Source: a virus. From it: 64,000 bases of DNA. The stretch lies in IMG/VR virus record IMGVR_UViG_3300017783_000001. The stretch is one strand, 5' to 3'. Both the position numbers and the translations under genes were made by a program. The notes below the pieces were generated by a model. That model was not told the DNA's origin, did no database searches, and worked only from the letters and a program-made list of their open reading frames with translations. Below are positions 1 through 64,000 of this stretch, in pieces; the first letter of the stretch is position 1; each line of letters begins with the position of its first letter.

Positions 1-2409
1 AATTTCAGTTGGTACTGATAAGTTAGTTGTGTTACCGTGTCCTAAAACACCGTAACCGTTGTAACCCCAAGTATATAATTTACCGGTTACATCTAAAGCA
101 AAACAGAAAGCGTATCCTGCACCAGCAGTCCAGAAAGCGTCAATCTTATTACCATTGAAGTAAGTAGTCTTATTAATTTTTGTAGGTCTATTTAAATCAG
201 AAGTATTGTTTTGTCCTAATTGACCGTATCCATTGTAACCCCAAGCCCATAGTTCGCCGTCAGTATCTAACGCATAACAACTATGTGTATTTGTGTTATT
301 GTCTCCGCCCCAATTAGTAATGTAAATTCTTTTAATTCTTGTATCTTTCAATGTGTGAGTTGAAGTATTAGCAGCAAGATAAACTTCTTGGTATGTTCCA
401 CCACATCTTACCGTGTATCCTCTGTTTGAAGTAGCAGCGTCACCATTTTGTCCGTGACCTCCGTAACCCCAATGGTATATTTCACCATTATTAAATAGTG
501 CCATACCAACTTCATATCCAGATAATAGTTGAATTGCTTTTGGTGGTTCTCCATCAGGAGTAGTATGAATACCACTACCACCATTGTCTGTACTTCTGTA
601 CCAGTCTAGGAATGGAAATACCATACCAACACCAGTCATAATAGAACCTTGTTCTAATCCGTTTTGACCGTTAGAGTTTGAACCCCAACTTGTAATTGAA
701 CCTCTACCGTTAATGAAACAAGGCCAGTTAACACAATTCGCTTGTTGGAATTGTCCAGGCAATCTGTATAACGGATGGTCATCACCAATAGGTCCGTTTT
801 CATTACATAATGCCATTGCTTCTAATCTGTTTCCACTAAAGAAGTTTTGATAACCTCTTGCTTTTTTCTGTGTACTTGCAACATCAAACGCAATAGCAGC
901 ACCAGAATATAATACTTGTGCGTCAACACCTAATGTATCACCTACAAGGTTGTTTTCACCACCCATCATTTCAGCTTCGTCATCATTTTCCCATTGTGCG
1001 TTTTGCATTCCTCTTTTTTGGTCTCTAGCGATTTCTATTTGAAGAGCACCCCAAGTACCAATTGATAATATATCAAAAGTAAAGTCAGGTGCACCGCCAG
1101 CTCCTAGAAGTGAGTCACCCATTGTAATTGTTTCGTTAACAGCATATCCTAAGCCACCCATTTGACCACCAAGTGATTTTTTGGTAACTTTAACTGAAAT
1201 AACAGCACCGTTATTATCTACTTCAATATCAAATGTGCAGTTTGAACCAGCACCAGAAGATGAAGATTGTGTTAAGTTTCTGTATATACCAGGTTTTCTT
1301 TTGTAATGTGCAGTTGAAAAGTTTCCAACTGATTTAACTGATTGGTAACCTTCACAAGTAATATGTACTTGAGGAGAGTTATATCCACCAGTTCTTCCTG
1401 CACCACTATTTTCAGCAGCGGCAGTAGCATTATTAGTATTTACAAAAGGATAATATCCTGCTTGTCTAGCAGGTGAAGCAGAAGTAGATGAAGTATCTAA
1501 TGTTGCAACAGCACCACTATCTGTAATTGTTTCGTCATCAAATTGATGTTCTTCTGAAATTCTTTCCCAATACTTGTTTGCGTCTGTATCAGTATCTTGG
1601 TCCCAAGGTAAAGTACCTGCGACACCAGATGTGTGTTCTCTTAAACAAACATAAGTACATCTAATTTTTTGAATTTGGTCTCCAGAATATTGATTGTTTG
1701 TAGAAAAGTCATTATCTACAGGAACATTTATTCTGATTATATCATTTGGATTGTAAACAACAGAAGCTTCACTATGGTCACCTCTCCATTTAAATGATTG
1801 TCTGATTTCTTTCCATACTTGGTTTTCGGCAACGACCATTTTAGGTCCCCAAGTAGCAGAAGGATTATCAAAGTTGAAGATATAAATTTCTTTTGGAGTT
1901 TCAGCAGTAATCTCTATTCTAATTTCTCTTTTAGTAGCATTGTTAAATGTACCAGAGTTAAAGTATTCACCGCTTCCAGTTCCACCACCAACAGACTTAC
2001 CGTCTAACATATAGGTTACATCTGTGTGGAATAAATTTGTTTCTTTTGAAGTAGCAGAGTCAGAAAATGCAATCTTATTATCATCAAAGTCATTACCGTC
2101 TTGGTATAATACTAATGTATCACCAATTTTGTATTGTACTTCTGATTGAGGCCAAGTTGCTTCACCGTCCCATTTGTAAGCATTACCACCAGTACTTGCT
2201 GATGTAGCAATAGTTACCCTTGCATATCTTTTTTGTTGAGCTTCTGTTCCAGTATCAGGTGCTACTCCTGTAGTAGACGAATTTTTAACACAAATATAAT
2301 CAGAATTGTTGTGTAATACAACATCATCTTTAAAGTATGTTTTCGTACTTGAATAATCACCCTGGTAATTGAAGAACAGATTACCAATTCTAGTTTTTGT
2401 TGTTGCCAT
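1..2409 (-). CDS. Large tail-fibre/virion protein with RCC1-like repeats (partial, runs off the left end)
   Basis: Absent from the ORF track because it is truncated. Starts MATTKTRIGNLFFNYQGDY at 2409 and reads in frame to base 1. C-terminal part has RCC1/BLIP-II-type repeats (LWAWGYNGYGQLGQNNT, LYTWGYNGYGVLGHGNT). Confidence 0.75.
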   Translation of the reverse strand, partial: MATTKTRIGNLFFNYQGDYSSTKTYFKDDVVLHNNSDYICVKNSSTTGVAPDTGTEAQQKRYARVTIATSASTGGNAYKWDGEATWPQSEVQYKIGDTLVLYQDGNDFDDNKIAFSDSATSKETNLFHTDVTYMLDGKSVGGGTGSGEYFNSGTFNNATKREIRIEITAETPKEIYIFNFDNPSATWGPKMVVAENQVWKEIRQSFKWRGDHSEASVVYNPNDIIRINVPVDNDFSTNNQYSGDQIQKIRCTYVCLREHTSGVAGTLPWDQDTDTDANKYWERISEEHQFDDETITDSGAVATLDTSSTSASPARQAGYYPFVNTNNATAAAENSGAGRTGGYNSPQVHITCEGYQSVKSVGNFSTAHYKRKPGIYRNLTQSSSSGAGSNCTFDIEVDNNGAVISVKVTKKSLGGQMGGLGYAVNETITMGDSLLGAGGAPDFTFDILSIGTWGALQIEIARDQKRGMQNAQWENDDEAEMMGGENNLVGDTLGVDAQVLYSGAAIAFDVASTQKKARGYQNFFSGNRLEAMALCNENGPIGDDHPLYRLPGQFQQANCVNWPCFINGRGSITSWGSNSNGQNGLEQGSIMTGVGMVFPFLDWYRSTDNGGSGIHTTPDGEPPKAIQLLSGYEVGMALFNNGEIYHWGYGGHGQNGDAATSNRGYTVRCGGTYQEVYLAANTSTHTLKDTRIKRIYITNWGGDNNTNTHSCYALDTDGELWAWGYNGYGQLGQNNTSDLNRPTKINKTTYFNGNKIDAFWTAGAGYAFCFALDVTGKLYTWGYNGYGVLGHGNTTNLSVPTEI

Positions 2410-2436
2410 TTTTATATCTTCCTATTTAACTATTAT

Positions 2437-5400
2437 TTATGTTGTTTCTATTACCAAGTCTCCAGATTTATCAATGTTTATTTGCATAGTTCCGTTGATA
2501 AATTCAAATCCTTCAGTTGCGTCCGTACCATCAAAGTAAGCACTTTCTTTTTGTATTAACTCATTTGCATTTGTTATTACTCTTCTCTTTAATGATAAGT
2601 CTTCATCATCAATTGAAAGTGTTTGTAATGTTGGAGTTCCTTGTGCGTCAACATATGACTTATTAACTAAATCATTTGCAGCCGTTGGAGCAATAGCAGT
2701 TTGTGCTTGTGCAGAAAGAGTAATTATACCATTGTTTTGTGTTCCAATAGATAAGTTAACATCTGTTCCACTCGTACCTGTTGTAGAGATACTTGTTCCA
2801 GAAGCAGTAATTGAACCAGCAGTTAATGAGTTAACTGATAAATCATTCTGTCCTCCACCAAGTTGACCATCTACATAAGTCTTAATCGCTCTTTCGGTAA
2901 CTAGAGCAGTATCAGAATTATCTGCTAATGTTCCGTCAGTACTAAATTCATTAATTGTAGCACCGAAGTTACCTTGTGCGTTTGAGCCTAGACTCAATTC
3001 TTGTAATCCAGAAAGGTCAAATGCTTCAGCGTTCAATGTCGCTTTACCAGTTGCCTGTTCAATTCTAAACAAGTTACCAACTCTAAAGTTACCGTCTTGG
3101 TCAGTAGATGAGTAGAATACTCTTCCTCTATCTGCTTCAAATATTTCATCATTTGCGTCAGGTAATTGTGTTGGTGTGTTAGGATAATTTGTTGTAGTAA
3201 TATCACCAGTACCTACATCCAAGAAGTCGTGTCCAGTCAATCTAATGTTTGAGTAATTACTTCTTAATGTTGCAGTCTCGGAGTGTGTTGGAGTGTTAGA
3301 AGTTGTAAATTTAGGATTTACTCTAACAAGTCCAGCGCCAGCATTATAACCGGTTACACTAACAACATAATATGCTTGATTGGATATTCCAGCAAATTCA
3401 ACAATGTCACCACCAGTTGGTGATTTAGATAATCCTGTTAATCTAACAAAGGCAGTACCTTCACTAGAGATTTCAGCATAACCGTCACCTGTAATAGTTG
3501 CAGTTGTTGTTTCTGTTTTATATCCAGAACCACTTGTTGTTACCGTAGTTTGTGAAATTACACCGTCACCAATATGTGATGTTGCAGTTCCAACCGTACT
3601 TGCGTTAGGGTCTGTGATTGTTACCGTTGGTGCAGAAGAATAACCGGCACCACCGTCTAATATAAGAATTTTTGAAATTTGTTGATTTTCTACAACTGCT
3701 CTTGCGAGTGCGTTTCTACTAGGAGAACCACCACCACTTAAAGCAACTCTTGGTTCAATTTCATATCCTGAAGTTGTATCAAAAGTTGTTGCAGCTGATA
3801 ATCCAGAGTTTACGAATACATCAAATCCTGCGACACCATTTTCTTTTTGTACCGTTGCAGTTTTTGTAGAAGCAACATAGTCAGCGATAACACCTGTGTT
3901 ACCATAACCAGTTCCTGTATATACCGTAATTCTCATACCATTGTAGAAGTCATCAGGTTGTGAATCAGAAGCAGCAAGTTTAATTGTACTTGAAGTTCCT
4001 GTTTGTGCAAAACCTGTTGTAGTAAAGTGTGTTGATCCTGTAGTGTTAACTTTAACAAAGTTTACAGCACCATCAGCGTGAGTTGTTGATACAGCACCAG
4101 AAGCACCGGATCCTGCAATTGCAACACTTGAAGAAGTGTAAGCATTTCCAGCGTATTGTAATTCTAATCTTCCGATTCCAGAACCAGATACTAATACTCT
4201 TCCTACTTGAGCTTCGTTGTTTCTTAAATCAACATTACCAGTATATGGTGTTTCACCAGCGTCAATACCAGTTGCAGTTGAACCGTATTCACCGTAAGAG
4301 TTGTTTGAGTTCAAACTTCTCATAACAGCACCACTATCACATAAGTAACCGTGATGTGCGTAATATGTAAATACAGATACTAATTCTGATTTAGCATTAT
4401 TCAATGCCCAAACTCCAATACCGTCAGAAGTTACCTGTGTAAAGTCGTTTGCAAGTATACTTCTGTTTCCAGAGTTGTGTAATGAACCGTCAATCTTAAT
4501 ACCAACAGAACCAAATCCAAAGTGAGTACAATTCTGAATAAATGGTGATTTAGATGTAATGTGTGTAGTTGTATCGCCAACTCCAGTTCCTGGGTCTAAT
4601 GCAAATACAACACCACTTCGTGTTGCACCGTCAGAAGTATTAGGTCTTGCAACTCCGTAAGAGTCAGCAGTTCCCATAGTTCCAACCATTCCAGTAAATG
4701 TAAATCCTGCAACCGTTGTACCGTTATGTACTCTAAACATATCAGCACGATTGTTTGGAGTGTTTGTTAATCCAGCAACCGTTGAGTTACCAGAAGCAGG
4801 TTTAATTCTTGTACTTCTAACACCGTCTCCAACTAATTGTGTATTAGCAGATAAGATGATAGGTAATGATTCTTCGTATTCTCCAGTTTTAACATAAACC
4901 GTTTTAAATGTAGCAGCGGTTACATTAGCGTTAATCCAAGTCATTGCATATTGCAAAGTTAACCAAGGTTTGTCTAATGAAGTTCCTCTACCTGTATCAG
5001 AAGCTGGGTCGTTGTCAGCACCGTGTTTAGCAACAAAGTAAACATTTGCTGTAACCCCAGGTATTGTCCAACTAACATCTGTTCCGTCTGATTGAACAAC
5101 TGAACCAGATGTACCAATTGGCAATCTAATATTTTGTGTAGCGTTTCTTGTTAATAAGTCACCTCTTGTAGTGGTAACAAAGTTTGAATCTCCTTCAGCA
5201 ACTAGGTCCCAGTAAACTCCGCCTGTATCATAATCAGGTCTCTTAGCGTCTCCTACAACAGCAGAAGATGTGTGAGCAAGTTTACATCTATAAGATGATG
5301 AACCGTAACCAACTGAATCACCAGGAGCATAAGCAGTTGCGTCTGCCCAATTGTCTCTCCAGTTAAATCCTTCGTTTAATAAATCCCAAGTCGCAGTAGT

Positions 5401-6153
5401 TGTTGGTACAACTCCAGTTGCGTCTTGTTTTGCAACATAAGTATGACCACCATATCTTACTACATCACCAGTTTTGTATGCAGTACCACCAGCATATGTA
5501 CCTTGCATTTTGAAACCAGTTGTTAAAACCGTCCAATATGAAGCGTTGTTATATGGTGTTTGACCTGTTGATTGTTGTTCGGCAACATAGTTGTAACCGC
5601 CGTAGGTTACAATGTCACCTGCTTGATATGCAGTTGCAGAATTGTATGAATCTTCAAATTCTAGTCCAGAAACGAATAAAGTAAATTTAGTAGTATCAAT
5701 AGTTGAAGCGGCAGTATGTTCAACCGTACAAATGTAAACATTCGCACCGTACTTTGCTAAATCGTTAACTTTATATGCTGTTGAAGCAGTATAAGTTCCT
5801 GTCCATTTAAATCCTGGAACAAATGATGTCCACTTTGAAGTGTCATCATATAAATCTGATTGTGAAGTGTGCGCTGTATTACATACGAAAGTAGAACCTC
5901 CCCATTGTACTACATCATCTACTTTATAAGCAGTTGTTCCTGCCCAAGCACCTTTCCACTCTTGTCCTGCAACCATCTTTTTCCATTTGGTTGCTGTTAA
6001 ATCTGTTTCAAACGCAGCTGAACCTGTATGGTTAGCCATCGCCACGAAGCTGTTTCCTCCGTATCTTACAACATCATCTTTGATGTATGCTGTTCCTGTA
6101 ACCCAATCTCCTTTAAAGTGAAATTTAAGTCTACCTAGAATAAAATCTGCCAT
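2437..6153 (-). CDS. Tail fibre / receptor-binding protein with N-terminal W/Y-rich carbohydrate-binding-like repeats and a beta-helix-like region
   Basis: 1238 aa. About six repeats of W.G.(W/Y)...TAYK..DVV.YGG..YV, then a YFVAKHGAD...GTSLDKPWLTLQYA..VYVKTGEYEE pectin-lyase-like entry motif and GSGY repeats. Confidence 0.75.
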   Translation of the reverse strand: MADFILGRLKFHFKGDWVTGTAYIKDDVVRYGGNSFVAMANHTGSAAFETDLTATKWKKMVAGQEWKGAWAGTTAYKVDDVVQWGGSTFVCNTAHTSQSDLYDDTSKWTSFVPGFKWTGTYTASTAYKVNDLAKYGANVYICTVEHTAASTIDTTKFTLFVSGLEFEDSYNSATAYQAGDIVTYGGYNYVAEQQSTGQTPYNNASYWTVLTTGFKMQGTYAGGTAYKTGDVVRYGGHTYVAKQDATGVVPTTTATWDLLNEGFNWRDNWADATAYAPGDSVGYGSSSYRCKLAHTSSAVVGDAKRPDYDTGGVYWDLVAEGDSNFVTTTRGDLLTRNATQNIRLPIGTSGSVVQSDGTDVSWTIPGVTANVYFVAKHGADNDPASDTGRGTSLDKPWLTLQYAMTWINANVTAATFKTVYVKTGEYEESLPIILSANTQLVGDGVRSTRIKPASGNSTVAGLTNTPNNRADMFRVHNGTTVAGFTFTGMVGTMGTADSYGVARPNTSDGATRSGVVFALDPGTGVGDTTTHITSKSPFIQNCTHFGFGSVGIKIDGSLHNSGNRSILANDFTQVTSDGIGVWALNNAKSELVSVFTYYAHHGYLCDSGAVMRSLNSNNSYGEYGSTATGIDAGETPYTGNVDLRNNEAQVGRVLVSGSGIGRLELQYAGNAYTSSSVAIAGSGASGAVSTTHADGAVNFVKVNTTGSTHFTTTGFAQTGTSSTIKLAASDSQPDDFYNGMRITVYTGTGYGNTGVIADYVASTKTATVQKENGVAGFDVFVNSGLSAATTFDTTSGYEIEPRVALSGGGSPSRNALARAVVENQQISKILILDGGAGYSSAPTVTITDPNASTVGTATSHIGDGVISQTTVTTSGSGYKTETTTATITGDGYAEISSEGTAFVRLTGLSKSPTGGDIVEFAGISNQAYYVVSVTGYNAGAGLVRVNPKFTTSNTPTHSETATLRSNYSNIRLTGHDFLDVGTGDITTTNYPNTPTQLPDANDEIFEADRGRVFYSSTDQDGNFRVGNLFRIEQATGKATLNAEAFDLSGLQELSLGSNAQGNFGATINEFSTDGTLADNSDTALVTERAIKTYVDGQLGGGQNDLSVNSLTAGSITASGTSISTTGTSGTDVNLSIGTQNNGIITLSAQAQTAIAPTAANDLVNKSYVDAQGTPTLQTLSIDDEDLSLKRRVITNANELIQKESAYFDGTDATEGFEFINGTMQINIDKSGDLVIETT

Positions 6154-6176
6154 TTTTATCTCTCTCTATTTAATTT

Positions 6177-6674
6177 TTACAAATACCTGTTAATGTTGTT
6201 TTGGGTATAATAAGTTCCTCCACTAGGTGTCCAGTTAGCTCCTGTTGTAGAAGTTGCTGTCTCACTAGCGGCGTATGTATAATCTTGTTGATACCTTGCA
6301 ACCAGATTACCGTCATCATTTATAAAATAAAAAAGTTTCAACGGATCAAATCTTGTTTGTTGATACTTTCTAAACTTTGCGTTTGTTTGATAATGGGAGT
6401 CCGTTGTTTCATCATAATCACTTTGTAGTGTATTCTGAACCGTTGTACCATCACTTGCTTTACCTAGTGCAAGTCCTTCAAAACCATTAAACCCAAATCC
6501 TTCACCAGAGTTAACTTCAATTGTCTCATTACTATCTAATTTTACTTTAGTATAGATTAAGAGACCATTAACATCACGGTTAAGGGCGTGCATTGCATAT
6601 TCGTTAGAGATTTGAAAACCAGCGGCGTCTACTGCTACTGCTTGTGAAGCTCCTGTTGGTAATGCTAATGCCAT
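6177..6674 (-). CDS. Hypothetical virion-associated protein
   Basis: 165 aa with SD GAGGA and a late promoter just upstream. Its YFINDDGNLV motif resembles the C-terminus of the downstream fibre (INIDKSGDLV). Confidence 0.6.
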   Translation of the reverse strand: MALALPTGASQAVAVDAAGFQISNEYAMHALNRDVNGLLIYTKVKLDSNETIEVNSGEGFGFNGFEGLALGKASDGTTVQNTLQSDYDETTDSHYQTNAKFRKYQQTRFDPLKLFYFINDDGNLVARYQQDYTYAASETATSTTGANWTPSGGTYYTQNNINRYL

Positions 6675-6699
6675 TTAATTATTCCTCTTCGTTTCTTTA

Positions 6700-6707
6700 T
6701 ATTTATA
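6700..6707 (-). promoter_or_regulatory. T4-type late promoter TATAAATA
   Basis: Exact TATAAATA on the minus strand in an intergenic gap. Confidence 0.75.
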
Positions 6708-6730
6708 CAATAACCAGCGTCTAAAAACTA

Positions 6731-7060
6731 TTAAGTATTTTCTAATACCGACATTACCGTATCTGTATTTCCGTGAGACGCAATAACTCTTATAATGTCA
6801 TTTGCTTCAAGGTTTACAGGTTTATCTAATATAAATGTGTTATTTTGTGGTATGATGATATTAGACATCAACGCCTTAAAAGTCGTTCCACCGTCTATTG
6901 TTATTTTTACATCAACTTCTGCTTGTGTATCAGTTGAAGTATTTGAAATGTAAACAGCGTGTAATACAGCAGTACCATTTGATGGTGCTGTATAAACATT
7001 TGCAGTTGAATCATCAACTTGCGAGTTTGTCATTCCTGCGTTTTTAAAAGCACTAGCCAT
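6731..7060 (-). CDS. Small virion structural protein (hypothetical)
   Basis: 109 aa beta-rich protein (YTAPS...NT...KPVNLEANDIIRV) within the tail-fibre operon. Confidence 0.6.
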   Translation of the reverse strand: MASAFKNAGMTNSQVDDSTANVYTAPSNGTAVLHAVYISNTSTDTQAEVDVKITIDGGTTFKALMSNIIIPQNNTFILDKPVNLEANDIIRVIASHGNTDTVMSVLENT

Positions 7061-7063
7061 TTA

Positions 7064-7444
7064 TTATCCTCCAAATACAACAGCAAAGGCAAGAATATCT
7101 CCGGTCAATGCTAATGTTCCACTAGAATTTGGTAGTTTAATCGTTCTATCAGCAGTCGGATTTTCTACCGTTAATGTTGTTTCAAAGGCGTCAGCTGTGG
7201 CACCTTCAAAAATAATGTTTGCGTTATTAAAAGTTAAGTCTGTTGTTGATACAGCACCTGCTTGTAATACTGATTGAATATCAATAGCAGAGGCACCACC
7301 AACTTCTTTAATAGTGTTCGCATTTTGCTTCGTGTAAAACTTACCGTCAGCAATGTTCATTGCTAATTCACCAATTTCTAAATCAGATAATTGAGGAACA
7401 GCAGAAGCTGTAAAACTTCTTTTTGGTTTAAGTATTGCGGTCAT
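7064..7444 (-). CDS. Short tail-fibre-associated protein with an Mtd-N-like N-terminus
   Basis: ILKPKRS...P..L..GELAMN.ADGKFY head. Its FEGATADAFETTLTVENPT module recurs in the 20569-21870 protein. Confidence 0.65.
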   Translation of the reverse strand: MTAILKPKRSFTASAVPQLSDLEIGELAMNIADGKFYTKQNANTIKEVGGASAIDIQSVLQAGAVSTTDLTFNNANIIFEGATADAFETTLTVENPTADRTIKLPNSSGTLALTGDILAFAVVFGG

Positions 7445-9180
7445 TAGAACAGACCACCGTCAATAGTATTCAATGCAACATCACCACTTGTTACCGTGAA
7501 GTTTGTACTATTAAATGACGCAACTCCTTTATTACTTGTACTTGCGTCTTCGCCAGCAATTGTAATTGCAGAACCAGAAGCAGAAGTATCAATTCCTTCT
7601 CCAGCAGAAATAGTTAATGTATTTCCTAATCCAACCGTACCAGTTCCAGTCTCACCAGCAAGTGAGATATTTGGATCAGCAAGTTTAGAGTTTGCAATAC
7701 TTCCTGCTAACATAGCATTTGTAACCCCACCTGCTTTAATAGATAAAGCGTCTGATATTACAGCGATTGAAGTATTGTCTACATTAACATCTAAAGTGTT
7801 TCCTGCTTTTACCATAGCTGCACCGGCAACTACTTGACCAGCACCAGAAAATTGTGATACAGGTAATTCAGTATTATTTGCAAGTGTACTATCAGTTAAA
7901 GTTGGTGTACCGTTATGAGTGAATACATAACCGTTATCACTATTAGCAGTACCTTCTTCTACGAAAGTAAATGTACCACCAGTTAAGTCAGTACCAACAT
8001 TTGCGTCTTGTGTTCTTGTTAATCTCCAGTTAGTAGAGTTAGTACCAACGATTTCTACTAGGTAGATACCGTTTTGTCTAGCTTCACTTTGGTCTTTAAC
8101 CATAACTCTATCGTTTTGTGATAATGCAACACCGTCAATAGTTAGTGCAGCTTGAGTTCCATTATTGTCTAATCTACCATTTGATTGGTCATATGTTGCA
8201 GATAAGTTTGCTGTAGTAGCAACTCTACAACTATCTTTTACATCTAAACCACTTGAAGCACTATCAACATATTCTTTTGTTGCAAGTGAGTCAGCAGCGA
8301 AACCTGCTCTATCTTTATATCCACTAGGTACGGTAACCGTTCCAGTTCCGTGTGGTGTTAAAGTAATATTTCTATTTGCAGCCGATGTAGCAATGTCTTG
8401 TCCATCTATTGTTAAATGGTCAACGACTACATTTGTTAATCCAGCAATGTCAGTTGTAGTAGCACCGAGAGTTAATGCAGTAGTACCTAAGGTTACACCG
8501 TCATTTGCAAGTTTAACATTTGATACGCCACCGTCAGCAAGTTGTGTTGTGCCAACTCCACCGTCTTGTACTTTAATAGTTACCGTATTGCCGGAAACTG
8601 CTGTATCAATTGTTGTATCACCTGTTAGTAATAGAGTAGAGTTAGTTGAGTAATCTGTTGTTGCACCAGCACTATCTTCAATTGTAAGTGTAGTATCTAC
8701 AGCGTCAAATCCTAATTGAGCTTCAGTACCAGAAGCAGAAATTACTTTTAGAAATTGTCCTTGAGAACCTGCACCGTCAGGTAGTAATAGTGTTGATGAA
8801 TTTGTTAATGATAATGGAGCTTTTAAAACAACATTGTTTGAACCGTTGTTTGTAGCTTCATTAAAAGTTATACGACCAGAGTTAGTTGTTTCGTTACCAA
8901 CTATAATCTCGTCAATTCTTTTGTTTGAATCTGTTGTTATTAATTTTTCAGCAGTAATGACACCGTTCGTTGTTGGAAATAAACTAGTGAAATACTTACC
9001 ACCAATTACATCAATATCGTTTGCGTTTCCTGAACCGTCTACACCACCTGCACCTACGAATAATCTATCACCGGCATTACCAGCAGTACCTGTGCCGTAT
9101 GTAAATGCTAATTCACCAAGTTTTAGTGTTCCTGGAGCTAAAGCATTAGCACTTCTTTTTATTCTAATTATTGTTGACAT
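7444..9180 (-). CDS. Tail fibre protein
   Basis: 578 aa, Gly/Thr-rich, with an IRIKRS...GELA N-terminus and an ATKEYVD...[13 protein letters not shown]...DRVMVKDQ...NGIY fibre module. Confidence 0.75.
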
Positions 9181-9210
9181 ATCTTAACTCTCTCTTTTGT
9201 TACCTTAAAC

Positions 9211-9468
9211 TTAAAATGAACCACCGTTCAATGTTATTGAACCAGTAGTAGTTGAAATCTCGTCTCTTACAACAAATTTATCACTTGTTGCAGAATACTG
9301 AATCATACTACCATCTGCTAAGGTAGAAGCGTCTACATCTCCCATTAATCTAAATTTCAAAGTAGAATTGGTAACAGCAGTTTGAGAAGCTGCACCTGCA
9401 GGCATAGTAACCGACACTTGTTGTGGTCTACTTATCGTTGAATCTATTCTTGCTTTAATTTGCGACAC
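9211..9468 (-). CDS. Small virion protein (hypothetical)
   Basis: 85 aa with GTG start and SD GGGAG. Ends LNGGSF, similar to the IDGGLF ending of the neighbouring fibre. Confidence 0.6.
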   Translation of the reverse strand: MSQIKARIDSTISRPQQVSVTMPAGAASQTAVTNSTLKFRLMGDVDASTLADGSMIQYSATSDKFVVRDEISTTTGSITLNGGSF

Positions 9469-9491
9469 TTTTAGTCTCCCTTAATTGTTAA

Positions 9492-9499
9492 TATTTATA
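9492..9499 (-). promoter_or_regulatory. T4-type late promoter TATAAATA
   Basis: Exact motif, intergenic. Confidence 0.75.
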
Positions 9500-9536
9500 A
9501 CCGAAGGGTATTCAAAAACTAATAGTTTAAAAAAAA

Positions 9537-9878
9537 TTAAATGGTCACATTAGGACGCACGGTTATTATACCTTCAATAACCCTGGTTACTACACTATCA
9601 CTAGTTCTCGTAACCTCTACATCATAAACATATCTCGCAGGCGCATCCAAGGCACCAGATTGAGCAGAAGTCAAAGATAGTGTTATAATGCCTGTAGCAG
9701 GGTTTGCTACGGCAGTAGTCATCGCTATCCGTGTCTTTGTACTCTCATACCCCTTTGCCATTTTTGCGGCAACGGTATGTCCAGTTAAGTCCCAAGCGGC
9801 ACCATCATTTCCTGCAAGTGTTATATTTGAAGAAAATGTTGTTCCTTGGTCTATTCTTAAATTTGCTATAGCAGCCAT
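9537..9878 (-). CDS. Virion structural protein (BppU-N/Ig-like)
   Basis: NLRIDQGTTF...G.I.LSLT..QS..L...RYVYDVE...TRVIEG.I.V.P pattern typical of fibre adaptor proteins. Confidence 0.6.
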   Translation of the reverse strand: MAAIANLRIDQGTTFSSNITLAGNDGAAWDLTGHTVAAKMAKGYESTKTRIAMTTAVANPATGIITLSLTSAQSGALDAPARYVYDVEVTRTSDSVVTRVIEGIITVRPNVTI

Positions 9879-9882
9879 TTAC

Positions 9883-10119
9883 TTAATCTTTTTTCGGTTC
9901 TTCTGTTTGAGTTTCTTCTTGTTTTGGAGCAGTTGGATCAATACCTAGAAATTCACAAATCTTAGCATTGTAGTATCTAACTAACACATCAATTTTTTCA
10001 AGTTCAATCTCAACTCTCGCCTTATTTTGTACTAATTCTTGTCTAGCGATAACATAATTTTTAGTTCTATCGTCAAACTTCTCTTCATCATACTCTTTAC
10101 CATTTATCTTAATTGCCAT
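9883..10119 (-). CDS. Hypothetical coiled-coil protein
   Basis: 78 aa (IKINGKEY...) with SD AGGAG and a late promoter upstream. Confidence 0.6.
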   Translation of the reverse strand: MAIKINGKEYDEEKFDDRTKNYVIARQELVQNKARVEIELEKIDVLVRYYNAKICEFLGIDPTAPKQEETQTEEPKKD

Positions 10120-10138
10120 AATTATCTCCTTGTATTAT

Positions 10139-10146
10139 TATTTATA
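10139..10146 (-). promoter_or_regulatory. T4-type late promoter TATAAATA
   Basis: Exact motif marking the downstream boundary of the enzyme cluster. Confidence 0.7.
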
Positions 10147-10158
10147 AGCGTTCTTATA

Positions 10159-10569
10159 TCAGATTTTACCATCATATCTAATTTCTTTTTCATAATAGTC
10201 TCTAATATCAGGTATCATTCCCAATTGTTCATCTTTAGGAAACGCCTTTATGATTGGGTCATAAATGTGTTTCTTCTCTTTATATACTTCAAAGTATGGG
10301 TCATTGCCAAATAACAAGTCCTTGTCGTTTAACAAATCGTAAAACTTATCACCATAATCTCTCTCTATCCACTTTGCATAACATATCGCTACACAATAAC
10401 TTTTTGCTGGGTAGATAAATCTTTCTACTTGTTCTACCCAATGTCTTTTAGCATTAAGAATAATATCACTATCTTCCCATATAAGATATATCTCCTTATC
10501 ATTCAATGTATCTTTGTGAGTAGGATTTAATCTATGATATACTTCTTGTTTGAGTTTCCATTCTTTCAT
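10159..10569 (-). CDS. Hypothetical protein of the radical SAM cluster
   Basis: 136 aa (IYPAKSYCVAICYA...DPYF), overlapping the upstream gene. Confidence 0.6.
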   Translation of the reverse strand: MKEWKLKQEVYHRLNPTHKDTLNDKEIYLIWEDSDIILNAKRHWVEQVERFIYPAKSYCVAICYAKWIERDYGDKFYDLLNDKDLLFGNDPYFEVYKEKKHIYDPIIKAFPKDEQLGMIPDIRDYYEKEIRYDGKI

Positions 10570-11326
10570 AACTTATATACTCCACATTCTTACATTCTTC
10601 CCATTCAGGAATATTAACATTTAACATATTCTTTCTATTTACTTTATAAAACTTTACCCAATGATTTAACTTGAATAGTTTACGCCATTGTAATATCCAA
10701 TCTTGTAAATAATATTGACTAGGGTGTGTATCAGATTTGTAAAAAGGTTGACCAGCATATATGTTATTAAATTTACTTGACATACTATATATGTCGTGTC
10801 CTATTAGATACACTTCTTTCAATTCTGCTATTTCTTTACAAGCAACATAACCACTTGCAGGACCTGTTGCCCAAGTTAATGTATCACCGTCATCAACTAA
10901 ATCTGTAAAACTTTTTACTTTATCAGCTGTCAACCAACTAACATTGACCATATTCTTTCCTGTTTCTTTATCATTATATCCGTGTAAAACAAAACTATCA
11001 GAACCTACTCTTTGATTTTCTATAAGTAAACCTGAATTTCTAATTGCTCTTATATGTCTATACCCTGGAAAGAAACCTGATAACATAGTCTCATAATGAG
11101 CGTGTGGTATAGGTGCCCAATCTCTAAAATAACATTTTGCAGTATAAGAATAACCTGATTGATAAATGCTGTGCATAACAGGATGGTCCATCGCAACTAA
11201 AATATCAGGTGCAAAATCTTTGTATAGATTATTACAACCTATTATAACACCTCTTCCTTTTATAGTAGAAAATTTAAAACCTTTTCTACTTTGACCATTA
11301 CCTATAAGAAACGCTCTATTTGCCAT
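10532..11326 (-). CDS. Maf/DUF115-like putative glycosyltransferase
   Basis: AFLIGNGQS...IGCNNLY...PDILVAMD...EVYLIGHD motifs typical of the Maf/CstII/DUF115 Rossmann-like group. Confidence 0.55.
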   Translation of the reverse strand: MANRAFLIGNGQSRKGFKFSTIKGRGVIIGCNNLYKDFAPDILVAMDHPVMHSIYQSGYSYTAKCYFRDWAPIPHAHYETMLSGFFPGYRHIRAIRNSGLLIENQRVGSDSFVLHGYNDKETGKNMVNVSWLTADKVKSFTDLVDDGDTLTWATGPASGYVACKEIAELKEVYLIGHDIYSMSSKFNNIYAGQPFYKSDTHPSQYYLQDWILQWRKLFKLNHWVKFYKVNRKNMLNVNIPEWEECKNVEYISYERMETQTRSIS

Positions 11327-12287
11327 ATTTAAAACTATAAGTATCTAACAGATACCTATACCCATTACAACCATCTTTTAAAGTTTTAACATATCTATAG
11401 TGTTCAGTTAAACATCTACCTAGATATTCACACTTACGACATATATCAGAAATATTTTGTTCTTTCTCTTTTTGACACCATACTTCGTAATCAGCAAAAC
11501 TATCAAGTTCTAAAAAATACTCATTATCATCTTTATCAAAGTCTAGTACAGCAAATTTACCATTAGGTGTAATGTACAAGTGGTCATCGCTATATGCGTT
11601 ATAATTACTATTAAGAGAATCTTTTATGTTCAATTCATTAATAAATGGAAATGGATTGTTCTTAAATGTTTCTTTACTTTGTGTGTTTTTATATTCTAAT
11701 ATCACTCTTAATATAAAATCTTCAAAGTCAGCGTGTGTCGCACCTAATTGATTTGCTTGATTTGTACTATAAGGTTTAATTTCAAATCCTTTAAAGTTTT
11801 TATTATCTATTGATAGATGGTTCATCTTTGTCAAAATATCTTGTGGCGATTTTTTCATAACTTCTGGAGTTGCCAACATTAAAACAGAAAATTCAACAGG
11901 TAAAGTTTTCATATTTTCAAAAACTTGTTCGTGTTTCTCTCTAGTATCCATATCATAACTAACACTTATAAAATATTCAGGATTCATAAACTCACTTCTT
12001 ACCATAGATAAGTTTGTGTTTATATTAATCTTGTCTTTATAATATATCTTAATTGCATTAGTAATCTTTTCTAGGTTATCTTCTTTTAATACACCTATCT
12101 CACCACCATACAAATCAATGTGTTCTATATCTCTATGAGTTTGTACTTCATTTAATAGTTCACTTAACTTAAAGTGGTCAATACATTTTTTATCACCTAA
12201 TTGGTCAGGTGTAAGATAACACCAATGACATCTAAAATTACAGAAATAAGATGGATTGATTGATAGATTAATCTTCGGCTTCGTCAT
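11316..12287 (-). CDS. Radical SAM enzyme 4 with a degenerate SPASM-like C-terminus
   Basis: CNFRCHWC (CxxxCxxC), YGGE motif and C-terminal CRKCEYLGRCLTEH...C. Confidence 0.85.
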   Translation of the reverse strand: MTKPKINLSINPSYFCNFRCHWCYLTPDQLGDKKCIDHFKLSELLNEVQTHRDIEHIDLYGGEIGVLKEDNLEKITNAIKIYYKDKININTNLSMVRSEFMNPEYFISVSYDMDTREKHEQVFENMKTLPVEFSVLMLATPEVMKKSPQDILTKMNHLSIDNKNFKGFEIKPYSTNQANQLGATHADFEDFILRVILEYKNTQSKETFKNNPFPFINELNIKDSLNSNYNAYSDDHLYITPNGKFAVLDFDKDDNEYFLELDSFADYEVWCQKEKEQNISDICRKCEYLGRCLTEHYRYVKTLKDGCNGYRYLLDTYSFKYGK

Positions 12288-12843
12288 AGTTCAATTCCTC
12301 AATGGACTTTAATAACATTTTTTTACATCTACTAAACATTAGTTTTCTAATAATATTTTGTTTCCAGTTTCTATCACTTTGAAATAATCCTATCCAGAGA
12401 TAGTTATACTCCATATGATTTCTCATAAACAATCTATTGAGTTCAGCATACTCTTGTTCTTTTTCTAAAGTGTAATCTACTCTTTCTAATAGTTCACCTT
12501 TAACATTTGCTTGTTGTTCTTTTATCTTGTACGATATACCTGGTATGTGCATTGTCTTTGCAATTATATCGTTTATTCTATCTAACTTGTTTTTACCACC
12601 TAGTGCCAACATTATATAAAATGGCATATGGTGTTTCTTTGAGAAGTGTCCTTCACAACTTGATATTGGAAGAAAACCTTTTCTAATAAATTCGTGGCAA
12701 TGAGGTAGTACACCTTTCTCAACTTCATTGTCAAAATCTTTATCAAATGGACTTACTGATAGAGCTAGATACCCATTTGAATAATCTAAATCTTGTTCTT
12801 GCGAGGCGTGTATTCTGCCGTTTGGAAATATTTTATTTTTCAT
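12268..12843 (-). CDS. Hypothetical protein with a TYW3-like SSCxGH motif
   Basis: VEKGVLP...KGFLPISSCEGH resembles the TYW3 N-terminal motif; function uncertain. Confidence 0.45.
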   Translation of the reverse strand: MKNKIFPNGRIHASQEQDLDYSNGYLALSVSPFDKDFDNEVEKGVLPHCHEFIRKGFLPISSCEGHFSKKHHMPFYIMLALGGKNKLDRINDIIAKTMHIPGISYKIKEQQANVKGELLERVDYTLEKEQEYAELNRLFMRNHMEYNYLWIGLFQSDRNWKQNIIRKLMFSRCKKMLLKSIEELNYDEAED

Positions 12844-13385
12844 ATATTATAATCAAAACATCCTACAATTCGTTCATTGTTAATTAATTTAAATTTGCCA
12901 ACTCTATGTTCCCATACTTTACTATGATTTAAAAATATTAAATCATTCTTACCTGGATATAACCAACAAGACAATTCTTTTGTTTGTTTGTTTCTTACTG
13001 ATAAAGAACCACCTTGTTCTTTATTACAGGCACTTGTAAAGTACATTAATATAGCAATGTTTGCTCCTTCTTTCAAATCATTGTGCCATAGTGTACTTTC
13101 ATAGTCTACACCATTGACAATTTGTGGTCGTCCGTGTAATTTGTATTTACTAGACACCTTACTAATATATTTATCACCCAAATATTTGTGGGTTGTGGCG
13201 AGTGCGTGTGCAACCTTTTCAGTATGAACAGCAACCGTATACTCTTTATCTGATTCTACAAAAGGTATTTGTACACCTTCAAAGAATTTAAATGGTGTAA
13301 GGTCTTTATGTGGCCATACTCCATTTATTATCAGATTTGATAAATCGTGTTCACCCCTCACTTGTCCATCTCCATTTAATTGCAA
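12840..13385 (-). CDS. 2OG-Fe(II) oxygenase
   Basis: WHND...LMYF...GGSL...WEHRV...R: HxD...H triad plus Arg. Confidence 0.75.
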   Translation of the reverse strand: MQLNGDGQVRGEHDLSNLIINGVWPHKDLTPFKFFEGVQIPFVESDKEYTVAVHTEKVAHALATTHKYLGDKYISKVSSKYKLHGRPQIVNGVDYESTLWHNDLKEGANIAILMYFTSACNKEQGGSLSVRNKQTKELSCWLYPGKNDLIFLNHSKVWEHRVGKFKLINNERIVGCFDYNI

Positions 13386-13803
13386 GTCTTGTCTTTTCTC
13401 CCCAATAAGGCATTGCCCTATGTATTAAATGAGAGTCCATAATAAACATTGCGTTTTGTCTAAAGTCATAAGTCTCGTCTTCAACTTGTATCTGACCACC
13501 TTTGTTTAAATCACCTTGTAGATATAATATAATAGTCTTTTCTCCTTCTACATCGCTGTCAGTATGAAAACCTATTATATTTTTATTTTCATCTTTACTA
13601 TTTACAGAAATAACATATCTAACAATACAATGTTTTAATCCAGGTACATTTAATTTACAAATACTATCTGCCCACTTCCAATCATCTGGTAATTTCTTGT
13701 GAACATTCTTATCATAGATAGGATATTCTTTTCCTAGATTACCTAATTCACCAATCATATGATTAAGTTCTAAACTTGTCATTACATTATGTTTAACTTG
13801 CAT
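13351..13803 (-). CDS. 2OG-Fe(II) oxygenase
   Basis: FHTD...TIILYL...GGQ...IHRA...R. Confidence 0.8.
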   Translation of the reverse strand: MQVKHNVMTSLELNHMIGELGNLGKEYPIYDKNVHKKLPDDWKWADSICKLNVPGLKHCIVRYVISVNSKDENKNIIGFHTDSDVEGEKTIILYLQGDLNKGGQIQVEDETYDFRQNAMFIMDSHLIHRAMPYWGEKTRLAIKWRWTSEG

Positions 13804-14887
13804 ATTCTTTCTCGTAAGGTGTCATTTGTATATATGGTTTATTATTTGCGACTAAAATATCGTGTCCTATTCTTTTCATCTTCTCACAATGTTTTTCTAC
13901 AACTCCTGCTTCTTTGTAATCTTTAACGGTCTTTCTACAACCATTACATATATTAAACATAGGACAACTATAACAACTTTTCTTCATTGTAGATAAATTT
14001 AAATCATCTTGTAAAGGTGTAAAAAACTTACCTTTCATTTCTTCTTCAAAGTCTATCTCTTTGTCTTTATCATCACCAAATGCACCACAACTATAGTAGT
14101 CGCCATCTGGTTGTAAACATCTTATACCTTCATCACATTTTCTACTTAACGGACAACTCGTAGCAGTATCATTAATTGCTAACATCATCTGTCTAGTATT
14201 AAACTCCCAAGGCGCTAAACCTGCCTTATAAATCTCTACATACTTCTCATATATATCTGATAACAAAAACGGCTCTTTTTGTTCGCCACTTGCCATTGCA
14301 TAATTTAACTTACATTCTACACCTGTCTTCTCTTCTCTCCAGAAGTTATGTAATGTGCCTTCAGGTATTTTCTGTTCAGACATCTTCTTTGCAAGTTCAA
14401 CATTCTTTATTGCGTTGTGTTCATTCTCTCTTGTAATAACAGATATAAAGTCTGGTCTATAACCACAATGTTCTAACATTGCGTTTGAACACTTCCAAAA
14501 GTCTTCTTCTGTAAATTCTGAATAGTCACCTTTTAATCTACCACCACCATATTGAAAAGAAGTTGTAATACCAACTCTTTCGTTATTAAATAAGTCAACC
14601 CACTTACTAGGTTTCTTATAGAACGGCCACAAGTTTGTTGTTAATGCAAGTGAAGTAGTATATTCTTTTTCATCTAACCAATTAATAATCTTCCAATAGT
14701 AATCAGGTTCCATCATTAATGGATCACCACCGTTTACTATGATTGTTTTTGTTTCTGGGAATCTTTCTAAAAAACGAAATATCTGGTCGTGTTTTAACCA
14801 GTTCTTTTTCTCATCTGTAAGTTGTGTACTAGAGCAAAATGTACATTTGAAATTACAAAGTTCAGTAGGTTTAATTATTAAGTCCAT
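13793..14887 (-). CDS. Radical SAM/SPASM enzyme 3
   Basis: Likely start MDLIIKPTELCNFKCTFC, GGDP motif, SPASM cysteines C...C...GDYYSC...CYSCPMFNICNGC...C. Confidence 0.9.
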   Translation of the reverse strand: MDLIIKPTELCNFKCTFCSSTQLTDEKKNWLKHDQIFRFLERFPETKTIIVNGGDPLMMEPDYYWKIINWLDEKEYTTSLALTTNLWPFYKKPSKWVDLFNNERVGITTSFQYGGGRLKGDYSEFTEEDFWKCSNAMLEHCGYRPDFISVITRENEHNAIKNVELAKKMSEQKIPEGTLHNFWREEKTGVECKLNYAMASGEQKEPFLLSDIYEKYVEIYKAGLAPWEFNTRQMMLAINDTATSCPLSRKCDEGIRCLQPDGDYYSCGAFGDDKDKEIDFEEEMKGKFFTPLQDDLNLSTMKKSCYSCPMFNICNGCRKTVKDYKEAGVVEKHCEKMKRIGHDILVANNKPYIQMTPYEKEYAS

Positions 14888-15471
14888 TTTCCTATCCAAT
14901 CAAATCCTGTATTACATTCTCTATTTCTAATCCAATAATCTTTTAGTTTGCCTTCAATAACTTTGTCAAATCCAAACTGCCACATTATTTCTCTATGATA
15001 TGGTTCTTTTTGTGCTCTCATCTGATTCATTGTTAAGTGTAACCAATCAAAGTAAGTACCAGACGGACATAATATATCTCTACCTTTAAATATGTTTATT
15101 GTATCACACCACATATGTCTAATTAGTTTTCTGTTTTCTGTCATAGGTCTATTCTTCATATATCCTGCGTACTTTAAAGAACCGACTATAATGTACTCAT
15201 CATAGATATGAAACATTCCTACACCCTTAATATAAGTGTTAGGCCTCTTGTTTTGAACCCATTGTCTTTCACCTATTGTCTTTTGTGCAATCTCATATAG
15301 TTCACCATCTTCTTCTTTCTTGCCCAGCCACAAAAACATATGTGCTTGTCTACCATCAATTCTAGGTAGATACGGTTTCTCAACTGGAAAGTTATCTAGT
15401 TGTACTTCTATATGTTTAGGAAAATTATAAGGTAAATTAGTTTGCGATATAGTTTCGCTGTAATCGTACAT
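14878..15471 (-). CDS. Hypothetical protein of the radical SAM cluster
   Basis: Long ORF between rSAM genes. Start taken at MYDYSETIS; the track start is 15510. Confidence 0.6.
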   Translation of the reverse strand: MYDYSETISQTNLPYNFPKHIEVQLDNFPVEKPYLPRIDGRQAHMFLWLGKKEEDGELYEIAQKTIGERQWVQNKRPNTYIKGVGMFHIYDEYIIVGSLKYAGYMKNRPMTENRKLIRHMWCDTINIFKGRDILCPSGTYFDWLHLTMNQMRAQKEPYHREIMWQFGFDKVIEGKLKDYWIRNRECNTGFDWIGKWT

Positions 15472-16489
15472 CTTCAATATATCTGTGCGTAAGTTTGTAA
15501 ACACATTCATCCAACTCCTCCTTATATCTATAATCGTGGTTCATAAAACAGCCAAGTGTACATCTATCTAAAAATTCGCAACTACTACAATTATACTTCT
15601 CTAGGAAAGAGTTTTCTATTATACTATTGTCTCTAGGTTTAATGGGCGACTTGTATTGACTTATATCTTGTTCTTCTTGTACAAGGTTACCACATTGACA
15701 TAATGTACCATCTGCTAATACAAGTTTTGAAACTCTACAACTTGCATAATTCTTTTTGTTAAATATCCAATCTCTAACAGGATGAACATTAGGATATTTG
15801 TCAACACAATGTTTAAAAAACTTTAATAATAGTTCATCACTAGGCATATTAAACTTTGCGTGTTCATCTGGCATATAGTAATCAAAGTAAATATACTTAC
15901 CTTGTTCATACAGATAGTCAAAGTATTCATCGCCTTCATTTAAATAAAAGTTAATATTAGGTCTTGTAAGTAAACAAGAAAAACAGGTTACTTCATCACC
16001 CCAATAATCTACATTAGATTTAAATATTTCAAAGTCTTTTTTATTAAATCTACCTCGTGGGTCATAACTTGTTGTAAGTCTACAAGGTATATCTTCTTCT
16101 CTGGACCATTTGAGTAAGTCCATAATAAGTTCATTACCATCAGGTGATGTAACCAAGTTAGATACCCAATTGATTGAAAATTCTTTATCGTACTTTTGAC
16201 ATATCTTTTGTATGCCTTTTGATAGGAGTTTGTAACCTTCATTTAAACTTCTGTTATAGATTGCAGGTGCAAAGACTTCACCACCCATAATATTAAAGGT
16301 GACCTTCATATACATTTCTTTTGAAACAAATTTTTCTATAGAGGGAAGTTTATCAACCACATTATCAACACCAATTTTATTGTCGTGGTTCTGCCAACAG
16401 AAATTACAACGCAAATTACAAAATTCAAATAAATGAATAGTGTACTCTTGCTCTGGGTCTCTTTTGGGGTCTATTAAAAACTCTCGCAT
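15437..16489 (-). CDS. Radical SAM/SPASM enzyme 2
   Basis: CNLRCNFC, MGGE, SPASM C...DGTLCQC...CSSCEFLDRCTLGC...C; SD AGGAG. Confidence 0.9.
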   Translation of the reverse strand: MREFLIDPKRDPEQEYTIHLFEFCNLRCNFCWQNHDNKIGVDNVVDKLPSIEKFVSKEMYMKVTFNIMGGEVFAPAIYNRSLNEGYKLLSKGIQKICQKYDKEFSINWVSNLVTSPDGNELIMDLLKWSREEDIPCRLTTSYDPRGRFNKKDFEIFKSNVDYWGDEVTCFSCLLTRPNINFYLNEGDEYFDYLYEQGKYIYFDYYMPDEHAKFNMPSDELLLKFFKHCVDKYPNVHPVRDWIFNKKNYASCRVSKLVLADGTLCQCGNLVQEEQDISQYKSPIKPRDNSIIENSFLEKYNCSSCEFLDRCTLGCFMNHDYRYKEELDECVYKLTHRYIEDVRLQRNYIAN

Positions 16490-16497
16490 TTTAACTC

Positions 16498-17613
16498 CTA
16501 TGAGTTAGCGAATAGTCTGTATTTTCCTAATGTGTCTGTATCGTTAGATTTCTTTAATGAGAATAGATATTGTAAAAATGTATAATTAATATTTCCAATA
16601 TCAAATCTAGGAATAAAAGATAGACTAGATGGACTATTCACCGTTTCAGTTATAATTGTATCAAAATCGTTTGAAGATAAACTTGAATCACAAGCCTTAT
16701 CTAAATGATTCATAAAGTAATCAGGATCCGGAGAGTTTTGGAAATCATATAGGTCTTTAATTAAAGTTTTCAATGCAGTTTGTTTGTCTGTTGAAAGACC
16801 GTCAATGTTTGCAATATTTACAGCGCCGACATTTGCAGTAGGTTTTTGTGTAAATACATCTTCGTCAGCAAATGGTGCTAATGGTGTAATACCTGAAAAT
16901 GGATTGTCATTATTCAAATCAACATCAGCACTAGTATAACCTAATGCAGTTTGTTGATTAGTATTTAAAAGATTTAGAGCAGCACCTTCTCTACTATCTG
17001 TTAACACTTCTTTATAAAATCTTTTTAAGAATAAATGCCAAGTAGACAATAAGTTTGCTTGGTGAGTATCAGCACCAGCAAAGTATTCGCCTAATAATAA
17101 TTCAATTGAGAAATTTAAATTAAGAGCTTTAATTCTATCTAAATCAAGTGTAGGTAATACATTAAAATATCCTGCAACATCTCCTAGACCAGCATTAATT
17201 TTTGTTAATGCAAGTGTGTGAGTTGGTTGCAATTGTGTATTTGCAATAATTTTTTCGTGGTGTAAATGAATATCTAAAAACTTCTGTACTGCTGTTTGGT
17301 CAGCAAATGGTAACATAGTTTTTAACCAGGTTACTGATAAGTTTAAGTATGCTTCACTATCGCAGTAAATAATAACTTTAGTACCTAGAGTACCTTGTTT
17401 AGATTTTACATCTTCAAAGAAACCAGTTAAGTCATCATACTTACCTGCCATTTCATTAACATTGTGAGAGTAGTTAATTAAAGTTCCTCTATATGTAGTT
17501 TGTAGTTCCTGGTGCATTTCATTACCAGTTTCTGCTGATATTACATATCTGTTTGTATGACAATCTATTGAATCGTCAAACGCTAAATAAACTTTATTAA
17601 ATAAGTGTAGCAT
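16498..17613 (-). CDS. Hypothetical protein of the radical SAM cluster
   Basis: 371 aa, translationally coupled, no recognisable catalytic motif. Confidence 0.65.
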   Translation of the reverse strand: MLHLFNKVYLAFDDSIDCHTNRYVISAETGNEMHQELQTTYRGTLINYSHNVNEMAGKYDDLTGFFEDVKSKQGTLGTKVIIYCDSEAYLNLSVTWLKTMLPFADQTAVQKFLDIHLHHEKIIANTQLQPTHTLALTKINAGLGDVAGYFNVLPTLDLDRIKALNLNFSIELLLGEYFAGADTHQANLLSTWHLFLKRFYKEVLTDSREGAALNLLNTNQQTALGYTSADVDLNNDNPFSGITPLAPFADEDVFTQKPTANVGAVNIANIDGLSTDKQTALKTLIKDLYDFQNSPDPDYFMNHLDKACDSSLSSNDFDTIITETVNSPSSLSFIPRFDIGNINYTFLQYLFSLKKSNDTDTLGKYRLFANS

Positions 17614-17614
17614 A

Positions 17615-18280
17615 TTATTTTTTCTCTTTACTTTTTAAATATTCTTTAGTATCAAATTTACCTTCGGCAACTGCCCAAGTTAATAAGAATAATGGATTAC
17701 TTTCTGTTGCCCAATATTCAAATAAAGATTTACCTTTAAACATATAATCTTTAAAGTACTTTGTATAGTTCTTAACAATACTTTCTTTTGGTATTTGATA
17801 ATAACTATAAAATTCTTTGTGTTTTAATAATGAAACAAAGTTAATACCTCTAACATCTTCTGTCTCGTCTTTAGGATAACTTTCAACAAATTCATTAAAA
17901 GCACCTTCACCAACAATTGACATATTATATAATGGTAAACTTTCTAATTTACTTTCCCATTTGTCAAGTATCTCTTTATTCTTTTCTATAACACTCTTAT
18001 ATTTATCTGTCTTTGTCAACCCTTTGTGTTCAAATAATACAGCGATTACTTCTTTTTCTAATTTAGGTATATTTACTAACATTTGTGTGTTAAGATATTC
18101 ACTAATTAGTTCTTCGTCCATATTCTTAATATCACAAGGTATATCTAAATTACTTAAATATGTTAAAAACTGAGCACCTTTTAATGTGCTGTTTTCGTAA
18201 TCAATAAGATAACTTTCTGTCTTATCTTCAAAGTATTTTTTTAAGTCTTTCAATTCAATTGGTACAATACTATTAATCAT
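17615..18280 (-). CDS. Hypothetical protein directly downstream of the putative precursor
   Basis: 221 aa, TAATG-coupled to the CHSS-repeat gene. Confidence 0.65.
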   Translation of the reverse strand: MINSIVPIELKDLKKYFEDKTESYLIDYENSTLKGAQFLTYLSNLDIPCDIKNMDEELISEYLNTQMLVNIPKLEKEVIAVLFEHKGLTKTDKYKSVIEKNKEILDKWESKLESLPLYNMSIVGEGAFNEFVESYPKDETEDVRGINFVSLLKHKEFYSYYQIPKESIVKNYTKYFKDYMFKGKSLFEYWATESNPLFLLTWAVAEGKFDTKEYLKSKEKK

Positions 18281-19053
18281 TATCTTCTTCCTCTACTTCC
18301 GTGGCAACTACTATGACAACTACTATGACATATAGTTTTTGATAGTGTGTAAGTGTTACCTCTTTCAGTATTATATGCGTTTGCAAGTGTTGTCATAAAT
18401 CCTTCTAAATTTGTATCTTCAATAACTTGACCTGGTTGTAAACTACTAGGTTGTGATGGATTTAATGTTGTTCTTTGTGCAGTTGTTAAGTGTGCAATTT
18501 GTGTATCTGAATATTGTGTTCCTGCACCTGTCATACTAACTATAGCGTATGTATTTTTAATATTAGTATAATTATTCATTTCTGCTTTTAGTGTACCGTA
18601 AATATTGTTTGCAGAAATTAATGAACCTGCATTACCAATATTACCACCTGTTATACCAATAGATACAGCACTTACTTCTTGTAAAGTGTTAACCGTTCCT
18701 ACAGCACCTGAAGAAGTGCCTGATATAATATCGTTTTGTATAAATCCTGTTTGACCTGCACCTGGATTAATGTTTCTTAATTTTAATACATTGCTTGAAT
18801 AACTAACTACGATACCAGTTGTTGCAGTTATAGTAGCGTTAACCGTTTCACCTGCTGAATAAGTTCCGGTTACACCTGTTAGTGTTAATTCAAATCCGTC
18901 AACAACACCACCAAAATCAGAAGCAGAAAATGAAGAGTGTCCTGGTAGATTATCAGTACCCCATACAATATGGTGGTCTGCTATATCAGTTACCAGTTCC
19001 TCAAATCTATCAACTATGTTTTGACTTGTTATCGGGTTGTTTAAAGTTACCAT
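18280..19053 (-). CDS. Virion-like protein with C-terminal CHSSCHSSCHGSRGRR; putative radical SAM modification substrate
   Basis: 257 aa, Gly/Ser/Thr-rich like the structural proteins. Contains the baseplate-type GETV..T...G.V...F...D.I.G.SSGA module and a Cys/His repeat tail. Confidence 0.75.
   Translation of the reverse strand: MVTLNNPITSQNIVDRFEELVTDIADHHIVWGTDNLPGHSSFSASDFGGVVDGFELTLTGVTGTYSAGETVNATITATTGIVVSYSSNVLKLRNINPGAGQTGFIQNDIISGTSSGAVGTVNTLQEVSAVSIGITGGNIGNAGSLISANNIYGTLKAEMNNYTNIKNTYAIVSMTGAGTQYSDTQIAHLTTAQRTTLNPSQPSSLQPGQVIEDTNLEGFMTTLANAYNTERGNTYTLSKTICHSSCHSSCHGSRGRR
18283..18330 (-). repeat. 12-nt tandem repeat encoding (CHxS)3-RGRR
   Basis: TGTCATAGTAGT TGTCATAGTAGT TGCCACGGAAGT AGAGGAAGAAGA immediately before the stop. 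Confidence 0.9.
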
Positions 19054-20078
19054 TTCGCCTCACTTTGTTTTTTTAAGTGCTTCATAAGAGATTTAGGAGC
19101 ACCACATATATTATCTTGCCACGCTAATTGGTGACAATCGCCACCACAATACTTAAATACTTCACATTCAAAGCATTTAGGATTTCTTGCTACTTCACAA
19201 GCAACATTTTCTAATCTCTTAGGACTATTTATAAGTTCTACTAGAGGGTCATCTATAGTTCCAAAATTAAACTCTGGAGCTGCGTTAGGACAACCACCTA
19301 TTGTGCCAGTTGCGTTAAGTGTAAATAGTTTTTGTTCACAATCTCGGCAAAATGTACCATCTTTTGTTGAACCAGTCTCAAATTTTGAATAAATTGTCTC
19401 AAAAAACTCATTATCAAACCAATCTCTTGTATTATATTCAATAGATTGTTCGTGCATTTTCAAAAACCACTTGTCTTGTTCTATATTACTAGGAAATATC
19501 TCTGGATGTAAGTTTGCATTACCATTTCCAGTCAATCTTTCTAGTGCCATTTCTTTTACACCCAAATCTCTAACCCATTTTAGTAATTCAATAGGTTCAA
19601 TTCTAATTGTGTCTTTGGTTACTGATATGAATAGTTTAATATCAACACCTTCACTAATTAAAGTCTCTACATTCTTACGCCATAAGTTTGCTTGCTTCTC
19701 ATTTGCAAATCTTATGTTAGGATCCCAACTAGTTCCACATCTATTTTTAAGTGGACCTTTGATAAAGTCAATATGTTCTTGTTTTAGTTTAAATGTTAAG
19801 TTAGAAGTTATGCCCATTGATTGATGTTCCCACAAATTCTTTGTGGCGTCATAGACATATTGCATTTCAGACACAGGAACTAAAAACGGTTCGCCACCGT
19901 GTAGTTCTAAATGTGCTGTATCGTGTTTTTGAAAATTATATTTTCTGAAATTTTTAAGCCACTTGATAGTCTTATCTGGATTCCAGTAGACTTTAGGACC
20001 ATTAGTACCTGAAGTAAAGCAATGTTTACAATTTAGATTACAGGTCTCGGTTGTTTTAAGATAAAACATCCAATTCAT
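19047..20078 (-). CDS. Radical SAM/SPASM enzyme 1
   Basis: Likely start MNWMFYLKTTETCNLNCKHC (TAATG-coupled), HGGEP motif, full SPASM CRDC...GGC...CFECEVFKYCGGDC...C. Confidence 0.92.
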   Translation of the reverse strand: MNWMFYLKTTETCNLNCKHCFTSGTNGPKVYWNPDKTIKWLKNFRKYNFQKHDTAHLELHGGEPFLVPVSEMQYVYDATKNLWEHQSMGITSNLTFKLKQEHIDFIKGPLKNRCGTSWDPNIRFANEKQANLWRKNVETLISEGVDIKLFISVTKDTIRIEPIELLKWVRDLGVKEMALERLTGNGNANLHPEIFPSNIEQDKWFLKMHEQSIEYNTRDWFDNEFFETIYSKFETGSTKDGTFCRDCEQKLFTLNATGTIGGCPNAAPEFNFGTIDDPLVELINSPKRLENVACEVARNPKCFECEVFKYCGGDCHQLAWQDNICGAPKSLMKHLKKQSEAKW

Positions 20079-20557
20079 TATACGACCCCTATACTTAACC
20101 CCCAAGTATCTGCTTCGTTTTCAACATAATGTTTTACACCTTCTTCTATGAATATACCTTCGTCATCATATACTGGTTTAATAACACCATCTAAAGATAC
20201 TTTCTTTTTGCCTTTGACAACATATAAGTAAACATCTTTATCATCTTTATGTTCTTTAAAACTAATACCTGGTTTCTGATTTACAAATAAATGAATATCT
20301 TGTCTTTTCTTTCCTGTGATATTCAATACTACTTCGTCTAAAACTTCTTTTAACCAGGCTACATCTTCTAAGCCTTCCACCTTAATAGTTTTAAATCTAT
20401 CGTATTCTCTTAACCATTCGCCATAAGACATATGTTCTTTAACCTCACGGTCAAGTCCTTCGTCATCTATATAAAATAGTTGTCTTGCTTCGTATCTAGT
20501 GTGTGATTGGATTTCTTCTTTTAATCTGGAAATCCATAAAGTTGTATGTTCGTCCAT
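20078..20557 (-). CDS. JmjC/cupin-type Fe(II) oxygenase (ROX/YcfD-like)
   Basis: SFKEHKDDKDVYLYVVKGKK...GVKHYV: HxD...H with a GxK motif; SD AGGAG. Confidence 0.7.
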   Translation of the reverse strand: MDEHTTLWISRLKEEIQSHTRYEARQLFYIDDEGLDREVKEHMSYGEWLREYDRFKTIKVEGLEDVAWLKEVLDEVVLNITGKKRQDIHLFVNQKPGISFKEHKDDKDVYLYVVKGKKKVSLDGVIKPVYDDEGIFIEEGVKHYVENEADTWGLSIGVV

Positions 20558-20568
20558 AATATATCTCC

Positions 20569-21870
20569 TTATTTACCAACGATTGCTTCTATAACTCTCT
20601 CTTCTATAGTATCGTCATTGACTAAACTTTTTCCAATTAATGCACCGTTTCTCGGTTCTGCTTCAGCTCTAGCACATCCTGCAATACTACAAGATACTAA
20701 CATATCGCCTTTTCTTACAGGACCACATACTCTTACTGGTACTCTTCCTGTCATTGCAACCGTAGCGGTTACACCTTCTAAACTGCCGTTCATAATAAAG
20801 GCAGGTTTTTCTGATTGAACACCAATAACTTTTGTACAATGATTTTCAGTACATATAGTTACCTCAGCAACACCACCTATACATAAGACGGTACCTACTG
20901 GATATTCTTTATCAGATTTATACTTTTCTGCCAAGTCAGCGTATCTCGCTTGCGTAGCAGTTGTTGTTAAAATATTTGTTGATGGATTGTAATATAAACT
21001 TGAATCTGCTTTTAGATTGTTTGAACCTGAAGTACTATCAGCAAAAGTTAAATATCTTGTTGCGTTTTGAGTTGATTCAGAAGTTATATCTACAGCATTT
21101 GCTAATGAAGCAGTACCTGTAATAGTATTTGCAACTAAAGTGTCAACCGTTAATGTTGCAGAAGCTAATCCTGAAAGTTTTGCAAGTGTAACCGTGTTAT
21201 CAGCAATTTGTAAAGTACCAATAGCATTATCTGCTATCATAGTACTTGTAACCGTATTTGTATCACCTGTAGTAATAACGGTACCACTAGCGTTAGGTAA
21301 TGTGATTACATTATCTTGTGTTGGTTCATCTACTCTTAAAGTTGTTTCAAATGAGTCTGCTGTTAGTCCTTCAAATAACATTGAAGCACCATTGATTGTT
21401 AATCCTGCACCAACAAGTGTACCACCGGCAGATATACCACCTGTTGTATTTAATTGTTCGTTACCAAAATCAATTGTACCACTTGCAGAAGTAATTGAAG
21501 AAGTACCAATCTGTATGTTTGCAATCTCAGCTGTTGTTGCAACATCAATTGTTGATAGACCAGTTAAGTTTGTATTTAATCCGATTGTTAATGTATCTGG
21601 TGATGATACCGTAGTTGTAAGACCTGTACCACTTGATACGGTTAATGTATTACCAGAGGCAATCGCCTGAACATTTGTACCGTCTGTTAATGTAAAACCA
21701 GCAGCTGCAATCGCAATACTATTGATTTCGTTAACAGCACCAATTACAGAAGTCGCAGATAAAGTAGGATCCAGAGTGGCAATATCACCAAAGTCTGAGG
21801 ACGCTAATGCGTTAAATTCTATTCTTAATTTATCTAAACTATCTGTACTATTTACCTGTCTTACAGCCAT
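20569..21870 (-). CDS. Tail fibre/spike with a C-terminal intramolecular-chaperone autocleavage (peptidase G2-like) domain
   Basis: ARYADLAEKY...VIGV.SEKPAFIMN...VAMTGRVPVRV.GPVRKGDMLV...GALIGKSL. Confidence 0.75.
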   Translation of the reverse strand: MAVRQVNSTDSLDKLRIEFNALASSDFGDIATLDPTLSATSVIGAVNEINSIAIAAAGFTLTDGTNVQAIASGNTLTVSSGTGLTTTVSSPDTLTIGLNTNLTGLSTIDVATTAEIANIQIGTSSITSASGTIDFGNEQLNTTGGISAGGTLVGAGLTINGASMLFEGLTADSFETTLRVDEPTQDNVITLPNASGTVITTGDTNTVTSTMIADNAIGTLQIADNTVTLAKLSGLASATLTVDTLVANTITGTASLANAVDITSESTQNATRYLTFADSTSGSNNLKADSSLYYNPSTNILTTTATQARYADLAEKYKSDKEYPVGTVLCIGGVAEVTICTENHCTKVIGVQSEKPAFIMNGSLEGVTATVAMTGRVPVRVCGPVRKGDMLVSCSIAGCARAEAEPRNGALIGKSLVNDDTIEERVIEAIVGK

Positions 21871-22100
21871 TATTTTTTATCCTTACACATATTTTTTATT
21901 AAACTTTTTATTTCAAAAAGTTCTGCCTTTAAAGTATTTATCTCTCTACACATTGACTTCATATTATCAACACTTGACTTTCTCATTTCTCTTCTTTTCA
22001 TATACAACTCATATTCGCTTGAGTTTGTATTAATGATACCTCCAGATTCCGTATCTCTTATTAAATATTGTTCAGTTTCTACTTTTAGGAATCTTGCCAT
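21870..22100 (-). CDS. Hypothetical protein
   Basis: 76 aa (KVE...LIRD..SG.IINT...Y) with a coiled-coil end, coupled to its neighbours. Confidence 0.65.
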   Translation of the reverse strand: MARFLKVETEQYLIRDTESGGIINTNSSEYELYMKRREMRKSSVDNMKSMCREINTLKAELFEIKSLIKNMCKDKK

Positions 22101-22104
22101 ATTA

Positions 22105-25100
22105 TTAAATCGCTAATGCGATACCTCTCATATCTCGTAAGATTGGTGGATAACTAGTATTAGTTCCTTTTAATACAATCTTAATTTGAAACGCAGTAAA
22201 TGAGTTTAAATTTTCTTTTGAATATTGATATTCTCTAAAATCAAAATCATCTTTAGATTTTGAAACTGAATTGTCTTCAACCCCACCAGTATTGAAAGGT
22301 GTCCAGTCAATCTCTCCAATAGTTCTAACTTCATCAGCACTTGTTGTTCTAAAGTAAACTTCAACTTTAGAAGAATCTCTAACAACTTGTGTTAGTCTAA
22401 TATCTAATGCAGTTGAGTTATTAATAAGTGTAACCGGTTTTGTAATATATTGAGACGCAGTTGATGAACCATTTGCAGAAGTTTCAGCAACATAGTTAGG
22501 TGTATTACCACTAGTTGGATCGTTTAATCTATTTGCAATACAGAAAACACTACTTCTATCTAAATCAATTACTGGAGACAATTTACTAGTTGTCGTTGTT
22601 AATTTCATAATAGTATAGAAAGATTTTTGTCCTGCCATTCTAGTTGTTTCATTTGGTCCAGACATAACTGCTTGTGGCGCAGTAAAGTAAATATCGTCTA
22701 CTAATGTAACCGATTGTCTATTACCTTCAGCAACTAATGAATATGGTGTTTGAGAACCGTGAAGTGATTTACTAGATGTTGTTCTAATAAATGGTTCAAT
22801 ACCTGTACCAGGAACGGTCATAGTTTGTAGACCACCTAGGTTTAATACATCAAATTGTTTATTACCGGTAACAAGTACTCCTGTACCTCCAATATCACCA
22901 TCAGTATTTGCAGTTCCTGCTGATGTAATATCAAAACTATCTAATGTTATATTAGAAATAGAATTATATGTTCCGTTTATATCTGTATGTGCAATACCAT
23001 TGTGTGTACCATTAGGAACACCAGAGATAGTAACCACAGAATTTGTATCGTGTAAATTGTGATTTGGAAAGAAAACTCTAATTACACTTGAAGCGTTTGT
23101 TGTTCTTAATCCGTTTTGTCTAATATTTTGTGCCGGTAGTTCTTTACTTCCTAAATGAACCGTACCTACAACATTACTAAACTCACATCTTTTCATTGTG
23201 AATTTCATATCTTCGTTTTGTTCAGCAGTCCAAGTTGAACCGTTTTGAGATTTGAACATAACACCAGCATATGGTTGTTTAGATATTGTTCTATTAGAAC
23301 CGATATTTGTTTCTCCTAATCTACCTACATACATATTGTAATCATTTGAGTTAGATAATACCGTCATTGCATATTCAACTTTATCTTGTATGTAAATAGG
23401 CGCAGGGAATGTAAATGTTGTTTTAACTGAACCATCAGCACTTGTATTTACAGCACTAGGGTTAATTGAAACTTCACCAAATGGTAGTACTTTACTTCCA
23501 GGATAACCATTAACCGTATTTCTAATTTGAACGGTTACAGGAATGTTTGCGTCTTTTGTTGAAAAGAATAAATCAACAGAAGATATGAATACTCCACCAG
23601 GTTCATCTGACATAAATGTTTGAGATAACGGATCAACCCAACCAATAATTCTTGTACCTTGTCTTGTACTTGTTTGTAAAACGGTTTGTGTATCTGTAAC
23701 CGTTTGTTGTACACCTCTAAATTCTCTTGTAGAAACAATTGTGTCTCTAACGGTATTTAATAATCCTCTTGCAATATATTCAGCATTAGCCGCAGTAGCA
23801 ACAGCAGCTGCGTCTGTAGAGTTAGTTGAAGAAGAAGTTAATCTAAATGTTCTTTCTCCAGTTCTCCATCTAGGATTTGTATTTAATTTAGGATCCGGTA
23901 TTGTGAATACTCCTTCAACAGAACCAGAACCGTCAGTAATTAAGTTACCTCCAACTGAACCACCATCTGGTGTACAATAAGAAGCAATACTTACATTATC
24001 AAAGAATGGAAATACTCTTGTATTTGGTTTTAATCTTGTAGCTTTAAATGCAACATCACGGCTTCTGATAAATGGTACAAATGCAACACTAACAACTCTA
24101 TCTCCCATAGATGTTCTTATCGTTTGAGGTACGGCAGTTGTTGTAATACCTGACCTACTTTGGTTAACTTGGTTGATAGAAGTAATTTCTGTTCTTTGTA
24201 CAACAGCACGACCACTTCTAAATGTTCCACCAGTACCTGTAACCGAAGATGTTAATGCTCTTCCAGTCCAGTTAGTTTGCCATTCATTCCATACCGTTCC
24301 AAGTGAGATTTCATTTTGATTTGTGATACCACTTTGTCTTTGTAATTGGTCCCACGCACCTGTAGTTGAGTTAACTACTAAATCAGGAGTTCTTTGTGTT
24401 TCTCTCCATTCATCACTTGATGGTGTTAATTCTATTGTTCCCATCCAACTGAAAATTGCAAATGGGTTAACATTAATTGCTTTAGAAGCAAAAGGTTGAT
24501 TTATTAAATCTACTTCTGTATATGGTAAAGTTAATACATCACCAGTTTTTTGGTAGTTTGCAGCTGCTCTATCAGTAGCAACTAGTGTTGTACCATCTTC
24601 GTCAATCTCTTCTAATTTTACAGCGTCTTGGTTAAACAAAGGTCTTAATTCACCTTTTGCATAATCAATAGAACATCTGTATGAACCGTTGGTTACTTCA
24701 CCGATACCGTGACCGTTAAAGTTATCTACAACAAATCCATTTTTAAATCTATCAAAACCATCAGCGTCTTGTATCTGTAAAGATTGAGCCGCACTTTCTA
24801 ATAAAGACAATTGAGTGTAATATTCAATTCTATCAATTTTCTTATCAATGGCACCAATATCTCTCATTGTATATCTTCTATTTTCTACCGTCTCATATGA
24901 TACATCATCTGGAGACAATGTATAAGGTGGTAAAGAAATAGTGTATAGGTGCATTGCGTTATCAATAGAACCTGGTTCTTGTGGTATACTATCTTCAGCA
25001 CCTTTAAGTACTTCAAAAGTACCTTCTTTATTTAAGAATAGTTTATCAACTCTTCCTTTGTAAAATTCGTGGTCTGTGGTTACATTTGTTTTAAACTTAA

Positions 25101-28100
25101 CAACTTCAATTGAAGCCGTTGCAGGATAAGTTCTATCTTGTGTACCAGAGTTAATTGTACTTGAGTCAGCTACTCTAGGTCTAAAGTCTAATGTATCTCT
25201 TAATTGGTAAGTTTCTCCTGAAGTATCAGAAGTATAACTAGGTATATCTTCGTAATCAATAATACCTGAATAACTATCTACACTAAAGAAGTCACCAGAA
25301 CCGTGTGTAAAATGATTAAATGTAATTAATAATTGTCCTGTTGGAGCTAAACTATTTTCTTTTCTAACTATTCTTGCAATATCATAGAAGTTATCTCTTT
25401 GTCCACTATCAAGTGTAAATCTATCTGTAATATCTGTATCACTTGCAGTTGGTGTTGTACTAAAGTCAGCAGCCATTTTAACAGATACTAATTGATATCC
25501 GTCAGCAACACCTAATGAGATATGATTTGCAGTTGCAGCTCCTGAAGTTGTAATAGTTGTTGTTGCGTTTGATACTAAATTTTTTGATTTTTCGTTTTGT
25601 GCAGATTTAGATATAGTCGCAATAATTTTTACTTCGTGGTCAGAATGATTAGCACCAAAATCTAAAGTTAATGAACGACCTACTGGAGAACCACCTAATG
25701 TGAAACAAGCATTACCTTCGTGGTTATTACCTGTTGTAGATAGTCTGTCACCTGCTGTACCAGCAGAAGATGAACCACCTGCTGACATAATAGTTACCGA
25801 ATAATCTAATTCTTGTTGGGCAACAAAAGTTTCACCTGTGTTTGCAGTAATTGTAATGTCACCAGTTGAAGATAAAGAACCTACAAATGTTTTTCTTACA
25901 ACAAATGATGTATCAGAAATACCAGAGTTGTCTGCTGTTTTTAATGTTTTAATTGTTGAGTAAGGTAAAGAGAACAATGAAATGTTTTTACTTGCGTCTT
26001 GTAATTTTCCTCTTCTTCTTATAATCAATGAGTTTGAAACGGCAGTTGTAGAAATTGCACTATCAAGTCTAATTGAAGATGAATTGATAATATTAATTAC
26101 CGTTCTAGTTAAAATAGTACCAGCCGTTGTCGCAAACTGAACACTATCTCCTATTTTTAATTCTGTTAAAAATTGCGTATTGAAACCGGTTACATCAGAA
26201 GATGAAGCACTAATGGAAATATTACCAGATAATGTTTTATTTTCTCCGTATGTTCCAGATAAATCAGCTTGAGAAGTATATACTGGACTTCCTGCCATTG
26301 TAATTTCTTTTACATCACTTGAACCGTAATGTGTGAAACCTAGATTACCAAATACATTTGCTTTTACTACAGCAGTATTAGATGAAGTACCACCAGTGAT
26401 TGTTTCACCTGGTATAAATTCACCTTGTACACTTGATAATACTATACAAGATGTTGAGATAGTACCACCGGCACCTGCACCAGAATGTCCTGTACCATCA
26501 ACGGCAACATCATCAGCGTCATACAATTCAAATTCTCTTTTTGCAACACCACCAATTTTTTGTCTTACATAATAAACATTGTCATTTAATTCTACTTGCG
26601 TAGCGACACCTGTTATCGTAATTGCGTCACCATCAGAAAGTTCTACATCAGCAGATAATGTAATCTCTACTGGATTTGCAGCTGTTGATGAAGTGATTGC
26701 AGCTGTTGTATTTGTTGAAACACTTTCTTTAATACCGTTAGCACCTGAAGTAGTACCAGTGATTGTTTCACCATCTGTAAATACTACATTTGTTGGAATT
26801 TTTATATGACTAAACATTTCTACATCAAACAAATAATGTTTGAATATATTACTTGAAGAAGGAGATATATTTGACGCAGTTGAAATACCAGGACCTGTCG
26901 TTGCGTTAAATTCATAACCTTTAGATTTTGCACGACCAATGTCTTTTACTTTGTTTTCAACATTTGTTGATATATTACCAGCAGTATATGCTTCACTAGC
27001 AAGTTTTAATTGTAATCCTTTAAACGCTTCTGTCTTACCGGTTACAAAGTTAATGTCTGGAGAGTTATAAGCGTTTGATACATTGATGAAGTTACCAACA
27101 TCAAAGATAGTATTGAAACCATTTTCAGTTCCAGTACTTTTTGGTTTATCAACATCTACAAAAGTTGTTCCAATTTTATCAACTTCATAACCTCTTACAT
27201 ATGCTTTACCAGGAGATAAACCTAATGCAAGTTTGTTAGCGTCACCACCAGCGGCAGCAGTATAGATACCTCTATTGCCAGCAGTATTATCTAAATGTTC
27301 TCTAATATCTAAATCAAATGGTCTGATTGTGTAATCACCACTTTCGTCAGCAGTTCTTCTTGCTAATGTGTCTTCCAAAATAGAGTATTCAGTTGTTCTA
27401 ACCCTATTTTGGAGAGTACCGTTATCTAGTCTTAATAACTCTATGAAGCTTGAATCTTCAACAGAAGTGTTTGTAAGTTTAGATAGCGTTAAATCTATTT
27501 TAAATCTGTGAGCACCTGGAGCATTTGCGTTTGATGAACCAGCTGCATTGTCTACAAGGTCAGGATCTAGGTTAGGGGTTACAAAACTTTCAGTAACCGT
27601 TAGACCTACTCTATAAGATGGTGTGTTTGTATACTTGTCTAATACAATTGATTGTTTTGCAACATTAACAGCATAACCGTTAATGTAATAAGTACCTTGA
27701 GCAATTGAAGCGGCAGAACCAGTTTCAGCACTTGTAACCACTCCACTAATATTTGTACTACCATTAAGTACACCTAAAATTGTTTCACCAGCAACAAAGT
27801 CTGGTGTTTGATTTCCAGTTCCTGTTTTAGTATATTTTACATAAAGAGTTGCAGGGTCAGTAGAAGTTGCAACATCTGAATTAATTACTTTTGCAACAAC
27901 ACCAGATGTTTGACCGGTTACTTCTAATCCAACAAAGTCTGCTAGAGTAGTTGTACCTGTAAATGATGTTAACTTAATCGCATAGTATTCCAAGTCGTAA
28001 GTAATCTCACCAGGAATCATTTGAGCACCTTGCTCAAAGATATGGTTACCCATTTTTTCAAATTGGTTTTGTAATATAGTTTGCGATTGTGTTAGTTCTC

Positions 28101-28206
28101 TAGCCTGTACAGCAAATGCTGGTCTAAACAATATTCTATGAAAGCTTTTATCTTCCGAGAAATCGTCATAGTACGGCGAGAGGTTAAAGTCAGTTGGACT
28201 TGGCAT
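22105..28206 (-). CDS. Large virion structural protein (VrlC/DUF4815-like)
   Basis: 2033 aa with N-terminus FNLSPYYDDF...ILFRP..AVQARELTQ.Q.ILQNQ and a DRFKNGF.VDNF motif. Confidence 0.85.
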   Translation of the reverse strand: MPSPTDFNLSPYYDDFSEDKSFHRILFRPAFAVQARELTQSQTILQNQFEKMGNHIFEQGAQMIPGEITYDLEYYAIKLTSFTGTTTLADFVGLEVTGQTSGVVAKVINSDVATSTDPATLYVKYTKTGTGNQTPDFVAGETILGVLNGSTNISGVVTSAETGSAASIAQGTYYINGYAVNVAKQSIVLDKYTNTPSYRVGLTVTESFVTPNLDPDLVDNAAGSSNANAPGAHRFKIDLTLSKLTNTSVEDSSFIELLRLDNGTLQNRVRTTEYSILEDTLARRTADESGDYTIRPFDLDIREHLDNTAGNRGIYTAAAGGDANKLALGLSPGKAYVRGYEVDKIGTTFVDVDKPKSTGTENGFNTIFDVGNFINVSNAYNSPDINFVTGKTEAFKGLQLKLASEAYTAGNISTNVENKVKDIGRAKSKGYEFNATTGPGISTASNISPSSSNIFKHYLFDVEMFSHIKIPTNVVFTDGETITGTTSGANGIKESVSTNTTAAITSSTAANPVEITLSADVELSDGDAITITGVATQVELNDNVYYVRQKIGGVAKREFELYDADDVAVDGTGHSGAGAGGTISTSCIVLSSVQGEFIPGETITGGTSSNTAVVKANVFGNLGFTHYGSSDVKEITMAGSPVYTSQADLSGTYGENKTLSGNISISASSSDVTGFNTQFLTELKIGDSVQFATTAGTILTRTVINIINSSSIRLDSAISTTAVSNSLIIRRRGKLQDASKNISLFSLPYSTIKTLKTADNSGISDTSFVVRKTFVGSLSSTGDITITANTGETFVAQQELDYSVTIMSAGGSSSAGTAGDRLSTTGNNHEGNACFTLGGSPVGRSLTLDFGANHSDHEVKIIATISKSAQNEKSKNLVSNATTTITTSGAATANHISLGVADGYQLVSVKMAADFSTTPTASDTDITDRFTLDSGQRDNFYDIARIVRKENSLAPTGQLLITFNHFTHGSGDFFSVDSYSGIIDYEDIPSYTSDTSGETYQLRDTLDFRPRVADSSTINSGTQDRTYPATASIEVVKFKTNVTTDHEFYKGRVDKLFLNKEGTFEVLKGAEDSIPQEPGSIDNAMHLYTISLPPYTLSPDDVSYETVENRRYTMRDIGAIDKKIDRIEYYTQLSLLESAAQSLQIQDADGFDRFKNGFVVDNFNGHGIGEVTNGSYRCSIDYAKGELRPLFNQDAVKLEEIDEDGTTLVATDRAAANYQKTGDVLTLPYTEVDLINQPFASKAINVNPFAIFSWMGTIELTPSSDEWRETQRTPDLVVNSTTGAWDQLQRQSGITNQNEISLGTVWNEWQTNWTGRALTSSVTGTGGTFRSGRAVVQRTEITSINQVNQSRSGITTTAVPQTIRTSMGDRVVSVAFVPFIRSRDVAFKATRLKPNTRVFPFFDNVSIASYCTPDGGSVGGNLITDGSGSVEGVFTIPDPKLNTNPRWRTGERTFRLTSSSTNSTDAAAVATAANAEYIARGLLNTVRDTIVSTREFRGVQQTVTDTQTVLQTSTRQGTRIIGWVDPLSQTFMSDEPGGVFISSVDLFFSTKDANIPVTVQIRNTVNGYPGSKVLPFGEVSINPSAVNTSADGSVKTTFTFPAPIYIQDKVEYAMTVLSNSNDYNMYVGRLGETNIGSNRTISKQPYAGVMFKSQNGSTWTAEQNEDMKFTMKRCEFSNVVGTVHLGSKELPAQNIRQNGLRTTNASSVIRVFFPNHNLHDTNSVVTISGVPNGTHNGIAHTDINGTYNSISNITLDSFDITSAGTANTDGDIGGTGVLVTGNKQFDVLNLGGLQTMTVPGTGIEPFIRTTSSKSLHGSQTPYSLVAEGNRQSVTLVDDIYFTAPQAVMSGPNETTRMAGQKSFYTIMKLTTTTSKLSPVIDLDRSSVFCIANRLNDPTSGNTPNYVAETSANGSSTASQYITKPVTLINNSTALDIRLTQVVRDSSKVEVYFRTTSADEVRTIGEIDWTPFNTGGVEDNSVSKSKDDFDFREYQYSKENLNSFTAFQIKIVLKGTNTSYPPILRDMRGIALAI

Positions 28207-28218
28207 TTATTTTCCTCT

Positions 28219-29679
28219 TTAAAATTCTATGATTAACTTAACATTCTCCGTTTGGTCAACACTTCTGTTAACTGGTGCTCTATTCTCAATGTACATTACA
28301 TCGCCAGAGTCCTGGTCAAGTTCAGAAGTTGCATAACCAGAAACTAAAGAAACATTATTAACCGTTTCAGTATTACCAGTTGGTGTTCCTGTTGCACTTG
28401 AAGTAGAACCTGTTATGACATTTACTCCACTAAATGCAGTTCCATTTCCTGTTGCGTCAACACCTTCATCATTATATCTTGTTTGTGTGTAGAATAATAA
28501 ATTGTTTGCAGTATCAAATTGTACTACTTTACCTACAGCACCTGTATTCGTTTGTGTAATTATTTCATCTGATTGAAATGTACCAGCACCAGAATTTAAT
28601 CTAACTGCTTTTGTTGCTCTTAATGTTGGTGTACTTACAGCTGCACCAGCAGATTTTGGGTCTCTAATTAATGCAACTCTTCTAAAATCGTTTGCAGTTG
28701 TAAAGTCACCAGAGTTTGCTGTTTCAGCACCTTCAAATGAAGTATTAAGAATTACAAAGAAACCACCTAGTTCTTCGTGTGGGTCAAATCCGTGACCACC
28801 TTTTGGACCGATAATACAATCTAGTTCAGCACCAGTTAATGCACCACCAGAAGCGGCATTAATATCTGCTACTCTTACATTTGCAAAAGTATATCCTAAC
28901 GGTGTTCCTGTTGGAAGAACAGAAGTAACCGAACCACTTGAAATCGTAACCGTACAAGTTCCGTTTGTACCATCTCCTCTTATAGGAATATTAGTAAATG
29001 TTCCTGCAGTACCACCAGTACCAGCAGTTTTAATTTTGATAATATCTATTGCACCATCTTTAGCATTATTCGTTGTTGTACTATTTGTTGAGATACCCAT
29101 AAAGTCTGTTGATAAAAAGTTTGCTTGTTGAGCAGCAGACATAGTGTACATATATTTCCACTTGTAACCATCAGAAGTTTCTAAAATAAGAATAGAAGCG
29201 CCAGTCGGTTCTATCGTTGATGGTGTATTGTTATCGTTATCTAAACATTTGTAAACTTCAAAGTTGGAATTAAGAACATAGAAGTTTGCGTCATATAAAT
29301 TCGTTGCACCACTATGAGCAGCTTGAACATTAGTAGTTCCTGTAATTCTGTTACCATAATCGTGTCTGTAAATATCGTAAGTTGTACCTGTTGTCCAGTT
29401 AATTCTTGGACACGCAAAAGATACATCTGAGCTTGTTACCCTCTTAGCAGCAAGTAAGTCATCAAATACATCATATTCGTCTTGTACTGAATCTGCTGGG
29501 GTTACTGGAGCACTATCTGTTCCAATGTTTTCTGTTCTACCATCTGGTCTAGTTTTAGTACCATATGCAGTAGGTTTTCCAATACCTAGATAATAGATAT
29601 TAGGAGTTGCTTCACCAAATGATTCCTCAAATTGTTGAGCATTATTTCTTCTAAATTTGCTTGTTATAATTGCTGGCAT
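28219..29679 (-). CDS. gp8: Baseplate wedge subunit (T4 gp8-like)
   Basis: PRINWTTG..YD.Y...FYVLNS.F.VYKCL.N...DGYKWKYMYT; C-terminal SGDVMYIENRAP..R..DQTE.VKLIIEF. Confidence 0.85.
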   Translation of the reverse strand: MPAIITSKFRRNNAQQFEESFGEATPNIYYLGIGKPTAYGTKTRPDGRTENIGTDSAPVTPADSVQDEYDVFDDLLAAKRVTSSDVSFACPRINWTTGTTYDIYRHDYGNRITGTTNVQAAHSGATNLYDANFYVLNSNFEVYKCLDNDNNTPSTIEPTGASILILETSDGYKWKYMYTMSAAQQANFLSTDFMGISTNSTTTNNAKDGAIDIIKIKTAGTGGTAGTFTNIPIRGDGTNGTCTVTISSGSVTSVLPTGTPLGYTFANVRVADINAASGGALTGAELDCIIGPKGGHGFDPHEELGGFFVILNTSFEGAETANSGDFTTANDFRRVALIRDPKSAGAAVSTPTLRATKAVRLNSGAGTFQSDEIITQTNTGAVGKVVQFDTANNLLFYTQTRYNDEGVDATGNGTAFSGVNVITGSTSSATGTPTGNTETVNNVSLVSGYATSELDQDSGDVMYIENRAPVNRSVDQTENVKLIIEF

Positions 29680-29704
29680 TGTTTAATTCCTATGTTCTTT
29701 GATA

Positions 29705-29712
29705 TATTTATA
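29705..29712 (-). promoter_or_regulatory. T4-type late promoter TATAAATA
   Basis: Exact motif upstream of gp8. Confidence 0.75.
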
Positions 29713-29722
29713 CATCTTCTTG

Positions 29723-31342
29723 TTATGCTATATTAATTACTCCGCCCATACCACTATGTGAAGTACATTGATAATATAAAGTTGAAGGTGCGTTCATTGG
29801 CACCGTAAATGTAACCGTTCCACTTCCAGTTGCGTTATTCGTTACCCCAAAACCGTATGCAGAACCACCTGACGCAGTTCTAATTTCAAATGGGTGAGAA
29901 GACGCATTTATCACAAATTGATAAGTATGTGCTTTCTTTAAATATAAAACTGGATCATTTTGTGCTGATGGAAAACCATCACCATTAAATACATAATCAC
30001 TTGAACCACTTGAAGTTACCGTAAATTGTGCTGATACTCTTGTTGCAGGAGTATAATCATTAGGTTTCCATTGACCAGTACCTGCTACATTTGTATATAC
30101 TAATACTTGTCCATATGCAGGAGCAGTAGTTGATGTGTCTACATCTGAAAGTAAATCAATTGAATCATTTTCTGATAATAAGTTAATCCAACCTGAAGCA
30201 GTAGCATAGTATGCTTTTATTGTACTTGTTGCAACAGCAAAAGCACCTGCACTTGCAGACCCATTTGGAAAACTTGCCGTATTAGTAAAATCTGATTTTA
30301 CAATTGAACCAGAACCACTTAATGATATTTTACCAGTTCCTTGAATTGTAAATCCTGAAGTATCAAGGTTACCACCAAGACTTGGTGCTGTATCGGTTAC
30401 AACACTAGTTGAAATTGATTGTGGTCTCCAATTTGAAGAACCTGCATTCCATATTAGTGCTTGTCCACTCGTAGGCGCTTGTGTAGTTGTATCAACATCA
30501 TTTAAAACATCTATAGATGAAGTTGATGATAAAATTTCGTTCCAAGTTCCGTTAGCTGCATAGTAAGATTTATAAGATGTTGTATCAACAGCAAATGCAC
30601 CAGCATAAGTTGTTGCACTTTCAAATCCTGCAAGAGCATTACCACCTTGTGCAATATAAGAACCTATTGTTTGACATCTTAATTGAACATTACCAGAAGT
30701 TGTTCCAGTAAGAGCAACATTGTCTAAAGTTTTGTTTGATAAAGTTTGTGTATCTGCTAAGGTTACGACATTTGAGTCAATATCAAATCTAATTGTGTCG
30801 TCTAAAACCGTTGAAGTTAATCCTGTACCACCTGCAAAGTTAAGAACATCACCTACCGTGTAAGCGTCATTTGCTCCTGCGTCAGCAGATAGATTAATTA
30901 CAGAACCTACTTGTTTCCAGTACATATCGGCAGCACCGTCTGTTGCAAGTACATATGTTGATGTACCAGCACTACTTGGAAATCTTAATGAACCAAATTT
31001 AAGTCTACCTGTACCTTGAGGTATGATATTAATATCGCCACTTGATGTAGAAACAATATCGTGTCCATTTACATCTAAATTCCCACCAAGTTGTGGAGTT
31101 GTATCTACAGATATATCACCAGCAGCTGCTGAAGCAGTTGGTTCAAATCTACTATTTGTTGTAGACCATTGAAGTACTTGGTTAGATGAAGCACCAGCGG
31201 TTGTTATCTGTAATGCAGAACCATCACCTAATGCTGTGTAGATTTCATCAAAGTTATCGTTAACTTTATCACCACCAACACGCAGGTTATCACCTGTACC
31301 ATCATTCGCTGTAGTTCCTAATCCTATACTTTGTTTTGCCAT
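29723..31342 (-). CDS. Baseplate/fibre protein with a gp9/gp10-like N-terminus and a C-terminal cupredoxin-like domain
   Basis: MAKQSIGLGTTANDGTGDNLRVGGDKVNDNFDEIY start; C-terminal HPF...LYYQCTSHSGMGG. Confidence 0.75.
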   Translation of the reverse strand: MAKQSIGLGTTANDGTGDNLRVGGDKVNDNFDEIYTALGDGSALQITTAGASSNQVLQWSTTNSRFEPTASAAAGDISVDTTPQLGGNLDVNGHDIVSTSSGDINIIPQGTGRLKFGSLRFPSSAGTSTYVLATDGAADMYWKQVGSVINLSADAGANDAYTVGDVLNFAGGTGLTSTVLDDTIRFDIDSNVVTLADTQTLSNKTLDNVALTGTTSGNVQLRCQTIGSYIAQGGNALAGFESATTYAGAFAVDTTSYKSYYAANGTWNEILSSTSSIDVLNDVDTTTQAPTSGQALIWNAGSSNWRPQSISTSVVTDTAPSLGGNLDTSGFTIQGTGKISLSGSGSIVKSDFTNTASFPNGSASAGAFAVATSTIKAYYATASGWINLLSENDSIDLLSDVDTSTTAPAYGQVLVYTNVAGTGQWKPNDYTPATRVSAQFTVTSSGSSDYVFNGDGFPSAQNDPVLYLKKAHTYQFVINASSHPFEIRTASGGSAYGFGVTNNATGSGTVTFTVPMNAPSTLYYQCTSHSGMGGVINIA

Positions 31343-31363
31343 ATTTTTATCTTCCTATCCTAA

Positions 31364-31371
31364 TATTTATA
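31364..31371 (-). promoter_or_regulatory. T4-type late promoter TATAAATA
   Basis: Exact motif, intergenic. Confidence 0.75.
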
Positions 31372-31377
31372 ACCGTT

Positions 31378-33942
31378 TTATGCAGTTGAGCTAAACTTCG
31401 CCGTTCCACTACTAAATTTTTTCTGTGTATTACTAAATCTACCTTGAGGAACAAGTATTGTTGCAGGGTATGTAATATAAGTCTTTGCAATAGTAGTTAT
31501 ATCTCCATATTGCAAGTCTGTACCATCAGCTGCAGTATTTGTACCCATTGCCTTTAATTCTGCTACTCTAGCCCAATTCATTGAAGAAGCAGCCATAGAT
31601 TGTTGAAAGTATTTATTGAAACTTCTTAATCGTGGTCCTGCATATACAGACCCAAAGTTTGTATTGACCGTTCTAAAGTTATAAAACGGTTTAAACTGAA
31701 ACGAGAAAGCAATCTTTGTTCTATGTAAAGTTAAATCTCTTGTATCTGTTGCAAAAGGCGATTTTGCACTTTGTACAACATCAGCTGCGATACCTAGTTG
31801 TAATGCGTTAGAACCACTTGCTCTTAATGTAGTACCATCATCTACGGTACCTAATCTTCTTCCAAAGATTGTACCAAACAATGTATTCAATACAGAAATA
31901 AATGGACTTGCCACAATACCAGTAACCCGTCCAACAACAGGCATTCTATTTTTTGCATTAAGTCTACTTTCAATGTTTACTTGTGCAGTAAAGTAGAAAC
32001 CAGCAGGGTGCATTGTCTTTTTAAATGCGTCTCTCCATAAGTCAATTGTACGACCTACTTTAATTACATACGAGAAGTCCTGATAGTATAAACTATCTTG
32101 TACTTTCATTGTTGTTTCTGATAAGTGACCATCTTCTGAAATATATTTACCTTCACTTGTAGAAGTACCTACAACTTCAACCGTTGCAGTTGCTAAATCT
32201 GTTTTTGCCATTAGACCGGTAACACCTGAAATACTACCTGTCATTACTTCGTGTCCAACAAATGCACCTGTAATATCTTTTAATCTTAATAGACCTCTAC
32301 TACTATCCCAAGATAAAACTACACCAGTATTACTTGATGTGCCACCAGTAATCGTTTCTCCTGCAACATAATTACCTGTATGACCTAATATAAGAATTGC
32401 TTGTGGTAATTTAACCGTTGGTGGAGATGGACTTAAATCGTGTTTAAGACCAGATTCAATTGTAGTAATACCTAAAAGTTTTCCAATTTCAGTTCCATAT
32501 GCGTATATCTCAGCAGATAAACCATTATCACTTGTAACCGTAACCGTAGGTAAACTTGTATAACCTGAACCACTTTTAATTAATCTAATATCTGTAATAT
32601 CACCAAGACCACTTTCTAAAACTATTTTATCACCAGGGTTGATGTCATTCTTACTTGTTGCGTCTTCAAATACGATATGGTCATAACCACTACCACTCTC
32701 ACCTGCTATCGCACCGTTAACTACAGCAACTTCTGCTACAGCACCAGCACCGTTTGTGTTTGCGTTATTGAAAACAAGTTGGTCTCCAATTTGATATTGT
32801 GAACCGTTTGCATTAATATAAAATTCTGAAATACCACCTGCACCTATTTCACCAACTTGGCAGTTTGCACCACCACCGCCACCTACTAAATCAACTTGTT
32901 CGTTATTTGTGAAAAGTGAACCATCATTAGTAATTGTAAATTTACCAGGTATACCGGTAACATCTGATTTAATATATAAGTCATCTGTATCACTTGCAGT
33001 ACCTCTAATAGTTTCACCAACTTGGAATGTGCCTGTAATACTTTCTTGGTTTAATAAAAATTCTGATACGACTTCACTTGATATTTGGAAACGAGATATG
33101 TTTTCTACAATTGCAGTTGCACCAGAAGTTATACCTGTAATTTGTCTACCAAGTAATTTACCTGTATCACCGATTGAGTTAATACATCTTAATATTGTGT
33201 TTGATGTAAACTCACCATCTGATACTCTAAGCATTTGTTCTTTAGGATAAAATGTTTCAGAAGCAATACCAAATAGTAATCTAAAAAATAATTCGTGTCC
33301 TTTTGCAGTACCTTTAGTACGATATAAAGATTTTACTCTTTTAATTAATTCTCTTTTGTTTAGACCATCTGTTAAATTTTCTGGTATAGTAGATAATACT
33401 TCATTTCTAAATTGTGATAAGAAGTGTGAGATAACTTTATCAGGATCTCTAAACGATAATAAGTCTTGTATTGTTTTTACTGGATTAGGTCTATACTTTC
33501 CTGATACACCAGACGCACCAGAAGAAACTCCAGTGACCGTTTCACCTTCTATAAATTTATCTTCTGCTGTAATGAATAATCTTCCGTTTATTAAATCTTC
33601 TGTAAGTATTACTGCTGTCGCATTAGAAGTTTCACCTTTAATAGTTTCACCAGTTGTGAATTTACCAAATGATGATTGTTCTTGTAAGATTTTAGAACCT
33701 GCGTCTATTTGAGTTGCTTCTGAACCAAGTCTACTTGCGTCTAATAATAAAGTATTAGATTGACCTGTTTCTGTTTCAAGTAATATACCATCTGTTGATT
33801 GAGAAGATGAAATAGAAAGCTCAGCGGCTTCCATTAATTGAAAATAAGTTTTTACAAACTCTAAAAATTTAGGATGCTCTTCAATTACAAAATCAGGTAC
33901 TTGACCTTGTAAAAGGTTTGTAATTTTTTTATTAAACTTCAT
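31378..33942 (-). CDS. gp7: Baseplate wedge initiator (T4 gp7-like)
   Basis: QVPDFV.EEHPKF.EF...Y, LY..KGT.KG..LFFRLLFG, QDS.YYQDFSYV.K...HPAGF; lies directly after gp6. Confidence 0.8.
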   Translation of the reverse strand: MKFNKKITNLLQGQVPDFVIEEHPKFLEFVKTYFQLMEAAELSISSSQSTDGILLETETGQSNTLLLDASRLGSEATQIDAGSKILQEQSSFGKFTTGETIKGETSNATAVILTEDLINGRLFITAEDKFIEGETVTGVSSGASGVSGKYRPNPVKTIQDLLSFRDPDKVISHFLSQFRNEVLSTIPENLTDGLNKRELIKRVKSLYRTKGTAKGHELFFRLLFGIASETFYPKEQMLRVSDGEFTSNTILRCINSIGDTGKLLGRQITGITSGATAIVENISRFQISSEVVSEFLLNQESITGTFQVGETIRGTASDTDDLYIKSDVTGIPGKFTITNDGSLFTNNEQVDLVGGGGGANCQVGEIGAGGISEFYINANGSQYQIGDQLVFNNANTNGAGAVAEVAVVNGAIAGESGSGYDHIVFEDATSKNDINPGDKIVLESGLGDITDIRLIKSGSGYTSLPTVTVTSDNGLSAEIYAYGTEIGKLLGITTIESGLKHDLSPSPPTVKLPQAILILGHTGNYVAGETITGGTSSNTGVVLSWDSSRGLLRLKDITGAFVGHEVMTGSISGVTGLMAKTDLATATVEVVGTSTSEGKYISEDGHLSETTMKVQDSLYYQDFSYVIKVGRTIDLWRDAFKKTMHPAGFYFTAQVNIESRLNAKNRMPVVGRVTGIVASPFISVLNTLFGTIFGRRLGTVDDGTTLRASGSNALQLGIAADVVQSAKSPFATDTRDLTLHRTKIAFSFQFKPFYNFRTVNTNFGSVYAGPRLRSFNKYFQQSMAASSMNWARVAELKAMGTNTAADGTDLQYGDITTIAKTYITYPATILVPQGRFSNTQKKFSSGTAKFSSTA

Positions 33943-33946
33943 TTAA

Positions 33947-35803
33947 TTAATATGCTGAAGTAGTAGTATAACCAACACCGGCATCCGAGCTTCCGCCAAC
34001 AAAGGAATCCTTCTCAACCAAAATTGTTGAATTAGGAATATCTAACTCTAAAATTTGGTCTCTAACAGGAACAATGTCATTTGAAGCAGGTTGCACGGTC
34101 AGTTCTATTACCGTTGAAGCACTCCCTCTTATATTTGAAATTTCTGTAATCTGTAGTGAATTAATTGTAATTTCACCATTCGTGTAATTAATCGTACCTT
34201 GCGTTGAGTTAGTATAAACTCTAGTTGCACCTGATAGATAATATCTTCTTATGTTACCATTACCGTCATCATCTAAAAATTGTTCGTTAGTGATAGAACC
34301 TTGTACTTTAAAACCAGATGATGTAACCACACCACCAGCAGTTGAGTTATGACCAGTATGTGGATTGTAAACAGCGTTTCTAAAGAATACACTATACTTC
34401 AAAGATGAATTTAAAGTAGGTATGAATGATTTTCTTATTTTTAATGTTGTTATGTTAGATAGTATACTATTGTCTGTATCGTCAATTAATTTAACGACTT
34501 TAGAATGTCTAAACATACTATCAAATTTTTGTAGTGTAGATACATTGTAAGTACCTAATGTATTAATAATATCTGCTTTAATTGTATTGGCGTCTTTTGT
34601 TGTTGCTCTTTCATCATACTTTGCAGTTGAATTTATAACTATACTTGTAATTTCAGGATCCACAATAACAGGTGAAACTGAAGCTACATTATATTCTTTT
34701 AATTGTTTTACAATATCTGCTTTAGTTTGTGTTGTTAATGAAGAACCGCTCATAGGTTTGATTGCAATTTTTACAATACCATAAACAGGTGTCTCATCAT
34801 CTTCACCACCCCAAGCACTAACTGATTGTGTATTAGGATAAATTGACATTACTTTTGTTTCGTAATCAGAAGTAGTAACCGCTCTGTCTTGTGCTGTATA
34901 TTGTAAAGGTGCATTGAAACGAATACTCTCTTTTGTTTCAGGTAGTGAACCACCTTGTGCTTCTGATACGGTCGTAACCGTTATGTTAGAGAAACCACCA
35001 ATGTTACCTGCAGGATTAAATAAGTTTGCACCATTTGCTTCTAATTTATTGGTTACAATATAATCCATAATAATAATATTACCGTGTTCTAATTTCTTAC
35101 CAATAATACCGTCACCAAATTTAACTTCAAACTTACCTGTATCTGTTTCTGATAAGAAGTATATTTGACTTTCGTTATTTAAATTTAATAATCCAGAAAC
35201 GCTTGTGTATGTTTCAGAAGTTGTATCTGTTAAACTTTTTTGTACTTTGATTTGTAATGTAGTAGTATCAGCGTCAATACTAGGTATTAAATATTTTTGG
35301 TCTGGGTCTAGTGTGTCAACCGTATATCTAAAGGTTACAGGTGTACCTTCTGAAATTGGTACACTAGAAAATTTGTAAATACCATCAACAGGTGAAGTTG
35401 TTGTATCTGTATTAGTAATAAAGTTATAAGTTGTTCCGTCTACAGAAGAAGTAAATACAGAACCTTTGTTCATAGTTAGTGTTGTACCTTTTGCGTCATT
35501 AACTACAATGTCAATTGAAGCAGTTGGTGCTTTTGCACTAGAAGGTGTGTAACCTAACATCTTTGCTAATGAAACAATGTTTGCTCTAACATCAGCAGAA
35601 TCCAAATACATTTCGTTTGCTAACATATTAGCATTGAAACCTAGATAGTGTGTATTGTAAGCAAGTAAATCTAATAATACAGCAAAACCACTACCTTCAA
35701 AGTTGTAGTCTGAAAATTCAGGTTGTGATTGTAAGAATACTTTTAAATTTGTTTTTATCTGGTCAAAATCCAGTTCCGTAATATCTAGTTTGGTACTTGC
35801 CAT
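33947..35803 (-). CDS. gp6: Baseplate wedge subunit (T4 gp6)
   Basis: ELDFDQIK.NLK.FL..Q.EF.DYNFEGS...LLDLLAYNTHY...FGDG..G...QDRAVT..DY...WGGE. Confidence 0.92.
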   Translation of the reverse strand: MASTKLDITELDFDQIKTNLKVFLQSQPEFSDYNFEGSGFAVLLDLLAYNTHYLGFNANMLANEMYLDSADVRANIVSLAKMLGYTPSSAKAPTASIDIVVNDAKGTTLTMNKGSVFTSSVDGTTYNFITNTDTTTSPVDGIYKFSSVPISEGTPVTFRYTVDTLDPDQKYLIPSIDADTTTLQIKVQKSLTDTTSETYTSVSGLLNLNNESQIYFLSETDTGKFEVKFGDGIIGKKLEHGNIIIMDYIVTNKLEANGANLFNPAGNIGGFSNITVTTVSEAQGGSLPETKESIRFNAPLQYTAQDRAVTTSDYETKVMSIYPNTQSVSAWGGEDDETPVYGIVKIAIKPMSGSSLTTQTKADIVKQLKEYNVASVSPVIVDPEITSIVINSTAKYDERATTKDANTIKADIINTLGTYNVSTLQKFDSMFRHSKVVKLIDDTDNSILSNITTLKIRKSFIPTLNSSLKYSVFFRNAVYNPHTGHNSTAGGVVTSSGFKVQGSITNEQFLDDDGNGNIRRYYLSGATRVYTNSTQGTINYTNGEITINSLQITEISNIRGSASTVIELTVQPASNDIVPVRDQILELDIPNSTILVEKDSFVGGSSDAGVGYTTTSAY

Positions 35804-35813
35804 TTTTTATTTC

Positions 35814-36050
35814 CTATTGTGCGTCATAGTAAGTTTTTGATAACTCACCACGCTCTATTGTTTCGCCTGCTTTTCTACATCTGATATAAACTTGTACGGT
35901 ATCACTCGTACCTGGTTTAGTATATGTTCTAATTCCATTTGCGATTACTGAATTAGCACCGTCTGCTGAATTAGGATATGTGTTTGCAGCCGTAGCAGTA
36001 TTTTCATATTGCCATATTGAATTACTTCCTGGTACCGTTACCCAAGCCAT
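35814..36050 (-). CDS. Hypothetical protein
   Basis: 78 aa, coupled between gp25 and gp6. Confidence 0.6.
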   Translation of the reverse strand: MAWVTVPGSNSIWQYENTATAANTYPNSADGANSVIANGIRTYTKPGTSDTVQVYIRCRKAGETIERGELSKTYYDAQ

Positions 36051-36475
36051 TATCTTAACCTCTGTAAAAATGTTTCTACAATAATTGGTGATTGAATACC
36101 AACAACATAAAAACTGATTTGTAAATGGTATCTATTTGCGTCAATATCTGGAGCCGCAACGATACTTTCTATACTTGCTCTTGGTTCAAAATTAACTAGA
36201 ACCTCAGCAACTTTTCTTTCTAAATTAAGAGCAGTCAAAGGTGTCATATTTTCAAACAACAATGCTCTTACATCACTACCTATTTCAGGATGAAAAGGTC
36301 TCTCATAATGATTTGTCTGTATTAAATTCTTTACACTTCTTTTAACAGCGTCTACATCAACAAGTTTAACCACATCTCCTGTAACCGGATTTCTTGTGAA
36401 ATCAAGGTCTAAATCAGAATAAATCCTGTTTACTCTTTTCTTACTTGTACTTGCTTTTGAATCGTAGAATGCCAT
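36050..36475 (-). CDS. gp25: Baseplate wedge subunit (T4 gp25)
   Basis: YSDLDL.F...AVKRSVKNL..T...ERPF.P.IGS....LLFE...FEPR. Confidence 0.92.
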   Translation of the reverse strand: MAFYDSKASTSKKRVNRIYSDLDLDFTRNPVTGDVVKLVDVDAVKRSVKNLIQTNHYERPFHPEIGSDVRALLFENMTPLTALNLERKVAEVLVNFEPRASIESIVAAPDIDANRYHLQISFYVVGIQSPIIVETFLQRLR

Positions 36476-36494
36476 AGTCTTTCCTTTGTACTAA

Positions 36495-36502
36495 TATTTA
36501 TA
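36495..36502 (-). promoter_or_regulatory. T4-type late promoter TATAAATA
   Basis: Exact motif upstream of gp25. Confidence 0.75.
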
Positions 36503-36504
36503 CA

Positions 36505-36792
36505 CTAACCGGCAAAGACATTTGGACTTCCTGCTGCTACACTCGTACAACCTGAAATACCGTCACCGACACGACCACAACCTTTACCATTTATAAAGAC
36601 CGTACTTGAACCAGTTGCAATAGGGGCAGCGTGTGCTGGGCAAGGTACACCTGGTAGTAAGTGAGTTGTATTAACATCTCCTTGTCTACTTACTGGTATC
36701 CCGTTTGCATTAACATTTGGACTACCAACTGCTCTTGTCATTCCTGAACAATGAGCAACATCAGCGTCTCCTATCCTCGTAACCGCAGGCAT
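36505..36792 (-). CDS. PAAR-repeat spike tip protein (gp5.4-like)
   Basis: PAVTRIGD, PVSRQGD, GCGRVGD repeats with His/Cys metal ligands. Confidence 0.9.
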   Translation of the reverse strand: MPAVTRIGDADVAHCSGMTRAVGSPNVNANGIPVSRQGDVNTTHLLPGVPCPAHAAPIATGSSTVFINGKGCGRVGDGISGCTSVAAGSPNVFAG

Positions 36793-36980
36793 TCTCTCTC
36801 CATTAATAGTTTTAATTTGTCGTTAAAGGTTTCTATGTAATTATGTTGTTCTTCTGTATGTGGTGGACTAGGATAATTAGGCTCAAAAGATATAACCGCA
36901 CCTATCTCATTAGGAATTTCATCATATTGAGTATAGATGTGAAGTTTATTGTTAATTTTTACAACAAATTTACCTTCCAC
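36771..36980 (-). CDS. Hypothetical protein
   Basis: 69 aa (IP...ISFEP.YP.PPHTEEQH), GTG start, overlaps the PAAR gene. Confidence 0.6.
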   Translation of the reverse strand: MEGKFVVKINNKLHIYTQYDEIPNEIGAVISFEPNYPSPPHTEEQHNYIETFNDKLKLLMERECLRLRG

Positions 36981-37129
36981 TATTTTCCTTGACCTTTATA
37001 TGCTTTCCAACTTCTTTTTCTACTTTTATTCATTGATGATTTCTTAATCATCTTTTTTCTAACCCCTTGGGAAGACTTTTTTCCCTTAGGTTTATTGTAA
37101 CCACTCGCACCCTGCTTCTGTAATGCCAT
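36980..37129 (-). CDS. 49-aa highly basic protein
   Basis: Below the track cut-off. MALQKQGASGYNKPKGKKSSQGVRKKMIKKSSMNKSRKRSWKAYKGQGK, with SD AAGGA and CTAAATA upstream. Confidence 0.65.
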   Translation of the reverse strand: MALQKQGASGYNKPKGKKSSQGVRKKMIKKSSMNKSRKRSWKAYKGQGK

Positions 37130-37162
37130 AAAATCCTTTTGTTAACTATATTTAGTTGGTTT

Positions 37163-37363
37163 TTAAAAAGGACACTCAATATTGCCCGCTCTTACTTCAA
37201 TATTTTCGTTATTTCGCACTCCGTTTTCAATTGATTCGCCAATTTTTTCGTAATCGGGTTGAAATTTACATTTTTCTAATTGAATTGAGCAATTTGTAAG
37301 AACAAAAAGCGAACAAATTAAAAAAAAGTAAGAAAAATGTGGTTTTTTTGCAATTTTGCTCAT
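37163..37363 (-). CDS. Hypothetical lipoprotein-like protein
   Basis: Start taken at MSKIAKK; a hydrophobic stretch ends in LTNC. Confidence 0.45.
   Translation of the reverse strand: MSKIAKKPHFSYFFLICSLFVLTNCSIQLEKCKFQPDYEKIGESIENGVRNNENIEVRAGNIECPF
37299..37315. promoter_or_regulatory. Alphaproteobacterial LexA-box-like motif (GAAC-N7-GAAC)
   Basis: AGAACAAAAAGCGAACA, ~55 bp upstream of a sigma70 -35 box. Confidence 0.5.
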
Positions 37364-37370
37364 TTTTTGC

Positions 37371-37399
37371 TTGACATTGATTAATGATTGATGTATTAT
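37371..37399 (+). promoter_or_regulatory. sigma70-type early promoter
   Basis: TTGACA-17-TATTAT. Confidence 0.75.
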
Positions 37400-37437
37400 G
37401 TATGTATAAGTTAACAAAAACGAGAGGAAAAAACACT

Positions 37438-37614
37438 ATGAGTACTTTTTTTGCAATGATAACGATACTTTCTGCTGTAATGGCAGTTGGTTCAATTGAA
37501 GATTGTGGAGGACATTGTCTAGGACAAGAAAACTGGAAAATGTTTTTTATTTGCTTGACAACAATGATAATATCTGGTATAATAACTCTATTAACACAAA
37601 AAGAAGGACAATAA
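37438..37614 (+). CDS. Small membrane protein (early island)
   Basis: ATG at 37438 with SD GAGGA; two hydrophobic segments flank DCGGHC. Confidence 0.6.
   Translation: MSTFFAMITILSAVMAVGSIEDCGGHCLGQENWKMFFICLTTMIISGIITLLTQKEGQ
37555..37583 (+). promoter_or_regulatory. sigma70-type early promoter (perfect consensus, extended -10)
   Basis: TTGACA-17-TATAAT with TGn before the -10 box. Confidence 0.85.
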
Positions 37615-37615
37615 T

Positions 37616-37978
37616 ATGACTATGATTACTAAAACTGCCGAAACACTACAAGACGGTATTACAAATATGATGGCTGCTGCCAAAGAAGACTACTTTAGTT
37701 GGTCATCTACTGGTAAAGAAAGTATCTCTTCTTATTCTCAACAACAACTTGAAGAGTGGGATTCTAAAATTAAAGTTAAAGAAGGACAAAAGTACATTAA
37801 GATTGTACGAGATAATTCTGTCTTTGCTTTTATCTGTAAAACAGATTTTAAACATTTTAAAAAAGGTGATGTATTGAAACCTGCTGGTTACAATGCACCT
37901 GCTTTAAATCAACCTAGAGGTAATGTTCTTTCTGGAAACTTTCCAATTAGATGGACAGGACCTTTATATTTAAAATAA
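37616..37978 (+). CDS. Hypothetical early phage protein
   Basis: 120 aa, G.KYIKIV...SVFAFI...KGD.LKPAG.NAPA...RGN...WTGP.YL; SD AAGGA. Confidence 0.7.
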   Translation: MTMITKTAETLQDGITNMMAAAKEDYFSWSSTGKESISSYSQQQLEEWDSKIKVKEGQKYIKIVRDNSVFAFICKTDFKHFKKGDVLKPAGYNAPALNQPRGNVLSGNFPIRWTGPLYLK

Positions 37979-37996
37979 CCAATAGGAGACTATATT

Positions 37997-38275
37997 ATGA
38001 CAGCATTGAAATTTAACGATATGAATAAGGTACTTGAATGGATACGAGAACCTTCTCATAAAGAACATCTATACATCTTGGAGGCTGCGATTGCAAAAGC
38101 AAATCAGGTATCTTTAGACCAATTTAGTATAGGTACAAAAGTTGTGTTTGGTCGTCCACGAGGTGCAAAGCACTTTGGTGTGATTGTTAAATGCAATCCG
38201 AAGAAAGCAGTTGTTATGGAAGAAGGTCGTGGTAAATGGACCGTGCCTTATTCTCTAATGAAACTTGCTTCTTAA
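37997..38275 (+). CDS. Hypothetical early protein (SH3-like C-terminus)
   Basis: FSIGTKVVF...GVIVK.NPKKAVV...WTVPYSLM; SD AGGAG. Confidence 0.7.
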   Translation: MTALKFNDMNKVLEWIREPSHKEHLYILEAAIAKANQVSLDQFSIGTKVVFGRPRGAKHFGVIVKCNPKKAVVMEEGRGKWTVPYSLMKLAS

Positions 38276-38301
38276 TATTAACCTTAATTGAAAGAGATAG
38301 G

Positions 38302-38391
38302 ATGTTTACTTTTCTTATCGTGTACACAGCAGTTGCCTTATTTGGCTGTGCTGTGTCAGAAGACTTGACCTGTATACCAGGTATTTTCTAA
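38302..38391 (+). CDS. 29-aa putative micro-lipoprotein
   Basis: MFTFLIVYTAVALFGCAVSEDLTCIPGIF with a lipobox-like LFGC; fills the gap at the end of the early island exactly. Confidence 0.45.
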   Translation: MFTFLIVYTAVALFGCAVSEDLTCIPGIF

Positions 38392-38688
38392 TTATGCAAA
38401 TGGTGTGTAACCTTGTTCGGCAGCTGTAGTATCATCTTCTGATATTATAGTTTTAACTTCTGGACAATAATGTTTCATCATACTTTCAACTCCTTGTTTT
38501 AAAGTAAGTTGAGACATTGCACACCCAGCACAACTTCCTGCCATTAATAACTTTAATGTGCCATCTTCATCAAACGAAATAAACTCAATCTTACCATTGT
38601 GAGCTGCAACACTAGGTGCTACTTTATCATCTAAATGAAATTTAATTTTTCTAATTGTTTCTTCGTGTGTTTCAGTTGTAGTTGTCAT
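38392..38688 (-). CDS. nfuA: NifU/NfuA C-terminal-domain Fe-S carrier
   Basis: V.P.VA.H.G.IEF...L.M.GSCAGC.MS.LTLKQGVE. Confidence 0.88.
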   Translation of the reverse strand: MTTTTETHEETIRKIKFHLDDKVAPSVAAHNGKIEFISFDEDGTLKLLMAGSCAGCAMSQLTLKQGVESMMKHYCPEVKTIISEDDTTAAEQGYTPFA

Positions 38689-38873
38689 AAAAATTTTCCT
38701 ATAAATCTTAAAAAATACATTATTGGTATAACCATAAGTGCTGGTCCTATACCTTGGTCAAAAAACATTAAGACAACAGCACCTGCTGTAAATAGATAAA
38801 ATGCAATAGTCTTCCAATGAAATATTATTGCAAGTAAACCAAGACCTATAATTTTTAGATATTCTTTTATCAT
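38685..38873 (-). CDS. Small membrane protein
   Basis: 62 aa, hydrophobic, ATGA-coupled. Confidence 0.6.
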   Translation of the reverse strand: MIKEYLKIIGLGLLAIIFHWKTIAFYLFTAGAVVLMFFDQGIGPALMVIPIMYFLRFIGKFL

Positions 38874-39667
38874 TGAGTTGGGTCTTTCATCATCATATCT
38901 GGTATCTTATCATCTTGTAAATCTAATTTAACAGGATTGATATTTGCTTGTGGTTGATTATGTTCTAGTACATAGTTACCACTTATACTAATTCTTTCGT
39001 ATTGTTTCCAATAAGGTGCTACTTGATGTTCTAATGCAGCTGGGAAAACAAACATCAAACCTTTATATGGTTTAACAGCAAAACTATTCATTTGTAATTG
39101 AGTTATCTTTTCACCATAATGAAATACTAGTTGACCTGCTGAATTGGCGTTAGTTGTAGGTACGCCTTCTGTAAATATCTTATCATCTATATCACCAAAC
39201 ACAACAAAACTAAAAAGACCACCGTGGTCGTGTAAAGGATTAAAATCACCTGCTTGTTGAAAGTTAATCCATAGTTGTTGTAATCGTAATGCACCCATAC
39301 CACCAGATTGTCCCATCATCATTTTTGATATGTTAGGCCAACCTTCACCATAGTTAGATTGTAGTATTTCAAAAAATTCAAATACTTTTTGTACGATTGC
39401 TTGGTCTGCTTGATTTCTAATTTTGTTATTACCGTTATTAAACGGATAAAGAACGCTAGTTCCTTGCTTCATATTGCCAGCAAGTTGATGTCTATGGTCT
39501 AATTTTTTATCGTCTCTTGTACGCTGACCTTCTTCAATCAACATATCAACAATCTTTTCGTCTAGTTCACAACGATAGACTGGTGGACCAAATGGATATA
39601 ATACTTCGCCATTAATAGACGAGTGAACCATTTGTGGTAATACGGTTTTATCTCTATACTTTGTCAT
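38870..39667 (-). CDS. 2OG-Fe(II) oxygenase
   Basis: WINFQQAGDFNPLHDH...FPAALEHQV.P...RISISGN; start MTKY with SD AAGGA. Confidence 0.85.
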   Translation of the reverse strand: MTKYRDKTVLPQMVHSSINGEVLYPFGPPVYRCELDEKIVDMLIEEGQRTRDDKKLDHRHQLAGNMKQGTSVLYPFNNGNNKIRNQADQAIVQKVFEFFEILQSNYGEGWPNISKMMMGQSGGMGALRLQQLWINFQQAGDFNPLHDHGGLFSFVVFGDIDDKIFTEGVPTTNANSAGQLVFHYGEKITQLQMNSFAVKPYKGLMFVFPAALEHQVAPYWKQYERISISGNYVLEHNQPQANINPVKLDLQDDKIPDMMMKDPTQ

Positions 39668-39687
39668 TCTGTTTTCCTTACACACTT

Positions 39688-39716
39688 ATTATACAATAAG
39701 TTTAATCTAGTGTCAA
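39688..39716 (-). promoter_or_regulatory. sigma70-type promoter
   Basis: TTGACA-17-TATAAT, exact. Confidence 0.8.
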
Positions 39717-39944
39717 TATGCTGTGTTCTTTTAATGTGTGTAAAAGAAACTCATTTTTTAATTGTAATAATTTATTTTGTTTTTCTAATATTGCAATCTT
39801 CTTATCTAAATCACTTGTTCCTCTTTCATCATCTAATATCATTTGTAATTGTTTCTTTAACAACTCCATTTGATACTGATAATCTTTACTTTCAGGAACA
39901 CGATTATAGAGGTCTGTTTCTTGTTCTACTCTATCATAATTCAT
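39702..39944 (-). CDS. Hypothetical coiled-coil protein
   Basis: Start MNYDRVEQ immediately after the iscA stop. Confidence 0.55.
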   Translation of the reverse strand: MNYDRVEQETDLYNRVPESKDYQYQMELLKKQLQMILDDERGTSDLDKKIAILEKQNKLLQLKNEFLLHTLKEHSILTLD

Positions 39945-39945
39945 T

Positions 39946-40272
39946 TTATACTCCAAAACTTTCTCCACAACCACAACTACTTGTTGCGTTGGGATTTTTT
40001 AATTCTAAAAATGACCCAAATATCTCCTTACGATATTCTATAGTCATACCTGCTAACATTAATATGCTAGACTTATCAACTAATAATGTAAAGTTATCGT
40101 GTAAGATAACCTCATCATTGTTGTCTGCTTCATCTTCAAACTTCCAGTCGTACTTAAAACCAGCACAACCACCACCTTTAACTTCTAAACGAACATATTT
40201 TTTGCTATGTTCTTTTGCTAAAGATTGTAAATGTGTTATTGCGTTATCTGTTAAGTTTATTAAATTACTCAT
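39946..40272 (-). CDS. iscA: Fe-S cluster assembly A-type carrier (IscA/HesB)
   Basis: VRLEVKGGGCAGFKY...NPNATSSCGCGESF. Confidence 0.93.
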   Translation of the reverse strand: MSNLINLTDNAITHLQSLAKEHSKKYVRLEVKGGGCAGFKYDWKFEDEADNNDEVILHDNFTLLVDKSSILMLAGMTIEYRKEIFGSFLELKNPNATSSCGCGESFGV

Positions 40273-40279
40273 ATTATTA

Positions 40280-40305
40280 TTTAGGGGAGATTTAACTCCC
40301 CCAAA
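40280..40305 (-). terminator. Stem-loop after the riboswitch-controlled ORF
   Basis: TTTGGGGGAG-TTAAAT-CTCCCCTAAA; no clear U-tail, and the 3' arm overlaps a CTAAATA late-promoter variant. Confidence 0.5.
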
Positions 40306-40308
40306 CTA

Positions 40309-40503
40309 TTACCAATTATCGGTAGATTTTATTACTTTATGTCCAAGTACTTTGCCTTTGTTAACACCATTGTTGATAGTGTAACCAGAAGTACCTTTAC
40401 CATTTATATCCACTTCTATACGAGAAGACGCAAGAGCCTTTTCTTTTCGCTCTATGTCTTTCTTCTTTCTATAAGTGGAGAGTAAATAAGTATGTCTATT
40501 CAT
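40309..40503 (-). CDS. Small basic protein downstream of the glutamine riboswitch
   Basis: 64 aa with a strong SD AAGGAGG. Confidence 0.7.
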   Translation of the reverse strand: MNRHTYLLSTYRKKKDIERKEKALASSRIEVDINGKGTSGYTINNGVNKGKVLGHKVIKSTDNW

Positions 40504-40525
40504 AACACCCTCCTTGATTAAAGTT

Positions 40526-40580
40526 AGGTGCGTTCCTTCAGGCGATTGCCTTACTTCCGACCATTGTTGGTTGAACGAAT
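40526..40580 (-). ncRNA. Glutamine riboswitch (glnA motif, class I)
   Basis: CGTTCA-[ACCA ACAA TGGT]-CGGAAGTA-[AGGC AATC GCCT]-GAAGGAACG: P1 CGTTC/GAACG, P2, E-loop AGTA/GAA and P3, lying between a promoter and the SD. Confidence 0.82.
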
Positions 40581-40585
40581 ACTAA

Positions 40586-40593
40586 TATTTATA
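40586..40593 (-). promoter_or_regulatory. T4-type late promoter TATAAATA driving the riboswitch transcript
   Basis: Exact motif ~6 nt upstream of the aptamer. Confidence 0.75.
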
Positions 40594-40695
40594 CAAGAGA
40601 CTTACATAAAACTAAACAAAGAGATAACATAGAGATTCGCCCCTATAACTCCGATACAAAGAGTCGCCCTCTCCCTGGTAAGATTAGTCTATGAG

Positions 40696-40712
40696 TGTTC
40701 TCTAAATGTTCT
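40696..40712. promoter_or_regulatory. LexA-box-like motif GTTC-N7-GTTC
   Basis: TGTTCTCTAAATGTTCT in non-coding DNA. Confidence 0.5.
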
Positions 40713-40814
40713 CTATGTTTTTAAATGTGTCGCCACGCTGACTCTATAGCATTCTCTGGAGTTTTCACACACTTATGTATAAGATTGTCAAACGCTAGCG
40801 TAAAAAGAAAGTGC

Positions 40815-40843
40815 TTGACAAGTATCCGACAATGTAGTACAAT
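40815..40843 (+). promoter_or_regulatory. sigma70-type early promoter
   Basis: TTGACA-17-TACAAT. Confidence 0.75.
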
Positions 40844-40879
40844 AGACTTATAATAACCAATGAAAGGAAATACAACACT

Positions 40880-41071
40880 ATGGCGTATTATAATAATGAT
40901 GATGTAATGCAGAAGTTAGATGAAATCGCTAACGACATAATGAACCTATCTATAAGAGTGAATAAGATAGACGACTCTATCCCGAAAAAAAACTCCGAAA
41001 AAAATTCACAAAGTCAAAGCCTAGATAAATCACTAGGATCCACAGAAGACCCTTTGCTAGTTGAAATGTAA
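40880..41071 (+). CDS. Small early protein convergent on gp5
   Basis: 63 aa with SD AAAGGA and its own promoter. Confidence 0.6.
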   Translation: MAYYNNDDVMQKLDEIANDIMNLSIRVNKIDDSIPKKNSEKNSQSQSLDKSLGSTEDPLLVEM

Positions 41072-41258
41072 AGAACAACCACCATACAGACTTAATAAGT
41101 TCTTTGTATGAGCGTCCTCCTGAAGTCGGCCGTTTCTTATATAGGTTAAATATCATAAAATATATTTAGTATAGTCTATTGCATTTATAGATTAAGAGCC
41201 AAGACCTGGATATAATAGGCCCTTTTAGCTACAGGTTTTTGAGAAGTCGGTAGGCCTT

Positions 41259-42317
41259 TTAGTTTAGATTGATTGTCTTGCCGGTCTTTGTGTTATCGCC
41301 TGTTACCGTTTCTGTACGAGTACCTGCGATTGTTTCACTATGCGAACCATCTACACTTAGCGTATAGTTACCACCTACTTTGAGGTTGTAATCACCACCT
41401 GCATTGACATTGACTTTACCTACTCTGGTCACTACATTGACATCGCCAGTATCTACTTGTATATTAAGGCTTGCATTAGCACCTACTTGTATATCATAGT
41501 GGTTGTTTAATGTAGCAGACTTGTTAATGTATATCTTATGGCGTCCGTCTATTGTTATATCACTATTGCCTTCTATGTAAGTCTTATCTGAACCAACGGC
41601 CATTCTATATGAGTGGCCTTTTATTATATTAATCTGATTACCGTCTGCTGTCCACTCTAGTGATGTACCTACCTTATGGCGAAAGTGTATTCGCTCAGCG
41701 GCCGGCGTATCGTCAAACTCTTGTATATGTCCACTTTCCGTTTCAGTTACCTTATTATATGGATACTGAGCAGCGTATGCAAGAGTCGGTTGTGACCAAG
41801 TATCTCCGTCAGACGCCGCCATTACACTATTGTCCGCATTGGTTCTGCTGTTAAAGTCAGCAGTCGCCACATCTTTTATTTCTGTATCTGTACGAATTAA
41901 GTTGACAAGAGACGGATTATCTGTTATACTAGACGCTAGCCTATTTGTATCTGTTTCATTAATATACTTAGGATAGATACCCGAGCCATCATAGCCTGCC
42001 TTTGAGTAATACCTTGAAGAATACTCGGTAGGCCTTCCTGGGAGTACGCCAAGAACAACTGGTTGTTGCGCCTGCTCTCCATCTCTAAAGAATCCGTGTA
42101 CCCAAGTTCCTTTTACCAAAAAGGTTGGCGACTGACCCAGGCCTGATATGCCTCCGGCAGTCGTAGGTAAAGCGCATTGTGCCCACGGCAAGTCTGCTGT
42201 AGGTAATGTGTAAATGTTATCACTATGGTAACCTAAACACCGTACTCGCACACGGCCAACCTTGTGTGGGTCTTGCCTGTCTTCAACTATTCCTGTAAAA
42301 TGTATATACTTGCTCAT
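41259..42317 (-). CDS. gp5: Baseplate hub/central spike (T4 gp5-like, no lysozyme domain)
   Basis: OB-fold F.G.VEDR.DP...GRVRVRC.G.H...LPWA; YPYN.V.ETESGH..EFDDTP..ERI...H; short beta-helix. Confidence 0.9.
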   Translation of the reverse strand: MSKYIHFTGIVEDRQDPHKVGRVRVRCLGYHSDNIYTLPTADLPWAQCALPTTAGGISGLGQSPTFLVKGTWVHGFFRDGEQAQQPVVLGVLPGRPTEYSSRYYSKAGYDGSGIYPKYINETDTNRLASSITDNPSLVNLIRTDTEIKDVATADFNSRTNADNSVMAASDGDTWSQPTLAYAAQYPYNKVTETESGHIQEFDDTPAAERIHFRHKVGTSLEWTADGNQINIIKGHSYRMAVGSDKTYIEGNSDITIDGRHKIYINKSATLNNHYDIQVGANASLNIQVDTGDVNVVTRVGKVNVNAGGDYNLKVGGNYTLSVDGSHSETIAGTRTETVTGDNTKTGKTINLN

Positions 42318-42351
42318 AATTTCTTCCGATACTTGTACCTTTTAGATAACA

Positions 42352-42603
42352 CTAGATTATATTATTCTTTCTATTTATTCTAAACCTACGCAAATGACAC
42401 GCTAGTGGCATATCTTTGATTAGTTTTGTATATATTGCTATGCGTATGGTCATTCTCTCTAGTACGCCGACTTTATGATTGAGTTCGTCAAATGCGTATG
42501 TACCTTTGAAAAACCTTTGTAAATGACTTCTATACAGAGCATCCTCGTAGGTGTTGCGTATGGTTTCTAATGTGTTGCGTAAAGGGTTGTTTAATTGTTT
42601 CAT
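42352..42603 (-). CDS. Hypothetical protein (uncertain)
   Basis: 83-aa ORF in an otherwise non-coding gap, weak SD. Confidence 0.35.
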   Translation of the reverse strand: MKQLNNPLRNTLETIRNTYEDALYRSHLQRFFKGTYAFDELNHKVGVLERMTIRIAIYTKLIKDMPLACHLRRFRINRKNNII

Positions 42604-42623
42604 ATCTCTTTTTCTATGTGTTT

Positions 42624-42650
42624 TGTTCTCATTCTGTTCTCATTTGTTCT
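42624..42650. promoter_or_regulatory. LexA-box-like motif GTTC-N7-GTTC plus a third half-site
   Basis: TGTTCTCATTCTGTTCTCATTTGTTCT in non-coding DNA. Confidence 0.5.
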
Positions 42651-42780
42651 GGTCTGATTGTCAGCGTATAGAGTGGAGAGTGCTTTGAGAACCCCTAATG
42701 TATGCCCTTTAGACCTCTTGGAGGGGCGTTTCGGAGGGCGATTCTCTATGTTTCTCTCTAGTAGTTGTCAAATGAATAAA

Positions 42781-44232
42781 CTACGATAATATCCCAAAGA
42801 TACCTTCATCTAATTTCTCTTGTTCAAATACTTTGCCTTTTTCAGTCTTACCTTCTTCTACTTTAATTGTTTCATTATAGTATGGCGTCTTCACGCTATC
42901 TTTCATACATTCAACCGTCATTGAGTGGTAACTTCTACCAGGCATTACTTTATGAATAATACTACTTACTAGGTATCTGCCACTTAATGCTTGGTCTTGG
43001 TCTTTATCACCAACACTTATACTTTCATATCTAGGTATCTCTAGTCCTATCATTTCTCCTACTGATAATCCTGTGTAACCAGGTACTTCTATTCTTACCT
43101 TAAATGATTCTAATGCTACTTCTTGTGCTATTCTATTTTGCATTGCGTTTTCTGGCGATACGGATTCATATCCATCATACTGCATACTTGTTTCAGAAGA
43201 GTTAAAAAATGTTCCGTCTGCAAATGCTGTTAATGGTTTGTTATCTCTAAATGGATAATCAGGTAATATCTTCTTATCGCCTTGTCTCTGGCCATTACCA
43301 TCGTGTTCAGTATGGTGAGATTTACTATAATTTTCTTCGTAATCAAAGTCGGAAGTTGAAAATGTTTTATTAAACAAGTCTGTCTTTAATACTCTACTTG
43401 CGACACCACCCATACCTAATAGTTGCATAAGATTAAATTGTTCTATGACTTCATAATGAGAAATAGTCTGCATTTCGTGGGTAACATCACGGTCACCTTT
43501 GTTTCTTGTTGTACCTGCCATTGTAGGTTTAAAGTAACCATTGTTTGGTCTTGTACTATCTATTCCAACTGCCATCATATTTTCATAACTACGACAATGA
43601 AATCCATCTGCTGTCTCGTACCATTTAAATCCTGTGTTATTAAATGTAGCAGATTCTGCTTGAGCACATAAAAATTCTATTGCCTTAAATGGTCTAAATC
43701 TTGGCACAATTAACTTACGACTACTCTTTGTTCCTTCTATTATAATGTCTTTACTTGTTCCTAATTCAGACAATGCAATAGAGGATATCATATCAGATAT
43801 TGCACCAGCAAATGGTCTCTCTACCTTACAGGTTTGATTTGTAATTTGTTCTTTACTACAGAAATATAGTACATAGAATTGTGACCTAGGATTATGTGGT
43901 TGTTTACTACCTATCTTATAGATAACCATAGGATGTTTTTCAAAGTCGTAATAACGAGTTGAACCTGGTGTACCTAGTTTAAATGATAAGAGTTCATTGC
44001 CAGTTAATGGCATATGATTAGGAAGACCTGTACTATCAGATATAACTAACTGACCAGATAAGTTCTTCTCGTTTATATCTTCGTAAATATTAATTTCTGC
44101 GACAAGACTTGTGATGTCCGTCTTCTTTGCTTTACTTGAACCATCAAAAGACTTTCTACTATGCACTACTATTTCAGATAGTGTATAGTCACCGGCCTTT
44201 TTCAAGTCATCGGTTTTTAATTTGCTGTACAT
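42781..44232 (-). CDS. Baseplate hub protein (gp27-like)
   Basis: IYEDI...LSG.L.I.D...LTGNE.L...YET.DGFH...VPG...L.VG.MI...LSGRYL...I.H; lies between gp53 and gp5. Confidence 0.7.
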   Translation of the reverse strand: MYSKLKTDDLKKAGDYTLSEIVVHSRKSFDGSSKAKKTDITSLVAEINIYEDINEKNLSGQLVISDSTGLPNHMPLTGNELLSFKLGTPGSTRYYDFEKHPMVIYKIGSKQPHNPRSQFYVLYFCSKEQITNQTCKVERPFAGAISDMISSIALSELGTSKDIIIEGTKSSRKLIVPRFRPFKAIEFLCAQAESATFNNTGFKWYETADGFHCRSYENMMAVGIDSTRPNNGYFKPTMAGTTRNKGDRDVTHEMQTISHYEVIEQFNLMQLLGMGGVASRVLKTDLFNKTFSTSDFDYEENYSKSHHTEHDGNGQRQGDKKILPDYPFRDNKPLTAFADGTFFNSSETSMQYDGYESVSPENAMQNRIAQEVALESFKVRIEVPGYTGLSVGEMIGLEIPRYESISVGDKDQDQALSGRYLVSSIIHKVMPGRSYHSMTVECMKDSVKTPYYNETIKVEEGKTEKGKVFEQEKLDEGIFGILS

Positions 44233-44741
44233 TATTCACCTATCAGTTTATCAAACTCATCTAAAAATGTTGATAGATATCCTTGGTCTAACAACTTAAT
44301 TTCGCTTATATCGTTTTGTATTCTTTGTTCGTACTCTCTATTTGATACAGATACAGCACCTACATCTGTACTCATACATTCTATATGGACATCTGTAGGT
44401 CCACTTGTTTGTTTCTTTTCGTAATGATGTATTGCTTCTGAATTTGTATACTTGTCTTTGATAAAGGTTTCAAATTCATTATAGTTCATAGGCCAACCAT
44501 AGTATGCGTCTGATATACCATTTGTCAACAATATAATCCAGTGATATTCTGATTTACCAAAGTGGTTAAATGCTACATCTTCTGGTCTCTCACCTGGTTG
44601 TACAAAGTATTTTTGATACAGCATAGCTGCGTCTAATACTTTCTCTCTTACCTTTACTCTTTTGATTATGTTAGTTGCCAGTTTTGATTTCTGGTCACCT
44701 TTCATATCATATAGTATAAGTGGAAAACTTGAAAAATACAT
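44232..44741 (-). CDS. gp53: Baseplate wedge subunit (T4 gp53)
   Basis: YFSSFP...Y.V..GERPE.VA...G...YHWIILL.N...WP...IHHYE. Confidence 0.88.
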   Translation of the reverse strand: MYFSSFPLILYDMKGDQKSKLATNIIKRVKVREKVLDAAMLYQKYFVQPGERPEDVAFNHFGKSEYHWIILLTNGISDAYYGWPMNYNEFETFIKDKYTNSEAIHHYEKKQTSGPTDVHIECMSTDVGAVSVSNREYEQRIQNDISEIKLLDQGYLSTFLDEFDKLIGE

Positions 44742-44744
44742 CTA

Positions 44745-45929
44745 TTAATATCCTTTAGCGATTGTTTCTTTAGTCATAATTTCTGTTTCTGCAAATGTAC
44801 AAGTCATTGTTGTTGTAATAGGTGCAGCTCCTCTATCATCTTCTCTAAATGTATGGAATGTTCCTTCTGTTGCATAGTCTACATCCATACCTGTCATTAC
44901 ACAACGAGAAATCTGTGGTATATAATCGTTTGACTTACCACGATAGTAATAAGTTATTTGAAATTCAGATGGCGATAAAAATGCTGATTTAGTTTTATTA
45001 CTAAATTCAGGTAACATATGAAATTTAAATAACTTGATAATCTTTTCTACATTTAACATTTCTTTTTGGTTCTTTGGTGCAAATGTAAATGGAAAACTAA
45101 ACTCTCTAAATGGTACACTTCTAAACACTTGTTCGTTAAATGGATTTAATGCTCTACCCATTGACTTGTCTATTGCACCTCTTACATCACCAACACCAGG
45201 CAATGCACTTGCAATCTCGGTTACTGCACCTCCTAATACTCTTTCTATCATAGCACCACCACCGTCAATCATTGCTTCTTTGAAAGACATATCTTTACCT
45301 GCTTCCATACTAGACGCCATAAGACCGGCAAGACCAGTTGCTAAGTTTTCATAGTTTGCTTTGTATGAGAATTTTGCAGCTTCGGCAGGTGTATATAAAC
45401 ACACCGTATCACTAATTCTTGTATGTGTATGTGAACCACCTTGACCAATACCAGAAGACATTTCTCTTGCCTTTCTAGTTGTCGTTGTCTTTGGAGCAGG
45501 TGCTGAATCTGCTGTTGCAAAAGCATTACGATTTGCTTCTGCGTCATCATCTGCTGGTACTTCTATTATTCTCTTCATATTACTACCATAAGATGTTTTT
45601 CTGTTTTCAATAATATCAAATATAACATAATGACCTTCATCTAACATACCTGTTTCTTCTGGATAATATATCTGCCCCCAACTAATTCTGGAACGGACTC
45701 TACCTTGCATTGCGTCACCTGAACCTATCTCTAGTGGTGATTGGTTTAAAATCTGTCGTGCTTTTGCTTTTGTCGCTTCTGTATTTTCTGCACCAGTAAA
45801 CTGATTGCTGAAGTTGTCTATTTGTGATGTTATATCGCCTGCAAGACCATCAACAAAACCTTTTACAGCATTTGTTCCTGAATTAATACGACCTTTGATA
45901 ACAGAGCTTATTTTGTTTGTATATCCCAT
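44745..45929 (-). CDS. gp48: Baseplate tail-tube cap (T4 gp48)
   Basis: NPFNEQVF....FREFSF.F.F.PKN..E...I...FK..M.P...F.ETE..TK..I..GY. Confidence 0.82.
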   Translation of the reverse strand: MGYTNKISSVIKGRINSGTNAVKGFVDGLAGDITSQIDNFSNQFTGAENTEATKAKARQILNQSPLEIGSGDAMQGRVRSRISWGQIYYPEETGMLDEGHYVIFDIIENRKTSYGSNMKRIIEVPADDDAEANRNAFATADSAPAPKTTTTRKAREMSSGIGQGGSHTHTRISDTVCLYTPAEAAKFSYKANYENLATGLAGLMASSMEAGKDMSFKEAMIDGGGAMIERVLGGAVTEIASALPGVGDVRGAIDKSMGRALNPFNEQVFRSVPFREFSFPFTFAPKNQKEMLNVEKIIKLFKFHMLPEFSNKTKSAFLSPSEFQITYYYRGKSNDYIPQISRCVMTGMDVDYATEGTFHTFREDDRGAAPITTTMTCTFAETEIMTKETIAKGY

Positions 45930-45930
45930 A

Positions 45931-45965
45931 TATAAATATCCTTATGAATTATACTAATATTTATA
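45931..45965. promoter_or_regulatory. Pair of oppositely oriented late promoters (+ 45931-45938 for gp4; - 45958-45965 for gp48)
   Basis: Two exact TATAAATA motifs in a 48-bp gap. Confidence 0.75.
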
Positions 45966-45977
45966 CAGGAAATAGTA

Positions 45978-46409
45978 ATGGCAACAGCAAGTTATAAAGG
46001 TAGATACAAACCTCAAAACAAAGACAAATATCTAGGTAATCCTGATAAAGTCGTCTATCGTTCTAATTGGGAGAGAAGATTTATGGTTTACTGCGACCGT
46101 AATGAAGGTATCACACATTGGGGTAGTGAAGAGATTGCTATTCGTTATCGTAATCCTGTGACCAAGAAATTACATAATTACTTTCCTGATTTCTTCATAG
46201 TTACCAACAAAGGTAAGTATATAATTGAAATCAAACCTAAGGCCTTCACAAAGAAACCTAAACCTAGAGCTCGTAAGACTAGAGCATATATCAATGAGAG
46301 TTTAGCATATATTAAAAATAGAGCTAAATGGGGTGCCGCTGTTCGTTATTGCGAAATGCAAGGTTGGGAGTTTAAAATATTTACAGAAGACGATTTAGGT
46401 AAATTTTAA
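45978..46409 (+). CDS. gp4: Head completion nuclease (T4 gp4)
   Basis: YKG.Y.P.N..KY.G.P..V.YRS.WE..FM..CD...WGSEE...YFPDF...EIKP...N.AKW.AA. Confidence 0.9.
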   Translation: MATASYKGRYKPQNKDKYLGNPDKVVYRSNWERRFMVYCDRNEGITHWGSEEIAIRYRNPVTKKLHNYFPDFFIVTNKGKYIIEIKPKAFTKKPKPRARKTRAYINESLAYIKNRAKWGAAVRYCEMQGWEFKIFTEDDLGKF

Positions 46410-47962
46410 GTTGTTGCTGTTAGTCTTTCCCATTTAGACGCTGGGTCTGGATTTCTATTACCACTACCTACAAATTGTGATTCTGCATTGTTTGTGGTTA
46501 TAATTTGTTTGTTGTCTTGTGTTATACCAACATTGTTAGATGAGTTTGCTGTATTTGTATCACCTGCTTCTTTTAGTGCTTTTGCATTACCTGTTTGGTC
46601 TGCCTTATCTGTGCCACTAAAGTATTTCTTTTTCTCTTCAGGTATTTCTGCTTTTTGTGCTTCACCTTCTATACTTTTAGGTTCTGTCATTGTTGCCTTA
46701 TCACTTGACAATGCAACTTTTTCCATACCTATATACTTACCAAACTTATCTACGAAACCATTATAGATTCTTTTAAATATGTCTGATATATAATCACCGA
46801 TACTACCAAATGCACTTTTAATACTATCCCATATTCTACTTCCTAGAGTACTTACATAATCAACCATATCAGATATACCTTGTGTAAAGTTATCCCACTT
46901 CTCCATTAATGAATCTTTTAGTCCACCTATATAACCTACAAACGCATTCCATTTCTCCATTAAGTATTCACCAAACTTTCTAAAGACATCTCCTAGATAG
47001 TTATATGCGTCTATGATAGCGTCTTTGATTGCGTGAAATTTAAATATTGCAATTGCAATTACAGCAATCAATGCTAATATACCAAGTGCCCATAACAACA
47101 TAGGTACAACTGAAATCATAAGACTTGCACCAAATAGTTTTAATGATTTGATTGGTGTCTTCATTGCTTTACCGAAGTTCATAAATGAAGTACCCATTCT
47201 TTTTGCCATATCGCCAAGTTCTACAAATGGTCCTGTAATACTATCTTTGATACCCATAAAGGTATCAGATATACCAGCAAACATACCTCGTGGGTCTATC
47301 ATATCACCACCTTGACCACCAAAGTTATCAGAAGTATCGCCACCAAGTGCTTCTCTTTTTGCGTCTAAATCTTCTCGTTCTTTTGTTAGTAGTACTGACT
47401 TCTCTTTGATAAGCGTTTCTTCTTTTTGTCTACTAGTTTCATCTAGTTTGTGTAAATTCTTTGTTTTCTTTAATAGTTCTTGTTCGTTTGATACTATTCT
47501 CTTTTCAGATTGTACAAGTTTTTCTTGTTCCATCTGCAATTGTTTTGTTGATAGTACAACTGCCTTTGCACCATCTTCGGTCATCTTTACTTGTACTGCT
47601 ACACCTTGTTTTCTTAATTCACTTGCTTCTTTTTCTGCAACAACAATCATCTGTTCTCTATTACGCAATGCGTCTTGTAGAGATTTCATATCTTCTGATA
47701 TGTCTGCCTTTTCCATACCTCTTGTCAAGTCTTCAACAGAATAGTTTAATTCACCCATTCTATTAACAAGTTTATTCATCACATCATTTACACTTCTAGG
47801 TGTATCTCTAAATGCGTCAATAGTTTCTGCAACAAGTTTGTTTAATTTAGGCTGAGTTGACTTAACTAGTCCATCAACTGATTGGATAGACTTCTTTGAT
47901 ATTACTTTGAATATGGAAAGTAGTTCGTCTTGTGTAGCGTTTGAAAGTGTAGTGGCAGCCAT
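46406..47962 (-). CDS. Probable tape-measure / hub protein (gp29-like)
   Basis: Helical coiled-coil, a hydrophobic segment and W/F 11-residue periodic repeats; located downstream of gp26/gp51. Confidence 0.6.
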   Translation of the reverse strand: MAATTLSNATQDELLSIFKVISKKSIQSVDGLVKSTQPKLNKLVAETIDAFRDTPRSVNDVMNKLVNRMGELNYSVEDLTRGMEKADISEDMKSLQDALRNREQMIVVAEKEASELRKQGVAVQVKMTEDGAKAVVLSTKQLQMEQEKLVQSEKRIVSNEQELLKKTKNLHKLDETSRQKEETLIKEKSVLLTKEREDLDAKREALGGDTSDNFGGQGGDMIDPRGMFAGISDTFMGIKDSITGPFVELGDMAKRMGTSFMNFGKAMKTPIKSLKLFGASLMISVVPMLLWALGILALIAVIAIAIFKFHAIKDAIIDAYNYLGDVFRKFGEYLMEKWNAFVGYIGGLKDSLMEKWDNFTQGISDMVDYVSTLGSRIWDSIKSAFGSIGDYISDIFKRIYNGFVDKFGKYIGMEKVALSSDKATMTEPKSIEGEAQKAEIPEEKKKYFSGTDKADQTGNAKALKEAGDTNTANSSNNVGITQDNKQIITTNNAESQFVGSGNRNPDPASKWERLTATT

Positions 47963-47972
47963 TTCTTATTTC

Positions 47973-48296
47973 CTATTTCTTATTTTTACTTGAACCAGTA
48001 TATAGACCAAACCAAGCTGCACCAGCACCAACAACGATACTGATTAACCCACTTTGTTCCATAGTAGGTGCCTGTAAGTCCATATACCAAATTACACATT
48101 TGTATAATAAAACAATATAAACGGTCAAAAACAATCTTGGAAATATTCTCCAAGCGTCAACTGCTCTTGCCATATGAATTATCTTTGCATATGGATTAAT
48201 ACCTAGGTCTTTGATTGAAGTATCTACTTCTAAATCAACTTGTATTTTCTGTTTAGGTTCTGCAACCTTAACTTCTTTTTTTATCTCTTCAGCCAT
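47973..48296 (-). CDS. Two-TM membrane protein (holin candidate)
   Basis: DAWRIFPR, two hydrophobic helices and a basic C-terminus. Confidence 0.55.
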   Translation of the reverse strand: MAEEIKKEVKVAEPKQKIQVDLEVDTSIKDLGINPYAKIIHMARAVDAWRIFPRLFLTVYIVLLYKCVIWYMDLQAPTMEQSGLISIVVGAGAAWFGLYTGSSKNKK

Positions 48297-48311
48297 TTTT
48301 AACTCCTACGA

Positions 48312-48767
48312 TTATTCGTAAACTTTTTTTCTAATATATGCTTGTTCGTGTCTGCCTGTAATCTCTAATATCTTCCAAGAGCCGTCTGTTTGTACTTCTA
48401 CTTTTGCGTTAACTTTATCGCAAGTCATATTAAATACACCACCTGATTTGTCTTTTTTCTCTCTATAATCTTTTTCTGCTTGTCTTTTATTCTTCAAGCA
48501 GTCCATTAAATTATCACTTGCTCTGTGGTCAATTAGTTTTCTTTCACCTGTAGCTTCATCTATTTCAAAAATACATACTGCGAATACGACACCTTCTTCA
48601 GGAGTTGATGATGAAGTTTTATGTTCTTCTGTCATCACCGTAATATGTGTATGTTTCTTTTCAATAGGACAAACTTGGTGTCCGTCATCACCACAACCTG
48701 TGCAATCAGCATATGCTGGGGCGTACATCATCAAAAATAAAAATGCTATTGTTAATAGTTTGTTCAT
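48312..48767 (-). CDS. Exported Cys-containing hypothetical protein
   Basis: Signal peptide (AYA) and six Cys. Confidence 0.6.
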   Translation of the reverse strand: MNKLLTIAFLFLMMYAPAYADCTGCGDDGHQVCPIEKKHTHITVMTEEHKTSSSTPEEGVVFAVCIFEIDEATGERKLIDHRASDNLMDCLKNKRQAEKDYREKKDKSGGVFNMTCDKVNAKVEVQTDGSWKILEITGRHEQAYIRKKVYE

Positions 48768-48774
48768 AAATCCT

Positions 48775-49080
48775 TTAGTCTAAAATTTTAAGTAATCTTA
48801 TTCCGTATTTTGCTTGTTTATCTTCTTGTAATAATGCTTTTACTAGTCTACATTCAAATATAACTCTTTCGCCACCTACTTCTCTAGCCGCTACTCTTTT
48901 AGATTTTAAGCATTGACCTATATTTTCTTTGTAAACCCATTCTATTAACTTACCGTTTAGAGTAAGTGTTAACGCAACAACTTTATCTTGTTCGTATTTC
49001 TCACCGCCAGTATATAACTTGGCTGCATACACACTAGGTACAAGTAAGACAACAAATATTATTGCTAAAATGTTTTTCAT
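48775..49080 (-). CDS. Exported hypothetical protein
   Basis: Signal peptide; CLKSKR.A...C resembles CLKNKR.A...C of the adjacent gene, so the two may be paralogues. Confidence 0.6.
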   Translation of the reverse strand: MKNILAIIFVVLLVPSVYAAKLYTGGEKYEQDKVVALTLTLNGKLIEWVYKENIGQCLKSKRVAAREVGGERVIFECRLVKALLQEDKQAKYGIRLLKILD

Positions 49081-49541
49081 TATTCCTTCTTACCGTTTCC
49101 ATTTTGATAGATAATACTTCTATTACTATCTTTTAATTTTTCTACATCTTCTCTAAGGATTTTTACATCCTCTTGTAGTCTTGTTATATTAACACCATTG
49201 TTCAACATTTTATTCATTCTCTCATCTAGTTCATCTAATTGTCCAGCAATGTGTTCAATAAGCATATATTGTTCGGAATCAGCAGGTGGTGAACCTAATT
49301 CACCTCTTGGCCACTTAATTCTAAACTCACTATTCTTATTTAATTCTGTCTCTATTCGTAATGTACTTCCTTCAAGGTCTTTTCTTAATAACTCTTCGTT
49401 AGTTTCTATACGATTTAATCTTTCTAATACTCCAAAGTATGCCCAAACACCAACTGAAACTGCTGCTATTATAGCTAACAAGTTCCTCATAGGCATACTG
49501 ATAGCAGTATTATCTGATACTCTTAATTCATCTTTGCTCAT
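49080..49541 (-). CDS. Membrane-anchored coiled-coil protein
   Basis: N-terminal TM (LLAIIAAVSVGVWAYF) followed by a coiled coil. Confidence 0.65.
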   Translation of the reverse strand: MSKDELRVSDNTAISMPMRNLLAIIAAVSVGVWAYFGVLERLNRIETNEELLRKDLEGSTLRIETELNKNSEFRIKWPRGELGSPPADSEQYMLIEHIAGQLDELDERMNKMLNNGVNITRLQEDVKILREDVEKLKDSNRSIIYQNGNGKKE

Positions 49542-49569
49542 AAATCCTTTTGTTATAACTCACCTGCTA

Positions 49570-49716
49570 TTATTTAGTACCAGGTTTGCCCATATTATCT
49601 CTTCTTGCTTTTTCTTTTTCTTCTTTAATGTGTTTAACCAGTAAAGAAACATAAACCTCTTTTTCCCAAGGAAATAGAGAATCCAATTCTGTTAGACTAT
49701 ACTTATGATGTTGCAT
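49570..49716 (-). CDS. gp51: Baseplate hub assembly protein (gp51-like); probably expressed as a frameshift extension of gp26
   Basis: Below the track cut-off. MQHHKYSLTELDSLFPWEKEVYVSLL; the frame stays open upstream (SHNNLEAYFETNFAL) back to the slippery site at 49773-49779. Confidence 0.78.
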   Translation of the reverse strand: MQHHKYSLTELDSLFPWEKEVYVSLLVKHIKEEKEKARRDNMGKPGTK

Positions 49717-49745
49717 TAATGCAAAGTTAGTCTCAAAGTACGCCT

Positions 49746-50480
49746 CTAGGTTGTTGTGGGAGAGGCAGATACGAAAAAATCAGATAGTCCTTGGAGTGTA
49801 ACCACACTCTCTTTCTTTGTTTTAGGATTTATAACCTTGACTTCGTGCCTTAACTTCGGCATTGTGTCAAAGAATTTTCTGATTAGTTTAAATTGATTGG
49901 TATTTAAATTATTGAAAAAATCAATTAGTTCAGCCTTTGTACTATCTTTCGCTTTATGCACTTGTTCCCCCTCATAGATGTAGTCAATACATTCAACAAT
50001 TGTTTTAAAAATTGCTTCTGTATTCATATCTTCATCTACGCCCAATGGAATAGTGTCAATGTTAGGATAGTTCATACTAATACCAAGATTTCTTTCTTCG
50101 TCTAATACTATCTTATTTGTGTGTTCGTCATCAACCTGTACCTCAACCTTTGTTAAGTCTACATCAACAGGTATAAGTGTAACCTTATCTTCTGGACAGA
50201 AAACTTTAAAAGACGCAATCTCACCTACTGACTTTGCACGAATATTTAAAAACAAATATTCTATGTCAAATAGTGGTAGTTTGGTTACTTCTAATTTTCC
50301 GAAAGTACAAGAGTTAATTAAATCTCTAACGGCGGCTTTCATTTGAGCGTCATTCTTCTCTTCCATCGCTAGCATTAATATCTTCTCTTCTTTGACCAGA
50401 AATGGTCTAAACTCTACTACCGTGTCTTCACTTGGTAGAGTTAACTTATATGTTGGGACTTCAATTTTTGGTAAAGCCAT
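49746..50480 (-). CDS. gp26: Baseplate hub subunit/assembly chaperone (gp26-like)
   Basis: MALPKI..PTY.L.LPS....FRPFLVKEEK.L..A.E...FD.EY.FL.IRAKSVGE...LQGLSDFF. Confidence 0.85.
   Translation of the reverse strand: MALPKIEVPTYKLTLPSEDTVVEFRPFLVKEEKILMLAMEEKNDAQMKAAVRDLINSCTFGKLEVTKLPLFDIEYLFLNIRAKSVGEIASFKVFCPEDKVTLIPVDVDLTKVEVQVDDEHTNKIVLDEERNLGISMNYPNIDTIPLGVDEDMNTEAIFKTIVECIDYIYEGEQVHKAKDSTKAELIDFFNNLNTNQFKLIRKFFDTMPKLRHEVKVINPKTKKESVVTLQGLSDFFVSASPTTT
49773..49779 (-). other. Predicted -1 ribosomal frameshift slippery site T TTT TTC
   Basis: X XXY YYZ heptamer in the gp26 frame; the -1 frame continues directly into gp51. Confidence 0.7.
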
Positions 50481-50508
50481 ATTGTTATCATCTCCTTATT
50501 ATTTACTA

Positions 50509-51468
50509 TTATATATTTAGGGGTCCGAATTTAAACGGAGGCATAACTCTTCCACCAGTAATCTTACCGATTGGAAACGACCTCTTCAAGTTATTCAGTA
50601 CACCTTCACCTGCTCTTCTCAATTCAGGTGGTAATTTACTTAAAAATCCACTATCGCCTTCTTTAACGATAGGATTATTAAATTGCGATTGACCAATCTG
50701 AAATTTGTTTTGTTGGTCTATTGCAAAGTTTAACCAGTATCTATATTTAAATTGTACCGTAAATGTCTGTACTTCATTTGAACCGGCAGCATACGATACA
50801 TCACCTACTGAAACTGGATATGCTTCCCACAATCTAACACCATATGTTGCACCGTCTCGTTCTTGTGCTCCTGGGTCAGAACCTAATTGTAATATATTAA
50901 TTGGTGCTACATACTCATCATAGTACGCATAGTTGTGAGTTATATTTGAAAAGGCAGTCTTTTGCCACAATTCAAAAAATATTCTTTCTCTCATATATTT
51001 GTCTGTGTAAAATGTCATTGATACATCAGCCATTTCATAATCATAAACAATGTGTCTTGGTGGACCATTGTGTTTTACTGATTTAGTCTTCATTGTTCTA
51101 GCAGGCATATTCACTTCTGATACAAACGCTTGTACTCTTCTTTGTAAGTTTGCTTCATTAGCGTATCTTCTTATTTCACTACCGTGTACCATACCATCAC
51201 CACCAGGTACTGCACCACCAAAATCAAAACCACCTGCCATCTTACCACCTGTTGGTAGTTCAAAGACAACATAGTATCTAGCCTTACGAGCAAAACCTTC
51301 TGATTCATTTACATAGGATTGAAATCTACCCATTGTAGTTTCAGGATTTGCACCTGCTTTTGCTCTGAACCTTGGGTCTCGGTTGATATTATCCATAGAA
51401 CGGTCTCTAGGAATACCAATTCTGATATCCATACCACCTATTCTTTTACCGCCTCGTAATATTGCCAT
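50509..51468 (-). CDS. Tail tube-like / baseplate-tube junction protein (gp54-like)
   Basis: VNMPAR...MTFY.D....R.FFE.WQ...YY.EY...L.EAYP..VG...F.V.F.YRYW. Confidence 0.7.
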   Translation of the reverse strand: MAILRGGKRIGGMDIRIGIPRDRSMDNINRDPRFRAKAGANPETTMGRFQSYVNESEGFARKARYYVVFELPTGGKMAGGFDFGGAVPGGDGMVHGSEIRRYANEANLQRRVQAFVSEVNMPARTMKTKSVKHNGPPRHIVYDYEMADVSMTFYTDKYMRERIFFELWQKTAFSNITHNYAYYDEYVAPINILQLGSDPGAQERDGATYGVRLWEAYPVSVGDVSYAAGSNEVQTFTVQFKYRYWLNFAIDQQNKFQIGQSQFNNPIVKEGDSGFLSKLPPELRRAGEGVLNNLKRSFPIGKITGGRVMPPFKFGPLNI

Positions 51469-51845
51469 TAGTTATCCTTACTTTTATAATTTTCTATCGC
51501 TGCCTTTATTGCGTCTTCAGCCAACACACTACAATGTATCTTAACTGGTGGTAACGCAAGTTCTTCAGCAATGTCTGTATTCTTAATCTCTACTGCACTA
51601 TCTAAAGTTCTACCTTTTACCCATTCTGTTAACAATGATGATGAGGCAATTGCACTACCACAACCAAATGTTTTAAAACAAGCGTCTGTAATAGTATTAT
51701 CTTTAACTTCAATCTGCAACTTCATAACATCACCACAAGCAGGTGCCCCTACTAGACCTGTACCAACATTAGGACTATCTTTGTCCATCGTGCCTACATT
51801 ACGAGGGTTTTCGTAATGGTCAATTACTTTATCTGAATAAGCCAT
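51468..51845 (-). CDS. iscU: Fe-S cluster scaffold IscU
   Basis: YSDKVIDHYENPRNVG...GAPACGDVMKLQI...FKTFGCGSAIASSS...LPPVKIHCSVLAEDAI. Confidence 0.96.
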   Translation of the reverse strand: MAYSDKVIDHYENPRNVGTMDKDSPNVGTGLVGAPACGDVMKLQIEVKDNTITDACFKTFGCGSAIASSSLLTEWVKGRTLDSAVEIKNTDIAEELALPPVKIHCSVLAEDAIKAAIENYKSKDN

Positions 51846-51859
51846 AATCTACTCCTGAT

Positions 51860-52012
51860 TTAATGTTTATCTTTCCAATGTCTACTTCTTCTCATTCCTA
51901 AATAGTGTTCACCTGGTTCATAATTCCATTTGTGTCCGTGATGTCCTCTTATATCACAATACCACATTCTTAATTTGACGATTGCAACTCGCCATAAACT
52001 TCTTCTTGCCAT
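51860..52012 (-). CDS. 50-aa basic His/Trp-rich hypothetical protein
   Basis: Below the track cut-off. MARRSLWRVAIVKLRMWYCDIRGHHGHKWNYEPGEHYLGMRRSRHWKDKH; SD TAAGGT. Confidence 0.55.
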   Translation of the reverse strand: MARRSLWRVAIVKLRMWYCDIRGHHGHKWNYEPGEHYLGMRRSRHWKDKH

Positions 52013-52049
52013 TTACCTTATTACTCTTACTCATCATAAAAGTCCTCTG

Positions 52050-52601
52050 TTATCTTGTGCTTCTACGCCAAACGGTAGTCGCTGGTTGTTTTCTAAATTG
52101 TTGTACTGGCAAGTATACTGCAACCGCAGCTTCAGACGCATTGATACGCAAAAACTGACTTCTCACATTACTATAAAGATATTTATGAAGAGTTGGTTTA
52201 ACCATAGGTATATTCTTCACACTATCATAAGATACTTGGTATTTCGTATTAGGTCTTATCATATCGCCAGACAGAAATTTATCCATTCTTGCTAGTAAGG
52301 TAAATCTCATTGCAGGTGGTAAGTAATGGAAATTCATTCCAATAAATCCTCCTGGGATTGGTTCTAATGGTAATACTAAAGGGAATGTGTCGTAATAAGG
52401 TAGTGTTTTCTTAAATTTCGGGTCATAAAAAAATAGATTTAATCGTCCTTGAGAAGGTCTACTGATTAAGTTACCTGCTCTCATTAATGCTCTTGCCTGT
52501 GTTTTGTCAGCTATACTGCCGACAGCCTTACGATACCACGCACCGGATTTTCGGGTGTTGCCTTGTTTTTGTACTAATGGGTCTAATATAGATATTGCCA
52601 T
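52050..52601 (-). CDS. gp2: DNA end protector (T4 gp2)
   Basis: FFYDPK.K..LPYYD.FPLV.......GF.G.NFHYLP...R. Confidence 0.88.
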   Translation of the reverse strand: MAISILDPLVQKQGNTRKSGAWYRKAVGSIADKTQARALMRAGNLISRPSQGRLNLFFYDPKFKKTLPYYDTFPLVLPLEPIPGGFIGMNFHYLPPAMRFTLLARMDKFLSGDMIRPNTKYQVSYDSVKNIPMVKPTLHKYLYSNVRSQFLRINASEAAVAVYLPVQQFRKQPATTVWRRSTR

Positions 52602-52609
52602 AACATCTA

Positions 52610-52617
52610 TATTTATA
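52610..52617 (-). promoter_or_regulatory. T4-type late promoter TATAAATA
   Basis: Exact motif upstream of gp2. Confidence 0.75.
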
Positions 52618-52624
52618 CGATTTG

Positions 52625-53179
52625 TTAATCGCTTTTTGGTTTAGGTATCGGTAATATAAAATCTTCTGGTGGCATTTTAAGTGTAGATTTTTTGCCATTG
52701 TAGATGTTAGCGTCTGGATTATCTTCAAGGTAATCTTTCTTCATTTCATCCCACATAGTTTTATCTGATTTTGTTCTTTCAGGTCGTGCTCTTAAACCTT
52801 TACAATGTTTTTCTACCGTTGCAAATTGTGGTGGTAGAGGTCTGTCTGCATATCTTTGACAAACTTTAAGCATTTCTAGTTCTTGTCTTAAATTTTCATT
52901 CTCTAATAATATTTTGTTTTGTTCATCACACATCTTTTTAGATACACCGAGATACTTACGAAAGGTTAATGATAATCTATTATTTTCTTGTTCATAATCA
53001 CTATCGCCATAAATGTAATCAGTATCACCTCTATCTGTTTCTATACGAACATCCACATCGCCGTATCTACAACTATTAGAATAAGAGTTTAGGTATTCAT
53101 TTCTTGCTTGTGCTGGTTTCATAAACACAGCCATAAGCGTTAATAGGGCAAGAAGTAAAAAAGTGAACCGTAAGTCCAT
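52625..53179 (-). CDS. Exported hypothetical protein
   Basis: Signal peptide (MDLRFTFLLL...AQA) and four Cys. Confidence 0.6.
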   Translation of the reverse strand: MDLRFTFLLLALLTLMAVFMKPAQARNEYLNSYSNSCRYGDVDVRIETDRGDTDYIYGDSDYEQENNRLSLTFRKYLGVSKKMCDEQNKILLENENLRQELEMLKVCQRYADRPLPPQFATVEKHCKGLRARPERTKSDKTMWDEMKKDYLEDNPDANIYNGKKSTLKMPPEDFILPIPKPKSD

Positions 53180-53195
53180 CCTCAGCACTTCCATA

Positions 53196-53510
53196 TTAGT
53201 TACCGTTCACATCACGGTTAAGGTCTTTGATGTCCCACGCCTGGTCTCTAACTTTTTCTGCTAGTTCTCTATATAGATTTTCTGCCATCTCCCAAGTACC
53301 TTCTGCTCTGGATAGACGCTGTTTTAAATCTGTATTTGAGTCCTTAACAACTTTTAAGTCTCTTTGTAAGTTAGTTAATGCTGATGAATTTGCGTTTATA
53401 GTATCTGTAAGATTAATTACATATTTGATACCTGTAAATGACCCAACTAATATTGAGGCAACGACTGGTATCATTACTATGTTCTTTTTGAGTAAATCTG
53501 TTAATTGCAT
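53196..53510 (-). CDS. Membrane-anchored coiled-coil protein
   Basis: N-terminal TM plus coiled coil; SD AAGGA; late promoter upstream. Confidence 0.6.
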   Translation of the reverse strand: MQLTDLLKKNIVMIPVVASILVGSFTGIKYVINLTDTINANSSALTNLQRDLKVVKDSNTDLKQRLSRAEGTWEMAENLYRELAEKVRDQAWDIKDLNRDVNGN

Positions 53511-53570
53511 AAGTTCCTTTTAATGCAATTCAATATGTGATGTAGAATAATGTAGTGGTTTGTTTAGAAG

Positions 53571-53578
53571 TATTTATA
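53571..53578 (-). promoter_or_regulatory. T4-type late promoter TATAAATA
   Basis: Exact motif just after the gp32 terminator. Confidence 0.7.
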
Positions 53579-53580
53579 AG

Positions 53581-53605
53581 AACAAAGGGGTCCAGAAAGG
53601 ACCCC
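53581..53605 (-). terminator. Rho-independent terminator after gp32
   Basis: GGGGTCC-TTTCT-GGACCCC followed by TTTGTT. Confidence 0.8.
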
Positions 53606-53637
53606 AATGCCATTAAAGTAATGTGGAAAGAGAGAGA

Positions 53638-54540
53638 TTATTCGTCTTCAGCGAGTTTTGAAAAGTAAGATAATGTATCATCATCTTCAACGCTAGACGC
53701 CTCATTACTTTGAACCGAAGCAGCTGCTGTTGCAGGTGCTCTACTAGTAGTAGGTGGGAGGTCTATCTCACTAGCAGTCTCGGTATTCTTTGAACCAGCA
53801 ACCACACGATTAAACTTCTCTTTAAGTTCATCATAAGATTTAAAATTTGCTGCTTCTAGGAATGGTTTAAGAGGATATTGTTTATTCCAGATACCTTTGA
53901 TGACTTCATCATCTGTAGTAATTGGACTAACAGCCTCAAATTCCGATTTATCGTAATTCCAGAAACCATCAACTTTTCTGATTTTCAGTTTAAAGTTTGC
54001 ACCTGTCCAGAAATCAAATGGGTTAATTGGTTTTTCATCTTCAAACGCTGGCTGCATTGCTTCTGTAATCTTATCAAAAATCTTTTTACCGAATTTAAAT
54101 AAGAAAACTTTGCCTTCGTTTTCAGGATGCTTAGGATCACTCACAACATAGATGTTTGAGTAGTATGATAATTTTCTTTTTCTCTTACGAGCAATTTCTT
54201 TATCACTATCTACACCTGTGTTCCATAATATAGTATTCTCTTCTGACACAGGGTCTTTCTGACCTAATGTAGTTAGAGAGTTTTCAATATACCATCCGCC
54301 AGGTCCTTGAAAAGCGTGAGACCATACTCTTGCCCACGGCATTTCTTCTTTTTGAGGTGCTGGTAAAAATCTTAACACAGCATAACCATTACCAGTTTTA
54401 TCTAGTTCAGGTTTCCACAATCTGTCGTCTTGGTATTTGTTTTTAGTTTTAGCATTGTCCTCAGGATTGAGGTTTGCTTCTATTTGTTTCGTCAATTTGT
54501 CAAAATTACTTTGACTATTTTTTAGATTTTCAAAATCCAT
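53638..54540 (-). CDS. gp32: Single-stranded DNA-binding protein (T4 gp32)
   Basis: DDRLWKPELDK.GNGYAV.RFLPA...HAFQGPGGWYIENSLTT...ANFKLKI...WNYDKSEF; acidic tail LSYFSKLAEDE. Confidence 0.96.
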   Translation of the reverse strand: MDFENLKNSQSNFDKLTKQIEANLNPEDNAKTKNKYQDDRLWKPELDKTGNGYAVLRFLPAPQKEEMPWARVWSHAFQGPGGWYIENSLTTLGQKDPVSEENTILWNTGVDSDKEIARKRKRKLSYYSNIYVVSDPKHPENEGKVFLFKFGKKIFDKITEAMQPAFEDEKPINPFDFWTGANFKLKIRKVDGFWNYDKSEFEAVSPITTDDEVIKGIWNKQYPLKPFLEAANFKSYDELKEKFNRVVAGSKNTETASEIDLPPTTSRAPATAAASVQSNEASSVEDDDTLSYFSKLAEDE

Positions 54541-54609
54541 AGTTTATTCTCCTTGTATGTATTTCGTATTTGTATTGTTGTATATTTGTATGTATAATAA
54601 TATATGTTA

Positions 54610-54759
54610 TTATTTATGCTTCTTTTTCCACTCATTATAACCTTTTGCCCAATTTTCTCTACATTGTTTAGGAAGTCTTCTTTCCCTATAACAAGTTCGT
54701 AAAGTTTCAGCAGTTTTTACAATAGTATCTAAAATACCATAAACAATTTTATCAAACAT
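54610..54759 (-). CDS. 49-aa hypothetical protein, probably leaderless
   Basis: MFDKIVYGILDTIVKTAETLRTCYRERRLPKQCRENWAKGYNEWKKKHK; the ATG sits at the predicted transcription start. Confidence 0.55.
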   Translation of the reverse strand: MFDKIVYGILDTIVKTAETLRTCYRERRLPKQCRENWAKGYNEWKKKHK

Positions 54760-54766
54760 AAGTCTC

Positions 54767-54795
54767 ATTATACACTTTCTTTATCCTTTTGTCAA
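54767..54795 (-). promoter_or_regulatory. sigma70-type promoter
   Basis: TTGACA-17-TATAAT, exact. Confidence 0.82.
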
Positions 54796-55109
54796 GCACC
54801 TGTATAGGAATTTATCATACCCATAGCAAATATCACAGCCGCAACTGCATTTAACATAATTAATGCTCTATCGTGCCATAGCATACCTACTATGAACCAA
54901 CCTACAACACCTAAAAAGTGAAATACGAGGTTCAAAGGGTGTATATTAGTTGCCGTTAGAACCATTCCAGTGAGAATAATAACACTAGAAATCCATTTAA
55001 TGTACCACGATAAATCACCTTTTGGTGTTATCTTTTTAAATACTCTGGTACTATTTAATTCTTTAATCTTATCATCAAGTTTCTTCTTGTATACTTCTGT
55101 CATACTCAA
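54792..55109 (-). CDS. Small multi-TM membrane protein
   Basis: WYIKW.S...G..GW..VG.LWHDRALI.LN; three hydrophobic helices. Confidence 0.7.
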   Translation of the reverse strand: MSMTEVYKKKLDDKIKELNSTRVFKKITPKGDLSWYIKWISSVIILTGMVLTATNIHPLNLVFHFLGVVGWFIVGMLWHDRALIMLNAVAAVIFAMGMINSYTGA

Positions 55110-55711
55110 TTAAATATCTCTTTCATAATCAGTTTTGTTTCTGTTCTATTGTACCGTAAGAACGGTGCAAATTTCTTTAGTCGTTTAGCATAGATAGGCC
55201 AAACTACTTTTTCCTCAATTTCTTTATTCCATTTTCTAGTGAATCCCAATAACTCTTCAAAGACCACAAAAGTTTCATAACATATTTGTTTAGATAGTAG
55301 AAGTTTGAAAAAGATTGGATGTTGACCTCCATTAACCACAAAAAGGTCATCAAAAGACAAGCGCTTATTATCCATATTATTCCTAATACTATTACACTCA
55401 TTCCTAAACTGATAAGTAAAACTATCTTTACGCTTCTTGTAATCAAAGTATATATCGTGGCCATCAGACTTAGCAAGATTGCCAATCCAGGCTTTATCTT
55501 GGTGTAGAAAGTTTGACACAAAGAAGTCAACTGCTTCTTCTGCGTTATATTTTTTAGAAAGTTTGTGAAAGAAGTATTTGTCATTTCGTTTTGTAAATGT
55601 TTCTAATTTGCAATTGACTTTACCTCCATATGTGATATAGTCATATGTTTCGGTAGTAAAGTGAAGTTTAATACCCAACCAAATTTTAAATACATCAAAT
55701 CCTCCATACAT
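55106..55711 (-). CDS. gp59: Helicase loader (T4 gp59)
   Basis: FDVFK..L..KLHFT...YDY..Y.GK......F.KR.D.YFF.KL; lies between gp33 and gp32. Confidence 0.88.
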   Translation of the reverse strand: MYGGFDVFKIWLGIKLHFTTETYDYITYGGKVNCKLETFTKRNDKYFFHKLSKKYNAEEAVDFFVSNFLHQDKAWIGNLAKSDGHDIYFDYKKRKDSFTYQFRNECNSIRNNMDNKRLSFDDLFVVNGGQHPIFFKLLLSKQICYETFVVFEELLGFTRKWNKEIEEKVVWPIYAKRLKKFAPFLRYNRTETKLIMKEIFN

Positions 55712-55920
55712 TATACAGGTAGTTCGCTTGTTTTAGGTAACAGATTTAACTTCTGACACTCTAAAGCAACCTTCTCTTTTAATGCTTTGTTAATTAATGG
55801 ACCGACCGTAGCTGTGTCAATCTCTCTTTCTTCGCAATAAAGAACGATAGCATCCATATAAGATGTTTTCTTCTCTTTTTTGAAGGCTTCTATTTCTAAA
55901 CTAAATTGTTTACTATTCAT
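55711..55920 (-). CDS. gp33: Late transcription co-activator (T4 gp33)
   Basis: FS.EIE......SYMDAI..YCE...ID......LI.K.LKEK...E...LN.L. Confidence 0.85.
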   Translation of the reverse strand: MNSKQFSLEIEAFKKEKKTSYMDAIVLYCEEREIDTATVGPLINKALKEKVALECQKLNLLPKTSELPV

Positions 55921-55926
55921 ATTCTC

Positions 55927-55955
55927 ACTATACTATAACTAAAGGGGTTTGTCAA
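55927..55955 (-). promoter_or_regulatory. sigma70-type promoter
   Basis: TTGACA-17-TATAGT. Confidence 0.75.
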
Positions 55956-56224
55956 GCACCAATACCAGGTTTAATTTCATATTCTTCCATAAAATCTTTT
56001 GCGTCTTCTTCAGGCATTTCAGCACAACCTATGTTGATTACCTGTGAAGTATCACCTTCTTCTCTTAATTTGTACATAAGACCACCATATAAACCATTAT
56101 GATTTTGATTAACAAAACTCATACATTCTGGTAGACTATCAAACTTATAAGCAGCGTGATGTCTAGGAAAAGTTTCTCCTTCTGCGTTCAGCAGAATTGC
56201 TACAATTAAAAATACCGTTTTCAT
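55952..56224 (-). CDS. Exported hypothetical protein
   Basis: Hydrophobic N-terminus, F.S..EC...C motif, SD AAGGAG. Confidence 0.6.
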   Translation of the reverse strand: MKTVFLIVAILLNAEGETFPRHHAAYKFDSLPECMSFVNQNHNGLYGGLMYKLREEGDTSQVINIGCAEMPEEDAKDFMEEYEIKPGIGA

Positions 56225-56243
56225 TTATCTCTCCTTTGAAAAC

Positions 56244-56536
56244 GAGAAGTTTCTGTTGCCAAGTACCTCTCAAACTCCGTTACCTATTAACTAGGCAGCA
56301 AGGGCAAAATTTGCTTCGCCATTTAAAATTGCGTTTGAGTTCGCCAACTATTAATCTCCAATGGGTCATCTGCGTCTGTCAATCCTAACACACCCCCCAT
56401 AAAAACACTAGCGATACTTACGCCACAGATATAACCAATACTTTAACATAGCAGTTCTCCTTCTACTAGTGTGTTTATGGTGGAGGTGTCGGGAGTTGCA
56501 CCCGAGTCCAGTCCGGTTCTTACACCACCATCAACA
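56244..56536 (-). ncRNA. ssrA: Circularly permuted two-piece tmRNA (alphaproteobacterial type)
   Basis: Acceptor piece ends ...TCGGG TGCAACT CCCGA CACCTCC A CCA (56478). After an ~80-nt intervening hairpin, the coding piece starts GGGGGTG (56397), giving a 7-bp acceptor stem with G3.U70. A pseudoknot precedes tag (A)GEANFALAA* at 56320-56291, followed by a 3' GGCAACAGAA hairpin. Outer ends are approximate. Confidence 0.9.
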
Positions 56537-56537
56537 A

Positions 56538-56732
56538 TTAATCCTTTTTAATCTTATCGCAAGTATTCTCGTCAGCATAAAGACCAGTCTCTTTGTCGTA
56601 TAACCAAACATATGAGTATGCAATGCTATTGCCTTTCTCTATACATTTCTTACCGAAAGAAACTCTTGGTTCCTTTATACTACAAGCACTTATTAAACTT
56701 GCAATAAAAATAATACTAATCAGTTTGTACAT
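56538..56732 (-). CDS. Small lipoprotein
   Basis: Lipobox-like ISAC after a hydrophobic stretch. Confidence 0.6.
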   Translation of the reverse strand: MYKLISIIFIASLISACSIKEPRVSFGKKCIEKGNSIAYSYVWLYDKETGLYADENTCDKIKKD

Positions 56733-57045
56733 TTACTTCCTTATAATTAAATATTCCGTACACTATGCACTTTTCTCCTTGTGCTGGTGTCTCAATAATG
56801 GCCATTAACTGACCATCTTCGTTTATCCAATGAGATATAGCATAAACTATATCACCATCTTTAGTGCCACCATTTCTTCCAAACCCAACACTATGTGGTT
56901 TCATTTTATTTGCGTCTAAAAACTCATTCATTTGAACGGCAGTAGTACACAACATAGGTGCTTGGCTGTTATAGAATATATTGTTATCGGCACTTACATA
57001 ATTACTTGTCATCAAAAACATAATAACGAGTAATAATTTTTTCAT
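56716..57045 (-). CDS. Exported hypothetical protein
   Basis: Start MKKLLLV with SD AAGGA; signal peptide; P.LC...C motif. Confidence 0.6.
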   Translation of the reverse strand: MKKLLLVIMFLMTSNYVSADNNIFYNSQAPMLCTTAVQMNEFLDANKMKPHSVGFGRNGGTKDGDIVYAISHWINEDGQLMAIIETPAQGEKCIVYGIFNYKEVNVQTD

Positions 57046-57079
57046 TGTTTCCTTTTGTTTTAGAAACAATTAATGTAAT

Positions 57080-57769
57080 TTATTTCGCTGTCTCTAACTT
57101 TTTGTTCTCGTAATATTTATAAAAGTTTTCAATTGATTCTTTCAATTGTGGTTTGTAATCTTCTGGTTTCTTAATCCACTCTTGCATAGAACCATCTTCT
57201 CCTGCGATTAATATGACGATTTGTTCTATCGGTGTACCGAATATCTCTTCATACATAATTGCATAGGCAGTTGTCTGTAAAAAGTAATTATCAATCCACT
57301 CTTCAATCTTTTCTTTGTTGGCAGTTTTGAAATCAATTACTGAAAGTTTGTCTCTATATTGAGCGATACAATCAACTTGACCTGCAAGTGTTAACTCTTT
57401 AGAGTACATAATCTCTTCAATCAAGTGTACATCACCAATGTTCTCTAGGTAGGGTCTCATTAACCTGAATAGACCAAGAGGTAGTACACCTCTTTCACTA
57501 GGTGTTTCACCTTTGATATAGTTCTCTACTAGATTGTGAGTTGCTTTACCACGATTTGCGGCTCTTCGCATTTCAAAGTTGGCGACATCTTCACCGATAC
57601 TTTCTCGCCACTTCTTTAGACCTTCTGTTTTTCTGATACCTAAAATAGAGGTTACAGAAGGATAATTCTGTCCGTCAACTTCGTAAAAACGAACACCGTT
57701 TTGTCTACGACCTTTTGTCTTTGGTAGTAGGTCTTTGTTCAAATCAACAAACTTAAATTCTTTAGCCAT
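57080..57769 (-). CDS. PD-(D/E)XK exonuclease
   Basis: YPSVTSIL...RG...H...E...AGQVDCIA...IDFKT...YFLQ..AYA.M. Confidence 0.88.
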   Translation of the reverse strand: MAKEFKFVDLNKDLLPKTKGRRQNGVRFYEVDGQNYPSVTSILGIRKTEGLKKWRESIGEDVANFEMRRAANRGKATHNLVENYIKGETPSERGVLPLGLFRLMRPYLENIGDVHLIEEIMYSKELTLAGQVDCIAQYRDKLSVIDFKTANKEKIEEWIDNYFLQTTAYAIMYEEIFGTPIEQIVILIAGEDGSMQEWIKKPEDYKPQLKESIENFYKYYENKKLETAK

Positions 57770-57802
57770 TATATTAATCCTTATCTTATTTAATTATCAC
57801 TT

Positions 57803-57831
57803 ATTATATCATCACACGATACATTTGTCAA
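57803..57831 (-). promoter_or_regulatory. sigma70-type promoter
   Basis: TTGACA-17-TATAAT, exact. Confidence 0.82.
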
Positions 57832-57892
57832 GCACCTAACCTTTTTTAGCGTACATATTAATTATATCGTCTTTAGAAAACTCACCAAGCGC

Positions 57893-58363
57893 TCAAGCAG
57901 GTTTGTATTCTTCGTATTGTGTCTTACCTTGGTCGTTTCTAAATGCTCTTAAAGTCTGTTTTCTATTGTCTGTAGTAGACTTATATGAGCAATGAATCCA
58001 ACCGCTGTTAGGTTCGTCTGTCTTATGGTACTCCAATATCAATTGGTCAAAATCTAAATTTTCAGATATCCATTTTGCTAGTTCAGCATTCGGTACCCCA
58101 AAAATTTCAAAATCGGCCGCTTGACCTTTGGCGTGCTGTGAGTTAACACTACTTCCAATAGATACACATAATTCCTCACTTCGGAATCCACTTGATACCG
58201 TTACCGGTGTAGCGTAATGGTCTCTTACTGGTTGTAAGATGTTTTCACATAACTTTTGCATAGCAGTAATTTGGTCGTCATTAGGATTGTTATTAATACC
58301 TTTCCGTTCCGCTGTTTGCGAAGCAGTTAGTTCCTTCAGACTAAAATTCTTACTTAATTTCAT
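57893..58363 (-). CDS. Peptidase M15A-type endolysin
   Basis: LSKNFSL.E...LQPVR...SSGFRS...SQHAKGQAAD...WIHCS zinc-peptidase motifs. Confidence 0.88.
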   Translation of the reverse strand: MKLSKNFSLKELTASQTAERKGINNNPNDDQITAMQKLCENILQPVRDHYATPVTVSSGFRSEELCVSIGSSVNSQHAKGQAADFEIFGVPNAELAKWISENLDFDQLILEYHKTDEPNSGWIHCSYKSTTDNRKQTLRAFRNDQGKTQYEEYKPA

Positions 58364-58505
58364 TTAATTTTTCCTTTGCCTTTAATTTAAGTTTCTTACC
58401 TTCTTTGAGTTGTTTCCAAGTCTCAAAACTTCTATCATTATTTCTTACTTGTTCTAATACATTCACTTCCTTTTTCAGTTCTTTGTGTGCCATTTTACTG
58501 GACAT
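58350..58505 (-). CDS. 51-aa coiled-coil protein
   Basis: Below the track cut-off. MSSKMAHKELKKEV...KKLKLKAKEKLNEIK fills the gap. Confidence 0.5.
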   Translation of the reverse strand: MSSKMAHKELKKEVNVLEQVRNNDRSFETWKQLKEGKKLKLKAKEKLNEIK

Positions 58506-58508
58506 AAA

Positions 58509-58904
58509 TTACCCCCTTGTTAGTTTTAGTATCTTCTCAATCTGTGCCTTAATAATTGGTCCTCTATTTGGCCAATGAATATAAGGTTCCTCCGTTTTAG
58601 ATAAGTTGTATAGAAAAGGTAAAACGATTTTCTCTAAATCTTTAAATCTCTTCGCAACATCTTCATCTGTTAGTTCTTTTGTTATAGTATCTTTTTCAGC
58701 AACTATCTGCATAATTTCATTCATCGCTGACTTTATAGATGATACATCATTTTTAATATTAGATAGTTCAGCAGATTGACTATCTATTTTCTTTGGGTCA
58801 ATGCCTGGTTCAGATTTAGGTACTTCTGCAACAGCAGGTCCTACACCCCAACTCTCGTCATTTAAATCAAACCCTCGCATATAATCTGGTATGTCTTTAG
58901 TCAT
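58509..58904 (-). CDS. Hypothetical protein
   Basis: Start MTKDIPDY with SD AGGAGG; LPFLYNL.K....YIHWPNR. Confidence 0.65.
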   Translation of the reverse strand: MTKDIPDYMRGFDLNDESWGVGPAVAEVPKSEPGIDPKKIDSQSAELSNIKNDVSSIKSAMNEIMQIVAEKDTITKELTDEDVAKRFKDLEKIVLPFLYNLSKTEEPYIHWPNRGPIIKAQIEKILKLTRG

Positions 58905-59127
58905 CAAGGTCCTCCTTTTTACTCTCTTCAAGTTTTATTAAAGCGTGTTCTCTAATGTTCTTGTCTGTTGTCGCCATAACACCCAAGTCAAAAGCACTAT
59001 ACGCCATACTTGCACTATTCTTACTTGCAACTGCACTAGTCATACCACCTACCGTAAACAAACTTGATAGGTTTGCACTACAACCAGTAGTAAGGACGAA
59101 TAGCAATATTAGTAATAACTTGTTCAT
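58897..59127 (-). CDS. Small lipoprotein
   Basis: Lipobox-like TTGC. Confidence 0.6.
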   Translation of the reverse strand: MNKLLLILLFVLTTGCSANLSSLFTVGGMTSAVASKNSASMAYSAFDLGVMATTDKNIREHALIKLEESKKEDLDD

Positions 59128-59436
59128 TTAATCTTTCGGTAATATTTTATGTTTTTGTAATACTTGTCTCGTCTTTATTTCTTTGATAGACCTTTTGCCG
59201 TGTTCGGCTGAGAAGTTGGTACCAGGATTTCTTTCTGCAATCTTTGATTGAAGTTCTTTCCATCCACTATCGTTTTTAAGTCTACTACTATATCCTGTTC
59301 CACTAATGATATTTATAGAAGTGACCATCTGCTGAATATGTTTATTCTTCTTTAGGTACTTCTCTTTTTCAGAAATACCCATTAATTCAGTAAATTCTTC
59401 ACCTGTTTTTGTGTTTTTAAACGAATATGTTGGCAT
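59128..59436 (-). CDS. FmdB-like small protein
   Basis: MPTY.F....TGE.F...M...E...YL..N..I.Q...GW.E...KI; lacks the zinc-ribbon Cys residues. Confidence 0.6.
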   Translation of the reverse strand: MPTYSFKNTKTGEEFTELMGISEKEKYLKKNKHIQQMVTSINIISGTGYSSRLKNDSGWKELQSKIAERNPGTNFSAEHGKRSIKEIKTRQVLQKHKILPKD

Positions 59437-59442
59437 TATGTT

Positions 59443-59829
59443 CTACTTCAATGTCAAGTGAAATTGTACTTGTGATACTGCTTCTGCCATATCTTCAAGT
59501 ATAGAAAGTAAATCTTCGTACTGGTTTAATTCATTCTTTTGCGATAAGTCATAAGACGCTTTCGCTAAATCTTGTCCGTATTGTACGATTTCAGATACCG
59601 TATGGTCACACGATTGATAATTTTGTAATGTGTGTTGACCGCTTTCAATGTGTATTCTTGTATTTGCATTACCTTGGTATGTTTCTACAAGTCTATCGTT
59701 TAGAGTATTTAATTTTGTATAGTATTCACCAAGTCCTTCGTGTTCACTATAACTTTTTGTTTGCCAATGGCTCAATTGTATATTATTTAAATGTACAATT
59801 GTTTTTCCTACTAATGTTTCTATCATCAT
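59443..59829 (-). CDS. Ferritin/Dps-like four-helix protein
   Basis: HWQT.SY.EH..LG.YY..L..L.D.LVETYQG...E.......HLTLK. Confidence 0.65.
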   Translation of the reverse strand: MMIETLVGKTIVHLNNIQLSHWQTKSYSEHEGLGEYYTKLNTLNDRLVETYQGNANTRIHIESGQHTLQNYQSCDHTVSEIVQYGQDLAKASYDLSQKNELNQYEDLLSILEDMAEAVSQVQFHLTLK

Positions 59830-59843
59830 AATTGTTCCTTATT

Positions 59844-60005
59844 CTATTTTTTATTTATAATATCTTTATGATATTGTGTTAAAGCGTTATCTTCATCTGT
59901 TGCTTTCTTTGGTTTGTATGTCGCAACAAGAAAGGCTATAAAGAAACCTACAATCGTAACCGTCATACCGATTACAAAAAAGAGTAAACCATACTCAACT
60001 TGCAT
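59844..60005 (-). CDS. Small membrane protein
   Basis: Start MQVEYGLLFF with SD GGAG; one TM. Confidence 0.55.
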   Translation of the reverse strand: MQVEYGLLFFVIGMTVTIVGFFIAFLVATYKPKKATDEDNALTQYHKDIINKK

Positions 60006-60585
60006 TAGCAACTCCTTCTGTAAACCATTCAGGTGCTTTACCAGGATGTGACCATCTAGCAAAGTCTACTTTTTTCATAATATAATATTTACGGTAACTT
60101 GCAACTACATCAATAACACCTTCATTGAAGACTTTACATTCTTCAGGCATAGCAGGTGTTGGTAGTGTTGCAATTTTGTTTAGTGTTGCATTAAGAGGTG
60201 GTTCTTTTAGAATATCACCTAGCAACTGAAAAGACTTATGACCTAATGGTTTGTTTTTAGGAAATCTTTCCATAAATTCTTCGTTCAATGCTTTGAAGTG
60301 TCTGTACAACCAAGTATAATTGTAAGCAGATTCCATTACCCATTTAGTACTAGGGTGACCTAACCAACCTGCCTTGTAGATAATTGCCTCTTCGTTAGAA
60401 TTAGGTAGTCGCCATCTTTTGATGTCTCTACCGTTCTTTGTTTTTGCAATATACAATTCACCGTCTGCAACTCTTTTTGCTGTACATAGCATTTGAGCGC
60501 TTTCTAGTATCATCTTTACAATATGTTTATCACAACTCATCTTGGCTGCAATTACAGGGTCTTTATCTAATACAAATATATTCAC
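59995..60585 (-). CDS. Pyrimidine-dimer DNA glycosylase (DenV-family-like)
   Basis: MNIF.LD.DP..AA...CDKH.VKM.LE.AQML...HP...W...AMP...YR.YY. Confidence 0.75.
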   Translation of the reverse strand: MNIFVLDKDPVIAAKMSCDKHIVKMILESAQMLCTAKRVADGELYIAKTKNGRDIKRWRLPNSNEEAIIYKAGWLGHPSTKWVMESAYNYTWLYRHFKALNEEFMERFPKNKPLGHKSFQLLGDILKEPPLNATLNKIATLPTPAMPEECKVFNEGVIDVVASYRKYYIMKKVDFARWSHPGKAPEWFTEGVANAS

Positions 60586-60725
60586 TAGTTAACCTTTCCG
60601 AATTTAATACACAATTGTTTCCAGACGCCAGTCCAGAACATAGTTGCCCATTTATTGGTAGCATTGTTCATCATTTTAGCTGCATTTGCGACAAGTTCTT
60701 CTTGTCTCTTTTTTGTGTAAATCAT
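60585..60725 (-). CDS. 46-aa hypothetical protein, probably leaderless
   Basis: MIYTKKRQEELVANAAKMMNNATNKWATMFWTGVWKQLCIKFGKVN; its stop overlaps the next start. Confidence 0.55.
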   Translation of the reverse strand: MIYTKKRQEELVANAAKMMNNATNKWATMFWTGVWKQLCIKFGKVN

Positions 60726-60731
60726 AGTCAT

Positions 60732-60760
60732 ATTATATCACTCCTAGTTATCTTTGTCAA
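60732..60760 (-). promoter_or_regulatory. sigma70-type promoter (extended -10)
   Basis: TTGACA-17-TATAAT, exact. Confidence 0.82.
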
Positions 60761-61811
60761 GCATTGATTTCACTAATGTTTTGTCGTTTTTTGAAGGCAT
60801 TTCCTTTACTTCGGTAGCATTCCAGTCTAATACTTGGTCCATTTTAATACGAATCTCATCAGGATCCAGACCCATTTCTCTTAATTCTTTATGACCTAGT
60901 ATCTTAAAAAACTTCTCATAGTCTTCATTTGATAATTGTTTACCTGCTAACTTCGTAAAGAAGTCTTTATAGTTGTCAATCTGTTTCTTTGCTTCTTTAT
61001 GTTTAGCATTCTCTTTTGCAAGTTTCAAATCAAGTTGTCTCAATGATATGTCTTTTTTCTTCTTTCTACCTGAAGACCATTGTGCTAGAGATATGTTGGC
61101 TGCAATCAATAGTAATACTGCAAGAGGGTCAAATACAAATATCAATACAATGATTACCCACCTTACGGCTTCATCAAAGTGGTCTTTTGCATTGTCTCCA
61201 TATATCAGTTCAGCAATATATTTTAGAGGACCTACTTCTGCTTCTATTTTTGATTGTTCTAATTCAAATGTATTCTTCTCTAACATATATTTGTCTATGT
61301 TAGTCATCGCTGTATCTATTGTAAGTTTAAGTTCGTTTCTTTCTTCTTCTTGTTTTCTTCGTTCTCTTAAACCTCTTGTCGCATAGTCATTCTTTAGATA
61401 TACTTCAATAGATTTATCTAACTGCAATAAGGTATTTTCTGCTCGTTCTATTATTCGTTCTTCTTGTAGTATTCGTTTATCAATCAATTCAACTTTCGCT
61501 GTATTAGATGAAGTAGGTACAACCTGGTCTAGGTGTGCCTTTGATAGATAACCGAATATACCCATAGAGGTAACAAACACTAACACAACTACAGAAGTTG
61601 TCAAGTAGTATTTAATTGTTATAGGTAAGTCTTTGTTCTTCCAGTTTTGATATAACCAAGAGGCGGTAACAAGTTTACCTACCTCTAACACACCACCCAT
61701 AATCATAATAGGTATCTTTGCACCACTAAAAATGGCTGCAAGTCCTAATATACTATACAAAGCAGCTACGCTTGATATACTAATCGCTGATAAAAATGCT
61801 AATATACCCAT
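60744..61811 (-). CDS. Membrane protein with coiled coil
   Basis: YSI.GL..IF.GA...LEV.KLV.ASWL...TSMGI.G.LSKAH...EVGP.KY.A...FDPLAV.LL.A. Confidence 0.75.
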   Translation of the reverse strand: MGILAFLSAISISSVAALYSILGLAAIFSGAKIPIMIMGGVLEVGKLVTASWLYQNWKNKDLPITIKYYLTTSVVVLVFVTSMGIFGYLSKAHLDQVVPTSSNTAKVELIDKRILQEERIIERAENTLLQLDKSIEVYLKNDYATRGLRERRKQEEERNELKLTIDTAMTNIDKYMLEKNTFELEQSKIEAEVGPLKYIAELIYGDNAKDHFDEAVRWVIIVLIFVFDPLAVLLLIAANISLAQWSSGRKKKKDISLRQLDLKLAKENAKHKEAKKQIDNYKDFFTKLAGKQLSNEDYEKFFKILGHKELREMGLDPDEIRIKMDQVLDWNATEVKEMPSKNDKTLVKSMLDKDN

Positions 61812-61812
61812 A

Positions 61813-62124
61813 TTACTTTCTCTTTACTATATATTCAAAGCCTTCTACATACTCTAACTTCTTTTGAAAGAATTGTAGGTCACTTCTGTTTAATGCTACT
61901 TGCATTTTCTTAAATATTTTATTTGATTGCCTACCAGGAAAACAACGCATTACATCTGCTGCCCAGAAACCTGTGAAGTAGACTTTTGCTTTACCTTTCT
62001 GCAATGTATCAAAAATTTTAAATGCTTTCTCAATCATATCTTTCAGATACGGATCCATATACGGTCTGTTATCTTCTTTGATATTATTATAACTTTCGTC
62101 TTCCCAATTGTTTGGTCGTGCCAT
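61813..62124 (-). CDS. Hypothetical protein
   Basis: 103 aa, coupled to its neighbours. Confidence 0.6.
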   Translation of the reverse strand: MARPNNWEDESYNNIKEDNRPYMDPYLKDMIEKAFKIFDTLQKGKAKVYFTGFWAADVMRCFPGRQSNKIFKKMQVALNRSDLQFFQKKLEYVEGFEYIVKRK

Positions 62125-62813
62125 TATTTACTCTCCTCTAATTTTCTCACTTTTTTAATAATACTGATTACACGAGCTGCATAATCAGGCGTTGTGCTAA
62201 ATTTATCCAATGTCTTAATTAACTCTATTGGATCCATTTCGCCGTCTTCTGCAAGTTGTTTTAGTCTCAACTTACGGAATTTCTCATAGGCTGGGTGTTC
62301 ATTCATCAACCTAACATATTCTTTTACACTTTCACACTTCGTAGCAAATATTCTTACACCCCAACCTTTCCACTTTGGCATACCTAATGGTAACATATGT
62401 GGATAGTCTTTGTTGAATACTCTAATACCAAATAGATTATTACCATCAACTGCAAATCTACTTGTACCCCAACCACTCTCTAAAGCAGCCTGTGCTGTTA
62501 TCATTTCGTATGGTACTCTAAACACATCTGGTTGTGAGAAGTTTAAGAAGTCAATACATTTATGAGTTGCCCTAACAAATTGTATATCATTTTTGTATGT
62601 AAATTCTGGTTCTCTTAAATCTAACTCTTTTAGTCGTTCTAGGTATTTTGTTTCGTATTCTTTTGCTAATTTGTTTGTAGAGTGTGTATTAGGATTAAAT
62701 GTACCTATTACATATGTTATTAAGAATAACATTGATACACCTAATACTCTTTTAATCCATAATTTAGTTATACGGATTTTCTCTTTGTAGTCTATTTTCA
62801 CTTTTCTCACCAT
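62124..62813 (-). CDS. GH73 glucosaminidase-family protein (Bax-like) with an N-terminal TM
   Basis: AQAALESGWGTSRFA..GNNLFGI...FSTTPDY. Confidence 0.85.
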   Translation of the reverse strand: MVRKVKIDYKEKIRITKLWIKRVLGVSMLFLITYVIGTFNPNTHSTNKLAKEYETKYLERLKELDLREPEFTYKNDIQFVRATHKCIDFLNFSQPDVFRVPYEMITAQAALESGWGTSRFAVDGNNLFGIRVFNKDYPHMLPLGMPKWKGWGVRIFATKCESVKEYVRLMNEHPAYEKFRKLRLKQLAEDGEMDPIELIKTLDKFSTTPDYAARVISIIKKVRKLEESK

Positions 62814-62827
62814 AATGTTATATTAGT

Positions 62828-63253
62828 TTAAATCATATCTATGCCTGCTCTACTCATTGGTTTCTTAAATGAATAGAATAGAGCATTATGATTACCACTA
62901 TCTCCTGCGTTTCTCATTTGATACAAATGGACCATTTCGTGTGCCAATGTACTAATGAATTCTTTTTTATTCTTATACTTGTCTGCCATTTCTAAATGAA
63001 ACGATTGTGTACCTTTTCTTTTCCACTCCCATTGTGTAACCTGACCAAAACATTTTATCGGTCTCAAATCTCGTATCGTTATCTCATTAAACGGTGCAAG
63101 TTTGGCGTCAAAGACTGCCTCATTTATCCATTGAAAGACTTTCTTAATGTCTTTATAGGTAGTCTTGTATTGTCTAGTATGCTCATATTCTGCCTTTACT
63201 CTCTTCTTTAAAGTTGCATACCTAACTGATTTAGGTTTAGTTTCTTTCGGCAC
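62828..63253 (-). CDS. SprT-like zinc metalloprotease
   Basis: F..IN..VF...L...TLAHEMVH.YQ......H...F. Confidence 0.8.
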   Translation of the reverse strand: MPKETKPKSVRYATLKKRVKAEYEHTRQYKTTYKDIKKVFQWINEAVFDAKLAPFNEITIRDLRPIKCFGQVTQWEWKRKGTQSFHLEMADKYKNKKEFISTLAHEMVHLYQMRNAGDSGNHNALFYSFKKPMSRAGIDMI

Positions 63254-63268
63254 TGGTGTTTGTTCTCC

Positions 63269-63430
63269 CTATCTTTTGATTTTTTCGTCTCTTTGTCTTT
63301 TTCTATCACTATACTCCATAATCAAAAATGATGTTATACCACCAAGTATAATCACCCATAGTTCAATCGGCGCCAAGGTCTTCATAAGAGAAACCAAGTC
63401 AGCCATTGAGTAAATTAAGTTTTCTAACAT
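63269..63430 (-). CDS. 53-aa membrane protein
   Basis: MLENLIYSMADLVSLMKTLAPIELWVIILGGITSFLIMEYSDRKRQRDEKIKR; SD AAGGAG. Confidence 0.5.
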   Translation of the reverse strand: MLENLIYSMADLVSLMKTLAPIELWVIILGGITSFLIMEYSDRKRQRDEKIKR

Positions 63431-63431
63431 A

Positions 63432-63755
63432 CTACTCCTTTGTTTGACTTTCTTTGTACACTTTATCTATACCGTTAACTCTAATATCAGAAGCAATGCT
63501 CTCTAATATATTTGGTAAATGCTTCTGTAATACAAAAGTCATTTCTATTGCCATTGAGTGTGTTAATCTTTCAAGTTCAGACTTCAACACAGCACTATGG
63601 TCAATGTTACCGTTAACCGTTTCTTTTATGATGTGGGCACTAGTCGCCACAACATAGTCATCTGCCTTTGCTTTCTGCATAGTTAAGTGTAATGCTACAC
63701 CAGACAAATACAAAAATGCAAGTACATATACTATCGTTTTTATCAAGCTTTTCAT
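63432..63755 (-). CDS. Hypothetical membrane-anchored protein
   Basis: N-terminal TM; SD AAAGG. Confidence 0.6.
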   Translation of the reverse strand: MKSLIKTIVYVLAFLYLSGVALHLTMQKAKADDYVVATSAHIIKETVNGNIDHSAVLKSELERLTHSMAIEMTFVLQKHLPNILESIASDIRVNGIDKVYKESQTKE

Positions 63756-63786
63756 TATATACCTTTCTCAATCATTAATATTATTT

Positions 63787-63815
63787 ATTCTATCACTTCC
63801 TAGGTACATTGTCAA
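63787..63815 (-). promoter_or_regulatory. sigma70-type promoter
   Basis: TTGACA-17-TAGAAT with an extended TGn. Confidence 0.75.
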
Positions 63816-63845
63816 GCAAAAAATGAGCTTATTTTGGGGAAATAT

Positions 63846-63871
63846 GGGTATTTTTAGTATGGAAAATACCC
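63846..63871 (-). terminator. Stem-loop, possible terminator
   Basis: GGGTATTTT/AAAATACCC inverted repeat after the last gene. Confidence 0.45.
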
Positions 63872-63887
63872 TAAAACCGTTGTATTG

Positions 63888-64000
63888 TTATGCTTCTAGC
63901 TTAACAAAATCGTCATTCCACCCAAACGCTTCTTTTACAAGATTAGCCGTTAGACCTTTGTACATATTATTTAACTTCTTCTCTTTTACAGCAATAAGCA
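63888..64000 (-). CDS. C-terminus of a hypothetical protein (partial)
   Basis: ...LIAVKEKKLNNMYKGLTANLVKEAFGWNDDFVKLEA*. Confidence 0.6.
   Translation of the reverse strand, partial: LIAVKEKKLNNMYKGLTANLVKEAFGWNDDFVKLEA

Follow-up and report, generated by a model that had tools for sequence, protein, structure and literature searches.

The window analysed here is a stretch of 64,000 nucleotides of viral DNA (from the 99-kb IMG/VR record IMGVR_UViG_3300017783_000001) with 34% GC and a T4-like myophage gene set that includes the baseplate wedge, homologues of gp5, gp25 and gp53, a 2033-aa structural protein and fibre genes. Its source is probably a phage of the pelagimyophage type, a group in which 'radical SAM gene cassettes' have been recorded without explanation in the host-recognition cluster (PMC7029224). 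On the minus strand, at 18280..19053, lies the gene of a 257-aa protein, here called the CH-tail protein, for which a family-specific α/β core with an inserted baseplate-type β-barrel (residues 52-129) is predicted. The translated ORF terminates in TICHSSCHSSCHGSRGRR, followed by the stop codon at 18280-18282 (-). Its last 16 codons (18283..18330, minus strand) encode the C-terminal tail CHSSCHSSCHGSRGRR, the segment that defines the family and is presumed to be modified. The initial annotation had placed the only cysteines of the protein in these 16 residues, spaced CxxxCxxxC and each followed by H-x-S. Translation of the ORF confirms this, as the protein contains three Cys, all of them in the tail and in exactly this arrangement. 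A six-frame scan detected no second motif of the tail type in the window.

The CH-tail gene is embedded in a cassette of genes on the same strand. Immediately upstream, and adjoining the CH gene in nearly all loci, is rSAM1 (19047..20078, minus strand), a radical SAM (rSAM) enzyme with a CxxxCxxC motif and the full set of SPASM cysteines, whose gene overlaps the start of the CH gene by 7 nt. The likely start of rSAM1 is the ATG of MNWMF, which overlaps the stop codon of a cupin-fold protein (20078..20557, minus strand; Pfam Cupin_2) that is encoded ahead of rSAM1, occurs in 65/80 loci and keeps this position in the cultured phages RSF1 and Atu_ph07. Ahead of the cassette lies p433 (20569..21870, minus strand), a fibre-like protein of phrog tail-fibre families present in 65/80 loci. 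Downstream of the CH gene, again on the minus strand, follows p221 (17615..18280; phrog_20767), the most conserved accessory gene, encountered in 77 of 80 loci as well as in RSF1, Atu_ph07 and all variant loci; its AlphaFold2 (AF2) model reaches a pLDDT of 88, and a fold search with it returned no convincing PDB match. The conserved accessory protein p371 (16498..17613, minus strand; 69/80 loci) matched nothing in Pfam, NCBIfam or the Atlas, and ESM Atlas look-ups of both p221 and p371 gave no usable match. The minus strand continues with the SPASM-like rSAM2 (15437..16489), p210 (14878..15510), an accessory gene in a subset of loci (34/80), the SPASM enzyme rSAM3 (13793..14899), the 2OG-Fe(II) oxygenase-like p181 (12840..13385; 50/80 loci), which scores just below the cut-off of Pfam 2OG-FeII_Oxy_3, and rSAM4 (11316..12287). 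The four rSAM genes are paralogues and belong to phrog_1802. Elsewhere in the window, Fe-S assembly genes of the NifU-like (PF01106) and IscA (PF01521) types lie at 38392-38688 (-) and 39946-40272 (-), and a further 2OG-Fe(II) oxygenase at 38870-39685. The two assembly genes might provide the four rSAMs with clusters; among the window ORFs scanned, no IscU gene could be confirmed.

The association between tail and radical SAM genes was followed in both directions. Among viral loci fetched through the tail, an adjacent rSAM gene lies directly upstream in 80 of 80, and 62 preserve the order rSAM1-CH-p221-p371-rSAM2-rSAM3-rSAM4 with four orthologous groups of rSAMs, the remaining 18 being cut by contig ends. 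Starting from rSAM1 instead, a tail gene is located downstream in 76 of 80 loci, that is, in all 76 informative ones, since in the remaining four the contig stops less than about 250 nt from rSAM1. The 80 loci were taken as the best out of 282 and so represent the closer rSAM1 relatives. The initial annotation was to be abandoned if the motif occurred mostly in genomes without rSAM neighbours. The linkage turned out to be strict both ways and across diverse phages, which supports its proposal that the tail belongs with rSAM/SPASM enzymes. Still, linkage within tightly packed phage operons is no proof of an enzyme-substrate relation.

Several loci extend the cassette. One locus that appeared to lack an rSAM (L090) could be discarded as an exception, as a divergent rSAM with the motif CDHGCLGC follows two tandem CH genes there. 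These small CH-tail genes (137 and 140 aa; L090:9195-11205) come after a 2859-aa fibre gene, and the divergent rSAM escapes the cassette HMM. A Gram-positive-associated version of the cassette is found on a 208 kb contig binned as Gemella sp. (L091:5657-11299), where the tail reads CHSSCHSNCHHR and three of the four rSAM genes are closest to rSAM1. An additional B12-binding (class B) radical SAM of 540-635 aa is present in some cassettes (L176:14090-15997, L181:5732-7357 and L184:13679-15301), and some contain one or two further rSAM-like genes (L183:6058-8203, L181:13365-14375).

To describe the family, two independent protein searches were combined, yielding 275 cluster representatives at 90% identity and 274 at 50%. 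Tail statistics refer to 260 unique relatives of at least 130 aa and residue counts to the 235 canonical members. The end CHxxCHxxCHxxRxRR is present in 235 of the 260, so that absence of the motif from homologues, the other finding that was to count against the initial annotation, is not what the family displays. In the 235 canonical tails no variation is seen at R13, R15 and R16 or at the Cys and His of any repeat, and Ser occupies the fourth position of repeats 1-3 in 96%, 87% and 94%, respectively. Val or Ile precedes the first Cys in 213/235, giving the consensus [VI]-CHxS-CHx[SN]-CHxS-RxRR. Cysteines outside the tail are absent from 180 of the 235 members and tolerated in the other 55. 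The body of the protein has diverged to identities of 24-47%, about 30%, among relatives, and besides the tail a single body segment is well kept, the N-terminal MxxLxNPIxxQNIVDRF...WGTN. Of the non-canonical relatives, about ten stem from chimeric or truncated assemblies, and the others are genuine variants that have two or four repeats, a small insertion or no RxRR. In the longer members P0284, P0173, P0286 and P0285 the canonical tail is kept throughout; fused forms carry a Gly-rich PF21722 domain ahead of a complete CH domain or, alternatively, a 300-aa insertion inside it.

Conservation of the tail resides in the peptide. Among 65 distinct DNA versions its codons vary freely at synonymous sites: Ser is encoded by AGY and TCN, Arg by AGR and CGN, and both Cys codons and both His codons are used. 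This points to selection on the peptide and not on the DNA, and it rules out a recombination site or an RNA element as the reason for the conservation. The pattern search suggested in the initial annotation was run in degenerate form on viral and prokaryotic sequence, and it recovered relatives with the rSAM cassette in their neighbourhoods: 163 stretches matched in IMG/VR, 116 of them relatives, and 158 stretches in 596 Gb of prokaryote genomes (185,579 genomes), among which 7 are relatives, all on MAG contigs bearing the same cassette. By its sequence distribution, the tail marks a large, phage-only family. As tblastn queries against the phage collection, the 257-aa protein and a 188-aa relative returned no record, not even RSF1 or Atu_ph07, which have the tail; the body has diverged too far, and the tail offers little sequence, of low complexity. 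Whole-protein searches therefore make the family look less widespread than it is, and they are a poorer probe than the tail pattern or rSAM1.

An AF2 model of the CH-tail protein built from the family alignment has a pLDDT of 88.8. The α/β core comprises residues 1-51 and 130-241, and a search with its fold gave no convincing PDB match. In fold, the inserted β-barrel (residues 52-129) is similar to domains that decorate baseplate proteins of phages and structural proteins of cyanophages: it superimposes on 9f4a with a Z-score of 7.7 and an rmsd of 2.1 over 68 residues, and it also matches BFVD entries and the window's own 854-aa baseplate protein. The last 16 residues are modelled at low confidence (pLDDT 66 and 53), with a short helix predicted at 244-247, and they probably form a free, flexible and accessible tail.

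Expression of the CH-tail protein appears to be set apart from that of the enzyme encoded upstream. A T4-type late-promoter-like box, TATAAATA, is located on the minus strand at 19226..19233, within the rSAM1 gene, and the CH start codon follows 173 nt downstream of it. Such a box occurs within 500 nt upstream of the CH gene in 62 of 75 loci, in 45 of them at 175-225 nt. It is spelled by the codons xxT-ATA-AAT-AGT of a conserved (L/V/I)-I-N-S in rSAM1, and the choice of codons is one-sided, with Ile as ATA 33 times versus ATT once and Ser as AGY 47 times versus TCN never, unlike in the tail, where TCN codons for Ser are common. This codon bias suggests an internal late promoter that would lift the CH protein above the upstream enzyme.

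Cultured phages offer a view of the same cassette in other genomes. A tblastn search with rSAM1 retrieved 15 jumbo phage records, including the Ralstonia phages RSL2, RSF1, FLC4 and RsoM3USA, the Burkholderia phages FLC6, FLC8 and S13, and Agrobacterium Atu_ph07, Sinorhizobium Phosso and Pseudomonas pPa_SNUABM_DT01. In the phiKZ-like RSF1 the order is cupin ORF069, rSAM ORF070, ORF071, then three more rSAMs and a 2OG oxygenase; ORF071 has 186 aa and the C-terminal end TVCHSSCHSSCHGSRGRR. In Atu_ph07, gp172 and rSAM gp171 are followed by gp170, a 296-aa protein with the C-terminal end DFCHSSCHASCHNSRSRR, by the p221 homologue gp169 and by three rSAMs. A different rSAM cluster adjoins virion genes in Ralstonia PhiRP12 and PhiRP31 (PMC5468394, supplementary tables), consisting of a 537-aa rSAM, an anSME-like protein of 360 aa, a MoaA-like protein of 419 aa and an MgoB-like protein (PMC5468394), and may be an analogous maturation system for another substrate.

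For Atu_ph07 a virion proteome has been published, and it lists 'Gp 170, hypothetical protein, 31.89 kDa' (PMC6102473, Supplementary Table S5), the mass obtained when the homologue is translated. With 8 unique peptides and 35% coverage, gp170 was detected across gel slices 1-9, with its maximum in the top slice 1. The other proteins of that slice have masses of 75-139 kDa, and those of about 30 kDa have their maximum in slices 7-8 (PMC6102473 Table S5). The family member is thus a virion protein that runs far above monomer size. The loading buffer as described contained no reductant (PMC6102473), and disulfides or an SDS-stable oligomer could account for the migration. Absent from the virion list are the rSAMs gp165, gp168 and gp171 as well as gp169 and gp172 (PMC6102473 Table S5), from which it follows that the enzymes are not packaged. 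For the 257-aa protein of the window, a place in the virion is likewise suggested by analogy with gp170, in a context of flanking baseplate genes, late-promoter box and baseplate-type barrel.

All four rSAMs have the CxxxCxxC SAM-cluster motif inside the first 30 residues, conserved across 57-64 orthologues each, which leaves no room for an RRE. They differ in their additional cysteines. rSAM1 has 8 further invariant Cys in SPASM pattern (Cx9-15Gx4C ... Cx2Cx5Cx3C ... C) and passes the SPASM domain model TIGR04085 (33.2 bits, cut-off 27); rSAM3, with 9 further conserved Cys, falls just below it at 25.3 bits, and rSAM2, with 5 further conserved Cys and 2 partly conserved ones, likewise stays just under the cut-off at 19.8 bits. 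rSAM4 has only four further conserved Cys, a number that points to what is probably a single auxiliary cluster. The best full-length similarities of rSAM1, among them the peptide and protein maturases DynA, anSME and PapB, are weak (DynA, anSME, PapB, YhhB and HxsB), all far under the equivalog cut-offs, and its closest relatives among solved sequences are 8vpo, CteB and anSME. Judged by sequence, the four rSAMs form a separate SPASM subfamily. With maturase similarities this far below the family cut-offs, the chemistry is not readable from homology.

Variant loci reveal how tail and enzymes change together. rSAM1 and rSAM3 are present in every complete variant locus, whereas rSAM2 and rSAM4 co-vary with the RxRR end. 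L172 has four CH repeats and ends in GDGPGDGGGV, L176 ends in CHGSL; both are without RxRR, and both contain rSAM1 and rSAM3 only, accompanied by p221 and p371 or by other proteins. In a tree of rSAM1, L176 is sister (support 97/73) to L181, which has RxRR and all four rSAMs, and L172 sits elsewhere on a long branch, making two separate losses likely. All four rSAMs are also kept in L183 and L184, which have two CH units and RxRR. The co-variation comes from two loci without RxRR and from the flanks as fetched, beyond which further rSAM genes could lie; it suggests that rSAM2 and rSAM4 go with the RxRR end, a pattern expected if the tail is an enzyme substrate. The initial annotation had considered RGRR as a recognition element, an idea that gains from the contrast between L172 and L176, which have neither RxRR nor rSAM2 and rSAM4, and the RxRR-bearing L181, L183 and L184 with their complete sets. 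Its suggestion that several rSAMs divide the three repeats among them found no support. Loci with 2, 3 and 4 repeats have 4-6, 4-5 and 2 rSAMs, respectively, with three repeats and five rSAMs in the Bdellovibrio-MAG loci, so that rSAM number does not follow repeat number; one rSAM per repeat is at odds with the variant loci, such as two-repeat forms with all four enzymes. For the two-Cys variant L174, the idea that enzyme and substrate had decayed together was likewise dismissed, as CxxxCxxC is intact upstream in frame and the short rSAM1 call is an artefact.

Taken together, the best reading in our view, with a probability of about 0.65, is that a dedicated pathway of several rSAMs matures the flexible tail of a late virion protein. 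The CH gene product would be a late virion protein from the baseplate/tail-fibre cluster of a T4-like marine myophage, and its flexible C-terminal 16-mer the dedicated substrate of a phage-encoded maturation pathway. That pathway would consist of the four paralogous RRE-less rSAMs, three of SPASM type and one with a single auxiliary cluster, together with the cupin, the 2OG oxygenases, p221 and p371, the last two acting as non-virion accessory proteins. rSAM1 and rSAM3 might be the core enzymes that work on the Cys-His repeats, while rSAM2 and rSAM4 might need the RxRR end or act on it. The products could be radical-made crosslinks, either Cys thioethers or His-Xaa-Ser cyclophanes or both, possibly hydroxylated. 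Other candidate chemistry includes oxidation of the last Cys, where C-H-G-S-R approximates the spacing of an anSME target, and hydroxylation by the cupin or the 2OG enzymes. A tail crosslinked in this way may serve in the virion as a rigid, redox-insensitive cationic knot or as a covalent staple.

Three Cys and three His could also simply bind a metal. The tail would then be an unmodified site for Zn, Fe, Cu or Fe-S in an oligomeric virion protein, with the rSAMs acting elsewhere, for example on another structural protein or a small molecule. The invariant repeat residues are indeed Cys and His, the thiols of CxxxCxxxC would share one face of a helix such as the short one predicted at 244-247, the same phage has NifU-like and IscA-like genes, and T4 gp37 and gp12, P2 gpV and lambda gpL are virion proteins that bind Fe, Zn or Fe-S. 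We nevertheless regard an unmodified site as unlikely, as it leaves unexplained both the four rSAM orthologues that travel with the tail through T4-like, phiKZ-like and Atu_ph07-like genomes and the joint loss of RxRR with rSAM2 and rSAM4, and metal ligands are provided neither by the RxRR end nor by the near-invariant Ser. The rSAM linkage and the co-variation with RxRR also count against a staple made by free cysteines, in which disulfides would join subunits or partners once the virion is outside the cell and rSAM chemistry would not involve the tail at all. Such a staple would fit the behaviour of gp170, which peaks in the top slice and spreads over slices 1-9 after heating in SDS with no reductant listed. 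However, it has no need for invariant His, Ser or RxRR, nor for linkage to rSAMs, and extra Cys are tolerated in 55/235 members, so that we give it very little credence.

It is similarly hard to see the protein as a giant classical RiPP precursor from which the 16-mer is released as a bioactive peptide, with the 240-aa body as leader. The core would lie at the extreme C-terminus, as in many RiPPs, and the conserved N-terminal segment could serve as a leader-type recognition sequence. Yet the cassette has no conserved protease or exporter, the body is a well-folded domain according to its AF2 model and bears a baseplate-type barrel insertion, and the gene stands behind a late-promoter box among baseplate genes. 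The presence of the body in virions and its domain architecture, with fusions to Gly-rich structural domains, speak further against release, and we hold this origin to be highly improbable. A more far-reaching idea is that the rSAM/oxygenase set builds a covalent chemical device on the virion, be it a metal-chelating or redox-active Cys/His cofactor or a reactive baseplate group, used in adsorption or envelope penetration, for instance by showing bound iron to a host receptor. We rate this as doubtful; if true, a cofactor-like structure built by enzymes would be known from a phage particle for the first time.

What sets the system apart is that hundreds of phage lineages have kept one 16-residue tail together with a whole pathway. 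They range from abundant T4-like phages of the sea to cultured jumbo phages that infect Ralstonia, Burkholderia, Agrobacterium, Sinorhizobium and Pseudomonas. Maturation by radical SAM/SPASM enzymes has been described for small peptides and for a handful of enzymes, and in the literature we found no described protein of a virus particle that is matured in this way. Searching the literature for the motif, for phage RiPP/SPASM systems and for the cultured phages brought up papers that mention 'radical SAM' genes but name no substrate, and publications on carrier phages count rSAM genes, along with those of the cupin and 2OG types, among accessory or 'antibiotic-like' genes (including PMC7029224). 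If the tail is modified, it would give rSAM enzymology a new class of substrate and probably new chemistry, explain why marine phage genomes contain "radical SAM cassettes" and genes for Fe-S assembly, so far noted without explanation, and add a hitherto unknown step in virion assembly or host recognition. Modification of the tail can be tested directly in the cultured phages.

Comparison with known systems helps to place the phage tail. The His-Xaa-Ser system (HxsA with HxsB and HxsC; TIGR03977-03979) resembles it in that the tail has three C-terminal H-x-S units and several paralogous rSAMs are found in one operon, rSAM1 and rSAM3 being weakly similar to HxsB and HxsC. These similarities remain far from family membership, at 32 bits for rSAM1 against HxsB (cut-off 370) and 30.5 bits for rSAM3 against HxsC (cut-off 267.9), and in an NCBIfam scan the 257-aa protein matched 0 families, the HxsA model included. 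In place of the small bacterial peptide of that system, the phages use a folded virion protein of 180-300 aa as carrier, with an invariant Cys before each His and an RxRR end. The maturase of CXXX-repeat peptides was not among the best 25 of 41 NCBIfam families for rSAM1, nor among the best 25 of 36 for rSAM3. Classical RiPPs differ as well, given the folded carrier of 180-300 aa, the missing RRE and a cassette in which no conserved protease or transporter/exporter was found. The metal-binding His motifs of T4 gp37 and gp12 and of P2 gpV share with the CH-tail protein the repetition of metal-ligand residues in a virion protein of the adsorption apparatus; the phage CH-x-x unit differs by its Cys, by its position in a flexible C-terminal tail and not in the interior of a β-helix, and by the rSAM genes that are always near.

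Closer parallels are offered by maturases of thioethers and sulfatases. The thioether-forming SPASM enzymes of ranthipeptides and SCIFF peptides (CteB or PapB), and QhpD with its substrate QhpC, act on regularly spaced Cys towards the C-terminal side, an arrangement that the phage tail shares, and rSAM1 is weakly similar to CteB and PapB. QhpD makes three thioethers in a protein subunit, QhpC, and not in a peptide. The phage tail departs from these substrates, as it is without the Asp, Glu, Asn or Thr acceptor positions of the known motifs and has an invariant His, and its cassette combines four paralogous enzymes, no RRE and a virion context. The sulfatase maturase anSME, whose target is C/S-x-P/A-x-R, is likewise an RRE-less SPASM enzyme of about 350 aa with CxxxCxxC within 30 residues, and it acts on a Cys of a whole protein, as is presumed for the phage rSAMs. 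rSAM1 aligns over its full length with TIGR03942 (E 8e-11) and with the anSME chains 4k36 and 4k37, at a score of 41.6 bits that lies well under the equivalog cut-off of 349.45. In the last phage repeat, C-H-G-S-R, Cys and Arg have the spacing of the sulfatase target, whereas Gly, Ser or Asn replaces the required Pro/Ala in most tails (C-H-[GSN]-S-R), and the phage system has three repeats, four enzymes and a target without the sulfatase fold. By the curated models, the tail falls outside the Hxs, SCIFF/ranthipeptide and sulfatase families. By analogy, it seems most like a substrate of SPASM maturases carried on a whole protein, as in anSME and the sulfatases or in QhpD and QhpC.

What the first reader, a model, noticed from the sequence alone, without database searches (positions are those of the whole stretch)
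40280..40593. Late promoter, glutamine riboswitch, 64-aa gene and hairpin form a nitrogen-sensing unit in a phage
Seen: TATAAATA, then a complete glnA-type aptamer, then SD AAGGAGG and a small basic ORF, then a hairpin. The segment CACCT just 3' of P1 could pair with AGGGTG in the SD region. Established: class I glutamine riboswitches act as translational ON switches, e.g. for the glutamine synthetase inactivating factor gifB in cyanobacteria. Inference: the phage tunes a late protein to host nitrogen status, e.g. a GS regulator or lysis-timing factor, in a non-cyanobacterial host.
Basis: partly seen in the sequence, partly recalled or inferred. Interest (0 to 1): 0.72.

Follow-up and report, generated by a model that had tools for sequence, protein, structure and literature searches.

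The report
Phage glutamine riboswitch gating a microprotein
An uncultured marine phage related to viruses of the ocean bacterium SAR11 carries a genuine glutamine-sensing RNA switch, fired from a late promoter, that most likely lets a conserved 64-residue basic protein of unknown function be made only when the infected cell is nitrogen-rich; the switch type was already known in this phage group.

Summary
It runs: TATAAATA box (40593-40586), complete glutamine-I aptamer (40579-40527; Rfam RF01739, 55.7 bits against a cut-off of 35), SD AAGGAGG, 64-aa ORF (40503-40309), conserved hairpin (40306-40279).

The proposed CACCU/GGGUG pairing is real. It starts at the conserved C just 3' of P1 and covaries across about 90 viral copies (C:G 37, U:A 21 at one pair). 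It matches the layout that Klähn et al. 2018 proposed for the tested glutamine-ON switch of Synechocystis gifB.

The same late-box, aptamer and small-ORF cassette occurs in at least 120 IMG/VR stretches, in front of several unrelated families of basic microproteins. The 64-aa family has 131 cluster representatives, no Pfam or PDB match, and no homologue in isolated phages.

Glutamine riboswitches in pelagimyophage and Melnitz-type phages are already published (Buchholz 2022). That paper tied the switch to the tmRNA. I find that in Melnitz and Mosig it also precedes a small ORF.

Nothing supports the proposed role as a glutamine-synthetase regulator or lysis timer. The only functional lead is a natural fusion of this domain to phage AdoMet decarboxylase.

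This scan has noted the same architecture in at least 16 other genomes. I class it as a new member of a known kind.

The parts
40586..40593 (-). T4-type late promoter box TATAAATA. The inferred transcript start is near 40580, 1 nt before the aptamer model begins.
   Evidence: 14 of 15 boxes in the window are on the coding strand, and most are intergenic just upstream of ORFs; an [A/C]TAAATA box lies within 40 nt upstream of P1 in 72 of 112 unique viral aptamers, 61 of them at 5-9 nt, against 2.4% of random 40-mers; the phage encodes a homologue of the gp33 late coactivator. The start-site position is inferred from what is known of T4 late promoters.
40527..40579 (-). Glutamine-I (glnA-type) riboswitch aptamer. 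P1 is 40577-40573 with 40535-40531. P2 is 40571-40560. The core CGGAAGUA is 40559-40552. P3 is 40551-40540.
   Evidence: RF01739, 55.7 bits against a gathering score of 35, full-length match. P2 and P3 covary across 92 distinct viral copies; P1 is invariant.
40506..40530 (-). Expression platform: an SD-sequestering hairpin. Its 5' strand CACCU (40530-40526) begins at the conserved C directly after P1. Its 3' strand GGGUG (40510-40506) overlaps the SD AAGGAGG (40515-40509).
   Evidence: the hairpin alone folds at -9.4 kcal/mol (z -2.6); mean anchored helix length is 4.53, against 3.42 (maximum 3.76) when the tail is paired with another locus's SD region; helix 4 is 96% paired, and all 5 pairs show changes on both sides.
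40309..40503 (-). 64-aa basic microprotein gene (stop codon included). It has an N-terminal basic helix and a small Gly-rich beta region with the motif G-x-G-T-S-G-Y ... G-H.
   Evidence: the family has 131 cluster representatives at E<=1e-3, with invariant R3, R28, G37, T38, G40, G46, H55; differences between relatives are concentrated at third codon positions. AlphaFold2 predicts helix 3-26 (pLDDT about 86); the rest has low confidence.
40279..40306 (-). 3' stem-loop closing the unit (core GGGGAG/CUCCCC, loop UUAAAU). Its 3' arm overlaps a CTAAATA late-type box (40284-40278) in front of the iscA-like gene, which starts at 40272.
   Evidence: conserved in L001, L002, L007 and L009, with a compensatory G:C to C:G change in L004. 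More distant family loci carry other hairpins after the ORF; not called as an intrinsic terminator because there is no U-tract.

Best explanation
This is a self-contained late transcription unit of an uncultured T4-like marine myovirus of the pelagimyophage/Melnitz group.

How it most likely works:
- The phage late machinery starts transcription about 6 nt after TATAAATA, so the mRNA begins almost exactly at the 5' end of a glutamine-I aptamer.
- Without glutamine, the five nucleotides right after P1 (CACCU) pair with GGGUG in and just after the Shine-Dalgarno sequence. An inner CUU/AAG pairing adds to this. Together they hide the ribosome binding site.
- When L-glutamine binds, the first of those nucleotides, the conserved C, is captured in the aptamer's long-range G-C pair. 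The sequestering helix opens and the 64-aa ORF is translated. This makes it an ON switch.
- A conserved 3' hairpin closes the unit.

The product is a very basic microprotein with an N-terminal helix and a small beta region. It belongs to a phage-only family with no known function. My working guess is that it adjusts a nitrogen-linked host or phage process late in infection, when the cell is N-replete.

Shown: aptamer identity, conservation and covariation of the platform, and recurrence of the cassette.
Inferred: the transcript start, the ON direction, and the role of the protein.
For: - Aptamer: RF01739, 55.7 bits, full model. Eight of nine relatives fetched by protein homology carry it in the same place.
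- Platform, anchored analysis: helix anchored at the C after P1; pair 4 is C:G 44, U:A 29, U:G 4; pair 3 is C:G 63, U:A 7, U:G 6, A:U 1. The cross-locus control is lower in all 300 trials.
- Platform, model-based count: 96.3% of cells paired in this helix; the whole-structure covariation score is 0.359 against 0.118 when shuffled, and at most 0.07 when slid.
- The same architecture occurs in cyanobacterial gifB/DUF4278 leaders (CGCCUC...GGAGGCG). In Synechocystis the switch was shown to be glutamine-induced, and this pairing was proposed as the mechanism (Klähn 2018).
- The MFE fold of the leader contains P2, P3 and the sequestering hairpin.
- Late promoter: strand bias, positions and cross-locus enrichment; gp33 homologue.
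- The ORF is coding and conserved.
- Cassette independence: L004 and L007 have the same unit with a different downstream gene. Other phages put other microprotein families behind the same leader, including the isolates Mosig and Melnitz.
Against: - No experiment exists on this RNA. Ligand binding and the direction of regulation are inferred by homology.
- The sequestering hairpin is nested with P1 rather than overlapping it. Mutual exclusion therefore rests on the tertiary G-C contact known from the crystal structure as cited in Klähn 2018, plus one possible G49-U75 pair.
- The alignment used was fitted to the model and leans towards the structure.
- The hairpin after the ORF lacks a U-tract, so termination there is unproven.
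- The protein's function is unknown.
Confidence: 0.75

Rival explanations
1. Same parts, opposite sign. Glutamine binding stabilises P1, which stacks on the SD-sequestering hairpin and strengthens it, so the microprotein is made only when glutamine is low (an OFF switch).
For: P1 and the sequestering hairpin are directly adjacent and could stack coaxially.
Against: The Synechocystis gifB leader has the same platform layout and is glutamine/ammonium-induced. Klähn et al. attribute this to capture of the C after P1. The helix always starts exactly at that C, in phages and in cyanobacteria.
Confidence: 0.12
2. One reading: the 64-aa protein is a phage analogue of the cyanobacterial glutamine-synthetase inactivating factors (IF7/IF17). 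It shuts down host GS when glutamine is high.
For: The only characterised target of this riboswitch class is gifB/IF17. Like IF7, the protein is small and basic with an N-terminal helix. DUF4278-like (IF17-like) peptides occupy the same slot in other viral cassettes. Low-GC marine alphaproteobacterial SAGs place the aptamer in front of glnA and amt.
Against: There is no sequence or profile similarity to DUF4278 or any Pfam or PDB family. No family member was found in 80 cellular loci that carry the aptamer. Buchholz et al. report that OM43, host of the related phage Melnitz, lacks glnA. No interaction test was possible because the host is unknown.
Confidence: 0.15
3. The microprotein works with S-adenosylmethionine decarboxylase (SpeH/SpeD type). 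It would link nitrogen status to polyamine supply, for example for DNA packaging late in infection.
For: Four independent 50%-identity cluster representatives (P0017, P0040, P0039, P0141) are in-frame fusions of AdoMet_dc (PF02675, E 1e-12 to 1e-16) with this domain at the C-terminus. P0017 is seen on 9 contigs from several samples. L017 carries both genes.
Against: The window's record has no AdoMet_dc, though it is only about 69% complete. The frequent speD-riboswitch adjacency reflects the variable slot downstream of the capsid gene, which holds several microprotein families, so it is not independent evidence. The fused genes have no riboswitch.
Confidence: 0.15
4. The aptamer is a decaying or passenger copy with no regulatory role, and the ORF is expressed constitutively from the late promoter.
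For: There are no expression data. The cassette looks mobile.
Against: All conserved aptamer positions are intact. Helices and platform are kept by compensatory changes across dozens of diverged copies. The leader is retained in all close relatives.
Confidence: 0.03

Closest known systems
Type-1 glutamine riboswitch of the Synechocystis sp. PCC 6803 gifB (IF17) leader (Klähn et al. 2018, PMC6212724; Rfam RF01739)
   Same: Same aptamer family. Same layout of the expression platform: the C after P1 and the nucleotides that follow pair with the ribosome binding site. The downstream gene is also a small protein.
   Different: Here the unit is driven by a phage late promoter rather than an NtcA-controlled host promoter. 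The product is unrelated to IF17/DUF4278. The host is probably a marine heterotroph, not a cyanobacterium. This copy is untested experimentally.
Glutamine riboswitches reported in Methylophilales phage Melnitz, Pelagibacter phage Mosig and pelagimyophage MAVGs (Buchholz et al. 2022, PMC9004378)
   Same: Same phage group (structural protein 27-33% identical), same riboswitch family, and a two-piece alpha-type tmRNA in the genome.
   Different: That paper assigns the switch to the tmRNA. Here the switch is 16 kb from the tmRNA and precedes a 64-aa ORF. On re-reading the records, the Melnitz copy precedes an unannotated 32-aa ORF and the Mosig copy precedes Mosig_00116, 51 aa. These are different microprotein families behind the same leader.
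glnA RNA and Downstream-peptide motifs upstream of short conserved ORFs in marine picocyanobacteria (Weinberg et al. 2010, PMC2864571), and glutamine riboswitches later noted in T4-like cyanophage genomes (PMC9602691, PMC9964418)
   Same: A glutamine-sensing leader in front of short, family-less ORFs. Tandem copies occur. The setting is marine.
   Different: The 64-aa family was not described there. This copy is a single type-1 aptamer in a non-cyanophage myovirus.

Membership tests
Glutamine-I riboswitch (glnA RNA, RF01739) | Covariance-model score at or above the curated gathering score, over the full model | tested here: met
   55.7 bits against 35, model positions 1-53 of 53, E 1.5e-9.
Glutamine-I riboswitch (glnA RNA, RF01739) | Three-helix junction with conserved CGGAAGUA and GAAGGAACG strands, and helices supported by covariation | tested here: met
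   both strands are invariant in the aligned copies. All P2 and P3 pairs show changes on both sides. P1 is invariant, so it is uninformative.
Glutamine-I riboswitch (glnA RNA, RF01739) | Conserved C immediately 3' of P1, available for the long-range G-C pair | tested here: met
   C at 40530. Its role is taken from Ren et al. 2015 as cited in Klähn 2018.
Glutamine-I riboswitch (glnA RNA, RF01739) | Selective binding of L-glutamine | not testable with these tools
   Needs in-line probing or ITC.
Translational ON platform of the gifB type | Nucleotides from the post-P1 C onward pair with the SD region | tested here: met
   the helix is anchored at the C, is 96% paired, shows compensatory changes, and has the same layout in cyanobacterial leaders.
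Translational ON platform of the gifB type | Expression rises with glutamine | not testable with these tools
   Needs a reporter assay or toeprinting.
T4-type late promoter | TATAAATA box on the coding strand, intergenic, a short distance before the transcript's functional start | tested here: met
T4-type late promoter | The phage encodes the late transcription machinery (gp33 and gp55) | tested here: inconclusive
   a gp33 homologue (45% identity, E 8e-15) lies at window 55714-55920 (-). I did not search for gp55.
Intrinsic terminator | GC-rich stem followed by a U-tract | tested here: not met
   the stem is present and conserved, but it is followed by UAAAUAAUAAU, which is not a U-run.
GS inactivating factors IF7/IF17 (DUF4278) | Sequence or profile similarity to DUF4278 or IF7 | tested here: not met
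   none of the 15 family members hits them, even at E<=10.

The most novel reading that the evidence does not exclude
Marine phages of heterotrophs and cyanobacteria share a portable 'late promoter + glutamine-ON leader' that they plug in front of interchangeable basic microproteins. The 64-aa family would be one of these: a nitrogen-gated partner or regulator of S-adenosylmethionine decarboxylase (polyamine supply for packaging) or of another nitrogen-linked enzyme. That would be a new class of phage-encoded metabolic microprotein regulators.
Probability: 0.15. Interest if true: 0.75.

Novelty: new member of a known kind. Interest (0 to 1): 0.45.

Why it matters
The unit shows a lytic phage reading the host's glutamine pool directly through RNA, and using it to gate a late microprotein. 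The same leader recurs in more than a hundred viral contigs, in front of at least six unrelated microprotein families. These phages therefore appear to carry a repertoire of nitrogen-dependent small effectors that nobody has characterised.

The comparison also corrects a published assignment. In Melnitz and Mosig the switch precedes a small ORF, not the tmRNA, and those two cultured systems could be used to test the idea.

The riboswitch class, its presence in this phage group and its proposed mechanism were already known. The advance is therefore incremental until the protein's function is found.

Tried and rejected
- Family searches for the 64-aa protein found nothing meaningful. These were Pfam, a PDB profile search (best E 1.4) and the ESM Atlas (only viral hypothetical clusters, scores below 0.85).
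- tblastn of two family members against 50,697 phage records gave no homologue in any isolate.
- AlphaFold2 with a 15-row alignment: only the N-terminal helix is confident. I ran no fold search because the model is too weak.
- Complex prediction of the L017 AdoMetDC with the L017 63-aa protein gave no verdict. It counts neither for nor against binding.
- The MAFFT alignment of leaders (A2) misaligned the SD region. I replaced it with a covariance-model alignment and an anchored script with a cross-locus control.
- I first took the speD-riboswitch adjacency as functional evidence. I dropped it after seeing that it reflects the variable slot downstream of the capsid gene, which holds many cassette types.
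- AdoMet_dc and psbA are not found in the window's own record. The record is only about 69% complete.
- A second TATAAATA box with an apparently long leader (9499-9492) turned out to have a nearby GTG start.

Full report
**What is there**

Read on the minus strand, the region contains, in order:
- TATAAATA at 40593-40586.
- A 53-nt match to the Rfam glutamine riboswitch RF01739 at 40579-40527. It scores 55.7 bits against a gathering score of 35, with E 1.5e-9 over the full model.
- A 23-nt linker.
- SD AAGGAGG at 40515-40509.
- An ATG at 40503 opening a 64-aa ORF that ends at 40309.
- A stem-loop at 40306-40279.
- The start of an IscA-like gene at 40272.

The riboswitch is the only copy in the 99-kb viral record that holds the window.

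**The phage**

- The window comes from an IMG/VR record estimated at about 69% complete. GC is about 34%.
- It encodes T4-type baseplate and hub proteins.
- The closest isolates, judged by a 483-aa baseplate protein, are:
  - Pelagibacter phage Mosig, 33% identity;
  - HTVC008M, 27%;
  - the OM43 phage Melnitz, 27%.
  Rhizobiophages and cyanophages are weaker.
- It carries a two-piece alpha-type tmRNA and a homologue of the T4 late coactivator gp33.
- No psbA was found.
- A non-cyanobacterial marine host is therefore likely, but the host is not identified.

**The late promoter**

- Fourteen of the window's 15 TATAAATA boxes lie on the coding strand. Twelve of those are intergenic, and eight lie 8-28 nt before an ORF start.
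- Here the box lies 82 nt before the ORF, and the riboswitch fills that gap.
- If T4 rules apply, transcription starts near 40580, 1 nt before the aptamer model begins. This is an inference.
- Across 112 unique viral aptamers that are not the second copy of a tandem pair:
  - 72 have an [A/C]TAAATA box within 40 nt upstream;
  - 61 of those lie 5-9 nt before P1.
  For comparison, 2.4% of random 40-mers from the same loci contain TAAATA.

**The expression platform**

- The five nucleotides after P1 (CACCU, 40530-40526) pair with GGGUG (40510-40506), which overlaps the SD.
- Alone, this hairpin folds at -9.4 kcal/mol with an extra inner CUU/AAG pairing. It also appears in the MFE fold of the whole leader.
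- To test conservation I collected viral copies with a core pattern.
- In 113 distinct tails, the longest helix anchored at the post-P1 C averages 4.53 bp. When the tail is paired with another locus's SD region it averages 3.42 bp (maximum 3.76 in 300 trials).
- Pair types change on both sides:
  - CACCU/GGGUG, 27 copies;
  - CACUU/GAGUG, 9 copies;
  - CACUUU/GAAGUG, 8 copies;
  - CAUCUUU/GGAGAUG, 3 copies;
  - CAAUCUUU/GGAGAUUG, 1 copy.
- A covariance model built from 15 copies realigned 98 matches. On that alignment:
  - the sequestering helix is 96.3% paired, with changes on both sides at all five pairs;
  - one pair, for example, reads C:G 37, U:A 21, U:G 4;
  - the whole structure beats all 500 shuffles and every slid version.
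  That alignment is fitted to the model, so I give more weight to the script with its cross-locus control.
- Cyanobacterial leaders of DUF4278/gifB-type genes show the same design with other letters (CGCCUC...GGAGGCG).
- Klähn et al. 2018 showed that the Synechocystis gifB switch is induced by glutamine. They proposed that capture of this C in a long-range G-C pair melts the anti-RBS helix.
- I therefore read the window's element as a translational ON switch.
- Because the hairpin is nested beside P1 rather than overlapping it, the direction rests on that homology and not on a clash in secondary structure.

**The ORF**

- It is coding. Differences from relatives concentrate at third codon positions; against L007 the counts are 5, 5 and 24.
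- Fifteen diverse members keep R3, R28, G37, T38, G40, G46 and H55.
- A profile search of 1.8 billion representatives finds 131 clusters at E<=1e-3, almost all 55-90 aa.
- The protein has pI 10.1.
- AlphaFold2 predicts a confident N-terminal helix (residues 3-26) and a poorly defined beta region.
- It has no Pfam, PDB or Atlas relative and no homologue in isolated phages.

**The cassette is general**

The ORFs downstream of viral aptamers fall into several families:
- this 64-aa family, 22 distinct sequences;
- a Trp/Cys-rich family of about 33 aa, 24 sequences;
- DUF4278-like YRG-repeat peptides, 24 sequences;
- a 26-32-aa Lys/Gln-rich family, 10 sequences;
- a 50-aa family ending in DDPRLQKI, 8 sequences;
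- several smaller families.

Further points:
- The counts are biased for the 64-aa family, because nine loci were fetched by homology to that protein.
- Members of the 64-aa family occur in contigs whose capsid protein is closest to jumbo T4-like phages. The family is therefore not limited to pelagimyophages.
- In L004 and L007 the same unit is followed by a different gene. This fits a portable module.

**Re-reading the published cases**

- Buchholz et al. 2022 reported glutamine riboswitches in Melnitz, Mosig and ten pelagimyophage MAVGs. They described the Melnitz copy as controlling the tmRNA.
- In the Melnitz record the aptamer (46398-46446) is followed by the same sequestering platform and an unannotated 32-aa ORF of the Trp/Cys family. 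A probably spurious opposite-strand CDS overlaps that ORF.
- In Mosig the aptamer (92250-92197) follows a CATAAATA box and precedes Mosig_00116, which is 51 aa and belongs to the DDPRLQKI family.
- The rule in this phage group is therefore 'late box, aptamer, small ORF'.

**Cellular background**

- The aptamer core also occurs in genome bins and single-cell genomes of SAR86, SAR116 and low-GC marine alphaproteobacteria.
- In the alphaproteobacteria, tandem copies precede ammonium transporter and glutamine synthetase genes.
- None of the 80 sampled cellular loci encodes the 64-aa family.

**What the protein might do**

- The one concrete lead is a gene fusion. Four cluster representatives join a complete AdoMet decarboxylase domain (PF02675) to this domain at the C-terminus. 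One of them is seen on nine contigs from several samples.
- AdoMetDC genes also lie just upstream of many viral riboswitch cassettes. That reflects the variable slot after the capsid gene, which hosts several cassette types, so I do not count it as evidence.
- The window's record has no AdoMetDC.
- A co-folding job on a same-contig pair gave no verdict.

**Verdict**

- The riboswitch class and its presence in this phage group are already known.
- The regulated microprotein family is uncharacterised.
- This scan has recorded the same architecture in at least 16 other genomes, including one with the same 64-residue family.

Noticed in passing
L140:1070-1168 (Methylophilales phage Melnitz MZ577097.1, about 46469-46567): The published 'tmRNA-controlling' glutamine riboswitch of Melnitz is followed by the same SD-sequestering platform and an unannotated 32-aa ORF beginning MTLYQQWCY. 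The record instead annotates an overlapping opposite-strand 33-aa CDS (MelnitzEXVC044M_89).
   Followed up: yes
L133:4001-4585, L137:1225-1839 (proteins P0017, P0040, P0039, P0141): These are natural in-frame fusions of S-adenosylmethionine decarboxylase (PF02675) with the 64-aa family domain, in Pam3-like phage contigs. No riboswitch lies upstream.
   Followed up: partly
window 56242-56585 (-) and 55714-55920 (-): A two-piece (permuted, alpha-type) tmRNA is followed by a homologue of the T4 late-transcription coactivator gp33. The order is the same as in Melnitz, but here there is no riboswitch between them.
   Followed up: partly
L150, L181, L159, L154, L209 (marine alphaproteobacterial single-cell genomes, GC 0.28-0.34): Tandem glutamine-I aptamers sit in front of ammonium transporter and glutamine synthetase genes. 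Their expression platform differs from the phage one: there is no SD-pairing tail of the CACCU type.
   Followed up: no
L023, L028, L046, L069, L083, L108, L115, L124, L128 (viral contigs): Tandem glutamine aptamers precede one small ORF. Twelve of 124 unique viral aptamers are the second copy of a tandem pair.
   Followed up: no
L101:209-2090 (-): The gene order is major capsid protein, AdoMet decarboxylase, glutamine riboswitch, 50-aa ORF. The slot downstream of the capsid gene seems to be a hot spot for these cassettes: 19 sampled loci have the capsid gene directly upstream.
   Followed up: partly
window 40278-40284 (-): A CTAAATA late-type box is embedded in the 3' arm of the hairpin, only about 6 nt before the iscA-like ATG at 40272. 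A transcript starting there would be nearly leaderless.
   Followed up: no
window 40594-41258: A gap of about 660 nt separates the gp5 hub gene from the riboswitch unit. It holds two terminator-like hairpins on the minus strand (41053-41020). On the plus strand it holds a strong sigma70-like promoter (TTGACA-17-TACAAT, 40815-40843) in front of a 63-aa ORF (40880-41071) with no family match.
   Followed up: no

Follow-up and report, generated by a model that had tools for sequence, protein, structure and literature searches.

A 13-codon open reading frame within the intervening segment of a phage tmRNA gene is probably the decaying 5' stump of a gene for a conserved microprotein, a member of a family here called YEDLC. 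Alignment with related phage contigs demonstrates the homology of the frame to intact family members, the deletion that shortened it, the resulting loss of the family motif, and the existence of a relative that shares the deletion junction and has decayed further. The frame was found in a stretch of 64,000 nucleotides (hereafter the window) of the IMG/VR virus record IMGVR_UViG_3300017783_000001.

Results

The window belongs to a 99.5-kb record with a completeness estimate of 69%. Among named phages, the closest to it is the T4-like pelagimyophage Mosig EXVC030M of Pelagibacter. On the minus strand, positions 56242-56585 hold the whole precursor of a permuted two-piece alpha-type tmRNA gene, aligning to positions 1-355 of the RF01849 model. 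Although ARAGORN reported no tmRNA in the window, Rfam detected this one at full length with both RF04321 tmRNA_permuted (73.8 bits; gathering score 47) and RF01849 alpha_tmRNA (70.2 bits; gathering score 50), and its nearest named match is the annotated SsrA of Mosig (MT647606; 80% identity). As expected of the alpha type, the acceptor piece (56478-56542, from the RF04321 alignment and the sequence), comprising the 3' half of the tRNA-like domain with the T-arm and ending in CCA at 56480-56478, lies upstream of the 5' acceptor strand and the tag. The coding piece through the end of the tag frame occupies 56291-56398 (sequence and Rfam); the tag frame ends in the hydrophobic, alanine-rich tail ...ANFALAA followed by a stop at 56293-56291, and Mosig has an equivalent frame. 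The neighborhood also matches Mosig, with a PD-(D/E)XK nuclease gene upstream and genes for a gp33-like late co-activator and thyX downstream. At 56538-56732 on the minus strand there is a frame of 64 aa in which a hydrophobic stretch followed by Cys resembles a lipoprotein signal; the end of this frame at 56538 overlaps the first bases of the acceptor piece (56542-56538). Because no sigma-70-like promoter was found between this frame and the tmRNA, the tmRNA may be co-transcribed with the upstream genes.

Between the CCA and the G run starting at 56398 lies an intervening segment of 79 nt (56399-56477, minus strand; sequence and Rfam) which, by analogy with Caulobacter, would be lost when the precursor is cut into two pieces. 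It is closed by a stem whose 5' arm (56466-56478) includes the last A of the CCA and whose 3' arm (56399-56411, also supported by relatives) contains the stop codon; 56478-56466 and 56411-56399 form standard pairs at 12 of 13 positions with a single C.U mismatch, and ViennaRNA places the stem in both the minimum free energy and the centroid structures. The loop holds a Shine-Dalgarno (SD) site, AGAAGGAG, at 56457-56464 (minus strand), unpaired in the centroid fold and located 7 nt before the ATG of a frame of 13 codons plus stop (56408-56449, minus strand; ATG 56449-56447, TAG 56410-56408). A reading made earlier from the sequence alone had described this arrangement, a stem-closed spacer with a strong SD, a 7-nt gap, an ATG, 13 codons and a stop inside the stem, and that description is exact. 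Codons 1-11 correspond to the N-terminus of a YEDLC-family gene, and codons 12-13 are junction sequence.

The nature of the frame is apparent from a Tara Oceans contig, L332, which is collinear with the window and 92–94% identical to it over ∼8.8 kb. Stem and SD are the same in the L332 spacer, which at 145 nt exceeds that of the window by 66 bases and contains a frame of 35 codons (L332:7822-7926, minus strand). The first 11 residues of the two frames are identical, and in these 11 common codons there are two nucleotide differences, both synonymous. In the alignment (A5), the window allele equals the L332/L340 allele minus 66 nt, an in-frame loss of 22 codons that include the conserved C-terminal motif, with the junction at 56411-56416 on the minus strand. 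The window allele retains the SD and ATG, the first 11 codons of the gene, two codons of junction sequence, and a stop at its original position, but neither the linker nor any part of the C-terminal motif. Neither the window nor the rest of the 99.5-kb record contains a second copy of the gene or a match to the motif. Intact homologues occupy the same place in L340, L010, L011, L182, L108, L103, and L338, with the SD kept in L332, L340, and L010, and in the more distant relatives (L010, L011, L182, L108, L103, and L338, together with L231 and L302) these intact spacer homologues have 32 to 52 codons. Relatives thus bear out the earlier claim that coding information with its own SD lies inside a supposedly discarded spacer, for the SD, start and N-terminus are kept among them; the conserved entity is a longer gene, of 32 to 47 codons, to which the SD, the start and the first 11 codons are homologous.

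Decay has gone further in L005, whose nuclease gene adjoining the tmRNA (PD-(D/E)XK) is 93% identical to that of the window. Beside its 3' arm L005 carries the junction-specific GTATCG, which is common to the window and L005 only and absent from all full-length alleles, and it has lost both the SD and the frame. Still other relatives have bare hairpins as spacers (23 nt in L009 and 43 nt in Mosig). The simplest reading of these alleles is a decay series from a 35-codon gene through a 13-codon stump to a spacer with no frame. The long form is, to judge from the family as a whole, ancestral, because free-standing family members (see below) all have it; for the same reason, an origin of the full-length alleles from the short one by insertion is unlikely.

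The 79-nt window spacer is identical in four other contigs (L003, L004, L197, and L337), so that the window-type allele is known from five contigs of different samples with zero sequence variation. An argument for selection from zero changes in 79 nt among ∼95% identical contigs was dropped: their divergence is mosaic, with 10–20% divergence confined to swapped neighbor genes, and because divergence in the conserved blocks flanking the tmRNA is only ∼1–2%, the lack of change in the spacer carries no weight. In the window itself, the small flanking genes at 55900-56200 and 56500-57000 differ by 10–20% from those of L003 and L337, which are elsewhere ∼98–99% identical to it. As far as contig comparison can tell, small accessory genes on either side of a conserved tmRNA gene have been replaced in mosaic fashion. 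A second, independent truncation of a YEDLC-family gene within a tmRNA spacer was observed in L188 (5460-5578, minus strand); it belongs to a PGYLGRD subtype, is 48% identical over 31 aa to a free-standing member in L224, has lost the motif, and now passes through the stem into the mature tmRNA. The N-terminus is retained in both the window and the L188 truncations.

A profile built from five spacer-encoded proteins retrieved 266 clusters at E≤0.01 from a 5.8-billion-protein metagenome collection, nearly all of them of 30 to 47 aa and none with a Pfam domain or an informative name. Members begin with an amphipathic helix, which a variable linker connects to a nearly invariant C-terminal motif, H-R-x-H-T-x-x-Y-E-D-L-C; a single residue separates this motif from the stop. 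The motif's H, R, Y, D, L, and C do not vary among 101 aligned members. The N-terminus is only loosely conserved, with a looser hydrophobic pattern (M-[ILF]-x-[WY]-[ILF]..L-[WF]). The window frame fits this N-terminal pattern, 11 of 11 residues being those of L332, and lacks the C-terminal motif by which the family is recognized. Apparently 'longer' homologues proved to be gene-calling artefacts: the predicted gene either continued past a TAG stop into its neighbor or incorporated a frame lying upstream. Neither Pfam nor PHROGs has a model for the family, and a feature search of the ESM Atlas gave no usable match. Since a tblastn search of 50,697 deposited phage genomes, with two YEDLC proteins as queries, gave nothing meaningful, the family is, on the evidence of that search, so far known from metagenomes only.

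At least 12 distinct YEDLC alleles reside in tmRNA spacers, but most members are free-standing. A back-translated DNA pattern covering the last nine motif residues gave at least 127 matches in IMG/VR (among the matches listed, 120 free-standing genes and 7 in tmRNA spacers) and outperformed a locus search from the family alignment, which confirmed only 9 loci, tblastn being weak on 46 aa. Among the matches listed, the free-standing genes lie in tightly packed operons (for example, L201-L204). The invariant His and Arg, which lie outside the search pattern, are encoded by 2 and 5 synonymous codons, respectively. The pN/pS ratio was 0.38 for six codons outside the search pattern and 0.15 for the last 16 codons, the latter value being biased because nine of these codons are fixed by the pattern. 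We regard these sequence comparisons as evidence of purifying selection on the family. Free-standing YEDLC genes often adjoin genes for a ∼130-aa two-helix membrane protein (phrog_2524), lysozyme-domain proteins, or large virion proteins (for example, L223 9010-9647; L250 3848-8350; P0123, P0139, and P0141); there are hints of a role in the envelope or the late phase.

AlphaFold2 modeling of the L332 protein yielded a confident N-terminal helix at residues 2–14 (pLDDT ∼81) and a YEDLC motif without regular structure (pLDDT ∼58), in a model that is as a whole of low confidence (mean pLDDT 64.7). Such a prediction would fit a short linear motif that becomes ordered on binding.

Related loci were gathered through the neighboring PD-(D/E)XK nuclease gene, the conserved acceptor end and stem, and the stem-plus-SD pattern in metagenome contigs. 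The resulting 128 loci contain 88 distinct intervening segments ranging from 8 to 267 nt in otherwise conserved tmRNAs. Rfam matched a full-length permuted tmRNA above the gathering scores in each of the 14 relatives tested, of which 8 have an intact YEDLC member. Sixty-eight distinct segments preserve the closing stem, in which positions 1–8 are conserved and positions 9–11 covary (three to six standard pair types). At the short end of the range, 32 of 76 distinct spacers, among them those of the close relatives L005, L009, and Mosig, are shorter than 60 nt and contain no frame, and translation is therefore not required for maturation of the tmRNA. At the long end, a frame covering at least 60% of the spacer is present on the sense strand in 27 of 31 distinct spacers of at least 100 nt (on the antisense strand, 6).

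Besides YEDLC, these frames, of 29 to 78 codons, fall into at least eight unrelated spacer-gene families. Among them are a 29-aa basic peptide, a 43–47-aa Trp-rich protein, a 37-aa transmembrane peptide, a 68-aa DUF2061-like membrane protein (L123:5967-6170, minus strand; 22.3 bits, just under the cut-off), a 63-aa DUF6356 protein (L085:8744-8932, plus strand; 43.3 bits versus a cut-off of 24.4), and proteins of 75–78 aa. At the level of profile similarity, this shows that catalogued protein families occupy the tmRNA spacer slot, and comparison of the loci indicates that phage spacers hold many different genes under purifying selection. In most spacer genes, an SD and then the start codon follow closely on the 5' arm, and the stop codon falls within the 3' arm or next to it. 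Because unrelated genes (for example, those of L011 and L123) have the same 17-nt stem-plus-SD junction, the alignments suggest that spacer genes are replaced within a retained frame of stem and SD. In some loci (L161:364-504, plus strand; L165; L119; and L188:5421-5558, minus strand) no stop precedes the closing stem, and the frames continue into the 5'-terminal part of the mature coding piece; once cut by RNase P, they would be non-stop messages. Non-stop messages are the natural substrate of tmRNA.

Discussion

We consider it likely that the window frame is what remains of a YEDLC microprotein gene in the course of decay. In this pelagimyophage-like, T4-type lineage, the spacer loop would carry a microprotein gene with its own SD, bounded by the stem and with its stop in the stem, and the tmRNA precursor or the excised hairpin would serve as messenger for the intact gene. 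The in-frame deletion has taken 22 codons from the gene of the window phage, the entire motif among them. The stump may still be translated because its SD and ATG are intact, but its product would presumably be devoid of the family's function, and the spacer may be heading towards the plain hairpin seen in other relatives.

Several features count against decay, and they are the ones that favor the reading that the 13-residue peptide is made and functional, as an amphipathic helix, cationic and rich in Trp and Tyr, whose target would be a membrane or the usual partner of the family's N-terminal helix. The SD is strong, well spaced and unpaired; the deletion is in frame and spared the ATG and the stop position; the allele persists in four contigs besides the window, from different samples; and the part retained is the helix predicted with confidence for the full-length protein, which could act alone and is likewise spared in the independent L188 truncation. 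With 4 basic, 2 Trp, and 3 Tyr among its 13 residues, the peptide also fits by composition the Trp-rich, cationic, membrane-active 13-mers of the indolicidin/tritrpticin type, a resemblance which we take to be a lead only. However, the selected part of the family is the C-terminal motif that the stump has lost, the N-terminus being loosely conserved; five copies without variation provide no measure of selection; L005 has the same junction after loss of the SD and frame; and 13 residues are too few to span a membrane. We therefore consider a functional 13-mer unlikely. The micropeptide proposed by the sequence-only reading is indeed cationic and aromatic, and also amphipathic, these being properties of the family's N-terminal helix, but it looks like a gene remnant rather than a dedicated 13-mer.

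A broader variant is that the spacer is a working mini-messenger, or exchangeable slot, on a highly transcribed stable-RNA gene, with the stump yielding an active helical peptide or its translation modulating maturation; we judge this, too, to be rather improbable.

Less probable still is that translation of the short frame acts as a control device, in which a ribosome at the stop would open the closing stem and tune RNase P or 3'-end processing of the two tmRNA pieces. The geometry would suit such a device, with an SD just behind the 5' arm, a stop codon within the 3' arm at a distance of 9 nt from the RNase P site, and the same arrangement in other spacer genes, but it is equally what one would expect of a gene confined to the loop of a hairpin. 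A leader or attenuator should present a short frame at the same position whatever its sequence, and what occupies the slot is instead a series of unrelated genes with no conserved leader (two with Pfam matches, one above and one just below the cut-off), while the frameless short spacers, including those of close relatives, indicate that processing needs no translation. Translation-coupled control of tmRNA processing, the other function suggested from the sequence alone, is thus unsupported. Finally, a chance open frame in an AT-rich spacer, compatible with the shortness of the frame and an unremarkable whole-spacer fold energy (z = −0.5), can be ruled out for practical purposes, because longer, intact genes of relatives are homologous to the frame from its SD and start through codon 11, and an SD-led ATG frame of at least 13 codons arose in only 0.3% of 20,000 loop shuffles.

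Circularly permuted two-piece tmRNA genes in Alphaproteobacteria were reported by Keiler, Shapiro and Williams in 2000 (as cited in PMC9004378), and two-piece tmRNAs have been published for pelagimyophages and the OM43 phage Melnitz (PMC9004378). The permuted tmRNAs of alphaproteobacteria and marine T4-like phages have the same order as that of the window (acceptor piece, CCA, intervening segment, and coding piece with tag). In the papers searched, however, their spacer is described as discarded RNA, whereas in the window and many relatives the loop holds SD-led protein genes or remnants of them. A 2025 tmRNA database paper records a tRNA gene and a repeat element, and no protein gene, in intervening sequences (PMC11915505), and full-text literature searches turned up no description of a protein gene at such a site.

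In layout, the closest published parallel is the intervening sequence of Coxiella burnetii 23S rRNA, likewise an excised, stem-closed spacer of a stable RNA with an open reading frame, in this case for S23p; according to PMC4990558, S23p is apparently not made in vivo and the intervening sequence is regarded as a selfish element. It differs from the tmRNA spacer in the host RNA (rRNA helix 45) and in processing, and YEDLC-family proteins matched no Pfam family, S23p included, so the likeness is one of layout only. The group I intron form of tmRNA, which bears homing-endonuclease genes (PMC11915505), resembles the phage loci in that a protein gene is nested in a part absent from the mature RNA. 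In contrast, the phage spacer has no intron or splicing and would, by analogy, undergo ordinary tRNA-type end processing, and the cargo at the phage loci examined consists of microproteins, not nucleases. Within the YEDLC family, the window copy shares the SD context, start, and first 11 residues with the L332 member and differs from it in lacking the linker and motif.

Intervening sequences of tmRNA have been treated as throw-away RNA, yet marine T4-like phages appear to put SD-led protein genes there, and to swap and lose them. The window would contain one such gene halfway through decay, with both its intact progenitor allele and a later descendant devoid of the frame recoverable from metagenomes. 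YEDLC itself is a large, strongly conserved and uncharacterized family of phage microproteins that gene callers and family databases have largely missed. Annotators who meet a short frame in a tmRNA spacer should compare it with relatives before calling it a peptide or dismissing it. These loci also constitute a natural test of whether a stable-RNA precursor or an excised spacer can double as a messenger.

A glutamine riboswitch aptamer was also observed in the window at 40527-40579 (minus strand), 16 kb from the tmRNA. In L092 (1019-1072) and L126 (1303-1351) this aptamer directly follows the tmRNA, as published for phage Melnitz, and the linkage between tmRNA and riboswitch is therefore variable within this phage group.
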